Source of the DNA: Chloropicon primus
Lineage: Eukaryota
Length of the DNA stretch: 64,000 nucleotides
Reading direction: 5' to 3'
Assembly (NCBI GenBank): GCA_023205875.1
Contig: CP060755.1
Location: 1,240,001-1,304,000, forward strand
Below, one piece after another: positions 1 to 64,000 of the stretch (positions within the stretch are counted from its first letter, which is position 1; every line of letters starts with the position of its first letter). The notes under the pieces were generated by a model that saw only the letters and a program-made list of their open reading frames with translations, was not told where the DNA came from and searched no databases. The translations under genes were made by a program, and so were the position numbers.

Positions 1-1421
1 TCAAGAAGGTTGATAAGCAGCTCAACAGCATGGACGAAGTCGTCTCGCACCTGAACATGAACTTGCCAAGGGCAGAGATCACAAAGTCTCTTCCCGAGGA
101 CACCGTCTTCGTGTCTTTCCACATCGGCAAAGGCATCCACGATCCCTTTGAAGACAGTCACTTGTACGTAGCGTGCATGAAGAAGGGCAAGGACGGAGGC
201 GAGGATGTCGAGGCCCAAGTCGAGAGAATGGCTTACGAGAAGAAGGACTGGGATCGTTTCTTCGGAATGTTGTCATTGTGGAAAGCGAAGTCATCCAAGT
301 TCCTGAAGGACAATCACGTGTACGTCGACAAGGAAATGCAGAAGCCAGCTCAAGAAGCCGGGTCAGGCTCGGGCTCAGAGAACGAGGCCCCCGAAGACCC
401 AACCATCCCAAAGTCGTACCACGTCAACGCGAGGGAGATCCTCACGGAGGGCTGGAAGGAAGTCTTGAGCGAAGCAGGGGCCTTGCTGGAGCCCTTGATG
501 GGCACCGTGAGAGCTGCACTGGGAATTAAGGGCAAGGGCGCGTCTGAAGCGGTGGAAGAGGAAGGCGGTGAAGAAGGCGGGGCCGACGCAAAGGAAGCCG
601 AAGCTGACGCAGCTCCTGAGCAGATTCCGCTGAACATTTGCCTCTGCGTGGACGCCGCCCTGTCCATGATTCCTTTCGAGGCCCTGGATGAATTCAGCCA
701 GTGCGTCTCCGTCAGCAGGAACCCGTGCCTGATCAGCTTCTGTCTCTTGAACCAGCAACTGGAGGCCTCCTCGCCGGGGGGGAAAGCGAGCGTGTGCTCC
801 AAGGACTTCAACAAGCTCAAGTTCATTGTCGATCCCAAGGGGCAGTTCCCACAGGGCGGCAAGGAGGACGACGAGAAGGAGGGGGACATCTGCCACTTTT
901 TCGAGAACAACCTGCAGAAGCAATTCAAGGAGTGGGAAGGCATCATTGGCAGGAGCTCGATGAATATTGGGGAGACTTACATCGAGCAAGTGTACGACAA
1001 CTGCGTCTCTTTGATGTGCATCACCCCTGGGCGCTTCTCGCACGTGTTCACTCCAAAGGCAATCAAGCACACCAACCTGAAGAACTGCAGGATGGGCTTC
1101 TTGTTCGACCAGTGCATCAGTGAGAATGCCTTCCTCGAGGAGAAGAATTTGAGGCAGAGGCAAGTCCTGGAGGATCACTACGATGTCTCCACCTTCCTGA
1201 TGCTTCAGGGCGTCAAGAGCGTCGTGGTGAACTCCATGACGACAACGAACCTGTCGTGCTGCAAATTCATTGAAGGATTCGTCGAGTCCCTCAACAGCGG
1301 CAAAGGCCTAGCAGCGTCTGTCAAAGAGTCTGGCTCCCTTCTTCAAGCGGTGCCGGACCTGCCTCCGCACATCCCTTTCACTCAGGTGGTCTACGGGCTC
1401 CCAAACTTGACGATAAAATAA
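1..1421 (+). CDS. 3' part of a large protein, likely CFAP46/TTC40-like ciliary central-pair protein (C-terminal CHAT-like region); 5' end lies outside the window
   Basis: The frame is open from the window edge. Motifs LSMIPFEAL..SVSR, FIVDP, GVKSVVVN and terminal VVYGLP resemble the CFAP46 C-terminus. Confidence 0.55.
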   Translation, partial: KKVDKQLNSMDEVVSHLNMNLPRAEITKSLPEDTVFVSFHIGKGIHDPFEDSHLYVACMKKGKDGGEDVEAQVERMAYEKKDWDRFFGMLSLWKAKSSKFLKDNHVYVDKEMQKPAQEAGSGSGSENEAPEDPTIPKSYHVNAREILTEGWKEVLSEAGALLEPLMGTVRAALGIKGKGASEAVEEEGGEEGGADAKEAEADAAPEQIPLNICLCVDAALSMIPFEALDEFSQCVSVSRNPCLISFCLLNQQLEASSPGGKASVCSKDFNKLKFIVDPKGQFPQGGKEDDEKEGDICHFFENNLQKQFKEWEGIIGRSSMNIGETYIEQVYDNCVSLMCITPGRFSHVFTPKAIKHTNLKNCRMGFLFDQCISENAFLEEKNLRQRQVLEDHYDVSTFLMLQGVKSVVVNSMTTTNLSCCKFIEGFVESLNSGKGLAASVKESGSLLQAVPDLPPHIPFTQVVYGLPNLTIK

Positions 1422-1446
1422 AATAGTTGTACAACATTTTGTTTCT

Positions 1447-3657
1447 TTATTCTTCTTCTTTGGCGCTCCCGCTTCGGCTTCTCGAGTTCACTCCTCTGGC
1501 TCTCCTCAGCTTTCCTCTCAACTTCTCGTACAGCTGCTCATCCGTGCGGGACACGCTAGGCTTCACATTGGCGAGAGCAGTTTTCAGGTGGCCTTCTCCG
1601 ACGGCCAGGGCGTCGCTCTTGAGCGCAGCGACAGCGGATTCTCGCACCAAGGCCGCAATATCTGCTCCGCTAAAGCCGCTGCAAGCATCGCTCGCCAAGA
1701 CGCTCTTCCAGTCCAGACCTGGTTGCACAGGAACCTTTTGAAGGCACGTCTCCATGATGGAGACCCTTTCCCCTCCCTTTGGGAGGGGCACGTACAACAG
1801 CTTGTCCAGTCTCCCCGGGCGAAGCAAGGCGGGATCGATGATGTCAGGGCGATTCGTGGTGGCGATCAGGTAAACCTGCGACCTGCTATCTGTGCCGTCC
1901 ATCTCGGTCAACAGCATGTTGACCACCCTCTCTGACGCCGCATTCCCGCTGTCTCCTCCGCGCCGAGGAGCAAGGGCGTCGAGCTCATCGAAGAACAGCA
2001 CGCAAGGCGAAGCTGCTCTGGCCCGAGTGAACAACTGCCTCACGGCCCGCTCCGACTCTCCGACGTACTTGTTCAGGAGCTCCGGTCCCTTGATGGAGAT
2101 GAAATTCGCCCCGCAGTCGTTCGCTATTGCCTTTGCCACGAGAGTCTTGCCGCAGCCAGGCGGGCCGTAGAGGAGCACCCCAGTCGCCGCCTTCAAGCCA
2201 AGAGCCTCGAACCTCTGAGGCTCCTGAATTGGCAGCGTAATCGCGAAGTGAAGCTCGTCCTTAATTTCGTTCAAGGCCCCCACGTCTTTCCAAGTGACGC
2301 CCGGAACTGTGGCGAAACCCTCCCTCTGAATGCTTGGCTGCACCTGCGACAGCGCCTTGTCAAAGTCCTCTTTCTTCACCGCCAGGCCGAAGAGCGACTC
2401 TGCGGGGAGCGTGGCTTCCAGATCCAGGCCCCCCTTCTGTGACAGCTCTTCGAAAGACCGCGAGATTGCAGAGGCTGCTGCCTCCTTGGCGAGCGCCCCG
2501 AGGTCAGCAGCCACGTACCCCGGCGTCTTCCTCGCGAGGTATTCCACGTTCACTTGGCCGTCGAGCCTCAGAGTCTTCGTCATGACCCGAAGAATGGACG
2601 CCCTCGCCTTCTCGTCCGGAATTCCGAGGCAGACCTCCCTGTCGAAGCGGCCCGACCTCCTGAGCGCCGGGTCGATCGAGTCCGGGCGGTTTGTGGCCCC
2701 GATGACCACCACGTGCTTCATTCTTGACTCGCAAGCCTCCTTGGCGGCCTTCAAGAGCTCCTCCTCGCCGCCGCTGGCCTGCCTATCCAGTGCCTGGGGG
2801 GCTTTACCAAGCTCGTCCATGCAGGACAGCAGCTGCGCGACAATCCTCCTCTCCATGTCCTTGTTCGCGGACTCCCTCTTCGGGGCGACGGAGTCTATCT
2901 CGTCGATGAACACGATAGACGGCGCAGACTGAAGCGCGTCCGTGAAGAGCTGCCTCAGCTTGGACTCGCTCTCACCGCTCATCCCACTGACGACCTCGGG
3001 GCCGACGATCGAGAACATCGGGACCCCGGCCTCGTTCGCCACTGCCCTTGCCAGAGCGGTCTTTCCACACCCAGGGGGGCCGTGCAGGAGCACGCCCCGC
3101 GGGGGTTCCACCCCCAGCCAAGTGTAGACCTCTGGGTGCTTGAGCGGCCTCACGACTATCTGCTGCAGCAGCTCGATTTCCTTCTCCAGTCCCCCAAGAT
3201 CGTTGTAGGTCACGGTGTACTCCTTCTTGCTCTGGACCTTGGAGGATTTCCCGGCGTCGCTCCTCAGGTGCAGCGACTTTCGCCTCTGCCTGCCAGTGTC
3301 CTGGCCCTCCGGTTTCCGCTTTGTCCCCCCGTTGCTTCGGTGCTCCACGGTCAAGTTCGGCTTCCCGGCGACGTCGCCGGCCTTGGGCTGCCGTTCCGAG
3401 GTGGACGGCCTCGGCCGAGGCACTAGCTCCTCCGCGTCCATGTCGTCCACCACGATCTGCACCTTCTGAACCCGCACCTTGGTTATCGCCCTGGCCACGG
3501 CCTGCACGAAGGGGAGCCACTGTTTCCTCTCATACTCCTTGTACACGCCCCTCAGCCACTTGGCCACCTCCTGCGCGTCCTCCAAACTGTTGCTCTGACC
3601 GTACTGCTCTATCCGAGGCACCAGAAGCGGGTCCCCGCTCGCTGCCTTGCGCTTCAT
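1447..3657 (-). CDS. NVL: NVL2/Rix7/CDC48C-type AAA+ ATPase (60S biogenesis)
   Basis: Two AAA modules (GPPGCGKT twice, FIDEID/FFDELD, NKYVGESERAVR), plus an N-terminal NVL-type domain (LRGVYKEYERK). Confidence 0.9.
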   Translation of the reverse strand: MKRKAASGDPLLVPRIEQYGQSNSLEDAQEVAKWLRGVYKEYERKQWLPFVQAVARAITKVRVQKVQIVVDDMDAEELVPRPRPSTSERQPKAGDVAGKPNLTVEHRSNGGTKRKPEGQDTGRQRRKSLHLRSDAGKSSKVQSKKEYTVTYNDLGGLEKEIELLQQIVVRPLKHPEVYTWLGVEPPRGVLLHGPPGCGKTALARAVANEAGVPMFSIVGPEVVSGMSGESESKLRQLFTDALQSAPSIVFIDEIDSVAPKRESANKDMERRIVAQLLSCMDELGKAPQALDRQASGGEEELLKAAKEACESRMKHVVVIGATNRPDSIDPALRRSGRFDREVCLGIPDEKARASILRVMTKTLRLDGQVNVEYLARKTPGYVAADLGALAKEAAASAISRSFEELSQKGGLDLEATLPAESLFGLAVKKEDFDKALSQVQPSIQREGFATVPGVTWKDVGALNEIKDELHFAITLPIQEPQRFEALGLKAATGVLLYGPPGCGKTLVAKAIANDCGANFISIKGPELLNKYVGESERAVRQLFTRARAASPCVLFFDELDALAPRRGGDSGNAASERVVNMLLTEMDGTDSRSQVYLIATTNRPDIIDPALLRPGRLDKLLYVPLPKGGERVSIMETCLQKVPVQPGLDWKSVLASDACSGFSGADIAALVRESAVAALKSDALAVGEGHLKTALANVKPSVSRTDEQLYEKLRGKLRRARGVNSRSRSGSAKEEE

Positions 3658-3930
3658 CTCCTCTCCCAGTCCCCTCCCTCTCCGCCCCGGCCTCCCCCTC
3701 CCCTCCTCGATGCGCCGGCGGAAATGTGTCCTCTAAGATTTGAAAGCGGAGCGGGAAAACCAAAGACAGCTTTGGTTTGGCGCGCGAGCTCTCCGCGATC
3801 GTACGAGGAGTCAGTGCCCAAGGAAGAAGGACAACCGGAGGCGAAAGATCAAGGGCTTTGGCTTGGTACACGCACTTGGGGCCAGGGTTGACCAGCGTGG
3901 GACGCATTGGGAAGATTTTGTGTACGAAGG

Positions 3931-6105
3931 ATGGGGAGGGAGACGGGAGGTGGAGAAGCGGGGGACGTCGAGTCTCAGGTGGACTTCTTGCAGAACTTGG
4001 TGTTCCGCTTGTCGCAAGAGGTGTCGAGAAACGCGCCGAGCGATTCTGCTCTGAAAGATGAGGCGAGGAGAGTCCTGGACGGGCTCCCTGAGGACCTCGA
4101 GGTGCCGAACTGGCTGGTTTCCGTCGACATCCTTTCGCCACTGCTGAGGACCTTCGAGTCTTACACGAGTGAGCTACAGAGGACGATTGACGACGGCAAG
4201 GTCAAGTTCCAGAACCTCGAAGGGCAGGCGAAGGCCGTGGTGGCCGAGAACGCGAGCTTGAGGGAGGAGGTCGTGACCCTGACGGAGAAGGTCTACAGCA
4301 AACTCCAGGAGCAGGGCACCATCAAGAGCACGAGCTTTCCGGACAACGTCGACAGCAGGCTCAAGCTCCTGGAGCAGGAGAACGACCTGCTTCGTGCGCA
4401 GAACGGTGAGCTCAACAAAGAGATCACCACTCTGCACGCCACTTTGGATGAGAAGGAGGAGGCCCTCTTCACCCTTCAAGACCAGAGGGCCACGAACTCG
4501 GACAACGTGGAGTCCTTGCAGAGGGAGAACAACTCCGTCAAGGCAAAGCTCATCGACTCCAAGTCCCAAGTGGACGACTTGAAGAGGAGGCTGAGCATCT
4601 TGGAGCAAGCCAAGGCGGGAACCGCGGGCGGGGAGGGGGTCGACGGCGCCTCCGGGATAAAGGTAACGCAGGAGCGGGCGGACAGGGCAAAGTTGGAGCT
4701 CTCCAATCTCAGGGAAGAAAACGCCCAGCTCTCGGAAGAGCTCGGCAACCAGAGGGCAGCCTTTCAGGCGACTGAGGTCGAGGCAACAGACCTGCGAAAG
4801 CAGATCGTGTCGCTCACCGACCTCACGGCAAAGTTGGAGTTGAGAAACAGTGAGATCCAGGCCAAGGAGCTCGACTCCATTAACTTGATTCAGACCCTGA
4901 ACGAGAAGCTCAAGCAGGAGCAGGCGCGGAACGGCCTCCTCAAGCAGAGCAAGTCGGAGCTGGAGAGGGAAGTCAAAGAGCTGCACCAGAAAACGAGGGG
5001 TCACGCGAACGGTCTCAAGCTGAGCCTGAAGGAGATCTACCAAACTCGGGTCTCGGTCGCGGAATCGTCGGCAAGGCAGATGGAAAACCTTGTATCGGGC
5101 TTGAAGAAAGACGTGGCTTACGCGAAGGCTCAGCACGAGAGGTCCCAGAGGGACGCTGATTTTTACAAGGCTCAAGCGTCCGAAATGAAAGACCTGAACA
5201 GGGGCTATCCGACCAAGGTGGAGGAATATCTGAAGAGGATTGAGAGGTTGGAGGAAGAAAGGGACGCCGCGAAACACGACTCGGCCAGCACCTCGAACAT
5301 GGTCAAGAGAATCAAGAGCGACCACGAGAGGTTGGTGAATTCCCTATCCATGGAGAAGGAGAGGGCGGAGAAGCTGTCCAAGCTATCCACTGCGGAGGGC
5401 AAGAAGCTCCAAGAGGAGCTGCTGCAGATGCACGCGCTCGTAAAGGAGTCCGAAAAGAATCTGGCGGACGCCCAGAAAGCAGAGAGCGACGTGAGGAGCG
5501 TCATGGCACAAAAGATTGAGATCCAGAGGGCCGAGTCCGACGAGCAGATCAAGTTCCTGAAGAAGAGGTTGGACGACGAGCTGGAGACAAGGAAAGAATC
5601 TGTGGCCACGACCTTTGGGGGAGGAGAGGGGGACGCTTCCTTCAGGTTCTCCAAAAGAGAAGCAGAAGACGCAAAGATGAGGTACGAGAGCATGGAAAGA
5701 CAGATGAGGGCGGAAAGCCTGACTTTGTCGAGGAAATTGGAGGCATCGGCCCACGACAACTCCAAGCTAAGAGAAGAGAATTCGCAGATTATGAAGCATC
5801 TGAATATCCTGACGCAGCAAAACAGGGAAGCTTCTGGCTGCATCGCTGACGCAGAGAGTGAACTCATTGCCCTGAGGGAGAGGCTGAAGGCTTCAGTGTC
5901 GAAAGAAGCTCAGCTGATCCAGGAGAAGGAGGTCCTATACAGCAATTTAGAGAACGCCAAGCTCGAGATGGCAAAAACCCACAGGGCACAGAACAGCAGC
6001 ATGAAGAAGGTAGATTTTTTGAGGAGCCAGTGCGAGACCCTTCAGCACGCTCTTGCCTCGAGTCGGATGATGCCCCATCGTGGCGGCGACATTGCGACCA
6101 CGTGA
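3931..6105 (+). CDS. Long coiled-coil protein, CEP89-like (centriolar distal appendage)
   Basis: About 720 aa and heptad-rich. N-terminal NWLVSVDILSPLLRTFE resembles the CEP89 'WL...LSPLL.AYE' motif. First ATG is at 3931. Confidence 0.45.
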   Translation: MGRETGGGEAGDVESQVDFLQNLVFRLSQEVSRNAPSDSALKDEARRVLDGLPEDLEVPNWLVSVDILSPLLRTFESYTSELQRTIDDGKVKFQNLEGQAKAVVAENASLREEVVTLTEKVYSKLQEQGTIKSTSFPDNVDSRLKLLEQENDLLRAQNGELNKEITTLHATLDEKEEALFTLQDQRATNSDNVESLQRENNSVKAKLIDSKSQVDDLKRRLSILEQAKAGTAGGEGVDGASGIKVTQERADRAKLELSNLREENAQLSEELGNQRAAFQATEVEATDLRKQIVSLTDLTAKLELRNSEIQAKELDSINLIQTLNEKLKQEQARNGLLKQSKSELEREVKELHQKTRGHANGLKLSLKEIYQTRVSVAESSARQMENLVSGLKKDVAYAKAQHERSQRDADFYKAQASEMKDLNRGYPTKVEEYLKRIERLEEERDAAKHDSASTSNMVKRIKSDHERLVNSLSMEKERAEKLSKLSTAEGKKLQEELLQMHALVKESEKNLADAQKAESDVRSVMAQKIEIQRAESDEQIKFLKKRLDDELETRKESVATTFGGGEGDASFRFSKREAEDAKMRYESMERQMRAESLTLSRKLEASAHDNSKLREENSQIMKHLNILTQQNREASGCIADAESELIALRERLKASVSKEAQLIQEKEVLYSNLENAKLEMAKTHRAQNSSMKKVDFLRSQCETLQHALASSRMMPHRGGDIATT

Positions 6106-6236
6106 GAGAAAGAGAGACACAAGAATTTGATATGCTTTATTCATTGTCAAAAATTACGTTGAAGGAAAACTTCACATAATTACAATGACCTTGAGGTTCT
6201 TTCCGCTCTCCCCGTTCTCGTTGTCGCCCCGCCCGC

Positions 6237-7945
6237 TCATAAGTTATAAGCCATGCTGCACTTCATCGTGGCATCGATCAATATGTCGCACGCGTACTCA
6301 AGGTCCTCCCTCGAGTGAGCAGCCGAGATGCACAATCTTGCTCTGGCTAGAAGCAAAGGCGTGGCTGGGAAGCCTACCACGACGATCGCGAGCCCGTACT
6401 TGTAGCACTCCCTGGTTAAGGCAGAAATTTTGGCAGGGTGGAATATCATCATTGGGATCACAGGTGAGTCCTCGCTGCCCAGGACCGCGCAGCCAGCGGC
6501 TTTCAGCTTCTTCCTGAGGAAATTCGCGTTGTCCTTCAGCTTTTGAATCTTTTCTTGGCCCCTGGTTGTGCCGTCCTTCCCGGCGACGACCTCCAAGGAT
6601 GACAGGATCTGCTGCGCTGCTGGCATGGATATCGATGTCGCATACGTGAACCCGGGAGAGGAGTTTCGAAGGTACTCGATCACGTCTTTCGTGCTGGCGA
6701 TGTAGCCTCCACAAGAACCAAAGGACTTGGTGAATGTGCCCATCAATACATCGACGTCGTCAAAGCTCACCCCCGTGTGCTCGCAGAGCCCCCTTCCTGA
6801 TTGGCCCAAAGCCCCTATGCTATGGGCCTCGTCGAGATAGAGGTAGCAGTTATATTTCTTCTTCAGCGCCACGATCTCTTTCAACAGAGGCATGTCGCCC
6901 TCCATACTGTAGATCCCCTCGATGACAATCAGTATCTTCTTCCACGGCCTTCCCGTCCGAGGCTGTCCTTGCACGATCGAAGTTCTCAAAATCTTTTCCA
7001 AGGATTTCATGTCGTTGTGGACGAAGACTTTCACCTTGGCCCCGCTCAGCTTCACCCCGTCCACGATGCTCTTGTGGTTGAGCTGGTCCGAGACCACGAG
7101 GCAGCCTTTGTTCACAAGAGAGGGCAGGACCGTCGTGTTCGTGGCGAAACCCATCCCCCAGGAGAGAGCAGCCGGTTTCCTCAGAAACTTGGCCACCATT
7201 TGCTCGAGATCCTCGTGGACTTCAGTCGTGCCACCGTCCAGCCTGCTGCTGCAAGTCGTCCAACCGGTCTCGTGCATGGTCGAAATGACACGGGGGGTGC
7301 AGTACTCATCCTCCGCAGCAAACCCAAGGTAGTTGTACGAACCCAGGTTGAGGCACCTCCTGCTCTCCCCCGTCAGCCTGAAATCGGCGTGTATGTTATC
7401 CCTCTCGCGCTCACAAACGTCGATCCAGGCCCCAGGCGCACTCGAGATGGGCCTGCAGAAGCAATCCTGCAAGACGAGGAATATTACGAGATTAAAAGTC
7501 AGAGAGGAACCAAGGCTTGGGCCGAGAAACTTCGCTTACCTCGATTCTCCTGTACAAGTTCCTGGCGTAAAAGTTCTCCCAGTCTTTCACGAGAGGGGCC
7601 TTGCCCTGAGATGCGACGATGACGTCAACGTAGCAGCTTAGCTGTTAGTTTTTCTCTTGCGTTCTGTGAGCTCGTTGCACACAAAGACGTACCTTCTCCT
7701 GTCCGTCCTTCGCCTTGCTGTTCTGCCGCAAGACCCAGTCGCGAATGTGTCCGACGACGATCAGAAGCGTATAACTACACACCAGGTCGAGAACGACAGA
7801 AACGTTTTCTCCAAGTCAGTCCCTTGACTCCTTCCACTTGGGTCGCAGAACACAGCTTCCGCTCCCCCTGCAGCCGCGCGTCTTACCTGAAATACGTCGT
7901 AAGGGCCGCAAAGAGTGGCACATGGTCAGCCTCACTCGCTCCCAT
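6237..7945 (-). CDS. LCB2: Serine palmitoyltransferase subunit LCB2 (4 exons: 7945-7887, 7774-7693, 7605-7540, 7466-6237)
   Basis: NLGSYNYLGF, EGIYSMEG, DEAHSIG and the PLP-lysine motif GTFTKSFG. Three GT-AG introns restore the frame: VPLFAALTTYFSY...FYARNLYRRIEDCF. Confidence 0.93.
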
Positions 7946-8425
7946 CTTGTTGCCCTCGCTCCACCCTCTCTCTCCCCTCCTCGTCTCTCTCCGTCGACCG
8001 CCCTATGTCATCCCCCGATCGATCGATCGATCGTATAATAGACATAGACCGCCCACAAGATGTCATCTTGGAGGAGGATTCAAATTCCAGGAGGAGGAAT
8101 TTTTTTTTCATTCAAATCAAATTCATTTCTTCTGGAGAGAGAGCAGGGCAGGGGGGCTGGAGGGGAAGGGAAACGAAACGAAACGAATCCAAGGGACAAG
8201 CCACCATTGACTCCTGTGGGGAGTGGTGGAGAGTGCGAGAACGAAGGGTGGCGGGTCAGAGGGATTGAGGGGGACGACGAGGAAAGGAAATTCTGGAACA
8301 CCGAAGGCGTCTGGTGGTGGTCCAAGGCCCTGGGGCCGAAGGAGGACTCGAGGGAGAGGCACGAATGAAATAATCCAGGGAGGAAAGTAAAGAGTACAGA
8401 GTACAGACACCCACCACTTGTTTCG

Positions 8426-10357
8426 ATGTGGAAAGGAATCGGTTTGGAAGAGCCCGTGGCGTCCCCGCAGCTGGATCACAGCAGCAGCTGCCAGGGGAAG
8501 GGGAACCAACAGGACCGGAAGAGGGTGTGGCAGTGCAACCGACTCAAGTTTCGAACGGACTTTGACTCCGGCAACCTTGCAGACGTGATCCCGTGCACAA
8601 AGGAGGGCGAGTATGAGCTGTGGATTCGTCCGGACTGCAGCGGCCAGCCCTTTCAGACCAAGCACAGGACCTGGTTCTACTTCGGGCTATCCGGCCACGA
8701 GGCAGACCAGGTCCTCAGCTTCCACGTGGTCAACATGAACAAGCAAGCGAAGCTGTATTCGTTCGATATGAGGCCGGCTTTCTACACCCCCGGCGTCTCG
8801 GGGCAGTGGGAGCCGACCTTGGAGGCAGTGAAGCACGAGATGGTGGCCTCGGGATTCAAGTTGTCGTTCACCCACCGGTTCACAAGCGCAAAGGAGACCT
8901 TCTTTGCGTTCTGCATCCCCTTCAGCTACACCGACAACGAGAGGCTGATGTCCATCGTAGAGAAGCACGCGGGGGCAAGAGATGACCTTTATTTTTGCAG
9001 GGAAGCGTTAGGCTTCTCGAAGCACGGGCGGACGATCGATTTGATCACGATCTCGTCGAAAGATGGGATGCTGGACTCCAGCGAGACGACGACGTCTTAC
9101 CCCTGCGTGGACCTTGGAAGGGAAAAGGTCCGGGCCTTTGATCCTTCGAAGAAAGTCTTTGTGGTCTCCTCGAGGGTCCACCCTGGGGAGACCCCGGCGA
9201 CCCACGTCTTCAACGGATTCCTGAGCTTTCTGTTGCAGAAGGACGACGAGAGGGCCATAAAGTTGAGGGAGAAGTTCGTCTTCAAGCTGGTCCCGATCAT
9301 TAATCCTGACGGCGTGTCCTTCGGGCACTACCGGTCAGACTCTCAGGGCCAGAACCTGAATCGCTTTTACGAGGACCCAAAGCCCGAAATCCACCCAGAG
9401 ATCTTCGCCTTGAAGTCCCTGATCATGTACTACTTCGGCAAAGGGACTCTTGAGGTGAGCATCGATCTGCACGCTCACGCAAACCGCATGGGCAGTTTTG
9501 CGTACGGAAACCACCTCAGCAGCGAGCAGCAGATGGAAACGATATTGTACAACAAGCTGGTGGCAATGAATTGCCCGTACTATGACTTCAGGTCCTGCTC
9601 TTTCTCTGAGAGGAACATGTCGAGCAAGGACAAGAACGGGGAATCGAAAGAAGGCAGCAACAGGGTAGCGTTGTATCGGGCCACCAATCTGGTTCACATA
9701 TACACGATCGAGACGAATTACTCGTGCGCTAGCTTGACTACGGCTGTGACAGACGCCGCTGACAGCACGAAGACGATCTCGCCGGGTTACAAAGTTCAGT
9801 CAAGGAAAAAGTTCACGGTGGATTCCTTTGGTCAGATCGGCAAAGCTCTTCTCGTTGGAATGCTGGACGTGAAGGAGTGGAATCCTTACAGCCGATTAAA
9901 GAGCAGCGAGTTCAAGAACATGCAAGTCCTTCGAAATTGGGCTTCTTCCTACGTCAACGCCAGTTTGCTGTCCAAGAAATTCAAGTCGCTCTCGTCCATG
10001 AGCCCCAAAGGATCACGAAGGAGCAGCGTCTCCGCCGCGGTTGTTGCGGAGGAGCCCCCCAAGCCCGCCAACCCCGGGAGAAGGAGCGTTTCCAGCTTTT
10101 CCGCGGCCAAGGCCGCAACCAAAGAGAGAAAGAGCATATTCGTGCAGAACAAGGAGAAGATCCGAGCCATGTCTCTGCAGAATCGGGAAAGGAGGAGGAG
10201 CATTGCGTTGCAACACGGCGAGGACGAAGCGGCGAAGAAGGGTTTGCGGGGCAAGAGCGAGCCTTACTCGGAGAAGGTCAGAGTCCAAGTTCAGAAGCTG
10301 GAAGTTGAAACGATTGAGACGAACGAGAACTTGGAGAAGTCGATCAGGTGGTTCTAA
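8426..10357 (+). CDS. AGBL5: Cytosolic carboxypeptidase (M14 tubulin deglutamylase), CCP5/AGBL5-like
   Basis: FDSGNL, RTWFYF, SRVHPGETP, NPDGV..GHYR.D..GQNLNR, DLHAH, KEGSNRV, YTIE. Confidence 0.8.
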   Translation: MWKGIGLEEPVASPQLDHSSSCQGKGNQQDRKRVWQCNRLKFRTDFDSGNLADVIPCTKEGEYELWIRPDCSGQPFQTKHRTWFYFGLSGHEADQVLSFHVVNMNKQAKLYSFDMRPAFYTPGVSGQWEPTLEAVKHEMVASGFKLSFTHRFTSAKETFFAFCIPFSYTDNERLMSIVEKHAGARDDLYFCREALGFSKHGRTIDLITISSKDGMLDSSETTTSYPCVDLGREKVRAFDPSKKVFVVSSRVHPGETPATHVFNGFLSFLLQKDDERAIKLREKFVFKLVPIINPDGVSFGHYRSDSQGQNLNRFYEDPKPEIHPEIFALKSLIMYYFGKGTLEVSIDLHAHANRMGSFAYGNHLSSEQQMETILYNKLVAMNCPYYDFRSCSFSERNMSSKDKNGESKEGSNRVALYRATNLVHIYTIETNYSCASLTTAVTDAADSTKTISPGYKVQSRKKFTVDSFGQIGKALLVGMLDVKEWNPYSRLKSSEFKNMQVLRNWASSYVNASLLSKKFKSLSSMSPKGSRRSSVSAAVVAEEPPKPANPGRRSVSSFSAAKAATKERKSIFVQNKEKIRAMSLQNRERRRSIALQHGEDEAAKKGLRGKSEPYSEKVRVQVQKLEVETIETNENLEKSIRWF

Positions 10358-10434
10358 AGAGTAATCCTAAAAACCTAAACTAAATTGTATATAAAACGCG
10401 TCTTTTTCCTGGGCTTCAATTCTGCGTGCTTGGC

Positions 10435-11961
10435 TCAACCCTTGACCACTGCAAGTGGCCTCAGCCTCACGCACTTCTTTGAGATTCCGGCGGCGTGGCA
10501 GGTGTCCACCACCTGAGTGACGTCCTTGTAAGATTCTGGTGCCTCTTCCATGACAAGCTTTGGGCTCGCCACCCTAATGCTAATTCCCTTTGCCTTCAGG
10601 TTGTTAAGAACTTCCTGGTACTCCAACTTATTCCTGGCGTTGGCCCTGCTCCTGGCCCGGCCTGCACCGTGGCAAGTGCTCCCAAAGGTCTCCTCCATGC
10701 CCTTCTTCGTCCCAGTCAGAACGTAACTGCAGGTGCCCATGGTGCCACCGATGAGGACAGGCTGGCCCGTGAACTGGTAGTCCACGGGGATCAGAGGGTG
10801 GTGAGGGGGGAAGGCCCTCGTGGAGCCTTTCCTGTGAACGAGGAGCTGCTTCATTTCTCCATCCACCAAGTGCTCCTCTATCTTCGCTATGTTGTGACTG
10901 ACGTCGTAGACGAGATGCATGTCCAGCTCGTCCGGGTTCTTCTTAAAGGTTTTGGCAAACGCCTGCCTGGCCAGGAACGTCATGGAGCATCGGTTCACCC
11001 ACGCGTAGTTCGCGGCGCAGGCCATCGCCGCAAGGTAGTTTTGCCCCTCCTCCGAGTCGATCCTCGCGCAAGCAAGCTGCCTGTCATTCGTCTCGATGCC
11101 GTCCCTGCTCATGGCTTTCTCCATCGCGGTCAGCGAATCCGTGGCCACCTGGTGCCCCAGCCCGCGGCTGCCGCTGTGTATCATGATGCAGACCTGCCCC
11201 ACCTTGCTGATGCCCATCCGACTCGCCGCGGGCACGTCGAAAATCTCTTCCACGACCTGGATCTCGCAGTAGTGGTTGCCCGCGCCCAAGGTTCCCATTT
11301 GGGGCAGCCCCCTCTTCTTCGCCCTCTTGCTCACCTTCGAGGGGTCCGCGTTCAGCATTCGACCGTACTCCTCGCAGTGCTCCTTGTCCTCGACCCAGGA
11401 GTACCCCTCCCTGATCGACCAGTCCATTCCCATCTCCAAGGCCTCCTCGAGGTCCTTGGCGGTCGTTGGGATGATCCCCTGAGAGCCCACCCCCACGGGG
11501 ATGTGGTCGAACAGGGCCTGGGCGAGGTCCTCCTGCAAGGGCCTGACCTGATCCTCCGTCAGGTTCGTGCGGATCAATCTGACTCCGCAGTTGATGTCGA
11601 AGCCCACGCCCCCCGGGCTCACGACCGACGAGGGGTCGTTCATGTCCATGGCGGCCACGTTCCCGATGGCGAAGCCATAGCCGGAGTGCACGTCAGGCAG
11701 GGCAATGGACTTCCCCACGACCCCCGGAAGCGCCGCCACGTTCGCGAGCTGCTTGACCGCCGGAAGGAAGCCACCGACGTTGCCCCTCTCGCAATAAGCC
11801 TGCAGCTCCTCGTCCAGGAGGGACCTCAGGGACTCGTTCACGTAAAAGTACCCGGGGACCTTCATGTTCGGCACGAAGCCCTCATTGATGCGGTACTTCT
11901 CGTCCGTCTCCTTCGAGATGTAGTCCGTCTCCTCCTTGAACGTTCGAGCCTTCTCCTTCAT
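10435..11961 (-). CDS. RTCB: RtcB RNA-splicing ligase (metazoan/archaeal type)
   Basis: [61 protein letters not shown]. Confidence 0.97.
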
Positions 11962-12230
11962 GGCTAGACTCTTGCTTGTGTGTGCGTTGCGGCGTCTGGT
12001 GTGTCTGTCGAGGGTGTGAACATCATCAAAAGATGTTCATCAAGATCCAGCGGGTTGAGGAAGGAGGGGTGGGGCCGTGGAGATCATCAAGGGTTATTAA
12101 AACAATGTGGGTGCAAAGATATCTTGTACCTCTCTAAAACAAAAATTATTCTTTTATTTCGCTGTCCGCCCCGGACCATCCGTTCCAAGAATGCCTCGGC
12201 TCGGCGGGGACCTCGCTCCCACCCCGCTGC

Positions 12231-13473
12231 TTACTTGCTGGCGGGGAGGGGCTCGCTCGACGCCTCTGGGTTGAGCTCCTTCCAAGCCTCGATCCAGGTG
12301 ATCATTGCCTTGGAGAGCTTGGAGAAGTAGGGATCCAGGTCCGAGAGCTCTTCCCCGACCTTCTGCGCGAGCTCGAGGTAGCAGTCGCAGACGGTCTGGC
12401 AGTCCTCGGACAGGGTGACCGACTGGAAGAACGGGATGATCTCTTCCTGCCAGAAGATGCCCTTGTACTCCTTCTTCAGGTTGGTGAAGGGGTTGCTGGC
12501 CTTGCTGTGCCAGATGTAAGGCAGGCCGGTCTTCACTCCGAGGGACAGGTGGTCGCAGATGACCTTGGTGCACCAGCCCGCCCACATGTCGTCGTACCTG
12601 CCGAGCGGCTGCCCGTGGCCCATCAAGCCAAAGTACATGGCCGGCCCGATGACCTCGCGGTTGAAGGTCAAGTTCATGCCGCACATCGGGAAGAGGCTTC
12701 CCTTCGGAACCGTCATGACCGCGTTCACGTACCTCGTGTTCCTCTCCGCGGGCTTCACCAGCTGCGTCGGCGCGTCGTAGTCAGGGATGTTCAGCCACAA
12801 GCCGTGGGACACCACCGTCTCCACGCCCTCCCTCAGGCTGAAGGGGTACCCCCGCACAAAATCGCTCCCGGGGGCGAAGGGGTCGTAGAGCGTGTTGAAG
12901 AAGAAGGGCGTGGACGGCGTGGATATGTTCTTTAGGTGCTGCTCCAGGGCATTGATCTTGTTGCCCTCGGGGTCTTCCGCCACGAAGCAGTCATCATCTA
13001 TCGTGTACACGTACTTGGCCTTCGAAACCAGGAACCCAAAGCAGCGGCAGGCGGAGTCCTTGAAAGAGATGCAATCGGCCTTCTTTCCCAGAATCCTTTC
13101 GATGTCGTTCCTGTTGTAGAGCTCGTAGTTGAAGCCCGGGGGTATCTGGACGACGCGCGAAGGGTCACCGTCCTGCACGATGATGAGCTTGTGCTTCTCG
13201 AAGAACGGCCTTGGCAAGGCGAAGAACGGAAGGAATCGCGGTCGAATGTCAGCATCGAAACGCAATGCGGGCTATTGCACACACCCTCACGCGAGCACGA
13301 AGGCGAACCACTGGTCTCGGTACACTCCCTCCCCTCGCACCGAGAGTGTGGTGTGCTCTCGTCCTCGGCACCGTCACTCACCTCCACTGCTCGAGGAAGT
13401 CCAGGTTCCTAATCGTCGGGATCACGATGTCCACGTCCTCGGGCTTGGGAATACTCCCATACTCGAACGTCAT
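12231..13473 (-). CDS. RGP: UDP-arabinopyranose mutase / reversibly glycosylated polypeptide (GT75); exons 13473-13382 and 13209-12231
   Basis: Exon 1 encodes [17 protein letters not shown]. Exon 2 encodes [44 protein letters not shown]. Confidence 0.95.
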
Positions 13474-13922
13474 CTCCAAAGGCCTCCTCCGTCGCGTTCT
13501 TGTCTCGTCTCGTCGGGTCCGGTCGCGCCACCCTCTTCCCTGCTGGCGCGCTCACATCTGTCTGTCGGGACCCAACGGCTACCATGGATTTAAATAATGA
13601 AATTACATGAAAAGTTTTCTTTCCCTGGACAGAGGACCCCCAGAGTCTGCCCGCGAGGGGAGGAAGGCGCCGTTGGCGTCGAAGAGGGAGGAACAGGAGG
13701 TCTCTCCCCCGGTCTCCGCCTTCTCCCTCTCCCTCTCCCTCTCCCTCTGTCTCCAAATTGGGTGCGCACTGGGAGGGAAGGCTTGGGCGCTGCCTGCGAT
13801 CGAACCTCTTCCGTCGTCGTTGTCGTCGTTGAGGATGGATGACTGGTTGGTGAACTTCGTGTTATGTTACATTTTACGGGCGGGAGGGAGCTTCCCTTCC
13901 AGGCGTTTCGATCAACGAGCTT

Positions 13923-14639
13923 TCACTTCTTCTTTGCGTTGATGAGGTCTCGCGTCGAAGTCTTCGTCTCGAACCCCCTGGCGGCGCTGAGCTTGTACGA
14001 AGCAACAGCCTTCTGCAGGTTCCGGTCCTTCTTCCTGGCACTCCGAACGAGTTCCGTGCTGTTCTTCATCATCGCTTGGATTCTCTCGACGCTGCTTCCG
14101 ATCTGTTGCACGAGTGGCGAAGGGGGAGGGCGACAGCACGACGCGCGCGAGTCAGTGAGGACCATTCTACGTGAGAGGGGAGCACAGAAAGTGTTGGGTA
14201 TGTCGTACCTCCTCCTTGAGCAGCTCGCGGTCCTTCAGCTTCTTGGCGTGCTCCAGCTCAAGAGCCTTCAACTTCGGCTCAGAGTGCGCTATTTCTCTCT
14301 CGACCCACTTCAGGTCTTCCGTGTCAAGCTCAATTTGCCTCTCGCAGTCCTCTATCTTTTGCCTGAAGTGGGCCATGATCTTGTCCAAGTTCGAGATTCC
14401 TCTCTCGAGGGCCTGGGGGTCCGCCATTTCCGCCATCAGCTTATCGGGGGAGCCGGGCCCTTTTCCTGTGCGTGGCAGGCAGAGCGCGTCTCGTGTCAGG
14501 AAACCCCGCCGCGCGCCTCTTTCTCTTCCGGAGTTCAGGGAATCGATTGCAGGGCGCGTGGCGTGTAACGCAAAGCCTGCGTTTAGAGAGAAAGGTGCGC
14601 TGGCTTACCTGAGGTCTCTTCCTTCCCTGCCGTGGCCAT
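13923..14639 (-). CDS. Small coiled-coil protein, SSNA1/DIP13-like (exons 14639-14609, 14465-14209, 14102-13923)
   Basis: Two GT-AG introns give a continuous frame of about 155 aa. The heptad pattern lines up loosely with SSNA1/DIP13. Confidence 0.45.
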
Positions 14640-15064
14640 CTTACTTGGTGGTGAGACCGCGAAATATGTACTGCGAGCGCAGCAAACAAACCTTCACCTG
14701 CTTCCTGGACACTTGGCAAGTGGGAACCAACAACCAAAGATAGTGTGTCTCCGTTCGTTCTGCTCACGTCCTGCCCGAGCCTGCACCTCCCTCAGGTGCC
14801 AAGGACTCCCGGCGGATACAGAGAGCAAGCCAAACACGCGTCTTTGGGTCCGGACGTCCCCTGCTCACTCCTTGCCCCTCAACTCGGCGTGCTCTCAGAG
14901 CCCGTCCCGTCTGTCCAGCCCGAAATCGAAGAGAGCAAGAGTCAACGATTCGTTGAAAGGCCGGACAGAGGGAGGAGGTATACGACAAGGCGAGACCTTT
15001 GACGTGGTTGATCGCGGCAGAGAGGGAGACGGGAGAGAGATAGACAGACAGACAGAGAGGCGTC

Positions 15065-15743
15065 ATGACGGAGGAGAACTTGGAGAACGAGAAGGTGAGA
15101 AGGAGGGAGGCAATGCGAAAGGACGGGGTGTTGATTTATTTTATTTTATTGTTTTCCTCTGGAAAGGCGCCCTTGTGCAGCTGAGCTGACTTTTGCTTCT
15201 CGTTGTGTGTGCGTGTGTGCGCGCGGCGCGCCCTGGAAGGAGGTTGCCGGAAACGGAAAGTTCTTCTTCCCCAACAGCGGTACGTACGAGGGGGATTACA
15301 AGGAGTGGGTAGTAGAGGACGAGGAGGGTGCCGAGGAAGCTGGTGAGGGAGACGAGGAGAAGGCACCTCCGAAGCGCGTCAGGCATGGCAAGGGGACCTA
15401 CTCGGAGCGCGGCAACACGTACACGGGTGACTGGGAGGACGACAAGATGCAAGGGAAAGGAAAGTTCACTTACGCGAGCAAGGCGGAGTACGAAGGAGAC
15501 TGGGTAGGCAACCAATACCAGGGCACTGGCAAGTACACTTGGCCCGACGGGTCCTCGTACGAGGTGAGTGGTGGTCGAGACATTCCGGCGGTTGGCGAGA
15601 ACTTGCTTGCGGTGCAGTCCCCTGACAACAGCTGCTTCCCTTCTCTCCGACTGACTGACCAGGGGAGCTGGGAGGAGAACGCCCTCCACGGAGAAGGCAT
15701 TTACACGGATGCCGAGGTAAGCCAACGTTGAGACAGACACACA

Positions 15744-15814
<71 letters not shown>

Positions 15815-15971
15815 TGATGATTTGATCTGCGCATGGTCCCACGACAACGGAAACACTGACATGGGTGACTCACGGACGCGCTGTTCAAACCCCTCCAACG
15901 ACGGACAGGGTCACAGGTTCAAGGGAGAGTTCTTCAACGGCAAAGGCAATAACCTCGTGAAGCTCTTGTAA
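15065..15971 (+). CDS. MORN-repeat protein, MORN2-like (exons 15065-15094, 15240-15563, 15663-15716, 15909-15971)
   Basis: Repeated YxGxWxxxxxxGxGxY MORN motifs. Three phase-0 GT-AG introns. Confidence 0.8.
15732..15812. repeat. Compound (AC)n(AG)n microsatellite inside the last MORN intron
   Basis: Directly visible run of acacac followed by agagag. Confidence 0.95.
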
Positions 15972-16533
15972 CATGTTTTGTATCGAACAGAATGGTGGTC
16001 GCACGTGCACAACGCTCTGGCAGCCCCAACCCCGACTCCACAAGAGGACGAACGCCCTGTGGAGTTCCTCAACAACTCGAGCCCGCCCCGCCCCGCACAC
16101 AACCACCCATCGTCGACGAACGGGAGGAGGGGAGCGGAGAGAATCACGCCCCCGGCAGCGAGAGACAGAGAAGGAGAGAACCTGGAGGTCACCATTCACC
16201 ATTCACTCTGTCGGGATGGATCAGTCCATCCATGGACCTCCCAGCGCCTTCCCTCTCTCGGGAAGAAGAAAAAAAAACGTGGATTTAATTTCCGTCCAGC
16301 GCACGGACAAAAAGTGCCTTCGCGATCGCGATCGTTCAAGGCTGTCTTGCTGACGGAGGCCGATCTTTGTCGACGAAGAGGACGGTAGCGCGGAGGGCGA
16401 GGCGCTTGGACTTCGCTTGTGCTTTGCGGGGACGGACGCGAAGCGGTCTTTGCCCATCGGTTTGGTTTTGCTTTCGCGGAGGGGATAGGAGGGCATTTGT
16501 GAAGTCCTGTTCCCCAGGTCGGAGGGGAGAGAC

Positions 16534-18308
16534 ATGGTGACGACGACGCGTTCTCCCAGGGGGAGGGGGAAGCCAAAGCGGACCTCGGGCGAGAAGATGA
16601 ATGTCGCTGGCGTCGCCAAGAAGTCACCCGTGAAGTCGAGGGCGACTAAGAAGGTGAGTCGCCCTCCTCTCTCTCTGAGTTTTTTTGTTTTTTTGTTTGT
16701 TGGCGGATGAGCTTTCTCCCAGGAAGCGCTAGGGGGCTCCCGCTCCAGTTCAACGTTTGTACTGACCGCTCTCCCTCCCTTTGCTTGCAGGTCCGGGTGT
16801 GGTGGCCCCCAACGAAGAACAAGAGCAAGTCTGACATGAGTGGGATGTTTTGGCCTGCCAAAATGATTGAGATGAAGGGGACAGATAAGGCTGTGGTGGA
16901 GTACGACAACGGGGACAGGGAGACGACGAGCCTGGAGAACTGCCAGCCCTTCAAGTTTCCGGGCGAGTTCGGGGGCGAGAAGAGGCCTCTCGCGGAGGGT
17001 GAGTACGTTGAGGTCTCGAACAACAGCAAGTCAGACCCGGCCGCTTGGTTCGCCAGGATCGTCAAGGTGAAGAAGGTCAACTGCGAGGTGGAGTACCCCT
17101 TCTGCGACGGAGAGCCGGAGAACAAGAACATGGAGCTCATTCGTCGCGCGAGGATACACGACGAGGGCACGGGGGTTTGGAGCTTCGTCGACCCGAGGCA
17201 GAAGTGGAAGGACGGGAAGTTCTCCTCGCCCATGGAGGCGAAGCTGTACTCCGAGGAGGAGCACAAGGAGTGGCTGAAGGAGCAGGCCGCTGCACAGACG
17301 TCGTCGAAGGAGGCCTCAAGGTCCGGCATGACGAATAAGCTCGCGGTGAAGCAGGACAAGATCGCAAAGAAGCAGATGATGAAGGAAATGAGAGCACAGG
17401 TTCCAAACATCAAGAAGCCTGCCAGGGCAAAGACGGCGTACCTCTTCTTCTGCGAGCATCACAGGCCACAGGTTAGGGCGGAGAAGCCCCAGCTCTCGAT
17501 GGTCGAGGTCACAAAAGTTTTGGGGGAGATGTGGAAGAAGGCTTCAGAGGAGAGCAGAAAGGATTTCGATCTCCTAGCCCTGGCGGACCAGAAGAGGCAC
17601 AACAAGGAGATGGAAAAGTACCTCGAACAACTGAGGTCTCACACCTTCCAGTTCCAGGTGCCTCACGGCTTTACCCCCACGATGTTTTCACCGATGTTTC
17701 CCCAGGTGTTCGCCTGCCAAGAAAAGCTGAGGAAGCCCACCAAGCCCAAGAGCGAGTACACCCTGTTCCAGAACGCGATGAAGAAGCAGAAAACGGACTG
17801 TTCCGAGGAAGCGGTCGCAGAGAGGTGGAACAACCTGAGCAAGGAGGAGAGGAGCGTGTACACCAGGAAAGCAGACCAGGCCAGGGAGGTGTACGAGAAG
17901 AAGATGGAGGAGTACAACACGAAGAAGAAGATGCGGGGAGGGAACAACAGGCCGCCCGTGGGGACACCCCAAGGAAGTCCGCCGCCGGGCGGGATGACGA
18001 CCCAGTCTCCCAAGGCAGCAGAGAGAACAGTGCCCCATCCACAGTTTCAGAATCCTTATCTGCCCCCGACCCAGACGATGGACATGGAAGACCTGAGGAA
18101 GAGGATCAAGACACTCACAAGCGAGGACGTTTACTATCAGGTGATAGACTTTTTGAGGTCAGATTCTCCGAACTTTGGTACTGCTTGGTCTGCCGCCCAG
18201 CAGTACCTGGTCTCGCAACCCAACCCAATCATGAAGAAGCCTGACGTGAAGGGATTCCTAGTGGCGGTCTTTGGCATCGAAGCCTACGAACAAATGAAGA
18301 AATCATAA
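16534..18308 (+). CDS. Chromatin protein with tandem Tudor/Agenet-like domains and two HMG boxes (exons 16534-16653, 16791-18308)
   Basis: Agenet-like segments VRVWWP..FWPAKM..VEYD and VEV..AWFARIV..VEYP. HMG boxes KKPARAKTAYLFFC..LGEMWK and PTKPKSEYTLF..RWNNLS. Confidence 0.8.
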
Positions 18309-18439
18309 ATAATAGTCATAAATAAATCTAGCTTATAATTGTGGCTCTCCTCCTCGCTTCCTCCGGCCTCTCACTCTCATCTCTTTTGCTTCCAGCTTCC
18401 CATGTCACATGACAAAAAAGCGCAGCAGGGAAGAGGACG

Positions 18440-19552
18440 ATGCGCTCGACGGTCGGACAACCGCGCGTGACATGGCGCGCAACAAGGAGTGCGAGCCGAG
18501 TCGCTCGCCGCAGCGAAGGTCCTCGCGGGCGCAGAACCGGCGGGTTCGGCCCGAGGACCCCGAGCGGCCCGCCTCTGGAAGTTTTTTGCAGGGCTGTGAG
18601 TTGTGCCATCCCAGTGCTTGAATCACGACGCAACAGTTCTCGAGTTCGCCCGTTGCTGACGCTTTTTGACTCTACGTCTTCTGCGTGCGAAAGGACTCCG
18701 TGGACGAGGGCGAGGCGGTTCTTGAGTTGCCCCACGAGGTTGAGGAGCGGTATATGAAGCTTCTGAGGCGCCAGGAAGGAAGGGCGAGGGAGCTGACGCA
18801 GAAGCACAAGCACAAGAAGAGGACCACGCACAAGGTCATGAAGGTATCGTCTGGGTACCTCAAGGGCAGTCCGCTGGTATCACCAAGGTTGGTAGCGTCT
18901 TCCTGCCCGCAGGCACCGCGAAAACAACCCCACCCCTCCTCCCCCAACTTCAACTTGCCCGGCGCTGACTCCAAGGCCTCTTTGCTTTCCACCGTGTCGC
19001 AGCGACAAGGACGTCCGCCCGATGATGGGGAAGGTCAGGAGCGCGGTGTTCTCTATGCTGCTGTCGAGAATAGGGGGGAGCTCGGAATTCCCAAGCCATT
19101 GCAGGTGGCTAGACCTTTTTGCCGGAACGGGCTCGGTTGGGATAGAAGCCCTTTCGAGGGGCTGTGGAGTGTGTCACTTTGTTGAGCTCAACCAGTGGAC
19201 CGCAAACGAGGTTTTGATGAGGAACATAGAGAGTCTCGGGGTCCAGGACGCTTGTGCGGTCCACGTCGAGAGCGTCTTTGACTTTCTGACCAAATTTTCT
19301 TACAAGTCGGAAGCGATGGGAGGTCCTTTTGATTTCGTGAGCGTCTGCCCACCATACAACGATATGGATTTTGACGACCTGGTCAGGGGCCTCGAGGACT
19401 CTCGAGTGATATCGAGCAGGTCTTTCCTAATTTTCGAGTATCCCAAAGAGGTCTCCGAGAGTCTGAAACCGTCTCTCGGATCACTGACGCAGCTGGTCAA
19501 CCGCACCTACGGGAGGACTACCGTTGCTATCTACGGGCCGTCAGACTTGTAA
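18440..19552 (+). CDS. rsmD: Plastid RsmD-like 16S rRNA m2G methyltransferase (exons 18440-18595, 18694-18887, 19003-19552)
   Basis: R/S-rich transit peptide. DVRPMMGKVRSAVF, WLDLFAGTGSVGIEALSRG, CPPY, RTYGRT. Confidence 0.88.
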
Positions 19553-19640
19553 GCGCTAAAACAGGGAATATTTTACAAAATATCAAAAACTTTTTTCTTT
19601 TTTTTTGGCTTCTCTTGTGAAACGATCCTGAGCTCTATCG

Positions 19641-19744
19641 CTACTTCTGCTCCAAGTACTTGCTCTCTCCCGTCACCTTGACCATCAATTCGAGGACATC
19701 GCCGGTGCTCCCACCACGGGAAGTCGGGCCAGGTGGCTGCACCT

Positions 19745-19787
<43 letters not shown>

Positions 19788-21209
19788 CTCCTCTTCGGGC
19801 TCCGGCACAGCTTGCTCTTGTTCCACCACAGCCACCCCTTCCTTGGCAACAGCTTCCTCCACCGCGACCGGGGCCTCTTCCATTTTCTTTGTCTCAGCTC
19901 TTGATTGGACTCGCTCTTCGGGGGTGCCAACAACCTTACCCCTGAAATCTTCGACCTCCTCGACCAGGTCATCAGGAACCTTCTTCGTGTTCAACCACTG
20001 CTTGATTTGCCTCTCCGTAGTCTCCCTGTCCTCAGCAAGCAAGGTCTTGCTCGCCAAGAACGAGCCGCCAAGGATGAAAGACAAGAACTCCATCGCTCCT
20101 TCGTATTCGATGAACAGGAAAGACAGCAAGCCCACGCCTCCCAGCACCGCTGCCGCAGTGTTGGCTGGGGTGGGGTTCTCCTTGTAGTTTTCCACGACCT
20201 CTTCCACGCCCGGGAAGCCGAAGGCAAAAGGTTTCCTCCAAGGCATCTCGGAATTCACCCAGCCCGATGGGCCCACGGTGCCATCCGCGACGTAGGCGAC
20301 GTTGTCCGCTTTCAACTCTGAGAACTTCCTCGCAACGTCCCTCGAGAGGCCTCCGTACGAGTCTATGAAAATCACATACTCGTTGGCCTCAACGAGTCTC
20401 TCGAATCTTCCGATATCGAGCTCCTCCTCCGGGTCGACTGGCATCTTGACGTACTTTCTCCTTCCGCCTATGCTCCTGAGATCGGGTTGCCCCTCTTCCT
20501 TGACGGCGACTTTTGATCTCAAGTCCACGAGCTTCACCTGCGGTGTTTCCGCCAGAACATCAAAGGCCTGCGCGGCGGAGACTGACTTCTCCTTCGGTTT
20601 GAGAAGGGAAAACACGAGGGCAGCGGTGCCGCCCAGCACCACGGCCGCCCCGCCCGCCAGAAGCAGTCCCGCGCCCCCCCCGTCGGCGGCAGCAGTAGTC
20701 ACGACGGTGGACTAAGAGAGAGGATGAACAAATCGATTTGAAGGAGAAGCGAAGTTTTCGTGTCAGTCGAGACAGGACGAGACCGAAGGGGTTCGAAGAC
20801 TCCCGTCCGCTTACCTCCACGGCGCTGTTCACCGACGCCTGGTAGGCATCCACGGCCGCGTCCGACGCCGTCGTTGCAGCCTCGTTCAGCGTCTCGGACA
20901 CCGTAGTGGCCACCTCGTCCGCGTACGCCTCCGCGATTTCGAAGATGGGCACGGCGTTCGCTTTCACGTCCTGCCTCGCTCCCTTTCTCGAGGCTGGCAC
21001 ACGTCCAGAGGGGAACGAAGCGTCAGAGCCAGAGTTTCTTCCCGAGGCGACAAAACCGAGCGAGCGAGCGAGAGAGAGAGAGACAGGGGGGGGGACTTAC
21101 AGATGCTCTTGTTTCCCTTCTTCGCAAACTTCCTGTGCTTCGGGCGACCTACGTTCGTCGCCCCCGTCGCCTGAACGCGCGCGCACTTGCCCATCACTGC
21201 ATTCGACAT
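19641..21209 (-). CDS. Thylakoid rhodanese-like protein (TROL/STR4-like), multi-exon
   Basis: Transit-peptide-like start, TM segment, rhodanese-like core (LVDLR, GQPDLR, GWVNSEMPW), second hydrophobic hairpin and an (EP)n linker. Exon boundaries are approximate. Confidence 0.7.
19746..19790. repeat. (GGCTCT)n hexamer repeat encoding (EP)n on the minus strand
   Basis: Directly visible. Confidence 0.9.
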
Positions 21210-21573
21210 CCTCGCCCTCCGTCCTTCCTCTCTCGTCCTCGCCTCGTCCCCTGTTCACAAGACAACGCAAAGCCAAGCAAAAGGAACCCTGGCTCCCCCT
21301 CTTTGTGGTTCGCAGAGATCTTGTCAATCCTTCAATCGGATAACGTTTATTTAGATGTAAAGTTCACACTTAAGGTGGCTCCGAAGAGGAGAGGAGGAAG
21401 TTGGCGAAGGGAAGGGGAAGGGGAAGGGCCTTGACCCGAACGGACGATGGGGTCCGAACCGATCTGGTCTGGAGGAGTTTGAGCCAGTTTCGGGTGTGGG
21501 TTTGCTTGGGGGAAGGAGTCAGGGAGGAAGACTTGTTTGCTTCTTTGTGCGGGCGGGTGGGTGTGAGTCCAGG

Positions 21574-21816
21574 ATGGTGCAGGCGATGAAGGGAGTGCTG
21601 CTCAAGGGAGATATCCCACTGAAGCAGTTCGTGATCAGCCTGAACGAGGCCAGGATACCGAGCGAGAGGTTCATCATAGCGGACCTCGACGAGAGGACCT
21701 TGCTGATCCAGCCCCAGGCGGAGGCCTTCTTGCAGGAGAAGCTCCAGGTGTTCGTCGACGAGAACCAGTACCAGCCACCGCTCCGTTCCTCGGGGCACTC
21801 GAGCGGCCGAAAGTAG
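21574..21816 (+). CDS. TFB5: TFIIH subunit TFB5/GTF2H5 (TTDA)
   Basis: MVQAMKGVLLKGDIPLKQFV...FIIADLDERTLLI matches the Tfb5 pattern. Confidence 0.9.
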   Translation: MVQAMKGVLLKGDIPLKQFVISLNEARIPSERFIIADLDERTLLIQPQAEAFLQEKLQVFVDENQYQPPLRSSGHSSGRK

Positions 21817-21929
21817 CGCGGTGGCGTGTGTGTGTGTGTGTAAATATAGTATGTATACAAATTTACAAGTACAAGAGGGGTTTGGCCCCCGAAGCCTCCC
21901 GCAACCACCCGCCCTCGTCCCTGTCGTCG

Positions 21930-24900
21930 CTACGCTTGCAGGAACTTTTGCTTGGCACTCTTGATGAGAATGGAAGGGAAGTGCCTCTCCAAAATGCTTT
22001 GGGTAAAATACAGGTCATCCAGCATGTGCTCAAGGAAGAGGAGCTTTGGGCCTGCCGCGTCCTCGTCGCCGAATACGAGGGGCGCTGCCGTGTCCGAGAA
22101 CGCTTCAAACCTTTCAGACACTGACTGGCGGTCGGGGTCGTTGGCCACGCCGGGGGTGCAGTGCCCGATCACGTAACTCAAGTGCCTGAAGGCCAGACTG
22201 ATGCTGAACATGTCTTGGTCCAGGGTCCCGCTCTCCGGGTGGTACTGAATGGACTTCCAGCACGTGTGCGAAAGGAACGACGCGAAGAGCTGCTCCACCA
22301 AGTCAAAAGACTTTGACGATATCGACATGTTTTGGAAGATGGAGGCGACCACGGGGTTGCACCCTTCTACTCTCCTTCCCAGGGCGTAGGACAGCAGGTG
22401 AGCCTGCTGAAACTCCAAGTTCCTGTCCAGGACCTCCACCGCATTGGTCTCGAGAGCGTGGACGAGGCTGTCCTGCAAGCCAGACAAATTCTTGCCAAAG
22501 GCCAGGTGAGAGGCGTGCGAGAGCATGTCGAGGAAGTTTATGCATCTCCCGAGCGTCCGAGCGGCATTTATCGTCGCCTCCAGCAGGAAGGACTTGGCCT
22601 CCAGCTCCGTCAAGCTTCTCAACTCCCCCCTCTGAGACGTTGCGAAGATCACCTCTGCTATGAACGTTTGGTTGCTCGTGAGCTCCTTGTGAATCGTAGA
22701 AAGAGAGTCCGCAATACTCCTTTCGATCTCATTCCAAAACGCGAGGGTGCCGTACAACCCAAACACTTTGAGGAAGGCTTTCATCTCGTTTGCGCTGAAA
22801 TGCACAGCCTCTTTCCCTGCAGAGAAGCTGCCCTTGCTGAACGTTCTGAGCTTGGACGAGTACACAGAGTCCTTCTGGTGAACCACAGAAAAAACAACCC
22901 ACGCCGCGTACTTCTCCGATATCGTGGTGGAGGTCCTGTCGCTGTCCGGGGCCAGGATAGGCATCCTGAATTTCGTTCTCGAGGGTATCTCCTGGTAGAT
23001 CACATCCCTGACGAGACGCTGGATGTTCACCGTCGTCGCAGACTGAAAAGACTGGAGAAAGTTCACGAACTTCGAAACCTTCAAGAACAGGGCCGAGGGG
23101 TCTGGGTAGGGCTCGCTCGTTCCGACGGTCCTCGCCAAAAAGGACTCAAGGGCAGACTTCAATGCAGCGTACAGATACCCCTTGGGCTTGATGCAGTACC
23201 TCGAGAGCTCGAAGTTCTTGCAGTCGCTCAGAACCCTGACAAGCCCGAGAAGCATCTTGTATTTTCCCAAGAGACTTGGCGAAGCGATCTTCTTGTCAAG
23301 AATCTCAAAGATGCTGCTTTGCTTGATGCTCTTCCGCTTGCCGGATTTGGCCTTTCCCTTGACGGAGGCAACCCTGACTATGTCAGTCCCGCCCTCGTAC
23401 GTCCCGTACCCCTCTTCCTCAATCTGGAGGAGGATGTTTTTGACCTGCAGGCTTATGCTGTCCAGCAGACCTTGAACAGGCTTTGCTACGTCGTCATCGA
23501 CGATGACGTGGCACCTCGCGTGGTTGTTGTTCATAAACGAACCATGCACTTCCAGAACACTCTGAAGGAGTTCGTCGATGTCAAGGTTGCTGAGGATCGA
23601 CTCCTCGAGGATGTCGTTGAACTTGTCTATGAAGTAGTAAACCACTTTCATGTTGTTCACTTTGGCGACCTGCCTCGGGAGCTTGTCCATCAAGAAAGTT
23701 CCGTTCACCAGATCCTGGATCTCCGCGAGCAGTGGAAGCCCGTACTTTTCTGTGGACAGGCTATCAATGGCTTGCAGCTTCACGATAGGGTACAGCGTCA
23801 AGTAGCGAAGCCAACTAATCCGCATGGCAGTCAAGTTACCCTCCTCCCCTTCCTTTGGAAAGCCAACCTCAAGGACACTCCGTATGGACTTGGCCGTGAC
23901 GGAGAAATCGCCCGAGTCGAACTTCTCGAGCATGTTGTACAATTTCGCTGCCTTCTCCTTCGCCTGTGCCACGATCTCAGGCACCACCTCCACTTCTTGA
24001 CTGAGGAGCTTGTCCTTCAGCCCTTTCATCGCTTCTATGATCTTCAGGATGTGCGTGGGGGGGCACTTCTTCAGCAGAGGCTCCTCGTGAGGCAGTTTCA
24101 GAACTGTTGGCAGACCTTGGGGCACGTTCTCCCTCCAGTGGTGCATGTGCCAGATGACTTCCGATCTCGCGAGCGCGAGGGCGGCCATGCACTGGTTTGC
24201 TTCCCTGAAGCCACTGTTCGACTTGTAGGAAAGGGACATTTCGCATTTTGTGAGGAGCTGCAGGACGAATTCCCTTCGAATGACGTGCTTCGGCGCTGTG
24301 TCCGCGCAAGCTTGGCTGAAGCTACCCACCACCATGCTTCGAAGGTTCGTCTTGTGACCCTGCCTGGGCTGCTTTCTTTGCTTCAGGATCTGCTTCATTT
24401 TCGGGTAGGAGTGCACCAGTATCTCCGCGTGGATCCAAAGGTTGATGTCCCTGAAGATAGGAAGGAGCATCGTGTCGTTGAGAATAATTCGCAAGAAGTC
24501 TAGGACGCGGTCGTCCGTGAGGATCATCGGGCAAGCGATGGAGAGCCACAGCGTCCAGTCTCTGTACTCCTCCACTCGCACCAAGTTCTCGCAGATTTGT
24601 TGGTGAGACAAGCCCGCGAGCGGTCCTATCGAATAGCTGTCCTTGGTCTCGCTCGTGAATATCTCCTGGCCCGCGAGCATGTCCGTGCTCGACGAGAGCG
24701 CGCAATAGGGCCCAAAAATGTTTTTGATTCCCTTTTCCACGACCAGCTGGTAGTCCGCAAAGTCCTGCTGCAAGCAGGGAATCACAGAGTCGAACCTCAT
24801 CAGGAACACCAGCAGGGTGTCGTGCTCGTGGGGCTTCTCGTGCGAGTCAAAGCCCGAGATCGGCTTGGACCGGTAGTCCAAGAAGTACGCCAGAGCGTAG

Positions 24901-25424
24901 AGCTGGACAATCAGTATCCGTGGTGTGGAGGCCAGCAATATCTGGACGCGGACCGCGTCCGTAGCCGTTTGAGCGAAGCTCTTCACCAGACTCTCGCAGT
25001 AAGAGTGGTCGGCGGACCGCAGCAGCGCGTTCGCTTCCCCGAGAACGCTCAGAACCCCGGAGTAGTACTCCATAACGTCCACGAGGCAATAGTACCACGG
25101 CTGCAAGCTGTCCAGCATTCCCTCCACGTTGTCCAGAACCCTCTCCAAGTTGTTCTTGTCCACCTTGCTCAGATTGATCTCCTTGGGGTGCTCCGGAAAC
25201 TTTTTGATCAGAATTTCGCTCAGCTTGGGGAAGTCCGTCGCGAGGTAGTCCTGCATCGTGTACAACTCATACAGCTTGCAAAGGAGAGACTCTGCTGCGT
25301 CTTGCAGAATGACCATCCTCTCTATGAATATCGCAGAGCTCCCGCTCACCGACGAGGTCAGGGGGTTCGACACCTCCGCCTCATTCTCCGAGGCCTCCGG
25401 TACCGTGCCCAGCAAGTTCGCCAT
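21930..25424 (-). CDS. NAP1: NAP1/NCKAP1 subunit of the SCAR/WAVE regulatory complex
   Basis: About 1165 aa. ERMVIL..AESLLCKLY, LIKKFPEHP, PWYYCLVDV, LPIFRD, ALALARSEVIW, FS.NEMKAFLKVFG.YG and terminal ILERHFP follow NCKAP1/plant NAP1 motifs. Confidence 0.8.
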   Translation of the reverse strand: MANLLGTVPEASENEAEVSNPLTSSVSGSSAIFIERMVILQDAAESLLCKLYELYTMQDYLATDFPKLSEILIKKFPEHPKEINLSKVDKNNLERVLDNVEGMLDSLQPWYYCLVDVMEYYSGVLSVLGEANALLRSADHSYCESLVKSFAQTATDAVRVQILLASTPRILIVQLYALAYFLDYRSKPISGFDSHEKPHEHDTLLVFLMRFDSVIPCLQQDFADYQLVVEKGIKNIFGPYCALSSSTDMLAGQEIFTSETKDSYSIGPLAGLSHQQICENLVRVEEYRDWTLWLSIACPMILTDDRVLDFLRIILNDTMLLPIFRDINLWIHAEILVHSYPKMKQILKQRKQPRQGHKTNLRSMVVGSFSQACADTAPKHVIRREFVLQLLTKCEMSLSYKSNSGFREANQCMAALALARSEVIWHMHHWRENVPQGLPTVLKLPHEEPLLKKCPPTHILKIIEAMKGLKDKLLSQEVEVVPEIVAQAKEKAAKLYNMLEKFDSGDFSVTAKSIRSVLEVGFPKEGEEGNLTAMRISWLRYLTLYPIVKLQAIDSLSTEKYGLPLLAEIQDLVNGTFLMDKLPRQVAKVNNMKVVYYFIDKFNDILEESILSNLDIDELLQSVLEVHGSFMNNNHARCHVIVDDDVAKPVQGLLDSISLQVKNILLQIEEEGYGTYEGGTDIVRVASVKGKAKSGKRKSIKQSSIFEILDKKIASPSLLGKYKMLLGLVRVLSDCKNFELSRYCIKPKGYLYAALKSALESFLARTVGTSEPYPDPSALFLKVSKFVNFLQSFQSATTVNIQRLVRDVIYQEIPSRTKFRMPILAPDSDRTSTTISEKYAAWVVFSVVHQKDSVYSSKLRTFSKGSFSAGKEAVHFSANEMKAFLKVFGLYGTLAFWNEIERSIADSLSTIHKELTSNQTFIAEVIFATSQRGELRSLTELEAKSFLLEATINAARTLGRCINFLDMLSHASHLAFGKNLSGLQDSLVHALETNAVEVLDRNLEFQQAHLLSYALGRRVEGCNPVVASIFQNMSISSKSFDLVEQLFASFLSHTCWKSIQYHPESGTLDQDMFSISLAFRHLSYVIGHCTPGVANDPDRQSVSERFEAFSDTAAPLVFGDEDAAGPKLLFLEHMLDDLYFTQSILERHFPSILIKSAKQKFLQA

Positions 25425-25566
25425 CTCGTCTTCTACACGGTCCTGCACCCAAACCGGTCGCACTTCCTCCCACCTTTTTTTGACTCACCTTTGGGAAGCA
25501 AATACTTTGAAATCATATGGCTGATCTCTCTCAGTCTCAGCGTCGTCGTCGGGAGGAGATTATGAG

Positions 25567-28500
25567 ATGCTAAGAGCGGCCGCGAGGTTGAGTCGAAGGC
25601 TAGAAGGAAGGACGGGAGCGCTCGGAGGGAGCAGAAGGGTAGAGGCGAGGAAGGCGACGACGAGGATGGGTCGCGGGTTTGGCAGAGGGCGAGGTGGAGG
25701 AGGGAGAGGCGGGGGGAGAGGCGGAGGGAGGGGAGGGGGAGGGGGGCAGCGTTGGTGGGATCCCGAGTGGAGGAGCCAGAGGCTGGCGGAGATAAGGGCG
25801 AACGGCGGCGGTGGGAAGCCGAGGCAGGTTCTCGACCTGGACGCGATGTTCAACAGGCTGAGAACCTTCTCCATGCAGCAGGGGGGGGAGGAGGAGGTTC
25901 AGATAAAGGAGAACTACGGGAGGGACGGGGCGGACCATATCCATGAGATGGCGAGGCAGCTGGGGATATACAGCAAGAGCTACGGCAAGGGAACGAACAG
26001 CGTGGTCGTCGTGAGCAGGGTCCCTCTGCCGAACTACAGGCCGGAGTTCGACCGCATAAACTTGGAGTTTGAGCTCACTCTCTCCGAGAGGCAGCAGAAC
26101 TGCGTGCTGGACGCTCTGCACGCCACCTCGGGTCTGTCGCAGAAGCACGGCCAGCAGATGCTCGCCGGCCGGAGGCAGAACAAGAGCAACGGCTCTGGCT
26201 TCAAGGGGAGGTCTGCTGGCAGGGGCGACAGCGAGGACTTCATCGAGAGCGAGAACAAGAGGCTCAAGCTTGTCCAGGAGGAGCAGCTGGCCTCGGACCG
26301 GGTGAAGAAGATGATATCCTTCCGCAAGAAGCTCCCTGCCTTTTCGAAGAAGGAGGAGTTGCTCCAGCAGATCAGGGAGAACCAAGTCCTGGTCATCTCG
26401 GGAGAGACTGGGTGCGGTAAGACGACGCAGGTGCCCCAGTTCATCCTGGAGGAAGCCATCCGAGAGAACATGGGGTACCACTGCAACATCATCTGCACCC
26501 AGCCGAGGAGGATTTCCGCGATATCGGTCTCCGAGCGCGTGGCTCAGGAAAGGGGCGAAAACATCGGATCCAGCGTTGGTTACCAGATACGCTTGGACGC
26601 CAGGAGGAGCAACGACACCAAGCTCTTGTTTTGCACTACGGGAGTCCTTCTCAGGAGACTGGTTCGGGAGCCCCTCCTCGAGGGAGTGAGTCACATCATT
26701 GTGGATGAGATCCACGAGCGCGGCATGAACGAGGACTTTCTGCTGATTATCCTCAAAGACTTGCTGCCGAGGCGACCGGATCTGAGGATCATCCTGATGA
26801 GTGCGACGCTGAACGCGGAGTCCTTCTCTCAGTACTTTGGCGGGGCAAACGTCATGCACATCCCGGGATTCACGTTCCCAGTCGAGCAGATTTTCCTGGA
26901 GGACATTCTCGAGAAGAGCAGGTACCAGGTCCAGTCCATGCAAAGCGGCGGGGGCGGCGGCGGCGGCTACCGTGGGAACAGGTACAAGAAGAAGAAGATG
27001 GAGGAGGACGACCGCAAAGCTGTTTACAGCCCCGAGAGGTTCGAGAACTACAGCTACCCGACTCAGGACTCTCTTCAGGCGTGGGCCGAGAACTCGGACA
27101 AGCTTGATTTGGACCTCATCGAGTCGGTCATCGAGTACATATGCCTGAACGAGGCTGAGGGAGCCGTCCTCGTCTTCCTGACGGGCTGGGACGACATCTC
27201 CAAGTTGAACGATCAGCTCCAAGCCAACCGGATCTTGGGCGACAAGAGCAAGTACAGGATCGTGCCCTTGCACGGGTCGATGCCGACGGTGAATCAGCAG
27301 AAGATCTTCGTTTCCCCGCCAACGGGGGTGAGGAAAGTCGTGCTGTCCACGAACATCGCCGAGACGTCCATCACCATCGACGACATCGTTTACGTGGTGG
27401 ACTGCGGAAAGGCCAAGGAGAAGACCTACGACGCGGTGAACAAGCTCTCCTGCCTGCTGCCCACGTGGGTCTCGAGGGCCTCCGTGAGGCAAAGGAAGGG
27501 TCGTGCGGGTAGGGTGAGGCCAGGCAAATGCTACCACGTCTATACGAGCGAGTTGTACGAGTGCCAGATGGCCCAGTACCAGCTGCCAGAGATTCTGCGC
27601 ACTCCCTTGGAGGAGCTCTGCCTCCAGATCAAGAGCTTGCAGCTCGGGAGGATCGAGACATTCCTGGGCAAGGCGCTGGAGCCCCCAGATTTGCTGTCCA
27701 TCCACAACGCGGTGAACCTGCTGAACACGATCGGGGCCCTGACCGAGGCCGAGGAGCTCACCCCCCTGGGCGAGCACCTCGCTGCGCTGCCCGTGGACCC
27801 GAAGATCGGAAAGATGATCATCATGGGCGCGATCTTCGGGTGCTTGGACCCCATCCTGACGATCGCCGGCGGCCTCTCGTACCGCGACCCCTTCGTGATG
27901 CCCCTCGACAAGAAGGAGCTCGTGGACGAGCTGAAGAGGGAGTTTGCGTCGGGCACCTCGAGCGACCACATCGCCATCCTCAACGCGTACACGGAGTGGC
28001 AGAAGGCTCGAAGCCACGGGCACGGCAGGGACTTCTGCTGGCGCAACTTCCTGTCCGAGAACACGCTGGAGATGATCCAGGACATGAGGTTCCAGTTCCT
28101 GGACGTCTTGGAGGAGGCCGGCTTCCTGAGCGCGGAGCTTGGCTCGGGCAAGTCCAAGGACGCCGCCGCCCCCTTCCGAAAGTCCAAACACGCGGCCCTG
28201 AGGTCCCTGAGCAAGCACTCTTACGAGCTGGAGCTCCTCAAGGCGATCATCTGCGCGGGGACCTTCCCGAACGTGGTCACCATCAACCAGGGAAAGCGGT
28301 TCGCCAAGTTCAAGACCAGGGAGGACGGCAAGGTCGACCTCCACCCGTCCTCCGTCAACGCCAAGCAGAACTACTTTGAGGAGGACTGGATCGTGTACAG
28401 CGACAAGGTCAAGTCCTCAGGAATCTTCATCAGGGCGTCCACCATGGTCTCCCACTTCGCCCTCATCCTGTTCGGCGGGGTGATCGCGGACGTGGACTCG

Positions 28501-28803
28501 AACGAGTTCGGGCGGAAGAAGTTCACCATGCTGGGCGACTACATCGAGTTCTCCGCGTCGCCCCAGGTCGTCTCCCTCATCAAGGAGCTCAGGGACAGGC
28601 TCGAGATCCTCCTGCAGCTCAAGCTGCAGAACCCCGAGCTGGACCTCGTGTCCGAGGGCGGCGCCCTCGTGCAGGCCGTCCTCATCCTCCTGGAGAGCGA
28701 CAACAACTCCAGGAGCAGGGACGATTACCGGGCGTCCCAAAACTCGAGGCCGGGGGGGGACTACAACAGGAACACCAGGGGCAGGCAGTTCAGGAGGAGG
28801 TAG
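25567..28803 (+). CDS. DHX36: DExH RNA helicase, DHX36/DExH1 type, with RGG box and R3H-like N-terminus
   Basis: GETGCGKTTQ, DEIH, MSAT, TNIAETSITI, QRKGRAGR and HA2 region. QRWWDPEWR and VVSRVPLPNYR as in plant DExH1. Confidence 0.88.
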   Translation: MLRAAARLSRRLEGRTGALGGSRRVEARKATTRMGRGFGRGRGGGGRGGGRGGGRGGGGGQRWWDPEWRSQRLAEIRANGGGGKPRQVLDLDAMFNRLRTFSMQQGGEEEVQIKENYGRDGADHIHEMARQLGIYSKSYGKGTNSVVVVSRVPLPNYRPEFDRINLEFELTLSERQQNCVLDALHATSGLSQKHGQQMLAGRRQNKSNGSGFKGRSAGRGDSEDFIESENKRLKLVQEEQLASDRVKKMISFRKKLPAFSKKEELLQQIRENQVLVISGETGCGKTTQVPQFILEEAIRENMGYHCNIICTQPRRISAISVSERVAQERGENIGSSVGYQIRLDARRSNDTKLLFCTTGVLLRRLVREPLLEGVSHIIVDEIHERGMNEDFLLIILKDLLPRRPDLRIILMSATLNAESFSQYFGGANVMHIPGFTFPVEQIFLEDILEKSRYQVQSMQSGGGGGGGYRGNRYKKKKMEEDDRKAVYSPERFENYSYPTQDSLQAWAENSDKLDLDLIESVIEYICLNEAEGAVLVFLTGWDDISKLNDQLQANRILGDKSKYRIVPLHGSMPTVNQQKIFVSPPTGVRKVVLSTNIAETSITIDDIVYVVDCGKAKEKTYDAVNKLSCLLPTWVSRASVRQRKGRAGRVRPGKCYHVYTSELYECQMAQYQLPEILRTPLEELCLQIKSLQLGRIETFLGKALEPPDLLSIHNAVNLLNTIGALTEAEELTPLGEHLAALPVDPKIGKMIIMGAIFGCLDPILTIAGGLSYRDPFVMPLDKKELVDELKREFASGTSSDHIAILNAYTEWQKARSHGHGRDFCWRNFLSENTLEMIQDMRFQFLDVLEEAGFLSAELGSGKSKDAAAPFRKSKHAALRSLSKHSYELELLKAIICAGTFPNVVTINQGKRFAKFKTREDGKVDLHPSSVNAKQNYFEEDWIVYSDKVKSSGIFIRASTMVSHFALILFGGVIADVDSNEFGRKKFTMLGDYIEFSASPQVVSLIKELRDRLEILLQLKLQNPELDLVSEGGALVQAVLILLESDNNSRSRDDYRASQNSRPGGDYNRNTRGRQFRRR

Positions 28804-29120
28804 TACTAGGCTTCCCGTCCAGCAGCGAGACAGAGAAGGGGAGGATTGGATTGGATTGATTGAGGACGAGATCCTTGCAAAAGCAAGATCGGTTTCGGGG
28901 AGCCTGGATTGCGTTGGGTTCCGATAAAAAATCCTGTTCCTTTTTGTATATAACGTCTCCTCGTTTTTGTGGAAATTTCCCCAAAATGGAGTTTTCTACT
29001 CTCTCCAAGATAAGAGAAGAGGGGAAAGACGGGTCCAACGGCCAACGGGCTTTTTTCAAACTGTAGCGAGGCTGGGCGACGAGGCGTGACGACGAGGACG
29101 ACGACGGCGAAGGGAAGCGA

Positions 29121-29122
<2 letters not shown>

Positions 29123-29165
<43 letters not shown>
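29123..29165. repeat. (GA)n microsatellite directly upstream of the SepF start codon
   Basis: Directly visible. Confidence 0.9.
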
Positions 29166-29166
<1 letters not shown>

Positions 29167-29747
29167 TGAACGCAGTGGCAGTGGCAGGGGGAGCGTTGAG
29201 GTGCGGCGCGGCGCGTCCGCGGAGGGTGACGACGAGGTGGGGGAGCCTCGTGCAGTGTGGGATAACATCCGCGACATCTCGTCAGGGGGCCGCGAGGCAC
29301 GCCTCGTCGTCGTCGCCGTCGCCCGCGGCGTGGTCTCGGGGCGGGAGGGGTGGGAGTCTCGTGGCCGCGTCCTCGGAGAGGGACCCCCTGTTCGGGAACG
29401 AGGGGGCGCAGTACCCGGACCCTTCGAGGGACTTTGCCATCTTCTGGCCGACGTGCTTCCGCGAGGCCGCGACTTCCGTGAACTCCCTGCAGCAGGGCCA
29501 CGTAGTCGTCGTGAACGTCGGGGGGATTCCGAACCTCGAGGACCAGCAGAGGGCGGTGGACTTCATCGCGGGGGCCTGCTACGCGCTGGAGGGCCAGCAA
29601 GACGTGCTCGCGGAGAGCATCTTCATCTTCTTCCCGAGGCTGGTGGGAGATTTCGAGGACAAGGGGTCGGCACTGAAGCACTCGCAAGCAGCGCGGGACG
29701 CGCTCGTGTCCCTCGCTCGCTCGGAGATAAAGGGTTCTCTCGCTTGA
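29166..29747 (+). CDS. sepF: SepF-family FtsZ-tethering protein with a predicted plastid transit peptide
   Basis: Core P.CF.EA...LQQGHVVVVN...QQRAVDFIAGACYALEGQQDVLAESIFIFFP matches the cyanobacterial SepF pattern (AQRAVDFVAG..YAIDG...VGESIFLF.P). The N-terminal ~70 aa are A/R/S-rich. Confidence 0.85.
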
Positions 29748-29913
29748 AAAGCATTCGTGTACTACTTAATAAAATCTGGTGTGTGTTTCTTTTGCTTTGG
29801 GGCCGCGAGCCCCCCCCCCACGCCGAGTGTTCCCGAGAGAGAGGGAGGGGAGGTATGGCCGCCCCCAGCTCCGCGGGGTCGCTCTTTCCGCTGGAACGCC
29901 GTCCGCTGCCCCG

Positions 29914-30901
29914 TCACGCGAACGGATCAACTTCGACGATTTGATCGTACTCGTCGAGTCGGTCGCTCGGAAGCAAGTCCCTGGCAAGATCAGATCGGTC
30001 GACCAGTGATCGTCGTCAGACACGGGTGCGAAGAACTTTTGAGAATCACTCACCTTAGGGCAACAATGTCGAAGCCGGGCTGGGGAGAGTGGATCTCCCT
30101 CCGCCAGTCCTGCGCCGAGAATTCCGTTCTCGTCAGAGTCCTCCTGAACTCCCCGAAAGCATCCACGACGTCCGACGGGGGTCCCCTTGCGATCGTCACC
30201 CAGTGGGTTCCGAGGGGCTGCAGGGAGAACGACCAGTCGTGCCTCGCCTTGCCGTCCACGTGGACCTCAGCGACGTGAGTGAACGGCAAGCGCTCCGGCG
30301 AAGCGTCCTGGATGAAAAACTCGCAGCGCTGCAGATCGAAACCTATCCCGTCGCCCCTGGCTTTCGTGAACGCCTCCTTGCAGCTCCAGCTCCGCCTGAA
30401 GGCGTCCTCCTGGGCCCCCTCCTCGCCAAGGCACTTGATGTTGCTGAACTCGGCCGCCGTGAAGGAGGACTTGAAGTTCCTGAAGACCTGCTCGAGGCTG
30501 AAGACGCCGTTCTTGCGGGACTGGCCCGGCGCCGCGACGTCGACCCCAACCACGCACACGGGATCGGAGGCCAGAACCACGTAGTCCCCCTCGTGGCTCA
30601 CATTGAAGTTGAAGTTGGGCCTGTCGGCAGGCCTGTCGACGGGGTTGGCGACGAAGGGCTTCCTGCCCTTGGTCCTCTTGATGCGAACGTCTTCGTACCT
30701 CAAGCGAAGGCACTCCTCGGCGCACTTCCGCTGAAGCAGTCGGCTCGCCAATGCCCGCTGCTTGTCGGCGAAGAACTTGAACCTAAGCACGCTCTCGGCC
30801 TCCTCCTTGCTGATGCAACTCAACAGAAACTGGAACTCCGCCCCCTTCTCCTCCCCCTCGGGTCTCCAGCTCGACCGGTTGAAAGCCCAACGCAGCGTCA
30901 T
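29914..30901 (-). CDS. AASDHPPT: Sfp/AASDHPPT-type 4'-phosphopantetheinyl transferase (exons 30901-30054, 29980-29914)
   Basis: RALASRLL, GRKPF, FNFNVSHEGDYV, VGVDV, WSCKEAFTKARG.G. Confidence 0.9.
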
Positions 30902-31057
30902 GGCCTCTACCAAAGCGCTCCCTCACTGGTACCCCGAACCAGCTACCATCCCCGTCCCGAACCAGGCGAGGCCTTCCCTTCCTCCCTCGAGGAGCCGAGC
31001 GTTTCACTCGCGCTAGCCTAGCTCTTGACGTTTCGTTCCGTTCTGTGGAAGGAGAGG

Positions 31058-31525
31058 ATGGCGACGACGACGACGCTGCGAGCGGGTGAGGGCGTGCGGA
31101 AGCTGGCGGAGGGGGACTACGGGAAGGGGTACACGGAGCTCCTTTCGAAGCTGACGACTGTGGGAGACGTCTCGGAGGAGGACTTCCGTGCGCAACTCCA
31201 TTTTCTCGAGACCGAGAGGGGAGGGGATTACTGTATCTTGGTAGTGGAGGACGAGGGCAAGTCCAGGATCATGGGGACGGGAACCCTGCTGGTGGAGCAC
31301 AAGTTCATCCACGCGTGCGGGAGTGTGGGGCACATCGAGGACATCGTGGTGCTGCCGGAGGCGAGAGGCCAGGGCCTGGGCCACAGGGTCGTCGCCGCCC
31401 TGATCAAGGAAGCGGGGGAGAGGGGGTGCTACAAGGTCATCCTGGACTGTGCCGAGAAGAACGTGGGCTTCTACGAGAAGGTGGGGATGGAGCGCAAGGA
31501 GGTGCAGATGGTCAAGTACTTGTGA
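31058..31525 (+). CDS. GNA1: Glucosamine-6-phosphate N-acetyltransferase
   Basis: LLVEHKFIH..GSVGHIEDIVV, RGQGLG, CYKVILDC, FYEK.G. Confidence 0.93.
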   Translation: MATTTTLRAGEGVRKLAEGDYGKGYTELLSKLTTVGDVSEEDFRAQLHFLETERGGDYCILVVEDEGKSRIMGTGTLLVEHKFIHACGSVGHIEDIVVLPEARGQGLGHRVVAALIKEAGERGCYKVILDCAEKNVGFYEKVGMERKEVQMVKYL

Positions 31526-31618
31526 CGGTCAGCAAAAAATATGGTGTTACACTTGGCTCGGGCTCGCTTGCTCGGTAATAGTATTACGTTACGGAAGAAG
31601 AAACGAAAAAGTTCCCAC

Positions 31619-33046
31619 TCAACTGGCTTTCATAAGTCCGTAGCTCTCCTCGTGCTCCTTATTGTGGTAGCCGCAGAGGCTGCTGTGGCCGATCTCAAAG
31701 CCCATGAACTCGTAGCCCAAGGGCTTGACGAGACTCAGGAAAGAGTCCGTGGGGCAGCAAAGGTGGTTCGGTGAGATGAGCTTGAGGGCCGCGACGCCCA
31801 AACTGGCCCCGGGAGGATACCGGCTCCAAGTCCTTCGCTTCTTGATTTTCTGTTGTCAGGGAGGAAAAGCGAGAAATGCCCGAGGCGTCAGCGGCGTGCG
31901 GGAGCTTGGGGCGAACGCGACCGAGGGGGAGGAGTCTTACCACTTCGTCCGGGTGGTTCTGAATCATCCACGAGACGTAGCTCGCGTACTCCGAAAACCC
32001 GAACCCTATGTATTCCGGATCGATGCTTCTGAGGATGTTCCAGGGCCAGCTATCTCTCGCTCCGCCTTGCTCGAACTGCTGCAAGAGCTCCTCCATGTAC
32101 CGCTTGCTCGCGGAGAGCGAGTGGGTCACGTACGAAGTGCCGTCCGGCGCGATTTCCAGCCTGCGGGCGGCGAAGGAGTTGAAAAGCACGTCAGCAACAC
32201 ACACAGGTCGTCCGAGGAGAAGGAAGGCGCGCGGCCAAGGATCTTGGAGGGTCAGTTGCTCGACTCACGTTCGATTCGTAAGGTTCTCGTAATTCAGCTC
32301 GTATCCCTTGTGTATGTGTATTTTCCCTCCCACATTCACCAGGGCCTTGGGGGTGGCCTCCGCCGTGAACGCCTCGATGCTTTTCATGAGGATCATGTCC
32401 AGGTCCCAGATCAAGAAGTTTTCCGTGAGCCTGTCTCCCAGATACCTCGCGACCCCGAGCTTGACGAACTGAAAGGAGGGGCCAGGGCAGAGAAAGGGAA
32501 GTTAGTCGTGATTTCAGTCCCCCCTTTGGGCACGGCTGGTTTTCTCACCTGTTGCAGGTACCACCCAGAGAGCTTCTTCCCCGATTTTTTTATGTAGTCC
32601 GTGTAAACGCTCCCGAAGGTCGCCACCAGGAAGTCCTCGACCTTCTTCTTCGACAAGTCTGGAACGACTTCACCGTCAGTGTAGCACAGCACGTTGTCCG
32701 CCATCCTCCTGAAGAGCTCGCACTTGCTCTCCGTGGGCGTGAACACGTGGATGTACCGCGGCTTTATGAACTGGTTCAACTTCTCTATGGAAAACTCGGT
32801 CACGCACGTGGGCTTCACGGCGATCCCGACCACGTCCATCGGTTCCCTTCCCGTCGTCAGTGTTATGTCCCTGCCCGCTTCGCCGCGCGAGAAGCTGAAC
32901 CAGAGGGACCTGCAATACCACCAAGCCGCCAGGAGGGTCAGGAGGTACATCACCATCGTCGTGGCACCCTTTCTCCTGTACTTGCTCTCCTGCCATGGCC
33001 TCCCTCCCCTCTTCTTGCCGTACGACGACGAGTGAACCACCACCAT
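31619..33046 (-). CDS. Type II membrane glycosyltransferase-like protein (DUF6492/GT-A-like), multi-exon
   Basis: N-terminal TM segment. SGWYLQQ|FVKL, FLIWDLDMIL (DxD), GFSEY..Y.SW. Several GT-AG introns. Confidence 0.65.
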
Positions 33047-33074
33047 ACTCCTTCTCTACTTTCTTTTCTAAATT

Positions 33075-33078
<4 letters not shown>

Positions 33079-33128
<50 letters not shown>
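33079..33128. repeat. (AC)n microsatellite
   Basis: Directly visible. Confidence 0.95.
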
Positions 33129-33131
<3 letters not shown>

Positions 33132-33320
33132 ATCCAAAAAGTTCAAAACGAAACAAACGCTCGTGGTGTGCCGAACACGAGACCACTACCGTCGCACGTC
33201 CGCCATCCCGACAAGCGTGAAGACCGCCCAGTCCACGAGCCCTTGAACCCAAAGGTGTTCGGCACCACCTGTCGTATTTCTTGAAGTTTGAAGGGGGGAA
33301 GAGGAGAGGAGAAGATAAGG

Positions 33321-34523
33321 ATGAGGACTTCAAGGATGGGGAGTGGGAGGGGAGTGGGGAGGGGTTACGGGGGGGTGCAAGCGTCGTCATTGGGGTCGTC
33401 GGTCCAAGCGAGTGCGGTGAAGAGGAGGCCTCTGCTCTTCGGTGGGACGGCTGGTTTGATGGGTTGCGCGTCGTCATCGGGGTCGTCGGGCCAAGTGAGC
33501 CTCGCTGCAGTCGAGAAGAACTCTGTGCCGAGGGCAGAGGTGTGCAAGGGCCTCGAGATATCGCGAGTCGTGAAGGGGTGCTGGCAGCTTTCCGGGGGGC
33601 ACCACGGAGATCGCGCTTCGGACCGAACCATAGGAAAGTTTGCGGTAGATGACTTCCAGTCTTTTGTTGACGCCGGCATAACAACGTTCGACACAGCAGA
33701 CATCTATGGCCCGAGCGAGGAATTGATTGGGAAGTACTTGGACTCGAGGGGCGGATCCGAAGGCCTCCAGGTGTTTACCAAGTTTTGCTGCTTCGGTGCT
33801 GACATGAACGCCATCACCGACAAGATGGTTGAGAAGCGGATCAAGGCGTCGAGAATGAAGCTCAAGGTGGAGAACCTCGACTTGGTTCAACTCTATTGGC
33901 ACGATTACACCAAGAAAAATTACGTGGACGCCATGAGATCGCTCTACGACAACGGCACGGTCAAGGCCGTCGCTTGCACGAACATGGACACGAAGAGGCT
34001 GAGCGAGATGGTGGACGCAAGCGTGCCTCCGGTTTTGAACCAAGTCCAGTTTTCCCTCCTGGACCGCCGACCAGAAAACGGGATGACGGACTTTTGCTCG
34101 AAGCACGATATCAAGCTCCTTCCCTACGGCGTGCTCGCGGGAGGGCTCATCTCTGAGAATTACCTCGGTGTTCCCGCCTCGGAGGTGAAGTTTGACACCT
34201 ACTCAAAGCAGAAGTATGCGAGCGTACTCAACCAACGTGGGGGTTGGAATTGGTTCCAGGACCTCCTCGGAGTTTTGAACGAGGTAGCCACGAGTAAGAA
34301 CACGACCATCGCCAACGTTGCGAGCGCTTGGGTTCTGAACCGGCCCCAGGTTGTGGGCATCCTGATCGGAGCGCGAAATGCGAGCCATGTTGCCGATAAC
34401 CAAGAAGCGTCGCGCCTGCAACTGAATCAGTCCGACCTCGACAACATTGCGGGGGTTCTTGACAAGGGGTTCTTGGCGACAGGGGATTGTTATGACTGGG
34501 AGAGGGGCACTGGGCCGTTCTAA
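33321..34523 (+). CDS. Aldo-keto reductase (RSP5-like subfamily) with an organellar-type N-terminal extension
   Basis: KGCWQLSGGH, FDTADIYGPSE, LDLVQLYW, NQVQFSLLDRRP, LLPYGVLAGG. Confidence 0.85.
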   Translation: MRTSRMGSGRGVGRGYGGVQASSLGSSVQASAVKRRPLLFGGTAGLMGCASSSGSSGQVSLAAVEKNSVPRAEVCKGLEISRVVKGCWQLSGGHHGDRASDRTIGKFAVDDFQSFVDAGITTFDTADIYGPSEELIGKYLDSRGGSEGLQVFTKFCCFGADMNAITDKMVEKRIKASRMKLKVENLDLVQLYWHDYTKKNYVDAMRSLYDNGTVKAVACTNMDTKRLSEMVDASVPPVLNQVQFSLLDRRPENGMTDFCSKHDIKLLPYGVLAGGLISENYLGVPASEVKFDTYSKQKYASVLNQRGGWNWFQDLLGVLNEVATSKNTTIANVASAWVLNRPQVVGILIGARNASHVADNQEASRLQLNQSDLDNIAGVLDKGFLATGDCYDWERGTGPF

Positions 34524-34601
34524 AATCGGGGCAAAGGGGCAGGGATGCACGCACACACGCACAGAAACCTGAATAAAAACGTTTTTAAACCTCCAGGTTC
34601 T

Positions 34602-37445
34602 TTATTTTGCGTCAAACCAAGTATCCGCAGACTTTGCGTCGACGTTCAGGGCCACGCTGAGAGGGTTGGTCCCATGGAAAGGGTACTCCATGCAGTGTCT
34701 CACCAGCTGCAGAGCCCTGTCCTTGGTCTCAGCAGGGCCCTCCAGCATAACTTCGTCGTGGACCTGAAGCAAGAGCGTCCAGCCCAACTCGTTCAGCTCT
34801 TTGTTCCTTTGAATTTCAAGCATAGCCAAGGTTGCTATATCAGCAGCACCGCCCTGGATGGGGGTGTTGATAGCAGCCCTCTCCAAATGCTTCCTGACCC
34901 CTGAATTCCTGCTGTTTATCTGATGCAGATGCCTCTGCCTTCCAAGAAGCGTACGGACGCTCTTGAGCTGGTGGGCTTCGACAATTCTCTCGTCCTGCCA
35001 GGTTTTGACTTCAGGCCTGTCCCGGTACCAACGGTTCAACGTCTCGTCCGCCTCCCTGAGCGACACCTTCCAATCCTTCGCGAGGCCGTGCGCAGTCTTC
35101 CCGTATGCTATAGAGAAATTCAGGACCTTTGCTTTCCTTCTCTCTGCGGCAAACATGTCTTTAATGAGAGGGACCGGGGGCTCGTCCCCATCCGCACCGC
35201 CTTTCCATTCCAAAAGGCATTCCCCCTTGTCCACTGCCTCTTGAATGTGCTCGTACATGCCAAGGGCGGTTCTGCTGTGAAAATCACCGCCACGCTCAAA
35301 GGCATCCAACATGCTGACACAGCCAGTCATATGGGCCAAAAGGCGGAGCTCAAGCTGCCCGTAATCGGCCACAATTAAGGTCTTCCCCTTCTTCACGTCT
35401 GCGGTGAAAGCCTGCCTAATTTTGTATCTGTCCTTCTCCAGCGCCGGCTGATTCTGGAGGTTTGGCCGCCTGGCGCTCAACCTCCCCGTCTCCGTGTTGA
35501 TATTCATGCTGCAATGAATCCTTCCCTTGCTGCACTTGATAGCGTCACCCTGCAGGGGAATGATGAAATTGCTTAACAACGTGTCGATCGCAGCAACGTC
35601 ACAAAGAGCATCCATCGCGGCGCAAGCTCGCAGGCCTTCCCGGCCTCCCCCGAACGCAGTGTAAGCAGTCCCTAGACCAAGCTCCTTGGCTTCTTTTTCT
35701 GACAAGTCAGATGTGTTTTCACGAAGGAGTTTCTTCGCCACACCTTGAGTTCCCGCGAGGCCACGGAGCATGGGCGTATTCGCACCAGGCCAGCCAGACG
35801 GTGTCGTGTGCTCCACGGGCAGCGGGCTTCGGACATCCTTGCCCCATAAACCGTGCAACTCTATGTCTATGTTCTTCTTGGGTTTCTTCTTGCCTTCTTC
35901 GATGAAGCCCGTCTCGTTGGGAACTTTGAAGACCCTGACCATCTCCACCGCTTCCGACGTCTTTTGGTTCAAAGCCCCCGCAAAGAGGAGCTGCCTCAGC
36001 TGGAGGGCACTCCCGATGTTCATCAACCTTGCGTCGGGCACTCGCTCCGAGGCCCACTCCCGGAAAAAGGTCTGGGCCTCGATCTGGTCTTCCGTGGCTA
36101 TCTTCTCAATTTTCGCGAGGTGTTCCTGATCAGCGAGAACGCCCACCTGCTCCATGTCGGTCAGCAGGCTGCCAAAAGGCCTCCAGAAGTTTGCGTAAAA
36201 CTCGTACATATTGAAGGACTTCCTGCCGTCCACAAGGTCTCTGTAGGTCTCTTGCATGTCCACCCCATCCCCAATGCAATCCGTTTCGAACAAGTTCCCC
36301 TCCAGGGCCTGGTAGAGGTTCCAAGTTGCTTCCGCGTCAAGCGTGCAGTACTTTATCCACTTCCCCCTCGTCTCCTCGCCCTGCTGAAGCTCGTCTACCG
36401 GAGGGAGAACCACCAGCTTGCCCTCCGTCCCGTCCTTCTTTATGTTTGGCTTCCCGAAGATTTCCTTCATCGAAGTCTTCTTGAACAGGCTCGCTTTCTC
36501 TCCGAGCAACTTGGAGTCCCCACTCAGAGACTCGAGGCTGTAACCACCCTTCGTCAGCCGCGAGCTGTCGTACAACCGAGCCATGTGCATGGTGTCCCCG
36601 AAAAAGCCTCTGCACTGGATCCCATCGTTCGCGAAAATATGACGGTCAAAACTGTAGTTGTGCCAAACCTTCTTTATCGAGGGATCCTCCATGAATGGCT
36701 TGAACGTCTGCAGGATACCCTCCCTGTCGTCGCAGTCCAGGAGGTCCACCCAAATTTTGCTCTGCCTCGAGCCGTTGGCGACGCCCACCCCAAAGTGGGC
36801 GTCAGGACCGCAGAAGAGGGAGAACGAGATCATCTTGCCGTGGCCCACCGGAGACGCCGTCTTGACGTCGATATCAGCGACCTCCGTGTCGCAGGCGTAG
36901 CACTTGTCCTTGTACCTGCTCGACAGCAGCGCCACGACGCGCTGGGCTTGGGTGACGTTGTCGACCGTGTACACGTCCGCGGGAACGGGCTCGTACTCGG
37001 CCTCCGCCTTCGCCTGCGCGTCGATCGCCTCTGCTGGGGCCTCCCCGACCTCCACCTCGGGCGTCGCGGGCTTGCCCTGCTGCTCCGTCTCCGCCTCCGC
37101 CAGCTCGCTCTCGGGGGCCGCCGCGCTGGAGACCCCCAAGTCCTCCGAGGACACCCGCAAGATGTACTGCAGGTCTCGACTCTCCTCCCGCTTCTCCAAA
37201 GAGTAGGCCCTCCGCCTCGACTCCCCCTGCTTCCTGATGGCCTCGAGCCTCTGCTTCTCCGAGCTCGTCGCGCTCTTGAACGGCGAGCTCAGCAGCCGGA
37301 CGGAGACCCTGCCGCTCCCCTGGAGCGTCCAGCCCCGCTTCGCAGTCCTCAAAGCAAACTTCAACATACCAAAGTTCCTGCTGCTACACTTGCAATTTTG
37401 CAAAGCTCTTTCGGTTCGAGGGCCTTTCCAAGATATGCTTGACAT
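34602..37445 (-). CDS. POP: Organellar DNA polymerase (POP, family A, with 3'-5' exonuclease)
   Basis: ACDTEV, HNYSFD, TETGRLSARRPNLQNQPALEKDRY, ADYGQLELR, ERRKAKVLNFSIAYG, QVHDE. Presequence at the N-terminus. Confidence 0.93.
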   Translation of the reverse strand: MSSISWKGPRTERALQNCKCSSRNFGMLKFALRTAKRGWTLQGSGRVSVRLLSSPFKSATSSEKQRLEAIRKQGESRRRAYSLEKREESRDLQYILRVSSEDLGVSSAAAPESELAEAETEQQGKPATPEVEVGEAPAEAIDAQAKAEAEYEPVPADVYTVDNVTQAQRVVALLSSRYKDKCYACDTEVADIDVKTASPVGHGKMISFSLFCGPDAHFGVGVANGSRQSKIWVDLLDCDDREGILQTFKPFMEDPSIKKVWHNYSFDRHIFANDGIQCRGFFGDTMHMARLYDSSRLTKGGYSLESLSGDSKLLGEKASLFKKTSMKEIFGKPNIKKDGTEGKLVVLPPVDELQQGEETRGKWIKYCTLDAEATWNLYQALEGNLFETDCIGDGVDMQETYRDLVDGRKSFNMYEFYANFWRPFGSLLTDMEQVGVLADQEHLAKIEKIATEDQIEAQTFFREWASERVPDARLMNIGSALQLRQLLFAGALNQKTSEAVEMVRVFKVPNETGFIEEGKKKPKKNIDIELHGLWGKDVRSPLPVEHTTPSGWPGANTPMLRGLAGTQGVAKKLLRENTSDLSEKEAKELGLGTAYTAFGGGREGLRACAAMDALCDVAAIDTLLSNFIIPLQGDAIKCSKGRIHCSMNINTETGRLSARRPNLQNQPALEKDRYKIRQAFTADVKKGKTLIVADYGQLELRLLAHMTGCVSMLDAFERGGDFHSRTALGMYEHIQEAVDKGECLLEWKGGADGDEPPVPLIKDMFAAERRKAKVLNFSIAYGKTAHGLAKDWKVSLREADETLNRWYRDRPEVKTWQDERIVEAHQLKSVRTLLGRQRHLHQINSRNSGVRKHLERAAINTPIQGGAADIATLAMLEIQRNKELNELGWTLLLQVHDEVMLEGPAETKDRALQLVRHCMEYPFHGTNPLSVALNVDAKSADTWFDAK

Positions 37446-37651
37446 AATGCGGCTGCCAAGGAGGCCTTACACCATGGCACGCCCGAGCGCTCCCTTCCCC
37501 AAAGACACCCCGTGCGCCTCCCCCTCCCTTGCGCGCGCGCCCAAGAGATAGACTAGACTTCCCCTTCTCTCGCTACTGGTGGTTTTCCCCCTTCTCTGAT
37601 ATCCCTCCCGCCAAAACTAAAAATCTACTATGGGTGGCTCGAGGCAGAGGA

Positions 37652-37685
37652 AGGCCAAGGCCAAGGCCAAGGCCAAGGCCAAGGC
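37652..37685. repeat. (CCAAGG)n hexamer tandem repeat, intergenic
   Basis: ggccaaggccaaggccaaggccaaggccaaggc is directly visible. Confidence 0.85.
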
Positions 37686-37798
37686 GATGGTTGTGCTGCT
37701 TTGGGATCCAAAGTGAAACAATAAGAAATAGTAATACAAGCAGGATATATATATATATAGAGAGAGAGAGCGACAGAGGGGACAACTCCACTCCCTGA

Positions 37799-39640
37799 TC
37801 AGCTGGAGATGAGCTCGTACTCTGCTTTGATGGACTTGACGACGAGGGAGACCTCCAGGACCGCGGCCATTTGAGCGAGACGATCGATCTCGAGAACGGT
37901 GGACTGGAAGTGCTCGGCCGCCGAGACGAAGAGCTTTGCGGCCTCCCTCCTCTGGATCTTCGGGGAGATGCTCAGGGCGACGTCCTCGAAGGCGTCTTGC
38001 TCCAAGAACCCGTTCTGCTCCGGGTCCTTCATCGTCAGCACCCTCTGCCACTTTTGTATCCTGAGCTCCTGGCCGCTGAGAATGTACCGCAGCAGGAACT
38101 CGTTCACGCTCTTCTTCGTGTACTGCACGTACTTGGACTGGTACTGCTGGATGATTCCGTCGATGGAGGTGACCGTGGCACCCGGGTACAAGCTCGACAG
38201 GAGCTTCTCGAAGTGGATCTGGTTGGCCAGGGGCACGATCGACGTGATGCTCCTGAACTGCATCACGTACATCCACAGGGTGTCGTCGATGGTTCCGCTC
38301 ATGAGGCCCACGAAGAGCCTGACCGTGGCCTCCTCCTTGTTGTAGTGGGACTTGAGAGAGGACAGGATGTCAAAAGCAACGTGCACTACGGTAGTCTTCA
38401 AGCCGTAGATGTCCTCGAGGTACGTGTAAAAGAAGTCCTCCAGGAACTCGTCTTGGGTGTCGTCGTCCGGGTTTGCGCTCTCCTTCGCCTTGTACTTGGC
38501 TTGGAGGATGTTCCTGACCAGCCTCGAGAGCTTCGGCAAGTCGAAGTTCCTCTGGTACCTCGGTATGGAGTCCACATCCTCGGCGTACTTGCGATACCTG
38601 CTCCAAATTCTCTCGCTGTTGAAGACCTTGTCCCCGTGCTCCGACTTGGCGCTCACCTCGGATTCTATGTACTGATGCTCTTGCAAGAGACCCAACTCCT
38701 TGATCTCTTCCCCTTTGCCCGGGAAGCTGTTCAGCGCGCTCATCAGAGCGTGGAGCTCCTTCTGCACGATCGAGATGTCCCCCACGAAACTGTGCCTCAA
38801 GTTCGGGATCTTCTCCGTGGAGGTTCCCTCCAGCAGGCTCTCGTACTCGTCCATCACCGCGTTCTGCAGGAGGCACAGCTGCTTCGTCAGCTTTGTGAAG
38901 TCGTCGAAGGCCTCCTTCTTCCCCGAGCCCTCGGTCTGAGTGCGCAAACCCGTGAACTTCTGGTGGAGATGCTTCAAGTACCTCCTCTTGCCCTCCAGGT
39001 CCTGCAGCTTGTTGGAGACCTGGGTGGAGTTCCTCTTCCAGCTCTCGACCTCGTGCTCGAGCCGGGAGAGGTCGCGCGACTTCTCCACGACCAAGTTCGA
39101 GTGGTCCAGCTTGCAAGCGTTCAAGTCGTCGCTCGTCATCTTGAGCTTGTACTCGAGTTCCAGGACGCGGCTCTCGAGCTCGTTTGGCTGGTACTTCTGC
39201 TGTCCCAGCGCCTTGAGCCGGCTCACCTCGTCCTCGAGCTCAGTCACCTTGGACCGCAGGGCGGAGTTCTCCTCGTTCAAGCGGTCCACCTCCACCGAGC
39301 GCCTCGCTGCGATGTCAAAGTACGGCACCTTCTCAAGGCAGTCCACGTTCGCCACGGAGGCAATTGGGGAGGTGCAGACCTCGTTGCTGTACACGGCTTC
39401 GAGGATGTCCCCCGTGAGCTTCTGGAGGAACCCTTGGAACGGGCCAATCACCTTGGCAGAGAGCAGCTCGCGCAGCACCGCGACGCTCACGGCTATCCTT
39501 TTGACTGTGAGCTCTGATTCCCCCCCTATCGTGCAAAGCAGCTCGCTGTACCTCGCCTCGAACTGCAGGGGCAAGGACCGCATCTTTCCCTTCCCCTCTA
39601 GTATACTCCGTCCCTTTCCCATCCTCCCTCTCGCGGACAT
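37799..39640 (-). CDS. Coiled-coil protein with TSNAXIP1-like C-terminal helical/EF-hand-like region
   Basis: Coiled coil followed by EDFFYTYLEDIYG..VAFDILSSL..VRLFVGLMSG, and an EF-hand-like DPEQNGFL. Confidence 0.45.
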   Translation of the reverse strand: MSARGRMGKGRSILEGKGKMRSLPLQFEARYSELLCTIGGESELTVKRIAVSVAVLRELLSAKVIGPFQGFLQKLTGDILEAVYSNEVCTSPIASVANVDCLEKVPYFDIAARRSVEVDRLNEENSALRSKVTELEDEVSRLKALGQQKYQPNELESRVLELEYKLKMTSDDLNACKLDHSNLVVEKSRDLSRLEHEVESWKRNSTQVSNKLQDLEGKRRYLKHLHQKFTGLRTQTEGSGKKEAFDDFTKLTKQLCLLQNAVMDEYESLLEGTSTEKIPNLRHSFVGDISIVQKELHALMSALNSFPGKGEEIKELGLLQEHQYIESEVSAKSEHGDKVFNSERIWSRYRKYAEDVDSIPRYQRNFDLPKLSRLVRNILQAKYKAKESANPDDDTQDEFLEDFFYTYLEDIYGLKTTVVHVAFDILSSLKSHYNKEEATVRLFVGLMSGTIDDTLWMYVMQFRSITSIVPLANQIHFEKLLSSLYPGATVTSIDGIIQQYQSKYVQYTKKSVNEFLLRYILSGQELRIQKWQRVLTMKDPEQNGFLEQDAFEDVALSISPKIQRREAAKLFVSAAEHFQSTVLEIDRLAQMAAVLEVSLVVKSIKAEYELISS

Positions 39641-40009
39641 CTCTCCCACCACCACTGGCCAACCAACAAAGGACCAAGGCCAAAGCCAAGGCCAAACTCC
39701 TCCCCTCCTTTCCTTTCAAAACCCAGAAAACCCAGAATCAAAGGCGCGGGAGTGGGGTCGACCCTCCGGGCGACGAGGTGAAGGAGTGGAACCCTTGGGA
39801 TAGTGCGCGCGCTGGCGATGGTCGAGGCCAAGGCAGAATCGTCCAAGGAAACGCCGAGAACAAAACGAGCTCGCTTTGCTCTTCAGCAGCAGCAGCAGCA
39901 GCATCTTCAGCATCAATCATCAGCATCAGCCTCGTCGTCGTCACCCTTTTTGCTTTGATTGGGCGTGCGTCTCGAGAAGTGGTTGTTGGGTTGGCCGGAC
40001 AAGTTTGCG

Positions 40010-40657
40010 ATGGAGGCGGAGCAGCGGCAAGAGCCGTGCGACCCCTTCGGGCGGGACCCTGACTCTGCGTTTGGCGAGACCTCGCCGGATCCCACCGCGG
40101 GCTACGCCTTCGCAACGCCGCGAAAGTACCTCAAGAAGTGGTTCTTGGTGAGGTCGGGCTTCGACACCAAGGCGGCAGCTCTGGAGCACCTGCAGGGCGG
40201 GAAGCCGAACATGCGCTCGTACAAATACATGAGCGCGTCCAAGGGCGGCAGGAACACCGGGGCTGCCTACTACTACCAGTGCCAAGTCCACGAGGACTGC
40301 GCGCACCAAGTGAAGGTTCGGAAGGAGAACGCCAAGTGGGAAGTCTTCGGGAACGGAGCCCCTCACAGCCGAGGCCTGAGGGGCACGAAGCGGGGTATTC
40401 CCTCGATGCTTCGCTTGGACTTGGCCCCCTACTTCCTCTCCGCGACAGGCTTCGGGCCCATGAAAGCGAAGAAGCACTTGCTGCTCGAGTACGAGCGGGA
40501 GTTAAGCGGGGCGTGCGTCAGGGAGAAGCACCGGCTGCTCCTGGCGGTGACGCGTGAGCAGATCAGTCGCTTCAAGAACAGCCTGCTGCGCAGTAAGAAG
40601 AGGAGACCGAGGGGCAGAGAGGAGGGGGAGGAGACCGAGGGGCCGTTCGCTCCATGA
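40010..40657 (+). CDS. Orphan protein with a WRKY-GCM1/MULE-type zinc-finger-like segment
   Basis: YYYQC.VHEDC..QVKV...WEV....H pattern followed by a helical region and a basic tail. Codon usage matches neighbouring genes. Confidence 0.5.
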   Translation: MEAEQRQEPCDPFGRDPDSAFGETSPDPTAGYAFATPRKYLKKWFLVRSGFDTKAAALEHLQGGKPNMRSYKYMSASKGGRNTGAAYYYQCQVHEDCAHQVKVRKENAKWEVFGNGAPHSRGLRGTKRGIPSMLRLDLAPYFLSATGFGPMKAKKHLLLEYERELSGACVREKHRLLLAVTREQISRFKNSLLRSKKRRPRGREEGEETEGPFAP

Positions 40658-40789
40658 CGTTTCGTTTTTTTCGTTCATTCCTCACCTCAATTTTATCGCA
40701 ATTTTCCTCGGGTGTAACGCTCGGCGGGGATTTGCGACCAACTGGGACGGGTTCCCGACAGAAGACGTCGTCTCCTGCGCGCCTCCCGA

Positions 40790-40823
<34 letters not shown>

Positions 40824-40871
40824 GGACTTAGCGCAGAAGAGAGTCATTCCCTTGCAGCAGCGACCGAGCTC

Positions 40872-43157
40872 ATGATGAGAGAGTCCAGCAGGTCTTCTTG
40901 CGCCGTGGCTGCCCTCGCCGCCCTCGCCTTGTTGTGCGCGTCGACTGCCTCCGCGGCGGACAAGCACTTCAGGATCGTGACGGACCTCGCGAGCGAGGCG
41001 CCCTCCAATGTGGAGGTCCAGGTGCTCGGGGCCCCCCAGCAGCCCTTCAACAGGAGCGCTCCGAACGTGATGGACTCCACGCTCCTGGAGGACTTCCACA
41101 AGGAGTTCTCCTTCATGCAGGACATCGGGAGCGACGCTGCGGACTGGAACACCTTCGAGTCGACGAGCCTGCCCTACGTCGCTGCGATCGAGAAGGCCTA
41201 CGTCGAGGGCGAGAACGGGCTCGTTTGGGACGTCGAGGGAAACATCTACCACGAGAAGAACATGTTCTTCGAGAGGACGACGCCGAACCCGATGCCGACC
41301 GAGGTGACCGCCAACAAGATCTTCCAGGCGACGAGGAAGGAGCACTTCCCCCTCCTGGCGACCACGATCCAGAGGTACGGCCACATGTACTACCACTTCG
41401 TGGTGGAGACCCTGCCAAAGCTCGCTCTCCTCAAGGAGGCCGGGTTGCCCGAGGGGACCAAGATCTTGATGTGGGGGGAGTCCTACGAGCAGAAGTTCTT
41501 GGACGTCCTTGGAATCCCCCAGGAGATGGTGGTGAAGTACGACCCCCTCAAGGTCTACACCGCGGACGTCTTGTACTTCCCCACCCCGGTGCCAAGGATC
41601 ACGCCCGCGCGCGAGGCCTTGGAGCTGACCAGGGAGGAGCTCGGCGCCGGCGAAGCCTTGCCGGAGTCCGAGAGGGACCTGATCATCTACTGCACGCGCA
41701 AGCAGGCCTCCACCCGCTCCGTGTCGAACGAGCAGGAGCTGCTCAGCAGCCTCGAAGCCGCTTTCCCTGACGAGAAGGTCGTGGTGTACGACAACATCGA
41801 CGACGTCGCGACCCTTGTCGACCTTTTCAAGAGGGCCAAGGTCATCATGGGCCCCCACGGCGCGGGGTTGTCGCACATGCTCTTCGCCGCTCCAGGAACC
41901 CACGTCCTCGAGTTCCAGTTCATGAGGGACCCCCCAATGATGTTCTGGCACTTGGCGGCCGCCTTGAACCAGGACTACTGGCTGCTCCCCGTCGCGAACG
42001 CGTGGTGGATGCAGAAGGAGATGCACATCCCTGTCGAGGAAGTCGTCGACATGGTCGCTGCCATGCTCAAGAACGAGGGCCCTGGCTCTTGTCCGCCTGG
42101 CACGAGAGTGCTCGGAGACGGGACGTGCGAGACCTGCCCCGCGGGTACGTACGCGTTCAACGGAGACTCCGCAGTCTGCAAGCCATGCTCTTCTGGCAGA
42201 TTTGCTTTCGAGGAGGGAAGCGCCGCTTGCAGGACGTGCCCAGTCGACACCTACGCCGAGGGCGGAAACATGTGCGTGAAGTGTCCATTGGACAGAATCA
42301 GCTGGATCCCAGGGGCCAGCAGCAAGGACCAGTGCTTGACGTACAACGAGCACAAGGCTCTTCTCAGGGACATCTCCCTGAACTTGCAGATGCTGCAGAA
42401 GCTGTCCCCAAGGAGCAGGAAGGTGACCAGGCGTGCTTTGATTGAGGCGACTACCTATGGGGAGCCAAACGCCTACGTCGGTGGCCAAGAAATCCCAGAG
42501 ACCGAGCAGAACATCACAGCCTTCGCGGGACCAACGGAGGAGGAGATCATCGAGGCTTGCAGACTCAAGGAAACCTTCAGTGACCCCTACATGGCACCTC
42601 CAGTTCTGGATGACATTGACTGTTCCAGTATCTCTGCCATGTCCAAGGACGAGACCGGGAAGGACGTGCAGCCAAGCGCATCTCAGCCAAACAGGGCCCA
42701 CCACCCTCACCACTTTGTGCACGACAGGCACTGCCTCACGGGAATGGCGATCAAGGGCACTGTCGATCACAACAGGGGCGGGCGCGGCAGGCAGCCAGCT
42801 TGCGTGTCTTGCGACCTCCCAATGCTCCTCGACATCACGAAGTGCAACGCCATGGATGCCTCGGAGGAGTGCTGCAGAGCTGCCAAGGCCTGGAACAACG
42901 GCGGATGCATGTGCGCGCACTCCAGTCATAAGCTCGCCAAGGAGATGGGCGCCTCCCACGCGTTGATGAAGGCTCTGGCGAACCAGTGCGACTTCACTAC
43001 GTTGAGTGAGCATCAGGGCAACTGCCCCGCAAAGGCCGCTGGGCACTTCAGGTCCGCGGATGCTGCGAACTCTGCTGCATTCTCGGCGTGGAACACCCTC
43101 ATTCCAGCCACTCTTGGTGCAGGTTTCTTGCTCATGTTTGCTCTCTTCACCGAGTAA
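40872..43157 (+). CDS. GT61-family glycosyltransferase with signal peptide, Cys-rich GCC2/GCC3-like repeats, a second Cys-rich domain and a C-terminal hydrophobic (GPI/TM) tail
   Basis: YYHFVVETLPKL, RSVSNEQEL, IMGPHGAGLSHMLF, VLEF. Repeats CPPGT..CETCPAGTY..CKPC..GRF. Hydrophobic segments at both termini. Confidence 0.8.
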   Translation: MMRESSRSSCAVAALAALALLCASTASAADKHFRIVTDLASEAPSNVEVQVLGAPQQPFNRSAPNVMDSTLLEDFHKEFSFMQDIGSDAADWNTFESTSLPYVAAIEKAYVEGENGLVWDVEGNIYHEKNMFFERTTPNPMPTEVTANKIFQATRKEHFPLLATTIQRYGHMYYHFVVETLPKLALLKEAGLPEGTKILMWGESYEQKFLDVLGIPQEMVVKYDPLKVYTADVLYFPTPVPRITPAREALELTREELGAGEALPESERDLIIYCTRKQASTRSVSNEQELLSSLEAAFPDEKVVVYDNIDDVATLVDLFKRAKVIMGPHGAGLSHMLFAAPGTHVLEFQFMRDPPMMFWHLAAALNQDYWLLPVANAWWMQKEMHIPVEEVVDMVAAMLKNEGPGSCPPGTRVLGDGTCETCPAGTYAFNGDSAVCKPCSSGRFAFEEGSAACRTCPVDTYAEGGNMCVKCPLDRISWIPGASSKDQCLTYNEHKALLRDISLNLQMLQKLSPRSRKVTRRALIEATTYGEPNAYVGGQEIPETEQNITAFAGPTEEEIIEACRLKETFSDPYMAPPVLDDIDCSSISAMSKDETGKDVQPSASQPNRAHHPHHFVHDRHCLTGMAIKGTVDHNRGGRGRQPACVSCDLPMLLDITKCNAMDASEECCRAAKAWNNGGCMCAHSSHKLAKEMGASHALMKALANQCDFTTLSEHQGNCPAKAAGHFRSADAANSAAFSAWNTLIPATLGAGFLLMFALFTE

Positions 43158-43256
43158 ATCATTATTTCAAAACAACTTAATTTATTACTTAGGGACCCTT
43201 TTTGTCACCGTCCAAGCCCCCTTTTGCAATTTTCTTAATGTACACCATGAGTCAAT

Positions 43257-46256
43257 CTATTCATCAGTATCAGTCTCCCCTTCCCCGCTGCTCTCCCCTT
43301 CCTCAGTCTCTTCCTCAGATTCTTCTTCCTCGGCCTTAGCGTCGTCGGCCTCCCCCTCCTCTTTCTCCTCGGTCTCACCCGTCTCCTCGGTCTCACTCTC
43401 TTCCTCACTACTCGTCTCTTCGCCACCCTCCCCCGCTACAAGCTCTTCGTTCCGCCCACCCCCGCTTTCCAGGGTGGTGCGCTGCTCCGCCAGCGAGTGC
43501 TCGAGCGCAGCTTGATCTGCAATTTCGAAGAAATACAGCTTCGTCTTCGTTGCAGGAGAGTAGCACCGGCAGCACAGCAGATCAGCCGAAGAGCTGTCAG
43601 CTGCGTCAGCGAGGCTACATTCAAGGATCGACACTGAGAGAGGCAGGTCCAACTCGATGTCTTTCACCATCACGCCCGTAGCAAAGGAAAACACTCCAAT
43701 GTGGTTGCAGCCAAGTCCAATGTACAAATAGTCGCTCCCGAGAACGGACACGGTTTTGCTGAGCACGTATGCCGGTGGCTTCATATCCTCGTGAATGGCA
43801 ACGTTCACCCTGGGTGTCTTCAACTTTCCTGTTTTCAGACACACCAAAAAGATGGAAAAGTGATCTTGCACCATTTCGTCCTCCTCGCCCTCCTCGCCCT
43901 CGTCTTCATCTATAGTCCCAGCAGTGGTCTTTCTTCTTGACATCAGAACCAATTCTTGGTCTTGAGAAGTGAACGATGCACAGCAGACCTCAAACGATGC
44001 CTTCACCCAGCTCGCCTTGATCTGCACCCTCGCCCTCAATCTATTTTGCGCAAAGTCTGAAATGTACACGTCGCTACTACCTTTCGCTGGCCCTTCTGGT
44101 ATGTGTATCACTTGCTGCACCGCGTCAACATTCTTTTTGCTGCCCACGTACTTGTACGAGGTCATCCACTTTCTCATGCTCGCAATTTTTGATTCGTGAT
44201 CTTCTTCGTCACCTTCTTCCTCCGTCTTCCCCGAGTTCAGAACTGTTCGCTCGACAGCTTTCAACACAGAGAGACTCAAGTTTGCTTCCCAGGTCTGATC
44301 CGGGACATACCATCCGAACCCCGTTCTCTTGGTCTGGCTGCACGACCACATGGAAATCTGACCAGCGGCGTCAACAGTCACAAGGTTTGAGGTGTCCCAA
44401 GAATAACCGGCGAAGACGACTGGCGCGGAATGGCCGTGGCAAATCACTTGTTTGACGTCCGACTCACAGGCCACCTTTGGTCGCGAAAGGAACGCCATTG
44501 TCTGCTCGTTCAGAGGCGATGCATTTGATCCCGTCTCTCTCTTGAAGTCGAGCAGGCCACCGCGCTCTACTGTGATCATGTTGACATCTCCACACGAACT
44601 TGGAACGATGAGACACGGGTAGAAGCCGGTGATCGTGAAGGAAGGATGAAAAGCATGCGAAATCTTCATCGCCGCAGAATATTCTGCCGCAGAACCAGAA
44701 GACAGTGATCTCGAGGTTTTGGAAAGTTGCGACGACGATATAGCAGCTATCCTGTACTGATCCTTCCCTCCATCTTCCGCAGATTCCATTGCTTGCCTGC
44801 TCGTAGCTTTCAGAGAGTATATAGCCAAGGATCTATCGCTGAAAAGAACAGAGACCTGCAAGTTATTGTAGCTCCAGCACAGTGAGACGACTGCCTTTGT
44901 CCTTTTCTTCTTGCGCTTCGCGCTAGCTGAGTACAGCACAAGCTCTGAATTTGCTCTTAAGTTCCAAACGAACAGCTCGCCCGCCGAGCTCCCTGCAGCT
45001 AGGTAGCTCCCATCGTACGAGCAGCATATGCACGAGACTTCGCCCTTGCTTTCCATCTGAATATTGACACTGCTTGACCCCAAGCTCACTCTCGTCCAGT
45101 ACTCTTCTTCTATTCCCTCGAACCTGTTCAGCTCTTTCGATGGTTGAAGCCTGCCAAGGTTCCCCAAGTTCAGTTTGATGGGCCGTCGCCTACCAACTGC
45201 GTCAGAGGACCCGCGCAAAAATTCCTGGAACAGAGACGACCCCGCAAAGGCCTTGCTGACCTCCGATTGCTCGCTCATGCCATGGAGAACGCTCGAGAGA
45301 GAATTGCGGACTTTGCGCAAGGTGATCTTCCTGCTGTCCTTCTCGTCGAAGGGCTCCATTTCTGAAACGCTGTCCGGGCTCACCAAAGCGTTTGTTACCA
45401 ACTGGCAAGCAAAGTACTTTACTTCCTTGTATGAGCTCTCAATCTCAGTCCAGATCTCCCTTGACATGTCCCTAACGACCTCCGCTAGGTACTCATTCCA
45501 GATGATTCTTATCATCTTGTCCCGCCCAGCACCCCCGTCCGGGTCACCGCCTTGTCTCCTCCGGAGCAGCAAGGCCCTCCTCTTCTCTCCCTCCTCGATG
45601 CTTGAGTCCAGGATCTCTTCCAAGATAGAGCTTGAGACGTGCACGTCTTTGTGGTCATGCCCCTCCAGGCTTCGACTAGGCGTGGCCCTCTCGCTTTGCA
45701 CGCGGTCCTCCAGGACTGACTTGGCCGCCTCGACCTTCGACCTCAAGCAGCGAAGGCGGAAGTTGTCTCCAATCCAACTCCTCTCGAGCTTCTTCAGCAC
45801 CAGCGAGGGTCTCAGCGGCGCCTCGTCTCCCTCGCCGCCCTCGTCCACGGCCCCGGCCGTGCCGCTGTGCTCCTGCCTGAAGTCCCTCAGAGAGCTCTTC
45901 GCATTCGCCTGCTGCCCCCTCAGCTTTGCGATGTGAAACGCTTGAGACTCCTGTTTCCTCTCGAAGTCCCTCTGCCTCGTCGAGAGGATCTCGGTCAGGT
46001 TGAAGGGGCTCTCGCCCCTCACGCCCCTCTGCCCCTTGCGCGCCAAGCTGCTCACAAACTTGGACTTGTTCTCCTCGTTCGACAAGATGGCAAGCTTCTC
46101 CAGCTCCGAGCTCAGCACGGTCGTTCCCGACAGAGTCTTGTCCAAAAGTTCCGCGCGGTTCCTCTTTCTCTCCTTGATGATTCCCTCTATCTCCGAGTAC
46201 TTCCGCCTCAAGGCCTCCGCCTCCTGTCTGCACCCCCCAACCCCCTCTTCCACCAT
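43257..46256 (-). CDS. Large protein with N-terminal coiled coil, WD40 beta-propeller and acidic tail
   Basis: VSCICCSYDGSYLAAGSSAGELFVWNL, GHSAPVVF..LVTVDAAGQISMW. Confidence 0.65.
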   Translation of the reverse strand: MVEEGVGGCRQEAEALRRKYSEIEGIIKERKRNRAELLDKTLSGTTVLSSELEKLAILSNEENKSKFVSSLARKGQRGVRGESPFNLTEILSTRQRDFERKQESQAFHIAKLRGQQANAKSSLRDFRQEHSGTAGAVDEGGEGDEAPLRPSLVLKKLERSWIGDNFRLRCLRSKVEAAKSVLEDRVQSERATPSRSLEGHDHKDVHVSSSILEEILDSSIEEGEKRRALLLRRRQGGDPDGGAGRDKMIRIIWNEYLAEVVRDMSREIWTEIESSYKEVKYFACQLVTNALVSPDSVSEMEPFDEKDSRKITLRKVRNSLSSVLHGMSEQSEVSKAFAGSSLFQEFLRGSSDAVGRRRPIKLNLGNLGRLQPSKELNRFEGIEEEYWTRVSLGSSSVNIQMESKGEVSCICCSYDGSYLAAGSSAGELFVWNLRANSELVLYSASAKRKKKRTKAVVSLCWSYNNLQVSVLFSDRSLAIYSLKATSRQAMESAEDGGKDQYRIAAISSSQLSKTSRSLSSGSAAEYSAAMKISHAFHPSFTITGFYPCLIVPSSCGDVNMITVERGGLLDFKRETGSNASPLNEQTMAFLSRPKVACESDVKQVICHGHSAPVVFAGYSWDTSNLVTVDAAGQISMWSCSQTKRTGFGWYVPDQTWEANLSLSVLKAVERTVLNSGKTEEEGDEEDHESKIASMRKWMTSYKYVGSKKNVDAVQQVIHIPEGPAKGSSDVYISDFAQNRLRARVQIKASWVKASFEVCCASFTSQDQELVLMSRRKTTAGTIDEDEGEEGEEDEMVQDHFSIFLVCLKTGKLKTPRVNVAIHEDMKPPAYVLSKTVSVLGSDYLYIGLGCNHIGVFSFATGVMVKDIELDLPLSVSILECSLADAADSSSADLLCCRCYSPATKTKLYFFEIADQAALEHSLAEQRTTLESGGGRNEELVAGEGGEETSSEEESETEETGETEEKEEGEADDAKAEEEESEEETEEGESSGEGETDTDE

Positions 46257-46371
46257 CCTCCCCCCTCTACATTCTCTCGTCCTCTCCTCTTCCCGCCAAT
46301 TCCGCGCTCTCTGGCTGTCCCTCTTGCAGACAACCGCCTTGACCTTGGTGACGCGGCCGGCCCGCGGGCCA

Positions 46372-47565
46372 ATGATCGCAACGAGAGCGAAGGGGTTGCG
46401 CTACAACGTGCTGGGGCGGCAGCACATCCTATCGGTGCTGCGCGGAGGTCGCCGCCATGTTGGCGGCGGGGACGCCGCGAGGGCGAAAGCGTGGAAGACG
46501 GAAGAGGCGGGAGGAATGGAGCAGAACCTGCCCCTTCCCCTGTGCAAGGTGGATGAGAAGCGGTCTTCGGTGAGGTTGGGCGCCCTCGTGAGGGCGTACA
46601 ACGAGCTTAGGGGCGCGATAGCCGGGGAGCTGTCGTCGTCTCCCTCGTTCAAGAGGGACGACCACGCCCCGAACGAAGAGAACTTGTGCACGGAGCTGAG
46701 CTGGCTCTTCGAGGACTCGGTTTGCCTGGACTCGGCCGAGCTTCGACGGCTTTTGAGGAGCGGGGGGAACGAGTGCCGGAGCGTCGAGGGCGAGGACGAG
46801 GGGAGGGTTATCCGTTCCCGGCTGACGCTGAACGAGTTCCAGGACGTGTGGCACCTCAGGCTGAGGGAGAGACTTCCCATCCAGTATATTCTGGGCATGG
46901 CGAGCTGGTACGACCTCGAACTCAGGGTGGGCCCTGGCGTCCTGATCCCGAGGCCGGAGACAGAAGTCCTCCTCGACTTGGCTCTGGGGGCTCTGGGCGA
47001 GGAGCGGGGACTGGGGAGCCACCCGTGGCTGGACTTGGGAACGGGAACCGGGGCTCTCGCGATAGGATTGGCTCGGCACTCTGAGGGAGCCTGCGGTAGC
47101 AGGGTCCGGGTCGAGGCCATCGAAGCGAGCGAGAATGCCGCGGCCTACGCCTCGGAAAACATCGAGAGGTATGGTCTGCAGGACGGGGTGAGACTGTTTC
47201 GAGGCAGCTGGTTCGAGCCGCTGGAGGCGGAGGAAAGGCATCGCAAGGCTTTCGGGGGAATCGTGAGCAACCCTCCCTACATCACGGACGAGGAGATGAT
47301 TGGCTTGCAGGATGAGGTGCGCCTGCACGAGCCCCGCAGTGCCCTGTTTGGCGGCGCCACCCGAGGAATGGATGGCCTGCTTCACATAGTCGAGGAGTCG
47401 CCCAAGTACCTGGTTCCCGGCGGTTTCTTGGGCCTGGAGACCGGTGGTCCCATCCAGGCGACGCACCTGGGGTCCCTCATGCGGGGCCAGGCGTGGGATC
47501 GCGTCGAGGTCAAACCAGACCTCCAAGGCGTCCCTCGGTTTCTCGTCGCCAGAACTAGAAAATGA
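46372..47565 (+). CDS. prmC: PrmC/HemK release-factor glutamine methyltransferase, organellar
   Basis: PIQYILG, VGPGVLIPRPETE, WLDLGTGTGALAI, VSNPPYI, HEP..AL.GG. Start codon is inferred. Confidence 0.9.
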   Translation: MIATRAKGLRYNVLGRQHILSVLRGGRRHVGGGDAARAKAWKTEEAGGMEQNLPLPLCKVDEKRSSVRLGALVRAYNELRGAIAGELSSSPSFKRDDHAPNEENLCTELSWLFEDSVCLDSAELRRLLRSGGNECRSVEGEDEGRVIRSRLTLNEFQDVWHLRLRERLPIQYILGMASWYDLELRVGPGVLIPRPETEVLLDLALGALGEERGLGSHPWLDLGTGTGALAIGLARHSEGACGSRVRVEAIEASENAAAYASENIERYGLQDGVRLFRGSWFEPLEAEERHRKAFGGIVSNPPYITDEEMIGLQDEVRLHEPRSALFGGATRGMDGLLHIVEESPKYLVPGGFLGLETGGPIQATHLGSLMRGQAWDRVEVKPDLQGVPRFLVARTRK

Positions 47566-47932
47566 AATGGTCATATGGATATGGCGGTAAGAGTGAGGGA
47601 TGGATGATCGTCTCATCGAGGCATAATGATAATGGCAACTTGTAGTACTACGTAGAAAGAGAGAACAAGGGGTTCCTGACAAGAGATCCCCGTCTTGCGC
47701 ACACACCCAAACTCCATCGCCTCGCCTCGTGATGACTTCTGTGTGTGTGTACTCCTCTAAAGCGGGGAGCTAACCACAGCCGATCAATCTCAATCATCAT
47801 CTCCTCGGTGAGGGACGAGAGGGAGAGAGCGAGAGGGAGAGGGAGAGAGAGAGAGAGAGAGGAGGGGAGGGGAGGAGAGGCCTGCCTTGACTCGGCGTGC
47901 GAGGTGGTCGCAGACTCCCGGGGGTCTACGAG

Positions 47933-49519
47933 ATGGGCGCGTCTTGCGCGAAAGAGGTCGAGCCGTTCGACCCGGACCGGGGGGCCGGGGGTGCTCGGGC
48001 TGAGAATGGGGGCGACGAGAAGGGTCCAACGAGCATACGTATGCAGGAGGTGAAGTCGGAGCTGAGCAAGGACGTCCACTTGCCAGGGCGTCGGTCGAGC
48101 GAAATTCACGACCTCTTCGACAACCTGTGCTCTGCGAGTAGAGCGGTTGGCGGGGGCGAGAAGAAGCGAAGGAGCATATTTGGTGGGAAGTCTGCTAGGC
48201 GGAGCTTCATAGCGGAGGGGGATGTGTAAGTCTTTCGCCTTGTTTCCCCTCCCCACTTCTTCGGCAACGGAAACTGACCCCATCTCTCCTCCCCTTGCAG
48301 GCTGTACTCCTCCAGCAAGCTCACGTCCAAACTGACAGGGCCTTGGAGCGTTGTCATACCGAAGGGCACGATTTTCATCGGCCACAAGATACCGGACACG
48401 GATGCCATATGCTCTGCGATCGCCGCTGCAGAGTTGTTCGACGGGCACCCGGCCAAGGCCGGGAAGCTGAACACGGAGACGGAGTACGTGCTCAAGAGGT
48501 TTGCCGTCAGGGAGCCAGACCTTTTCACAGATGTCGCGAAGAAGCGGGACGACTCGAGCGTCTGCCTCGTGGACCACAATCAGACGTCGCAAGTCTCCGA
48601 CGGGGTGGATCTGAAGAAGGTGATCGGGGTGATAGACCACCACGCCTTTCAGAGCGGCACTATCTGCACGCCCTTTCCCATCTACACTGACATTCGGCCT
48701 TGGGGCTCAGCGTGCACGATCTTGGCGCACGGCTTTATTCAGCACCGTCACCCGCTCTCCAAGTCCTCTGCGGGTCTGATGCTCGCGGGAATCATCTCGG
48801 ACACCCTGAGTCTATGCTCTCCCACGACAACAGAGTTTGACCACCTAATGGTGACTTTTCTGAGCTACGCCGCGGGGATAAAGGACGTGGACGAGTTAGC
48901 AAAGGAGATGTTCAAAGCCAAGTCAAAGCAGCTGGAGTCGATGAATGCCTACAGTCTCGTTCGGGGGGACATCAAGAAGTTCGTTACTGAGGATGCCGCG
49001 TCGAAAGCATCGCTGAAATTGGCAATTGGGGTGGTCGAGTGCACGAACCCAGTCGTGGTCATGAACAGGAAGGGGGAGTTGGAGGAAGAGCTGAGGGCCT
49101 TCAAGCTCGAGGAAGACGTTGACATAGCTTACCTGATCGTCGTTGACATCGTGGCGCTGTACAGTGAAGTAATCTGCCCGGAGCACGACGAGATTGACTT
49201 GGCTTGCCAAGCCTTCCAAGCCAAACTCTCTGATAACGGGACCATCAAGTTGGAGAAGGGCAGAGTCTCGCGGAAGCTGGATTTCATGCCAAACCTGGTG
49301 AAGATTTTAGAAAAGGGCTGGCACAAGAAAGCGGTGGACGATCACATGACGAAGAGGGCGAAGAGGCAGAGCTTGGCTCAGGTCGTCTATGAAAACGGGC
49401 AGGTATTAGGTCGGGGCTCAATTCAGGACGCGGGGGAGCAGGAATCGACAGGGGGTGTTGTCGACGAATCGCAAATCCTTCGGCTATCAAGTGACGAGGA
49501 GGATGAGCACCACTTATGA
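47933..49519 (+). CDS. ppaC: Family II (DHH/DHHA2) Mn-dependent inorganic pyrophosphatase, PpaC-like (exons 47933-48225, 48301-49519)
   Basis: The spliced frame gives IFIGHKIPDTDAICSAIA, LVDHN, IDHH, RPWGSACTI, LAGIISDTL..SPTTT, DIKKF, SRKLDFMP. Confidence 0.82.
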
Positions 49520-49629
49520 GCCTCTTCTTCGTGTCAAGAAATTGTTTCAAGTTGTTCCAGATATAAAGTTGATTTGCAAAATTTCTTCCCTTTTTCAATT
49601 TCACGCAACCATGTCCATTGCTTTCTCTC

Positions 49630-51039
49630 TCACTGTGCTGGAGGTGGGGCCCCCATGCCGGGGAAAAGCTGTGACATCTTTATCATGGCATCCATGACCT
49701 CCTTATCTCCGGTGTACTTGCTAATATTCATAGGATTCGCCGAGCAGTCCATCATGGCCTGCTGCACGCGAGGGTTCTGGAACGCCGACGCAAGCTCCGG
49801 GTCATCCATGATCTTCTTCAGCACTTCCTCTGGGGACATGCCAGCGCTCTCGAACTGCTTCTTCATGTCGTCCTCGTTCATGTTCATCATGTTCATCATC
49901 TCCGGGTTCATGCCTGGCATTCCCCCCGGCATGCCCTGTTGCAGCATTTGCTCCATCTGGCTCCTCATCTCAGGGTTTTCGAGAATCCACTTGAAGGTCT
50001 CAGGGTTCCTCATGCCCTCTGGCAGGTACGGGTACATCATCTCCTGCATCTTGGGGTCCTGCATCATCTGCTCGACCATGTCCATCATCCCTCCGTTGCT
50101 TGCGCCTCCTGCCCCTGCTCCTCCAGCAGCACCAGCGCCTCCGCCCATCGCAGCGTTCAACACCTCAGGGTCAATAGTGGATCCTCCAGGGGGCGGCGTC
50201 TCGACCTCCTCCACGGGTTTTGGCTTGAAAGTGCTCTCGGAAGTGCTCTTCTCGTCCAGGTCCTGGAAGACGGACGAGCCAGACGCGGAGGAGGACGGGG
50301 CTTGCGTTTTCAAGGCCTCTGCCTCCTCCTTCTTCTCCGCCTTCGTCTCTGCTGCAGGGGCGGCCTCCGCCTTCGTGGTGCTGGCGCCAGCCTGGCCCTT
50401 CGAGGCGTCCTTGCCGGTCAAAGGCGTGCTCTTGGGAGTCACGGTCGTCGCAGTGGTCGTAGTCGCGGCCGGCGTTGGGCTTGGGGTCGGCGTCGTAGTG
50501 CCGAAGTTAGGAAAACCGCCAGCCGCACCTCCAAAGGGGTTGGGAGGAGCAGCCCCTCCCGCGGGGCCACCAAAATTTCCTGGCATTCCTCCCGGCATCC
50601 CCCCCGGCATTCCTGGCATGCCGCCTCCACCTCCCATCTTCTTCATCATCTGCTGCATGAGCATCCTTTGCAAGCCCCCTCCGGTGAAGAAGCCATAGAT
50701 CTTTTGAATTGCGACCGTCAGGCCAATGCCGACGGCGAACCACACGTAAGGAGGCGTCCCCGTGCTCGTTACGGGGGCAGGGGCCACCGAAAGTGGCGGA
50801 GGCGCGAGCTCCGTCGGCGTACCAAGAGGCGGTGGTGACCCCACATCCCCTTGCGTGGCGTCATGCACGTTGTACCCCTCCGTTGCTGGGTTCGTCGCAG
50901 GTGGCGCCGCATCTCTCGCCTTCGCTCGCACGACCTTCACCCTCCTCTCAGTCCTCCTCCTCGTCGGGAGCACCCACGTCCTCCCCTTCCCAAGACATGT
51001 CCTAGGGACACTCCCTTCCTTCATCACCTGAGCCGCCAT
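49630..51039 (-). CDS. TIC40: Chloroplast inner-envelope translocon co-chaperone TIC40
   Basis: Transit peptide, TM segment PPYVWFAVGIGL, MMYPYLPEGMRNPETFKW, C-terminal STI1/DP domain. Confidence 0.92.
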   Translation of the reverse strand: MAAQVMKEGSVPRTCLGKGRTWVLPTRRRTERRVKVVRAKARDAAPPATNPATEGYNVHDATQGDVGSPPPLGTPTELAPPPLSVAPAPVTSTGTPPYVWFAVGIGLTVAIQKIYGFFTGGGLQRMLMQQMMKKMGGGGGMPGMPGGMPGGMPGNFGGPAGGAAPPNPFGGAAGGFPNFGTTTPTPSPTPAATTTTATTVTPKSTPLTGKDASKGQAGASTTKAEAAPAAETKAEKKEEAEALKTQAPSSSASGSSVFQDLDEKSTSESTFKPKPVEEVETPPPGGSTIDPEVLNAAMGGGAGAAGGAGAGGASNGGMMDMVEQMMQDPKMQEMMYPYLPEGMRNPETFKWILENPEMRSQMEQMLQQGMPGGMPGMNPEMMNMMNMNEDDMKKQFESAGMSPEEVLKKIMDDPELASAFQNPRVQQAMMDCSANPMNISKYTGDKEVMDAMIKMSQLFPGMGAPPPAQ

Positions 51040-51348
51040 CGTTAAAAACTCCCCTTATCCATTGGAAGCAAACTCTCCCTCCCTCCCATCACCATCATTA
51101 GTGAGGAGGAGAGAAGGACAAGGAAGGACAATACAATCGCTCCCTGGGAGGCGAAGGTGTGAATAATAACGAACGCCAAGGGAGAGGCTGGCGTGCCACC
51201 AAAGAGGTCGATCGTCTCTCCACCTTTCGGTCGGTACCGGGACTGCCTGGGTTTCGTCCCAAAGGACGCTCCTCAGATCGAAGGGCAACGTGAGCGTTTT
51301 GCAGGGCAGGGCAATTGAAATGGTGAGGTTCGACCTGCCACTGTGAGG

Positions 51349-52515
51349 ATGTTGCTGCGGGCGAGCGGGAATTGCGCAAGGAGGGCACTGCTGGGCGCGG
51401 GTGCGCCAGCGACAGGTGCTCTCGGAGCTCTGACCTGTTGGAGCGCGGGGCAGGAGCCGAACCTGCAGATCACCACCACCACCACCACCACCACCACCAA
51501 GGAGCAACAGCGTTGGGAGCAACTGTGGCGCCCGATGTTCTCCTTCGGCCAGCAGCGCTCTCGCTCCGTGCACGGCGGGGCTGGGGGAAGCGATCTCCCG
51601 AAGAAGGAGGAGGGGCCGAAGCACTGGACAAGTCGGCTACCGCCTTCCGTCTCGCCGTATGCCAAGCTGATGCGCCTGGACAAACCCATAGGAAGCTGGC
51701 TGCTGGCTTGGCCAAGCTTCTGGTCGATTGCTCTGGCTGCGAACCCAGGTTCGCTTCCAGATTTGCACATGATCGCCTTGTTCGGCTCTGGTGCAGTCCT
51801 GCTTCGGGGAGCGGGGTGCACCATAAACGATCTTTGGGACAGAGATCTGGACTCGAAGGTGGAGAGGACCAGGCAGCGCCCTCTTGCTGCCAAGGAGGTC
51901 AGTCCAGCGGCTGCGGTCGCCTTCCTTGGGGCCCATCTCTCCCTAGGCCTGGGCATACTGCTGCAGCTGAACAATTTTTCTCAGCTCCTGGGCGCAGCCT
52001 CCCTGCCTCTGGTCGTGGCGTATCCTCTCATGAAGCGAATCACAAATTGGCCTCAGGCCGTCCTGGGCTTGACAATCAACTGGGGGGCTCTGTTGGGCTG
52101 GTCGGCCGTGCACGGCAGCCTCGATCCTACCGTGACCTTGCCCCTTTACCTGTCCGGAGTCGCCTGGACACTGGTTTACGACACGATATATGCGCACCAG
52201 GATAAAGTAGATGACGTGAAAGTGGGAATCAAGTCCACGGCTCTTCACTTTGGCCAGAGCAACAAGCAATGGCTCTCTGTGTTCGCACTCCTGCATGGCC
52301 TCAGTCTCGCCACCGTTGGGTACTTTGGCGACCTCGGCTCCATCTTTTACGCAACATCGGCGCTCGGCACCTCGTCCCTGCTTTGGAAAATTCACACGAT
52401 AAACTTGGATAACCCCAAAGAATGCATGGACGCGTTCGTGCAAAACAAGTGGTACGGGGCTCTGGTATTCTCGGGCATTGCCATGGACAAAGTCGCTTCC
52501 CCTCTGCTTTCATAA
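51349..52515 (+). CDS. COQ2: 4-hydroxybenzoate polyprenyltransferase, mitochondrial
   Basis: RLDKPIGSWLL, GAGCTINDLWDRDLD..VERT..RPLA, YDTIYAHQD..DD. Confidence 0.95.
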   Translation: MLLRASGNCARRALLGAGAPATGALGALTCWSAGQEPNLQITTTTTTTTTKEQQRWEQLWRPMFSFGQQRSRSVHGGAGGSDLPKKEEGPKHWTSRLPPSVSPYAKLMRLDKPIGSWLLAWPSFWSIALAANPGSLPDLHMIALFGSGAVLLRGAGCTINDLWDRDLDSKVERTRQRPLAAKEVSPAAAVAFLGAHLSLGLGILLQLNNFSQLLGAASLPLVVAYPLMKRITNWPQAVLGLTINWGALLGWSAVHGSLDPTVTLPLYLSGVAWTLVYDTIYAHQDKVDDVKVGIKSTALHFGQSNKQWLSVFALLHGLSLATVGYFGDLGSIFYATSALGTSSLLWKIHTINLDNPKECMDAFVQNKWYGALVFSGIAMDKVASPLLS

Positions 52516-52685
52516 TTATCGTATTTCTTTTGTAATTGTACACACATAAACCGAGAGAGTCCGTCTCGCCTGCCTCTCTCTTGATCAGGGCCTCCCCTGG
52601 CTTCCCAATTTCTAGTCGGCTCTCAGCAGGGAAGTGAGGCAGCAAGCCGAGGGAAAGAGAAGAGGACGGGTGGGGAGGACGACTC

Positions 52686-52973
52686 ATGACGGGGGAGGGC
52701 GGGAACACGTACACGTTCGTCCTTGAGGACGAGGACCACACGATAGGGGCGACGCTTGTTGACGTTCTGAACCAGAGGGGGGACGTGGTCTTCGCGGGTT
52801 ACACCATTCCACACCCTTCGGAGAGGAAGGTGCAGCTCTGCGTCCAGACGAACGGGGAGATTTCGCCGCAACAGGCTTTGGCGGCAGCTGCCGAAAGTCT
52901 TTCGAGCATGTGCGCTTCCACGAAGGTTGAGTTAGAACGCAGCCTGACCGCCTTCAAAGAGAGTTTGAGTTGA
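52686..52973 (+). CDS. RPAC2: RNA polymerase I/III shared subunit AC19 (RPB11 family)
   Basis: TFVLEDEDHTIG..L...V.FAGYTIPHPSE. Confidence 0.8.
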   Translation: MTGEGGNTYTFVLEDEDHTIGATLVDVLNQRGDVVFAGYTIPHPSERKVQLCVQTNGEISPQQALAAAAESLSSMCASTKVELERSLTAFKESLS

Positions 52974-53130
52974 GCGTGGGATCGGGGAGGCTGAGCGGAA
53001 CAGGGGGAGATTGGGAGAGGGAGTCCTCACTCTGCGTTGCGACTGCAATTTCAAAGGAATATGGTACAGAGTGCATTACAGTAATAAAGGGTTTGGGTGC
53101 AGAGATCATTTGAAAGAGTAGCCTCGTCGA

Positions 53131-54408
53131 TCATACTTTCTCAGCGTACCTGTACTTGGCGCTCCTGCTCCTCGGGTTGGTCTCTGCTTCCTCCTCCTCC
53201 GCCACGAAAGGCTTTCTTCTCCGCAGGCGGAGGGTCACCTCCTCCTCTTCCTCGTCCGGAGCTCGAACCCCGGTGTACCTTTCCAGCTTGCTCACACGGT
53301 CGCCCCTCCCTTCCACTCTTCCAGAGCACCGAGAAAAGGTCTTTTTGATCCTTCTGTCCTCGAGGCTGTGAAAGCTAATGACACCGATTGTGCCTCCCGG
53401 GTTGAGGGAGTCGATCATAGCAGGCAGAGCCGTGTCGATTGCCTCCAGCTCGCTGTTGACCTCTATTCTGATGGCCTGAAACGCTCGCGTGGCCGGGTGG
53501 ATGCTTTTGACGCCCTTGGCCTTCTTCTTCCTGGCGCTTCTCGTGGTGTTGGAAATCAGTTCCGCCAGCTGCAGCGTCGTGTCGATGCTTCGTTCGGCCC
53601 TCACCGTGACCACCGACCTCGCGATCCTCTTCCACAGGCGCTCCTCTCCGTAATCGCGGAGTATCCTCCCCAGCTCCTGCTCCGAGTACCGATTGACCAC
53701 CTCCCAAGCGGAGACTGGGGAGTCTGGGTCCATACGCATATCAAGCGGCCCGGATCTCATGAAGCTAAAACCCCTCTCGTCCCTGTCTATCTGCATGGAA
53801 GACACCCCGAGGTCCGCCAGGATGCCATCGACGCCCCCTTGGAAGCCCCGCTCCCGTAGCCTTCCCGAGACCAAGGACTCGTACTGCCGAAAATTACCAT
53901 GCACCAGCTCCACCTTGGACCCGAACTTGGGTTGCAACCTCTTCCTGGCCAGCTCCAGCGCAGCTGGGTCCGCATCGATCCCAACGTAAAGCTCCAGCTC
54001 GGGGTGCTGCTGGAGGATGTTAGCCGCGTGGCCTGCTGCTCCCAACGTCGCGTCCACGAAGACCCGAAGAGCTTTCCCCTCGAAGCTCTGCAGGACTTCC
54101 CTCAGCAGAACGGGCACGTGATGGCCGTAATCCTTCTCCTTCGCGTACCCGCTGCCCGTTGCGAGGGTGGTCCCAGCGACAGGGCCCGTGCTCTCGGCGA
54201 AAGAGGCGTCCCCTTCCTTTGCCCGACTCCGAGGCTCTCCTCCAGCGGAGCACCCCGTGGTCCGGGTTGCAAAGCCCCTCGACTTGTGCAGCCTCCCCAG
54301 TGCAATCGAAGGCTCGCCCCTCCCGATCCCCCCCTTTGGTCGGCACCGGGGCCGTCGCACCGTCGCTAAGGGTCGCGCAAGCTCCCTGAGGTGGCTCAAA
54401 CCGGACAT
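53131..54408 (-). CDS. rsmH: Organellar RsmH/MraW 16S rRNA m4C methyltransferase
   Basis: HVPVLLREV, VDATLGAAGH, DLGVSSMQID..RGFSF..GPLDMRM, ISFHSLEDR, NPRSRSAK. Confidence 0.93.
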   Translation of the reverse strand: MSGLSHLRELARPLATVRRPRCRPKGGIGRGEPSIALGRLHKSRGFATRTTGCSAGGEPRSRAKEGDASFAESTGPVAGTTLATGSGYAKEKDYGHHVPVLLREVLQSFEGKALRVFVDATLGAAGHAANILQQHPELELYVGIDADPAALELARKRLQPKFGSKVELVHGNFRQYESLVSGRLRERGFQGGVDGILADLGVSSMQIDRDERGFSFMRSGPLDMRMDPDSPVSAWEVVNRYSEQELGRILRDYGEERLWKRIARSVVTVRAERSIDTTLQLAELISNTTRSARKKKAKGVKSIHPATRAFQAIRIEVNSELEAIDTALPAMIDSLNPGGTIGVISFHSLEDRRIKKTFSRCSGRVEGRGDRVSKLERYTGVRAPDEEEEEVTLRLRRRKPFVAEEEEAETNPRSRSAKYRYAEKV

Positions 54409-54871
54409 TGCCTCCCTCCTCGGCCGCCCAGAGCCAGGACTCAGCCTAGTTGACGACGACGAGCCGCTCCTCGAGCAATTGTGACGAACTAGACAACAAC
54501 AATTGCTTTTTGCTTTTTGGAACGGATGGTTGGGTTCACTTTTTCGTGGGTGGATCGGTGCCAAGATTGACCTAACTATATACATTACACACTTTTGATT
54601 CTAACTTCGCTACAATGCTACTGCTTTGCTTTTTGCTTTACGCTTGCTGCTTCTGCATTCATTCTTTTGCTTCGCTCCACCGCCGTGTGGGCCGCCGTCG
54701 TCGTTTGGTATGGGTTGTGTGTGTGTTTACCACCAGAAGCAAAGACGCAGGTCCTCAGGCTTGTCTACAGTGGCGGTCTCATGCCTACAAAAAGAATTCT
54801 CGCTGCCTCTTAAAGCCTACCCTGGGCCAAGGCTTTTGAGCTAAAAAAAAGGCAACCCCCCCCGTCTTCGA

Positions 54872-55210
54872 CTACGACGCCTGAAAGGGAAAGGGCAGAG
54901 TTCTCTGCTGGAGGAGCTCTTCCTTTTGCTCGTTCAGGACCTGCTCGACTTTGTCCAAGTCTATTTGAGTCAAGACGTCAAAGAGGGACTGGACAGCTTG
55001 CAGCCTGCTCTTCATGTTTTCCCGCACTCTTTCCAAGATGTCGGTCCTCTGCATGAGCAGTTCCAGCACCCTCTTCTCTCCGTCCAAAAACTCTTTGGCT
55101 GACACTTCAATTTGCTTCAAAAGCTCCTGATTCTTCTTCAGCTGCTCCAGTATGTCCTCCCTGTGAACAAATTGGAAGGCAGAGGCGCGCGGTTCGACCG
55201 GGGGATCCAT
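54872..55210 (-). CDS. Hypothetical 112-aa coiled-coil protein in a compositionally atypical island
   Basis: ATG-initiated ORF with an E/Q/L/K-rich heptad pattern. No recognisable family. Confidence 0.45.
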   Translation of the reverse strand: MDPPVEPRASAFQFVHREDILEQLKKNQELLKQIEVSAKEFLDGEKRVLELLMQRTDILERVRENMKSRLQAVQSLFDVLTQIDLDKVEQVLNEQKEELLQQRTLPFPFQAS

Positions 55211-55740
55211 AAGTGAAAGCCCCTTCCGTTGGAGGCGAACGGGGGCCTCTGAGGTTCTCCAAGGAAGGACTGGTCACAGCAAGCACTCGTTCCGTCTCCA
55301 CGGAACCACGTTCAGACAGCACGAACCGTCGTATACCGCCTCGCTATAGCCTTCGAAGACCTCGTCGCATCACTCCACAGCTCTTTTGGGCACGGTCGCC
55401 CGCATTCCTCTCAGAATCGACGTCAAGCTCACCGCCCGCACCACCCATCGATCCTTTGCCCGTGCATCAACTCGCTGTATACGATTGCACACCATGCACC
55501 GTGGTGTTGTTGGACGATGCTTGTCGTTGGATGATGCTCCCCAACAACATCGCCTTATAACACCTATGGTACCATCATCATCAAGTCATCAAGGAAGGTA
55601 GGTGAGGTAGGTAGGTCCTCGCGCTACATAGGCTCTATCAACACTGCTTAGCCTCAGGAAGAAAAGTCCCAGGAAACAGCCGCCGTGGTATATCCCTTGT
55701 TACTGCCTATAAGAGCCATAGCCTATAGCCATAGAATAGA

Positions 55741-55842
55741 ATTCTACAGCTCGGCTTATTCTACAGCTCGGCTTATTCTACAGCTCGGCTTATTCTACAG
55801 CTCGGCTTATTCTACAGCTCGGCTTATTATACAGCTCGGCTA
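55741..55842. repeat. Tandem array of a 17-bp unit ATTCTACAGCTCGGCTT, 6 copies (last copy degenerate)
   Basis: Five identical units start at 55741, 55758, 55775, 55792 and 55809, followed by ATTATACAGCTCGGCTA. Confidence 0.95.
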
Positions 55843-56213
55843 TTTTTAAAAAGGGAATGAATTTCAGCTGAGGTGGTGGTGATAAGGATCCACTCTGATC
55901 TTGGACAAACGCAAAACGGACAGAACGGACTGAAAGGCAGGACCTTGGCCCAGTTCAAGGAAGGTTGTTCCCGCAAGGAGGGGGCGGTGCCTGGGTGGGC
56001 CCCGTCTTTGGTGGGGGGGGTCGAGGGGTCCGTCGGTCTTGTGTCCCTGCGTCCCTGGGAGAGAGCGCAGCGCTGGTGGTGGTGGTGACGCGAAGGTGGG
56101 GCCCGCCCTCCAGAGAGAGAGGGGGGGGGAGCAAGGTGCAGGGGGGGAAGGCGCGTCGCCCATGAGGTAAAGGCTAGAAGGTTCCGGCGGATCCCGTTGG
56201 TCGAGTTGGAGAC

Positions 56214-56849
56214 ATGGATTCTGAATACGAGTACTCTTACTCGGACGAGGTGCAATCTTACTCGGACGACTTCGAGGACGAGGACGACCCGGCAAACTCT
56301 GGGCGGTCTACGACGACGGGGGATCTCGCGGGCGATCCCACCTCTCCTCCCCGTGAACCCGTCAGCGACTGGGCGCTTCCCCCGGCCCTGGCATCCCGCC
56401 TCTTGGACCGTATCAGGAGGAGGAGCGAGGACTACTACGACGAGGACTACGATGACGATGTTGTTGGCCAGGAGGAAACCTCTGTGACCTACGCCGCGCT
56501 CCTGCCGAACATCGAGTCCTGGTCTGGGGGAGAGGGCCACGCCTCGGTCGGCCGTGTGTGTGCGCGGGAGGGCCACGACGACGGCGTCGTCGTTGCGCGC
56601 AAGCACCTCCTCGACCGCCTGGCCATCGAGAGCCTCACCCTGAGCATGCGAAACTACAGGGCCGAGGAGGGCAACGACCTGCTGGTCCCGAAGGCGGACG
56701 TCGCCTGCGGCCTCCGGAGGATGCTCGGGGTGGTCGAGAGGAAACTGAGCGAGAGGCTCCCGGACGAGGCGATCGAGGCGTTGTATGACCCGATCCTCCT
56801 CGTCGGGCGGCTGGCGAGGTTCCTGGCGAGGGGGACACCCGTGGTGTGA
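56214..56849 (+). CDS. Hypothetical protein, 211 aa, with an acidic Tyr/Ser/Asp-rich N-terminus
   Basis: ATG-initiated ORF with genome-typical GC3 codon usage and a TGTAA signal downstream. Confidence 0.6.
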   Translation: MDSEYEYSYSDEVQSYSDDFEDEDDPANSGRSTTTGDLAGDPTSPPREPVSDWALPPALASRLLDRIRRRSEDYYDEDYDDDVVGQEETSVTYAALLPNIESWSGGEGHASVGRVCAREGHDDGVVVARKHLLDRLAIESLTLSMRNYRAEEGNDLLVPKADVACGLRRMLGVVERKLSERLPDEAIEALYDPILLVGRLARFLARGTPVV

Positions 56850-57251
56850 GAAGAGGGCGTGAAGCGGGGTTGTTTGGATTTGGATTTGTATGTATAGTAC
56901 CCGGCGTGTAATGTATGTAGAGTAGAGCAGAGAGCAGGACAATGTAGCGATGAGAGAGGGGGACGACGGACTCGTTCTCGGGCCAAGACTCGATCTTGGC
57001 TGTCCCCTCCCCGTGAAGGTGAAGGCGAAATTGCTTCTCCCTCCATTTTTCCCGCTCCTCGAAAAATTCGAATTTCCCGCCTTCCCGCCTTTCCCGCCTC
57101 GTTTTGGATTTTGGGCTTGGCGCGCGCTGGAGATTGGGGAAGAGAGGTCCGACTCGGCGCGACCACTTGGAGCGTTCCCAGTCACGCTCACGTTGTGCGA
57201 CCGTCGGCCCCACGAGCTTTTAGGTTGGTTTTCAAAGGTTTTCGAAACAAG

Positions 57252-58899
57252 ATGGTGGCGAGCACGGAAGTGGTGAACGCCTTGCAGCCGGAGGGCGCGC
57301 TGTTCGAGATGGCGAGGGAGATGCAAAAGCAAGAGGAGGCCTCCCAGTGTGGCGCCACTGGGAGGGAGCTCGAGTCCCCGGCCCCGAGGGCCGAAAGCGG
57401 GATCGTGCACTGCCCCGTCACCACCACGTCCAAGACGCGGCCTTTCACGGTGAACGATGAGAGCATAGAACTAAGGTGGGTGCCCCGCCGCGATCGATCG
57501 AAGCCCCAACGATCCCCTCCTCCCTCCAACCCCCCTCCTTTTTTTTGTGTGTGCGAGGACATCAGAAGACGACTGACGCTCTCTGTCTCGAACGCACCGC
57601 AGAGCTTACAAGCTGGGCAAAGGCAAGTGCTCGTACAACATGGTCAAGTTGGACTTCTTGCACGAGCTGACGCCGCAGACCAAGTCCTTCAGCGTGGTCG
57701 AGGCGAACCAGGTGAGGCAGAGCCAGGACGAGGAGACCGCCGAGAGCAGCCTCAGGTACGAGCTCACCCTGAACAACGGCTCCAAAATCCTTCTCAACGT
57801 TTACGTGGTGTACTCCGTCCCGGACGAGGCCACCAAGGACGGCGACGAGGACTGCTACACGTGGAAGCTCGTGAAGAGGGGGTACTGCAAGAGGGGCTGC
57901 AAGGGGCCGATCCTGAGGGCCATCCAGAGGTTCGGCAAGCTCGGCAGGAGGTGCAGCGAGATCTGGAGCAGCACCAACTACAGGAGCGTCAAGCAGCTCC
58001 ACGACCAGGCGGCGAACTCCAAGGACCACCGCTTCCTGTTCATCTCGATCGACGAGGCTTGCACCCACGTCGCCATGGGGGACAAGAAGACCAGGTTCAG
58101 GCTGCTCTTCGGCGTGGACGACGCCAGGACGGGCAAGAAGATAGGGTCCGCGGTGTCCGCCCCCATCAGGGTCCTCGCGAACAACGACGCCCCAAACGGG
58201 GCGGCCTACATCAACATGCCCATCCCCCTGACGGAGAACTGGGAGGGCTGGAGGTCCCCGCTGGCGGAGAGGCTGAGGAGGTCCTTGGACGCCGCCGCGG
58301 TGCTGGAGGGTCCGCAGACCCCGGACAGCAACGCCGCCGCCGCCGCGGAGAGGGAGGCCGTGCTTGACAGCATCCTTTCCGGCCGCAACGTGAACAAGAG
58401 GGCCCGGGGGTCCGTCGGGGGGAACAAGAAGGCCGCCGTGACCCTCCTCCACCCCAAGAAGAGGGCCAAGCAGCTCGCGGCGGTCGTGACCCCGATCCAC
58501 ACCAAGGTCAAGCTCGAGAAGGGCGAGGTGCTGGAGGGTCCGCAGACCCCGTCCCCGACCTCCATCGAGACGGTGAGGGCGTCCATGACCAACGCCATGG
58601 CCGGGCTGCCCGTGATCCAGCAGGCGGCAGCGACGACCCCTTTGGCGGGGACCCAGGGGCACCCGGCCGCGGCCATGCAGCTCTTCAGCCCCGCGGGCCA
58701 GGTCCCCACGGGCCTCCTCAACGTCCCGATGTTCAGCCCGGTCTCGAACCACCACGTCCAGATCATGGCGACGTATCTGCAGGCGTACATGGCGATGCAG
58801 CAGGCCTCTGGGCTCGGCGGGGTCGGCGTGCAGCAGCCCCAGCAGCAGCAGGCCGCGGGTTCGGGACCAGCCGGCACCGGTACCGCCGAGAAGAAGTGA
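57252..58899 (+). CDS. Putative transcription factor: beta-rich domain plus Q/P/A-rich tail (exons 57252-57475, 57603-58899)
   Basis: A GT-AG intron with a CTGAC branch site joins the two frames. The globular part ends FRLLFGV...VSAPIRVLANND. NLS-like PKKRAK and a low-complexity C-terminus follow. Confidence 0.6.
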
Positions 58900-59371
58900 A
58901 CAAGAGAGAGTGAGAGAGAGGCAGGCAGGCGCTCCTCGGAGGGGAGGGGTCGGATGCATTTTTCTGGAGGAGCAATTCAATTCTCCCAGATGAGGGGGTC
59001 GTGGGACCAGCACCCAGGAAATGAGCATCGAGCGGTGAGAGAAAGCGCACTTCCTCGTCGCGCGCGGTGCTGTTTGTAATCATATATTTTATTATCTCCC
59101 CAACAAGAACCCACCACTTGCCCACTTTCACTTCAGCAGCAGAGGAGTCAAGGGAGTCAAGGGAGAGAGGAGGAGTCCCAAGGAGCAGCGAGCGGCTCCA
59201 GATGAAATCGGGGGAATCGCGCAAGGCCTTGGCGCGTGGGGGAACCCGCATCGGTCCATGCCCGACGCCGCGAAACCTCCTCGCCTGCGCACGCTCGGCC
59301 CGGAACTCGCGTTGCTCTTCTGAGTCTGCGCTCGAGCATTATCAGTACGAGCGGGTTCTCCCTTTACACTC

Positions 59372-59610
59372 ATCCTTGCACATGGTAAGAGACTCGCGTT
59401 TACTACACCAGTAGTCTTTGCATCGGAATCTGACCCTGGCATTTTTTTTTGTACATGATTTCACTTTTCCTCAAAAAGGGGCATTATCACAGTTTATGAG
59501 GTCTAACCGAGACGTGATTATTGCTGGTTGAAAACTACATCCAATACCCCCTATTTACTTCACTGTAAATAGAATTTCTGAACGCGGCATTTCTACACGG
59601 AAATCCGCTC
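59372..59610 (+). ncRNA. U4: U4 spliceosomal snRNA gene, split into exon 1 (59372-59384) and exon 2 (59479-~59610)
   Basis: The spliced sequence ATCCTTGCACATG|GGGCATTATCACAGTTTATGAGGTCTAACCGAGACGTGATTATTGCTGGTTGAAAACT is colinear with plant U4. It has the k-turn 5' stem-loop, stem I TTGCTGGTT, hairpin CTATTTAC/GTAAATAG, Sm site AATTTCTG (59573-59580) and terminal hairpin GCGG.ATTTCT/GGAAAT.CCGC. Confidence 0.9.
59385..59478 (+). other. Predicted 94-nt U2-type spliceosomal intron within the U4 snRNA gene
   Basis: Donor GTAAGA, branch site TCTGAC (59429-59434) and a T-rich tract. The first AG after the branch site is at 59477-59478. Confidence 0.85.
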
Positions 59611-59748
59611 CCTTCTTCCTCTCCGGCCACGGCACAAAATTGCTTCTAGAGACGTTAGTTATCCTGGAACCGAGGAACCGAGAGAAAGGGAGGCCATCCC
59701 TCGGTTGCTCCAACTCTGGAGATAGGTAGGAGTTCCAATACCAATACC

Positions 59749-60963
59749 ATGGCGGTGCTGCTGGAGACGTCGAAGGGGGACGTTGTGGTGGATCTCCTGG
59801 TGGATGAGGCCCCCCTGGCGTGCAAGAACTTCCTCAAGTTGTGCAAGATCAAGTACTACAACAACTGCCTGTTCCACAACGTGCAGAAGGACTTCATCCT
59901 GCAGACGGGGGACCCGAGCGGCACGGGGCGGGGGGGTACCTCCCTGAACGGGGTGCTGTACGGGGAGCAGGCCAGGTACTTCGCGGACGAGATCTCCAAG
60001 GAGAGGACGCACGCCAAGGTGGGGACGGTCGCGATGGCGAGCGCGGGGAAGGACCTGAACGCCTCCCAGTTCTACGTGACGGCGGGGGCGAGCCTGGACA
60101 GCTTGGACGGGAAGCACACCATCTTCGGCGAGGTGACCGAGGGCCTCGACGCGGTGGCCCGGATCAACGAGGCGTTCTGCGACGACACGGGGCGGCCGTG
60201 GCAGAACATCAGGATCAGGCACACCGTCGTGCTGGACGACCCGTTCGAGGACCCGCCGGGCCTGGGCGCCCACGTGCCGGAGGGCTCGCCCGCCCTGGCG
60301 AGGGACGAGGGCGACGACCGCCTGGAGGACGACTGGGCGCCCGCGGAGGAGGAGCGGCCGCCAGAGGAGGCGGAGAAGTCGGCGAGGAAGGCGGAGGCCG
60401 AGAGCAGGGCCGTCGTGCTCGAGATGATCGGGGACATGCCCGACGCGGGGGCCAAGGCCGAGGAGAACATCATCTTCGTCTGCAAGCTGAACCCGGTGAC
60501 GTCGGAGGAGGACCTGGAGATCATCTTCTCCAGGTTCGGCAAGATCACGTCCTGCGACGTGATCAAGGACTGGAAGACGGGGGAGAGCCTGTGCTACGCC
60601 TTCGTGGGGTTCGAGACCAAGGCGCAGGCGGAGCAGGCTTACTTCAAGATGGACAACGTCCTGATCGACGACAGGAGGATCCACGTGGACTTCTACCACA
60701 GCATGTACCACCAGTGGCGCAGCCGCAAGAAGGCTGGCGGGGCACCCCCGCCGCCGCCCCAGGCGCCGCCGCGACCCGGGGACCGCGGCGGCGGCGGCGG
60801 CCCGTCCCCCCGGAGGCAGAGGTCCAGGTCGCCGGCGCGGCGAGAAGACGGCGCCAGGGACCACCACCGCCACGAGGGGAGGAGGAGGCACAGACACAGG
60901 CACAGGAGGAGGGGGAACGGGCACGGCGAGGAACGCCGACGCGCCACGAGGTGGGAGGACTGA
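59749..60963 (+). CDS. PPIL4: Cyclophilin-RRM protein CYP59/PPIL4
   Basis: MAVLLETSKGD..NFLKLCKIKYYN, QTGDPSGTG, SQFYVT, HTIFGEV. RRM FVCKLNPVT..YAFVGF..KMDNVLIDDRRIHVDF. Arg-rich tail. Confidence 0.95.
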   Translation: MAVLLETSKGDVVVDLLVDEAPLACKNFLKLCKIKYYNNCLFHNVQKDFILQTGDPSGTGRGGTSLNGVLYGEQARYFADEISKERTHAKVGTVAMASAGKDLNASQFYVTAGASLDSLDGKHTIFGEVTEGLDAVARINEAFCDDTGRPWQNIRIRHTVVLDDPFEDPPGLGAHVPEGSPALARDEGDDRLEDDWAPAEEERPPEEAEKSARKAEAESRAVVLEMIGDMPDAGAKAEENIIFVCKLNPVTSEEDLEIIFSRFGKITSCDVIKDWKTGESLCYAFVGFETKAQAEQAYFKMDNVLIDDRRIHVDFYHSMYHQWRSRKKAGGAPPPPPQAPPRPGDRGGGGGPSPRRQRSRSPARREDGARDHHRHEGRRRHRHRHRRRGNGHGEERRRATRWED

Positions 60964-61101
60964 GGCCCAAACAGACTTTCTCGTGACGCAAATAATGTAA
61001 TGTACAAAAATATACAAATAATTTATGTATGTGTGTGTGTGTGTGTATGTCGTGCGATGTTGCACTCCTGCTGTGCTGCGCTGCGCGTGCGCGCGCCCGG
61101 C

Positions 61102-62118
61102 CTAGGCCCTGGTCTTGAACTTGGGGACTCTGTCAATTCCCGGGTTGGAGGGGATGGAGACCTTGCCTTCGTCCAAGAGGGAGGAGGAATCATCGTTCGA
61201 AGGGCCATCCGCGCTGAGTACCTTGCGACCCAAAAGGTCGAACGTGATGTAGACCCTCCTCTCGTCCTCCCTCATTTGGGCCTCGATCTCCTCCTCCCTC
61301 TTCTTCAGCTCAGCCTTCTCCTCCTGACTCAGCCAGATGTTCGAGTCGATCTCGAAAAAGTCGGACTGGTCGTCAATGATGGCCGTCTGCTTCGCGGAAG
61401 CCCTGTCGTATCCCACCAAGCGGTCCTTCTCGCCGGCGGCCCTCTCCATGTTTTCGCGCGCCCGACCCCCCCCCTCGACCTGGCTGCGCCTCTGCCTCTC
61501 CGCCAGCGCCGCGTAGCGAGCCTCCCTGTCCCTCACCACGAGCGCGCCGCAGAACAGGCACGGGCCCTCTCCCTCCTGGGTGCACACGATCCGGCCGCAG
61601 GACAGGCAGTTCGCCAGCAGGTCGTGGCGGGTCGCGTGGCAGTTGCAGTGCTTTCTGAACGGCATCAGAACCTTGTCCAGACCGGCCAGGGGATCGGTCG
61701 CTGACCCGGGGACGCCCCTCGCTCCCTTCTTCTTCTCCCTCTTGCCCTGCCTCCTCGAGGAAGCCGCCGAGGAGGAGGAGGAGGAGGAGCCGGACTCCCC
61801 CTTTAACTCCCCCCCGCCTTCTTCCGGAGCGTCGAAGCCCGGGGGCGCGGCCACTTGGCTCCGAGCTCCTCGGTCCCCCTGGGGCTCGTCCTCCCCGCCG
61901 GACTCCGAGTCCAACGCCTCGAAGTAGTCCTTGACGAGTTCCAGCGCGCGAGTGTTCCCCTCCAGGTACACCTGGGCTATCTCTTCCGCGTCCTCCCTCG
62001 TCGTCCCCGGGTCCGTCGTCGAGATCGCCTCCACGATGCCGTGCACCACGAGTGCGTCGTACCCCGACTCCTTCTCCAGGTATACCCTGAGCCTCTCCAG
62101 CACCTCCTCTCCAGCCAT
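61102..62118 (-). CDS. TRIP4: TRIP4/ASC-1/Rqt4-like C2HC5 zinc-finger protein
   Basis: CNCHATRH.L..NCLSCGRIVC.QEGEGPCLFCG, KDRLV.YD, IIDDQSDFF, ITFDLLGRKV. Confidence 0.88.
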   Translation of the reverse strand: MAGEEVLERLRVYLEKESGYDALVVHGIVEAISTTDPGTTREDAEEIAQVYLEGNTRALELVKDYFEALDSESGGEDEPQGDRGARSQVAAPPGFDAPEEGGGELKGESGSSSSSSSAASSRRQGKREKKKGARGVPGSATDPLAGLDKVLMPFRKHCNCHATRHDLLANCLSCGRIVCTQEGEGPCLFCGALVVRDREARYAALAERQRRSQVEGGGRARENMERAAGEKDRLVGYDRASAKQTAIIDDQSDFFEIDSNIWLSQEEKAELKKREEEIEAQMREDERRVYITFDLLGRKVLSADGPSNDDSSSLLDEGKVSIPSNPGIDRVPKFKTRA

Positions 62119-62432
62119 GTTTTAACTCTGGCCAGCCCTCAGCCGAGGATCCTGCGATAGAGACGCGTCACGACGACGACGACGACGACGACGTGTTCGG
62201 TCGCTCGGTGCAAGCACACCACTACCACCAAGGCCTCCGCGATCGAATCGGCCCTCCTCCTCCCTCCCTGGTCCCTGGAGAGAGTACGCTCGCCTCCTCG
62301 CGCGTCTTTCGCTGAAACGCTGAAACGAAAACAAGTGGACAGCGATTGGCGCGCAGCGGATGGGGTTGGGAGATCTCTGAAGGGGAGGAGGAGAGAGAGG
62401 AGCAGGAGCAGGGGACGGCGGTCGTGTGGAGA

Positions 62433-63989
62433 ATGAATGTGGGGGTGGCCTCGACGGCCTCCGCTCGGTGCGGGTGCAAGACCATGAGGCTTGGCGCGGA
62501 GCGGTGCGGGTACGGTCGACGGGAGAGCTCGAGGAGGGTGAACTCGTCTTCGTCGTCATTTTCCCCTTTGCTTCCAGAGGTGAGGAGGACAGGACAACGG
62601 AGGAGGAGCAAGGTCGTGTGGAGGGCGAGCCCGGGGGAAGCGTCTTGGCTCTCGGAGGTCGCCGACAACGTGGTTTTCCAGAACCTCGCGGCAGTGCTCA
62701 ACCAGGGCGGGCAGGTCGCGCTTCACGTCTTGCCCTCGCCGTTGGACAACATCGTGAGCACCCTGATATTCGACCTGTCCAACGCATTTCTCGGGGAGAT
62801 CACCAGCCTGGCGCTGCTTCACTTCTTCGCCGTCTACTACTTCGTGTTCGCGAACCCCAAGCCCATCATCGGCTTCCTGGACTACTACATCGTGGGCCCG
62901 ATCGATGCCCTGATTCGCAACAGTGGCCTGGACCAGAGGGACTTCAAGCTGAGGGGAACCCTCGGGGGCGGGAACTTTGGCACCATCTACGAGGCGGTGA
63001 GGCTCAAGAAGGGCGAGGAGGACTCGGACTTGGCTGATCTGTCTGAAAGGGAGGAAGAGGCGCGGAAAGTGGTCATGAAGAGGATCAAGAAGGACAATCT
63101 CGGCGTCAGGAAGGATTTCCTGGCGCAGGGCACGATGGCCCAAGGCACGGAGGAGACCGGGCTCGCGGAGGCGTTCTTCTGCCAGAGAATAAAGCGGAAC
63201 CCGCTCGCGGCGAAGCACTGCGCCACGTTTCTGGGGGAGTTCGTCGCAGACGAGTTCGGGCGAGGGTACGACAAGGACTCCCAGTGGCTGGTCTTCAAGT
63301 ACGAGAGCGAAATTACGCTCGCTGACACCATAGAAGGCAGAATAGGGCCGTACCCAGAGTGCCTGGAGGATTTCAGCAACAATCGAAGCGAGGCGGGAAT
63401 GATCAAGAAGATCATGAAGGAGCTGCTCGAAGGCATTTCGGCTCTGAATACCATGGGCATCGTCCACCGAGATATCAAGCCAGAAAACATTCTCTTGACC
63501 GAGAGGGGGGATGTGAAGCTCATCGACTTTGGAGCTGCGGCGGACCTCTGCACGGGCGTGAATTTCAATCCAAAGACCGGGTTTCTCGACCCCCGGTACT
63601 GCCCCCCGGAGGAATTCGTGGTGCCCCAGAACTTCCCTAGGGCACCGATAGCGGCGCTGTCCACCCTCGCTTCGCCCTTGGTGTGGAACTACACCAAGCC
63701 GGGGCTCTTTGACGTGTACGCCGTTGGAATCATCTTCCTGCAGATGACCGTCCCTCAGATGAGAAAGGCGAATTTCTTCCGAACCTTTCAGAGGGAAATG
63801 AAAAAGTTTGACTACGACCTCCAGGAGTGGAGGCGGTCCAAGGCATCGTCAGCCTCTCAGGCCGACTTCTCCGAGCTCGACACGAAGTTTGGATCGGGGT
63901 GGGACTTGGCATGTAAAATGATCTCCTTGAAGAGCAAAAGGATTTCTGCCAAGGCTGCCTTGAGGCACCCTTACTTCTTGATCCTGTAA
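62433..63989 (+). CDS. STN8: Thylakoid Ser/Thr kinase of the STN7/STN8 family, most like STN8/STL1
   Basis: Transit peptide and TM segment. LGGGNFG, QWLVFKYE, HRDIKPEN, IDFGAAADL.TG.NF.P..LDPRY.PPE, GWDLA, ALRHPYF. Confidence 0.78.
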   Translation: MNVGVASTASARCGCKTMRLGAERCGYGRRESSRRVNSSSSSFSPLLPEVRRTGQRRRSKVVWRASPGEASWLSEVADNVVFQNLAAVLNQGGQVALHVLPSPLDNIVSTLIFDLSNAFLGEITSLALLHFFAVYYFVFANPKPIIGFLDYYIVGPIDALIRNSGLDQRDFKLRGTLGGGNFGTIYEAVRLKKGEEDSDLADLSEREEEARKVVMKRIKKDNLGVRKDFLAQGTMAQGTEETGLAEAFFCQRIKRNPLAAKHCATFLGEFVADEFGRGYDKDSQWLVFKYESEITLADTIEGRIGPYPECLEDFSNNRSEAGMIKKIMKELLEGISALNTMGIVHRDIKPENILLTERGDVKLIDFGAAADLCTGVNFNPKTGFLDPRYCPPEEFVVPQNFPRAPIAALSTLASPLVWNYTKPGLFDVYAVGIIFLQMTVPQMRKANFFRTFQREMKKFDYDLQEWRRSKASSASQADFSELDTKFGSGWDLACKMISLKSKRISAKAALRHPYFLIL

Positions 63990-64000
63990 ATTTGTAGAAT

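Follow-up and report, generated by a model that had tools for sequence, protein, structure and literature searches.

Results

The U4 locus and its neighbourhood

The whole 64-kb stretch of Chloropicon DNA that was analysed, hereafter the window, has a GC content of 54-66% per 2 kb, and its genes are dense and its introns few. According to Table 1 of PMC12301720, Chloropicon genomes have 57-60% GC, chromosomes of up to 2 Mb and 0.5-0.7 intron per gene. On its forward strand the window carries a U4 snRNA gene that appears to be interrupted near its 5' end by a spliceosomal intron, followed by a gene for a CYP59/PPIL4-type cyclophilin-RRM protein, the best protein matches of which are environmental proteins and then mostly chlorophyte proteins (Table 1). 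A long intergenic stretch contains, at 55741-55841, an array in which a 17-nt unit is repeated 5.9 times with 98% likeness between the copies.

Table 1. Coordinates of the U4 gene, its predicted intron and the adjacent features in the window.
Feature	Position	Strand	Remarks
Possible upstream promoter word, weak	59307..59315	+	-65 from exon 1; 8/9 identical to L039 word at -67
U4 exon 1 (nt 1-13)	59372..59384	+	5' part of strand pairing with U6 in stem II; matrix score, L039 match
U2-type intron (predicted), 94 nt	59385..59478	+	GTAAGA donor, AAG acceptor; 39% GC
Branch-site motif CTGAC	59430..59434	+	Predicted branch A = 59433, 45 nt from acceptor
T9 run (59442-59450) and pyrimidine-rich AG-free tract	59442..59472	+	
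U4 exon 2	59479..59608	+	Rfam, fold, L039 comparison
Exon 2: remainder of stem II	59479-59482	+	
Exon 2: k-turn 5' stem-loop	59486-59518	+	
Exon 2: stem I strand	59521-59529	+	
Exon 2: central hairpin	59551-59572	+	
Exon 2: Sm site AATTTCTG	59573-59580	+	
Exon 2: 3' hairpin	59584-59608	+	
U4 precursor 3' extension	59609..59646	+	Ends with non-templated A8 tail in run X5
CYP59/PPIL4-type cyclophilin-RRM gene	59749..60963	+	Synteny marker common to L039; outside U4 gene

The Rfam U4 model RF00015 matches positions 59467-59607 with 85.5 bits (E 1.3e-17; gathering threshold 46), which is the sole gathering-level match in the 64-kb window; no other snRNA was found there by Rfam at E<=1. The k-turn 5' stem-loop, the stem I strand, the central hairpin, the Sm site and the 3' hairpin are all present in the U4 body, and the fold of exon 2 beats 196 of 200 shuffles. 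At the 5' end the alignment is forced end to end across the last 12 nt of the intron, and mismatches occupy the majority of the first ten positions of the model. An earlier reading of this DNA, made from its letters without database searches (the sequence-only reading), had described a U4 body starting at 59479 without the conserved 5' end, with the missing 13 nt placed 94 nt upstream, beyond a gap furnished with a GTAAGA donor, a branch site, a poly-T tract and an AAG acceptor. The Rfam match with its mismatching first positions agrees with this description of the body, the coordinates of the 13 nt hold, and all of the signals were located.

Upstream of exon 1, the window and the related metagenome locus L039 share three near-matching pairs of 9-mers, and only the word listed in Table 1 stands at the same distance from the gene in both; the remaining upstream alignment of the two loci was uninformative. 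A 12-nt word at 59344-59355, also upstream of exon 1, occurs again near 40480-40495 within a sub-threshold Rfam match (40461-40547, E 0.2), and this repeat is probably due to chance.

The insert and its intron signals

The insert has what defines a U2-type intron, namely a donor with complementarity to U1 in the context G/GTAAG (ATG/GTAAGA), a branch motif, a pyrimidine tract and an AG acceptor. The acceptor AAG (59476-59478) is the first AG after the branch site, the sequence being AG-free for 43 nt past the branch A. A control intron of 127 nt located 1.8 kb upstream of the U4 gene (57476-57602), which is spliced in the RNA run X4, has a GTGGGT donor and the same CTGAC branch motif. The acceptor of the U4 insert is AAG, not YAG, and its distance from the branch point is 45 nt versus 26 nt in the control intron.

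The insert folds no better than chance (z 0.15), and a search for a snoRNA inside it yielded no Rfam match at E<=1. No second copy of it was found by blastn in the 64-kb window or in 173 loci, and inspection revealed no terminal inverted repeats or target-site duplication of the kind left by transposons, but just a 1-nt G repeat at the junction and no stable terminal pairing. A 9-mer inside the intron (59449-59457) agrees at 8 of 9 positions with the 3'-terminal 9 nt of exon 1 (59376-59384), and among the U4 5'-like words in the 400 nt upstream the one at 59414-59423 ranks second, with 6.1 bits. This weak self-similarity of the intron to exon 1 may be a matter of chance or may be the trace of an origin by local duplication.

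Exon 1 and the proposed splice junction

Exon 1 was scored with a matrix of 10 positions, for which intronless U4 genes supplied 13 distinct 5' ends. It reached 12.1 bits, while the unspliced sequence gave -9.4 (-9.4 to -11.8 for a start near 59466-59467). Just 3 of the 127,960 window positions on both strands, exon 1 included, score that high, and of these three exon 1 alone has a GT in register. The chance expectation of such a word in the 400 nt upstream is 0.009, and with a GTRAG donor in register it falls to about 1e-5.

The spliced form was evaluated with a profile HMM built from 64 intronless U4 genes, from which L039 was left out and which served as a stand-in for the Rfam model. The spliced sequence scores 68.7 bits over model positions 1-131 and the unspliced one 61.9 bits over positions 11-131; among 56 GT/GC-AG junctions the proposed 59384/59479 joint is the best, the next one scoring 65.1 bits. 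The energy of the stem II duplex, calculated with U6 of other organisms in place of the host's own U6, is -26.9 kcal/mol for the spliced U4, -17.3 kcal/mol with the intron retained and -17.9 kcal/mol for a start at 59466, while five intronless U4 controls paired with the stand-in U6 range from -23.8 to -28.7 kcal/mol. Removal of the insert restores the conserved U4 5' arm and the U4/U6 stem II. These data bear out the expectations of the sequence-only reading that the spliced form would score fuller and higher, that excision would bring back the conserved arm and that stem II would be complete only after splicing. The intron lies inside stem II, and therefore the unspliced U4 would hold U6 weakly.

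Position 9 of exon 1 is A, while most sampled U4 have G there, and the A mismatches the stand-in U6. The intronless U4 of another locus, L164, has the same A and lies beside an ordinary U6; for this reason the substitution seems to be tolerated. A compensatory change in the host U6 opposite this position was considered as a strict test and dropped, given the combination found in L164.

The same results bear on the simplest alternative, according to which the RNA is not spliced, a working U4 with a divergent 5' arm begins near 59466-59467, and the 13-mer upstream is either coincidental or a relic. Rfam does align the unspliced DNA end to end, and the unspliced arm still forms the partial U6 duplex of -17.9 kcal/mol given above. 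On the other side stand the negative matrix scores for that start, the identity of the resulting 5' end to L039 at only 3 of 13 positions, and the RNA contigs of runs X4 and X5 described below, which extend to 59442 and 59407, both of them upstream of it. We consider this alternative highly improbable.

Comparison with L039 and other U4 loci

The nearest intronless U4 was found in the metagenome locus L039 (61% GC). It scores 89.1 bits with Rfam, and over 122 nt its identity to exon 2 is 82%; all U4 elements and the same neighbouring gene are common to both loci, and the difference is that L039 is colinear. Of its nt 1-13, 10 are identical to exon 1, and this block joins the exon-2-like sequence in exact register, whereas the 13 nt that directly precede exon 2 in the window DNA match it at only 3 of 13. 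L039 also encodes the C-terminal RRM end of CYP59, which is 85% identical over 26 aa to that of the window's neighbour. The two genes are arranged tail to tail in L039 (1-78 and 533-673) and head to tail in the window, and a single inversion of CYP59 would turn one arrangement into the other.

A comparison of the two sequences over a structure-guided choice of pairs in three hairpins showed 26 of 26 stem pairs kept, six of them by double and two by single compatible changes, and none broken. The complete retention of the pairs, with six double changes, indicates that the U4 of the window is not a decaying copy.

A wider survey, made by a stem I motif scan of metagenome contigs covering 24 of 64 parts, gave 124 loci, mostly of distant U4 types. 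A contiguous 5' motif was recognised by pattern in 98 of them (91 at a spacing of 51-53, the other seven mis-anchored or decayed), 20 are cut by the end of the locus, and six have no 5' end. No second split U4 was found among these 124 loci, and the six without a 5' end show no exon-plus-GT by eye. Three further U4 genes, found in prokaryote bins, are colinear, and neither a U4 of this clade nor CYP59 was found in the viral and prokaryote collections. Eukaryotic contigs in bacterial genome bins (L173 3162-7402; L164 1-1974; L165) carry tight clusters of U1, U2, U4, U5, U6, SRP RNA, 5S rRNA and tRNA genes, and 15 U6 matches in the prokaryote collection look like contamination.

DNA and RNA contigs over the locus

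In the DNA run X1, from which the window may derive, one record covers 57000-61000; it is an unbroken contig of 10,145 nt with no differences or joints. At 85% likeness no second U4-like record was present among the X1 records left after filtering, which is compatible with a single-copy U4 gene. The runs that contain this stretch include marine metagenomes.

Run X4 consists of RNA, as shown by the spliced 127-nt GT..AG control intron, and run X5 was classed as RNA because of its A tail and its gene-restricted pieces. A contig of X4 (59442-60205) spans U4 and the spacer, with one end in the T9 run of the intron and the other in the CYP59 reading frame; it may represent read-through, a pre-U4 that overlaps the leader of CYP59, or an antisense RNA for which the T run was the priming site. 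A contig of X5 covers 59407-59646 and ends in A8, with no genomic A run past 59646. The depth of X5 on the U4 piece is 40.7, a value left unused as evidence in a run picked by its match to this stretch. In run X17 the U4 gene is without cover. Thus U4 RNA that contains the 3' part of the intron together with exon 2 was seen in two studies, once with a 38-nt 3' extension and oligo-A. The starts of the contigs at 59442 and 59407 place the beginning of transcription upstream of the Rfam start at 59467.

Mature U4 is not polyadenylated, and poly(A)-type libraries enrich the precursors of any snRNA. The joint 59384/59479 is not listed in the three RNA-type runs, whose contigs report presence only; exon 1 is uncovered by the X4 and X5 contigs, and at 13 nt it falls below the word length of 31 nt used in such assemblies. 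The splicing step is therefore inferred.

The intron-containing RNA may also be looked at from the opposite side. If the gene were a disabled or minor U4 copy, split by an insertion, with its transcripts tailed and destroyed while an intronless U4 elsewhere supplies the spliceosome, one would expect what is seen here, in that all RNA seen over the gene contains intron sequence and is A-tailed in one case. Intron-bearing and intronless U3 paralogs are described as coexisting in 8 fungal genomes in the section of PMC5832005 on these genes. The proposal is nevertheless unlikely in our view. All 26 stem pairs are kept, six by double changes, the gene occupies the syntenic position of the L039 U4, and the filtered X1 records hold no second U4-like sequence. 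Moreover, a random insertion would not bring a donor, a branch site, an AG-free tract and an acceptor in register (about 1e-5 for exon 1 and the donor alone).

Discussion

Taken together, the data are best explained by a structurally intact U4 gene that is split after nt 13 by a 94-nt U2-type intron, which is likely removed by the major spliceosome; we put the probability of this reading at roughly 0.8. It is very likely that the U4 gene of this green alga is functional and carries a spliceosomal intron specific to its lineage, the splicing itself being deduced from the gene structure and the comparisons described above.

The following course of events may be proposed. RNA polymerase II would start at 59372 and the transcript would be capped; polymerase III would terminate at the insert's T9 run. 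RNA in which the 3' part of the intron is joined to exon 2 does exist, and its tailed, extended form is likely a precursor or a surveillance intermediate. U1 would bind ATG/GTAAGA, A59433 would branch and the first downstream AG would be used. By the computed energies, the spliced 5' arm would pair with U6 as well as the arms of intronless U4 do, while the unspliced arm would lose about 9.5 kcal/mol. Trimming of the 3' end to about 59610 and Sm loading at 59573-59580 would yield a mature U4 of about 143 nt that pairs with U6. The intron was presumably gained in this lineage at a G/G site and is most likely tolerated, not selected. Gain is favoured over loss because the syntenic L039 and the other sampled U4 genes are intronless, a direction that relies on a single close relative and on a sample in which distant U4 types predominate.

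A spliced intron could also be kept by selection, if slow splicing of pre-U4 tied the U4/U6 supply to spliceosome activity and the retained form was tailed and degraded. This is a stronger version of the explanation that we prefer and not an alternative to splicing. The tailed, intron-containing U4 RNA agrees with it, as do the suboptimal AAG acceptor and the long branch distance, but such RNA would be enriched from any snRNA by poly(A)-type libraries, the close relative represented by L039 manages without the intron, and the loop would be a positive feedback (less splicing, less U4) and as such destabilising. Control of the U6 level by splicing is raised as a possibility in the discussion of snRNA introns in PMC5855946. 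We regard maintenance by selection as doubtful, and feedback control through the U4 intron is at present a speculation. Equally tentative is the fullest version of the scenario, in which this is the sole U4 gene of the alga and the first intron-split snRNA gene outside fungi, of a class absent from the printed record, the intron was recently gained in a genome with few introns, U4 is spliced before chaperoning U6, and slow splicing together with tailing and decay sets the spliceosome supply.

Returning to the preferred reading of a tolerated and spliced intron, its nearest precedents are fungal, as the sequence-only reading had stated. Section 14 of PMC5855946 lists spliceosomal introns in the U6 gene of S. 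pombe and many other fungi and in U2, U5, U1 and rRNA genes, a list in which U4 does not appear, and it describes the determinants of such insertions as unclear. For the U6 introns it cites Tani and Ohshima (1989, 1991) and Canzler et al. (2016), and for the U2, U1 and U5 introns of Rhodotorula hasegawae Takahashi et al. (1993, 1996). In the passages of PMC5832005 on these RNAs, U3 and U6 are named as the only ones among small structured RNAs to be often interrupted. A literature search conducted largely outside subscription papers turned up no published intron in U4 or in any snRNA gene of an alga, so that the absence of a U4 or green-alga precedent, also suspected from the beginning, holds as far as the searches reach. 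Two Chloropicon genome papers do not mention snRNA in the main text or in the supplementary files covered, which were 12 out of 20 for one paper and the single file for the other, and the portions of PMC2396436 and PMC5033589 consulted contain nothing further for comparison.

The sole U6 gene of Schizosaccharomyces pombe and the other fungal U6 genes resemble the present case in that a core spliceosomal RNA is split by an intron with canonical signals, apparently in a lineage-specific manner. They differ from the window, where the split gene is a polymerase II-type U4 gene of a green alga, splicing is inferred, and the insertion site is in the arm that sequesters U6 and not beside the catalytic triad. 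The U2, U1 and U5 genes of Rhodotorula hasegawae are likewise Sm-class snRNA genes with spliceosomal introns, and U1 shares with U4 a departure that precedes formation of the active site; the window adds the one major snRNA missing from the list of PMC5855946 section 14, in a non-fungal host with about 0.5 intron per gene.

In its layout the U4 intron appears closest to the introns of the fungal U3 snoRNA genes. As given in PMC5832005, the latter are about 92 nt long (94 nt in the window), and 133 of 138 are located in the 5' half of the first stem-loop; they share with the U4 intron the GT-AG ends, the cap-proximal position in the 5' segment that pairs with the partner RNA and the very short first exon. 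The U3 introns have a YAG acceptor and a branch distance of about 15 nt, in contrast to AAG and 45 nt here. U3 serves rRNA processing, and therefore its intron creates no self-dependence, as that of U4 would.

The sequence-only reading also argued that reverse splicing at the active site, the explanation used for U6 and U2 introns, fits U4 poorly. The point is a fair one, although it is not new, since PMC5855946 says the same of U1 and rRNA introns in its treatment of such insertions. Because U4 is non-catalytic and leaves at activation, an intron in its gene would weigh against active-site reverse splicing as a general entry route for snRNA introns.

If the proposed structure is true, intron-split snRNA genes extend beyond fungi and U4 is added to them, a class that is new as far as print is searchable. 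Because Rfam calls the gene full length with a wrong 5' end, split U4 genes may easily be overlooked. The intron-bearing and intronless orthologs in two related small-genome marine algae offer a clean comparison by which to date the gain and to distinguish a neutral from a regulatory intron. If the U4 RNA of this alga is spliced, its spliceosome likely depends on its own activity for the maturation of one of its components.
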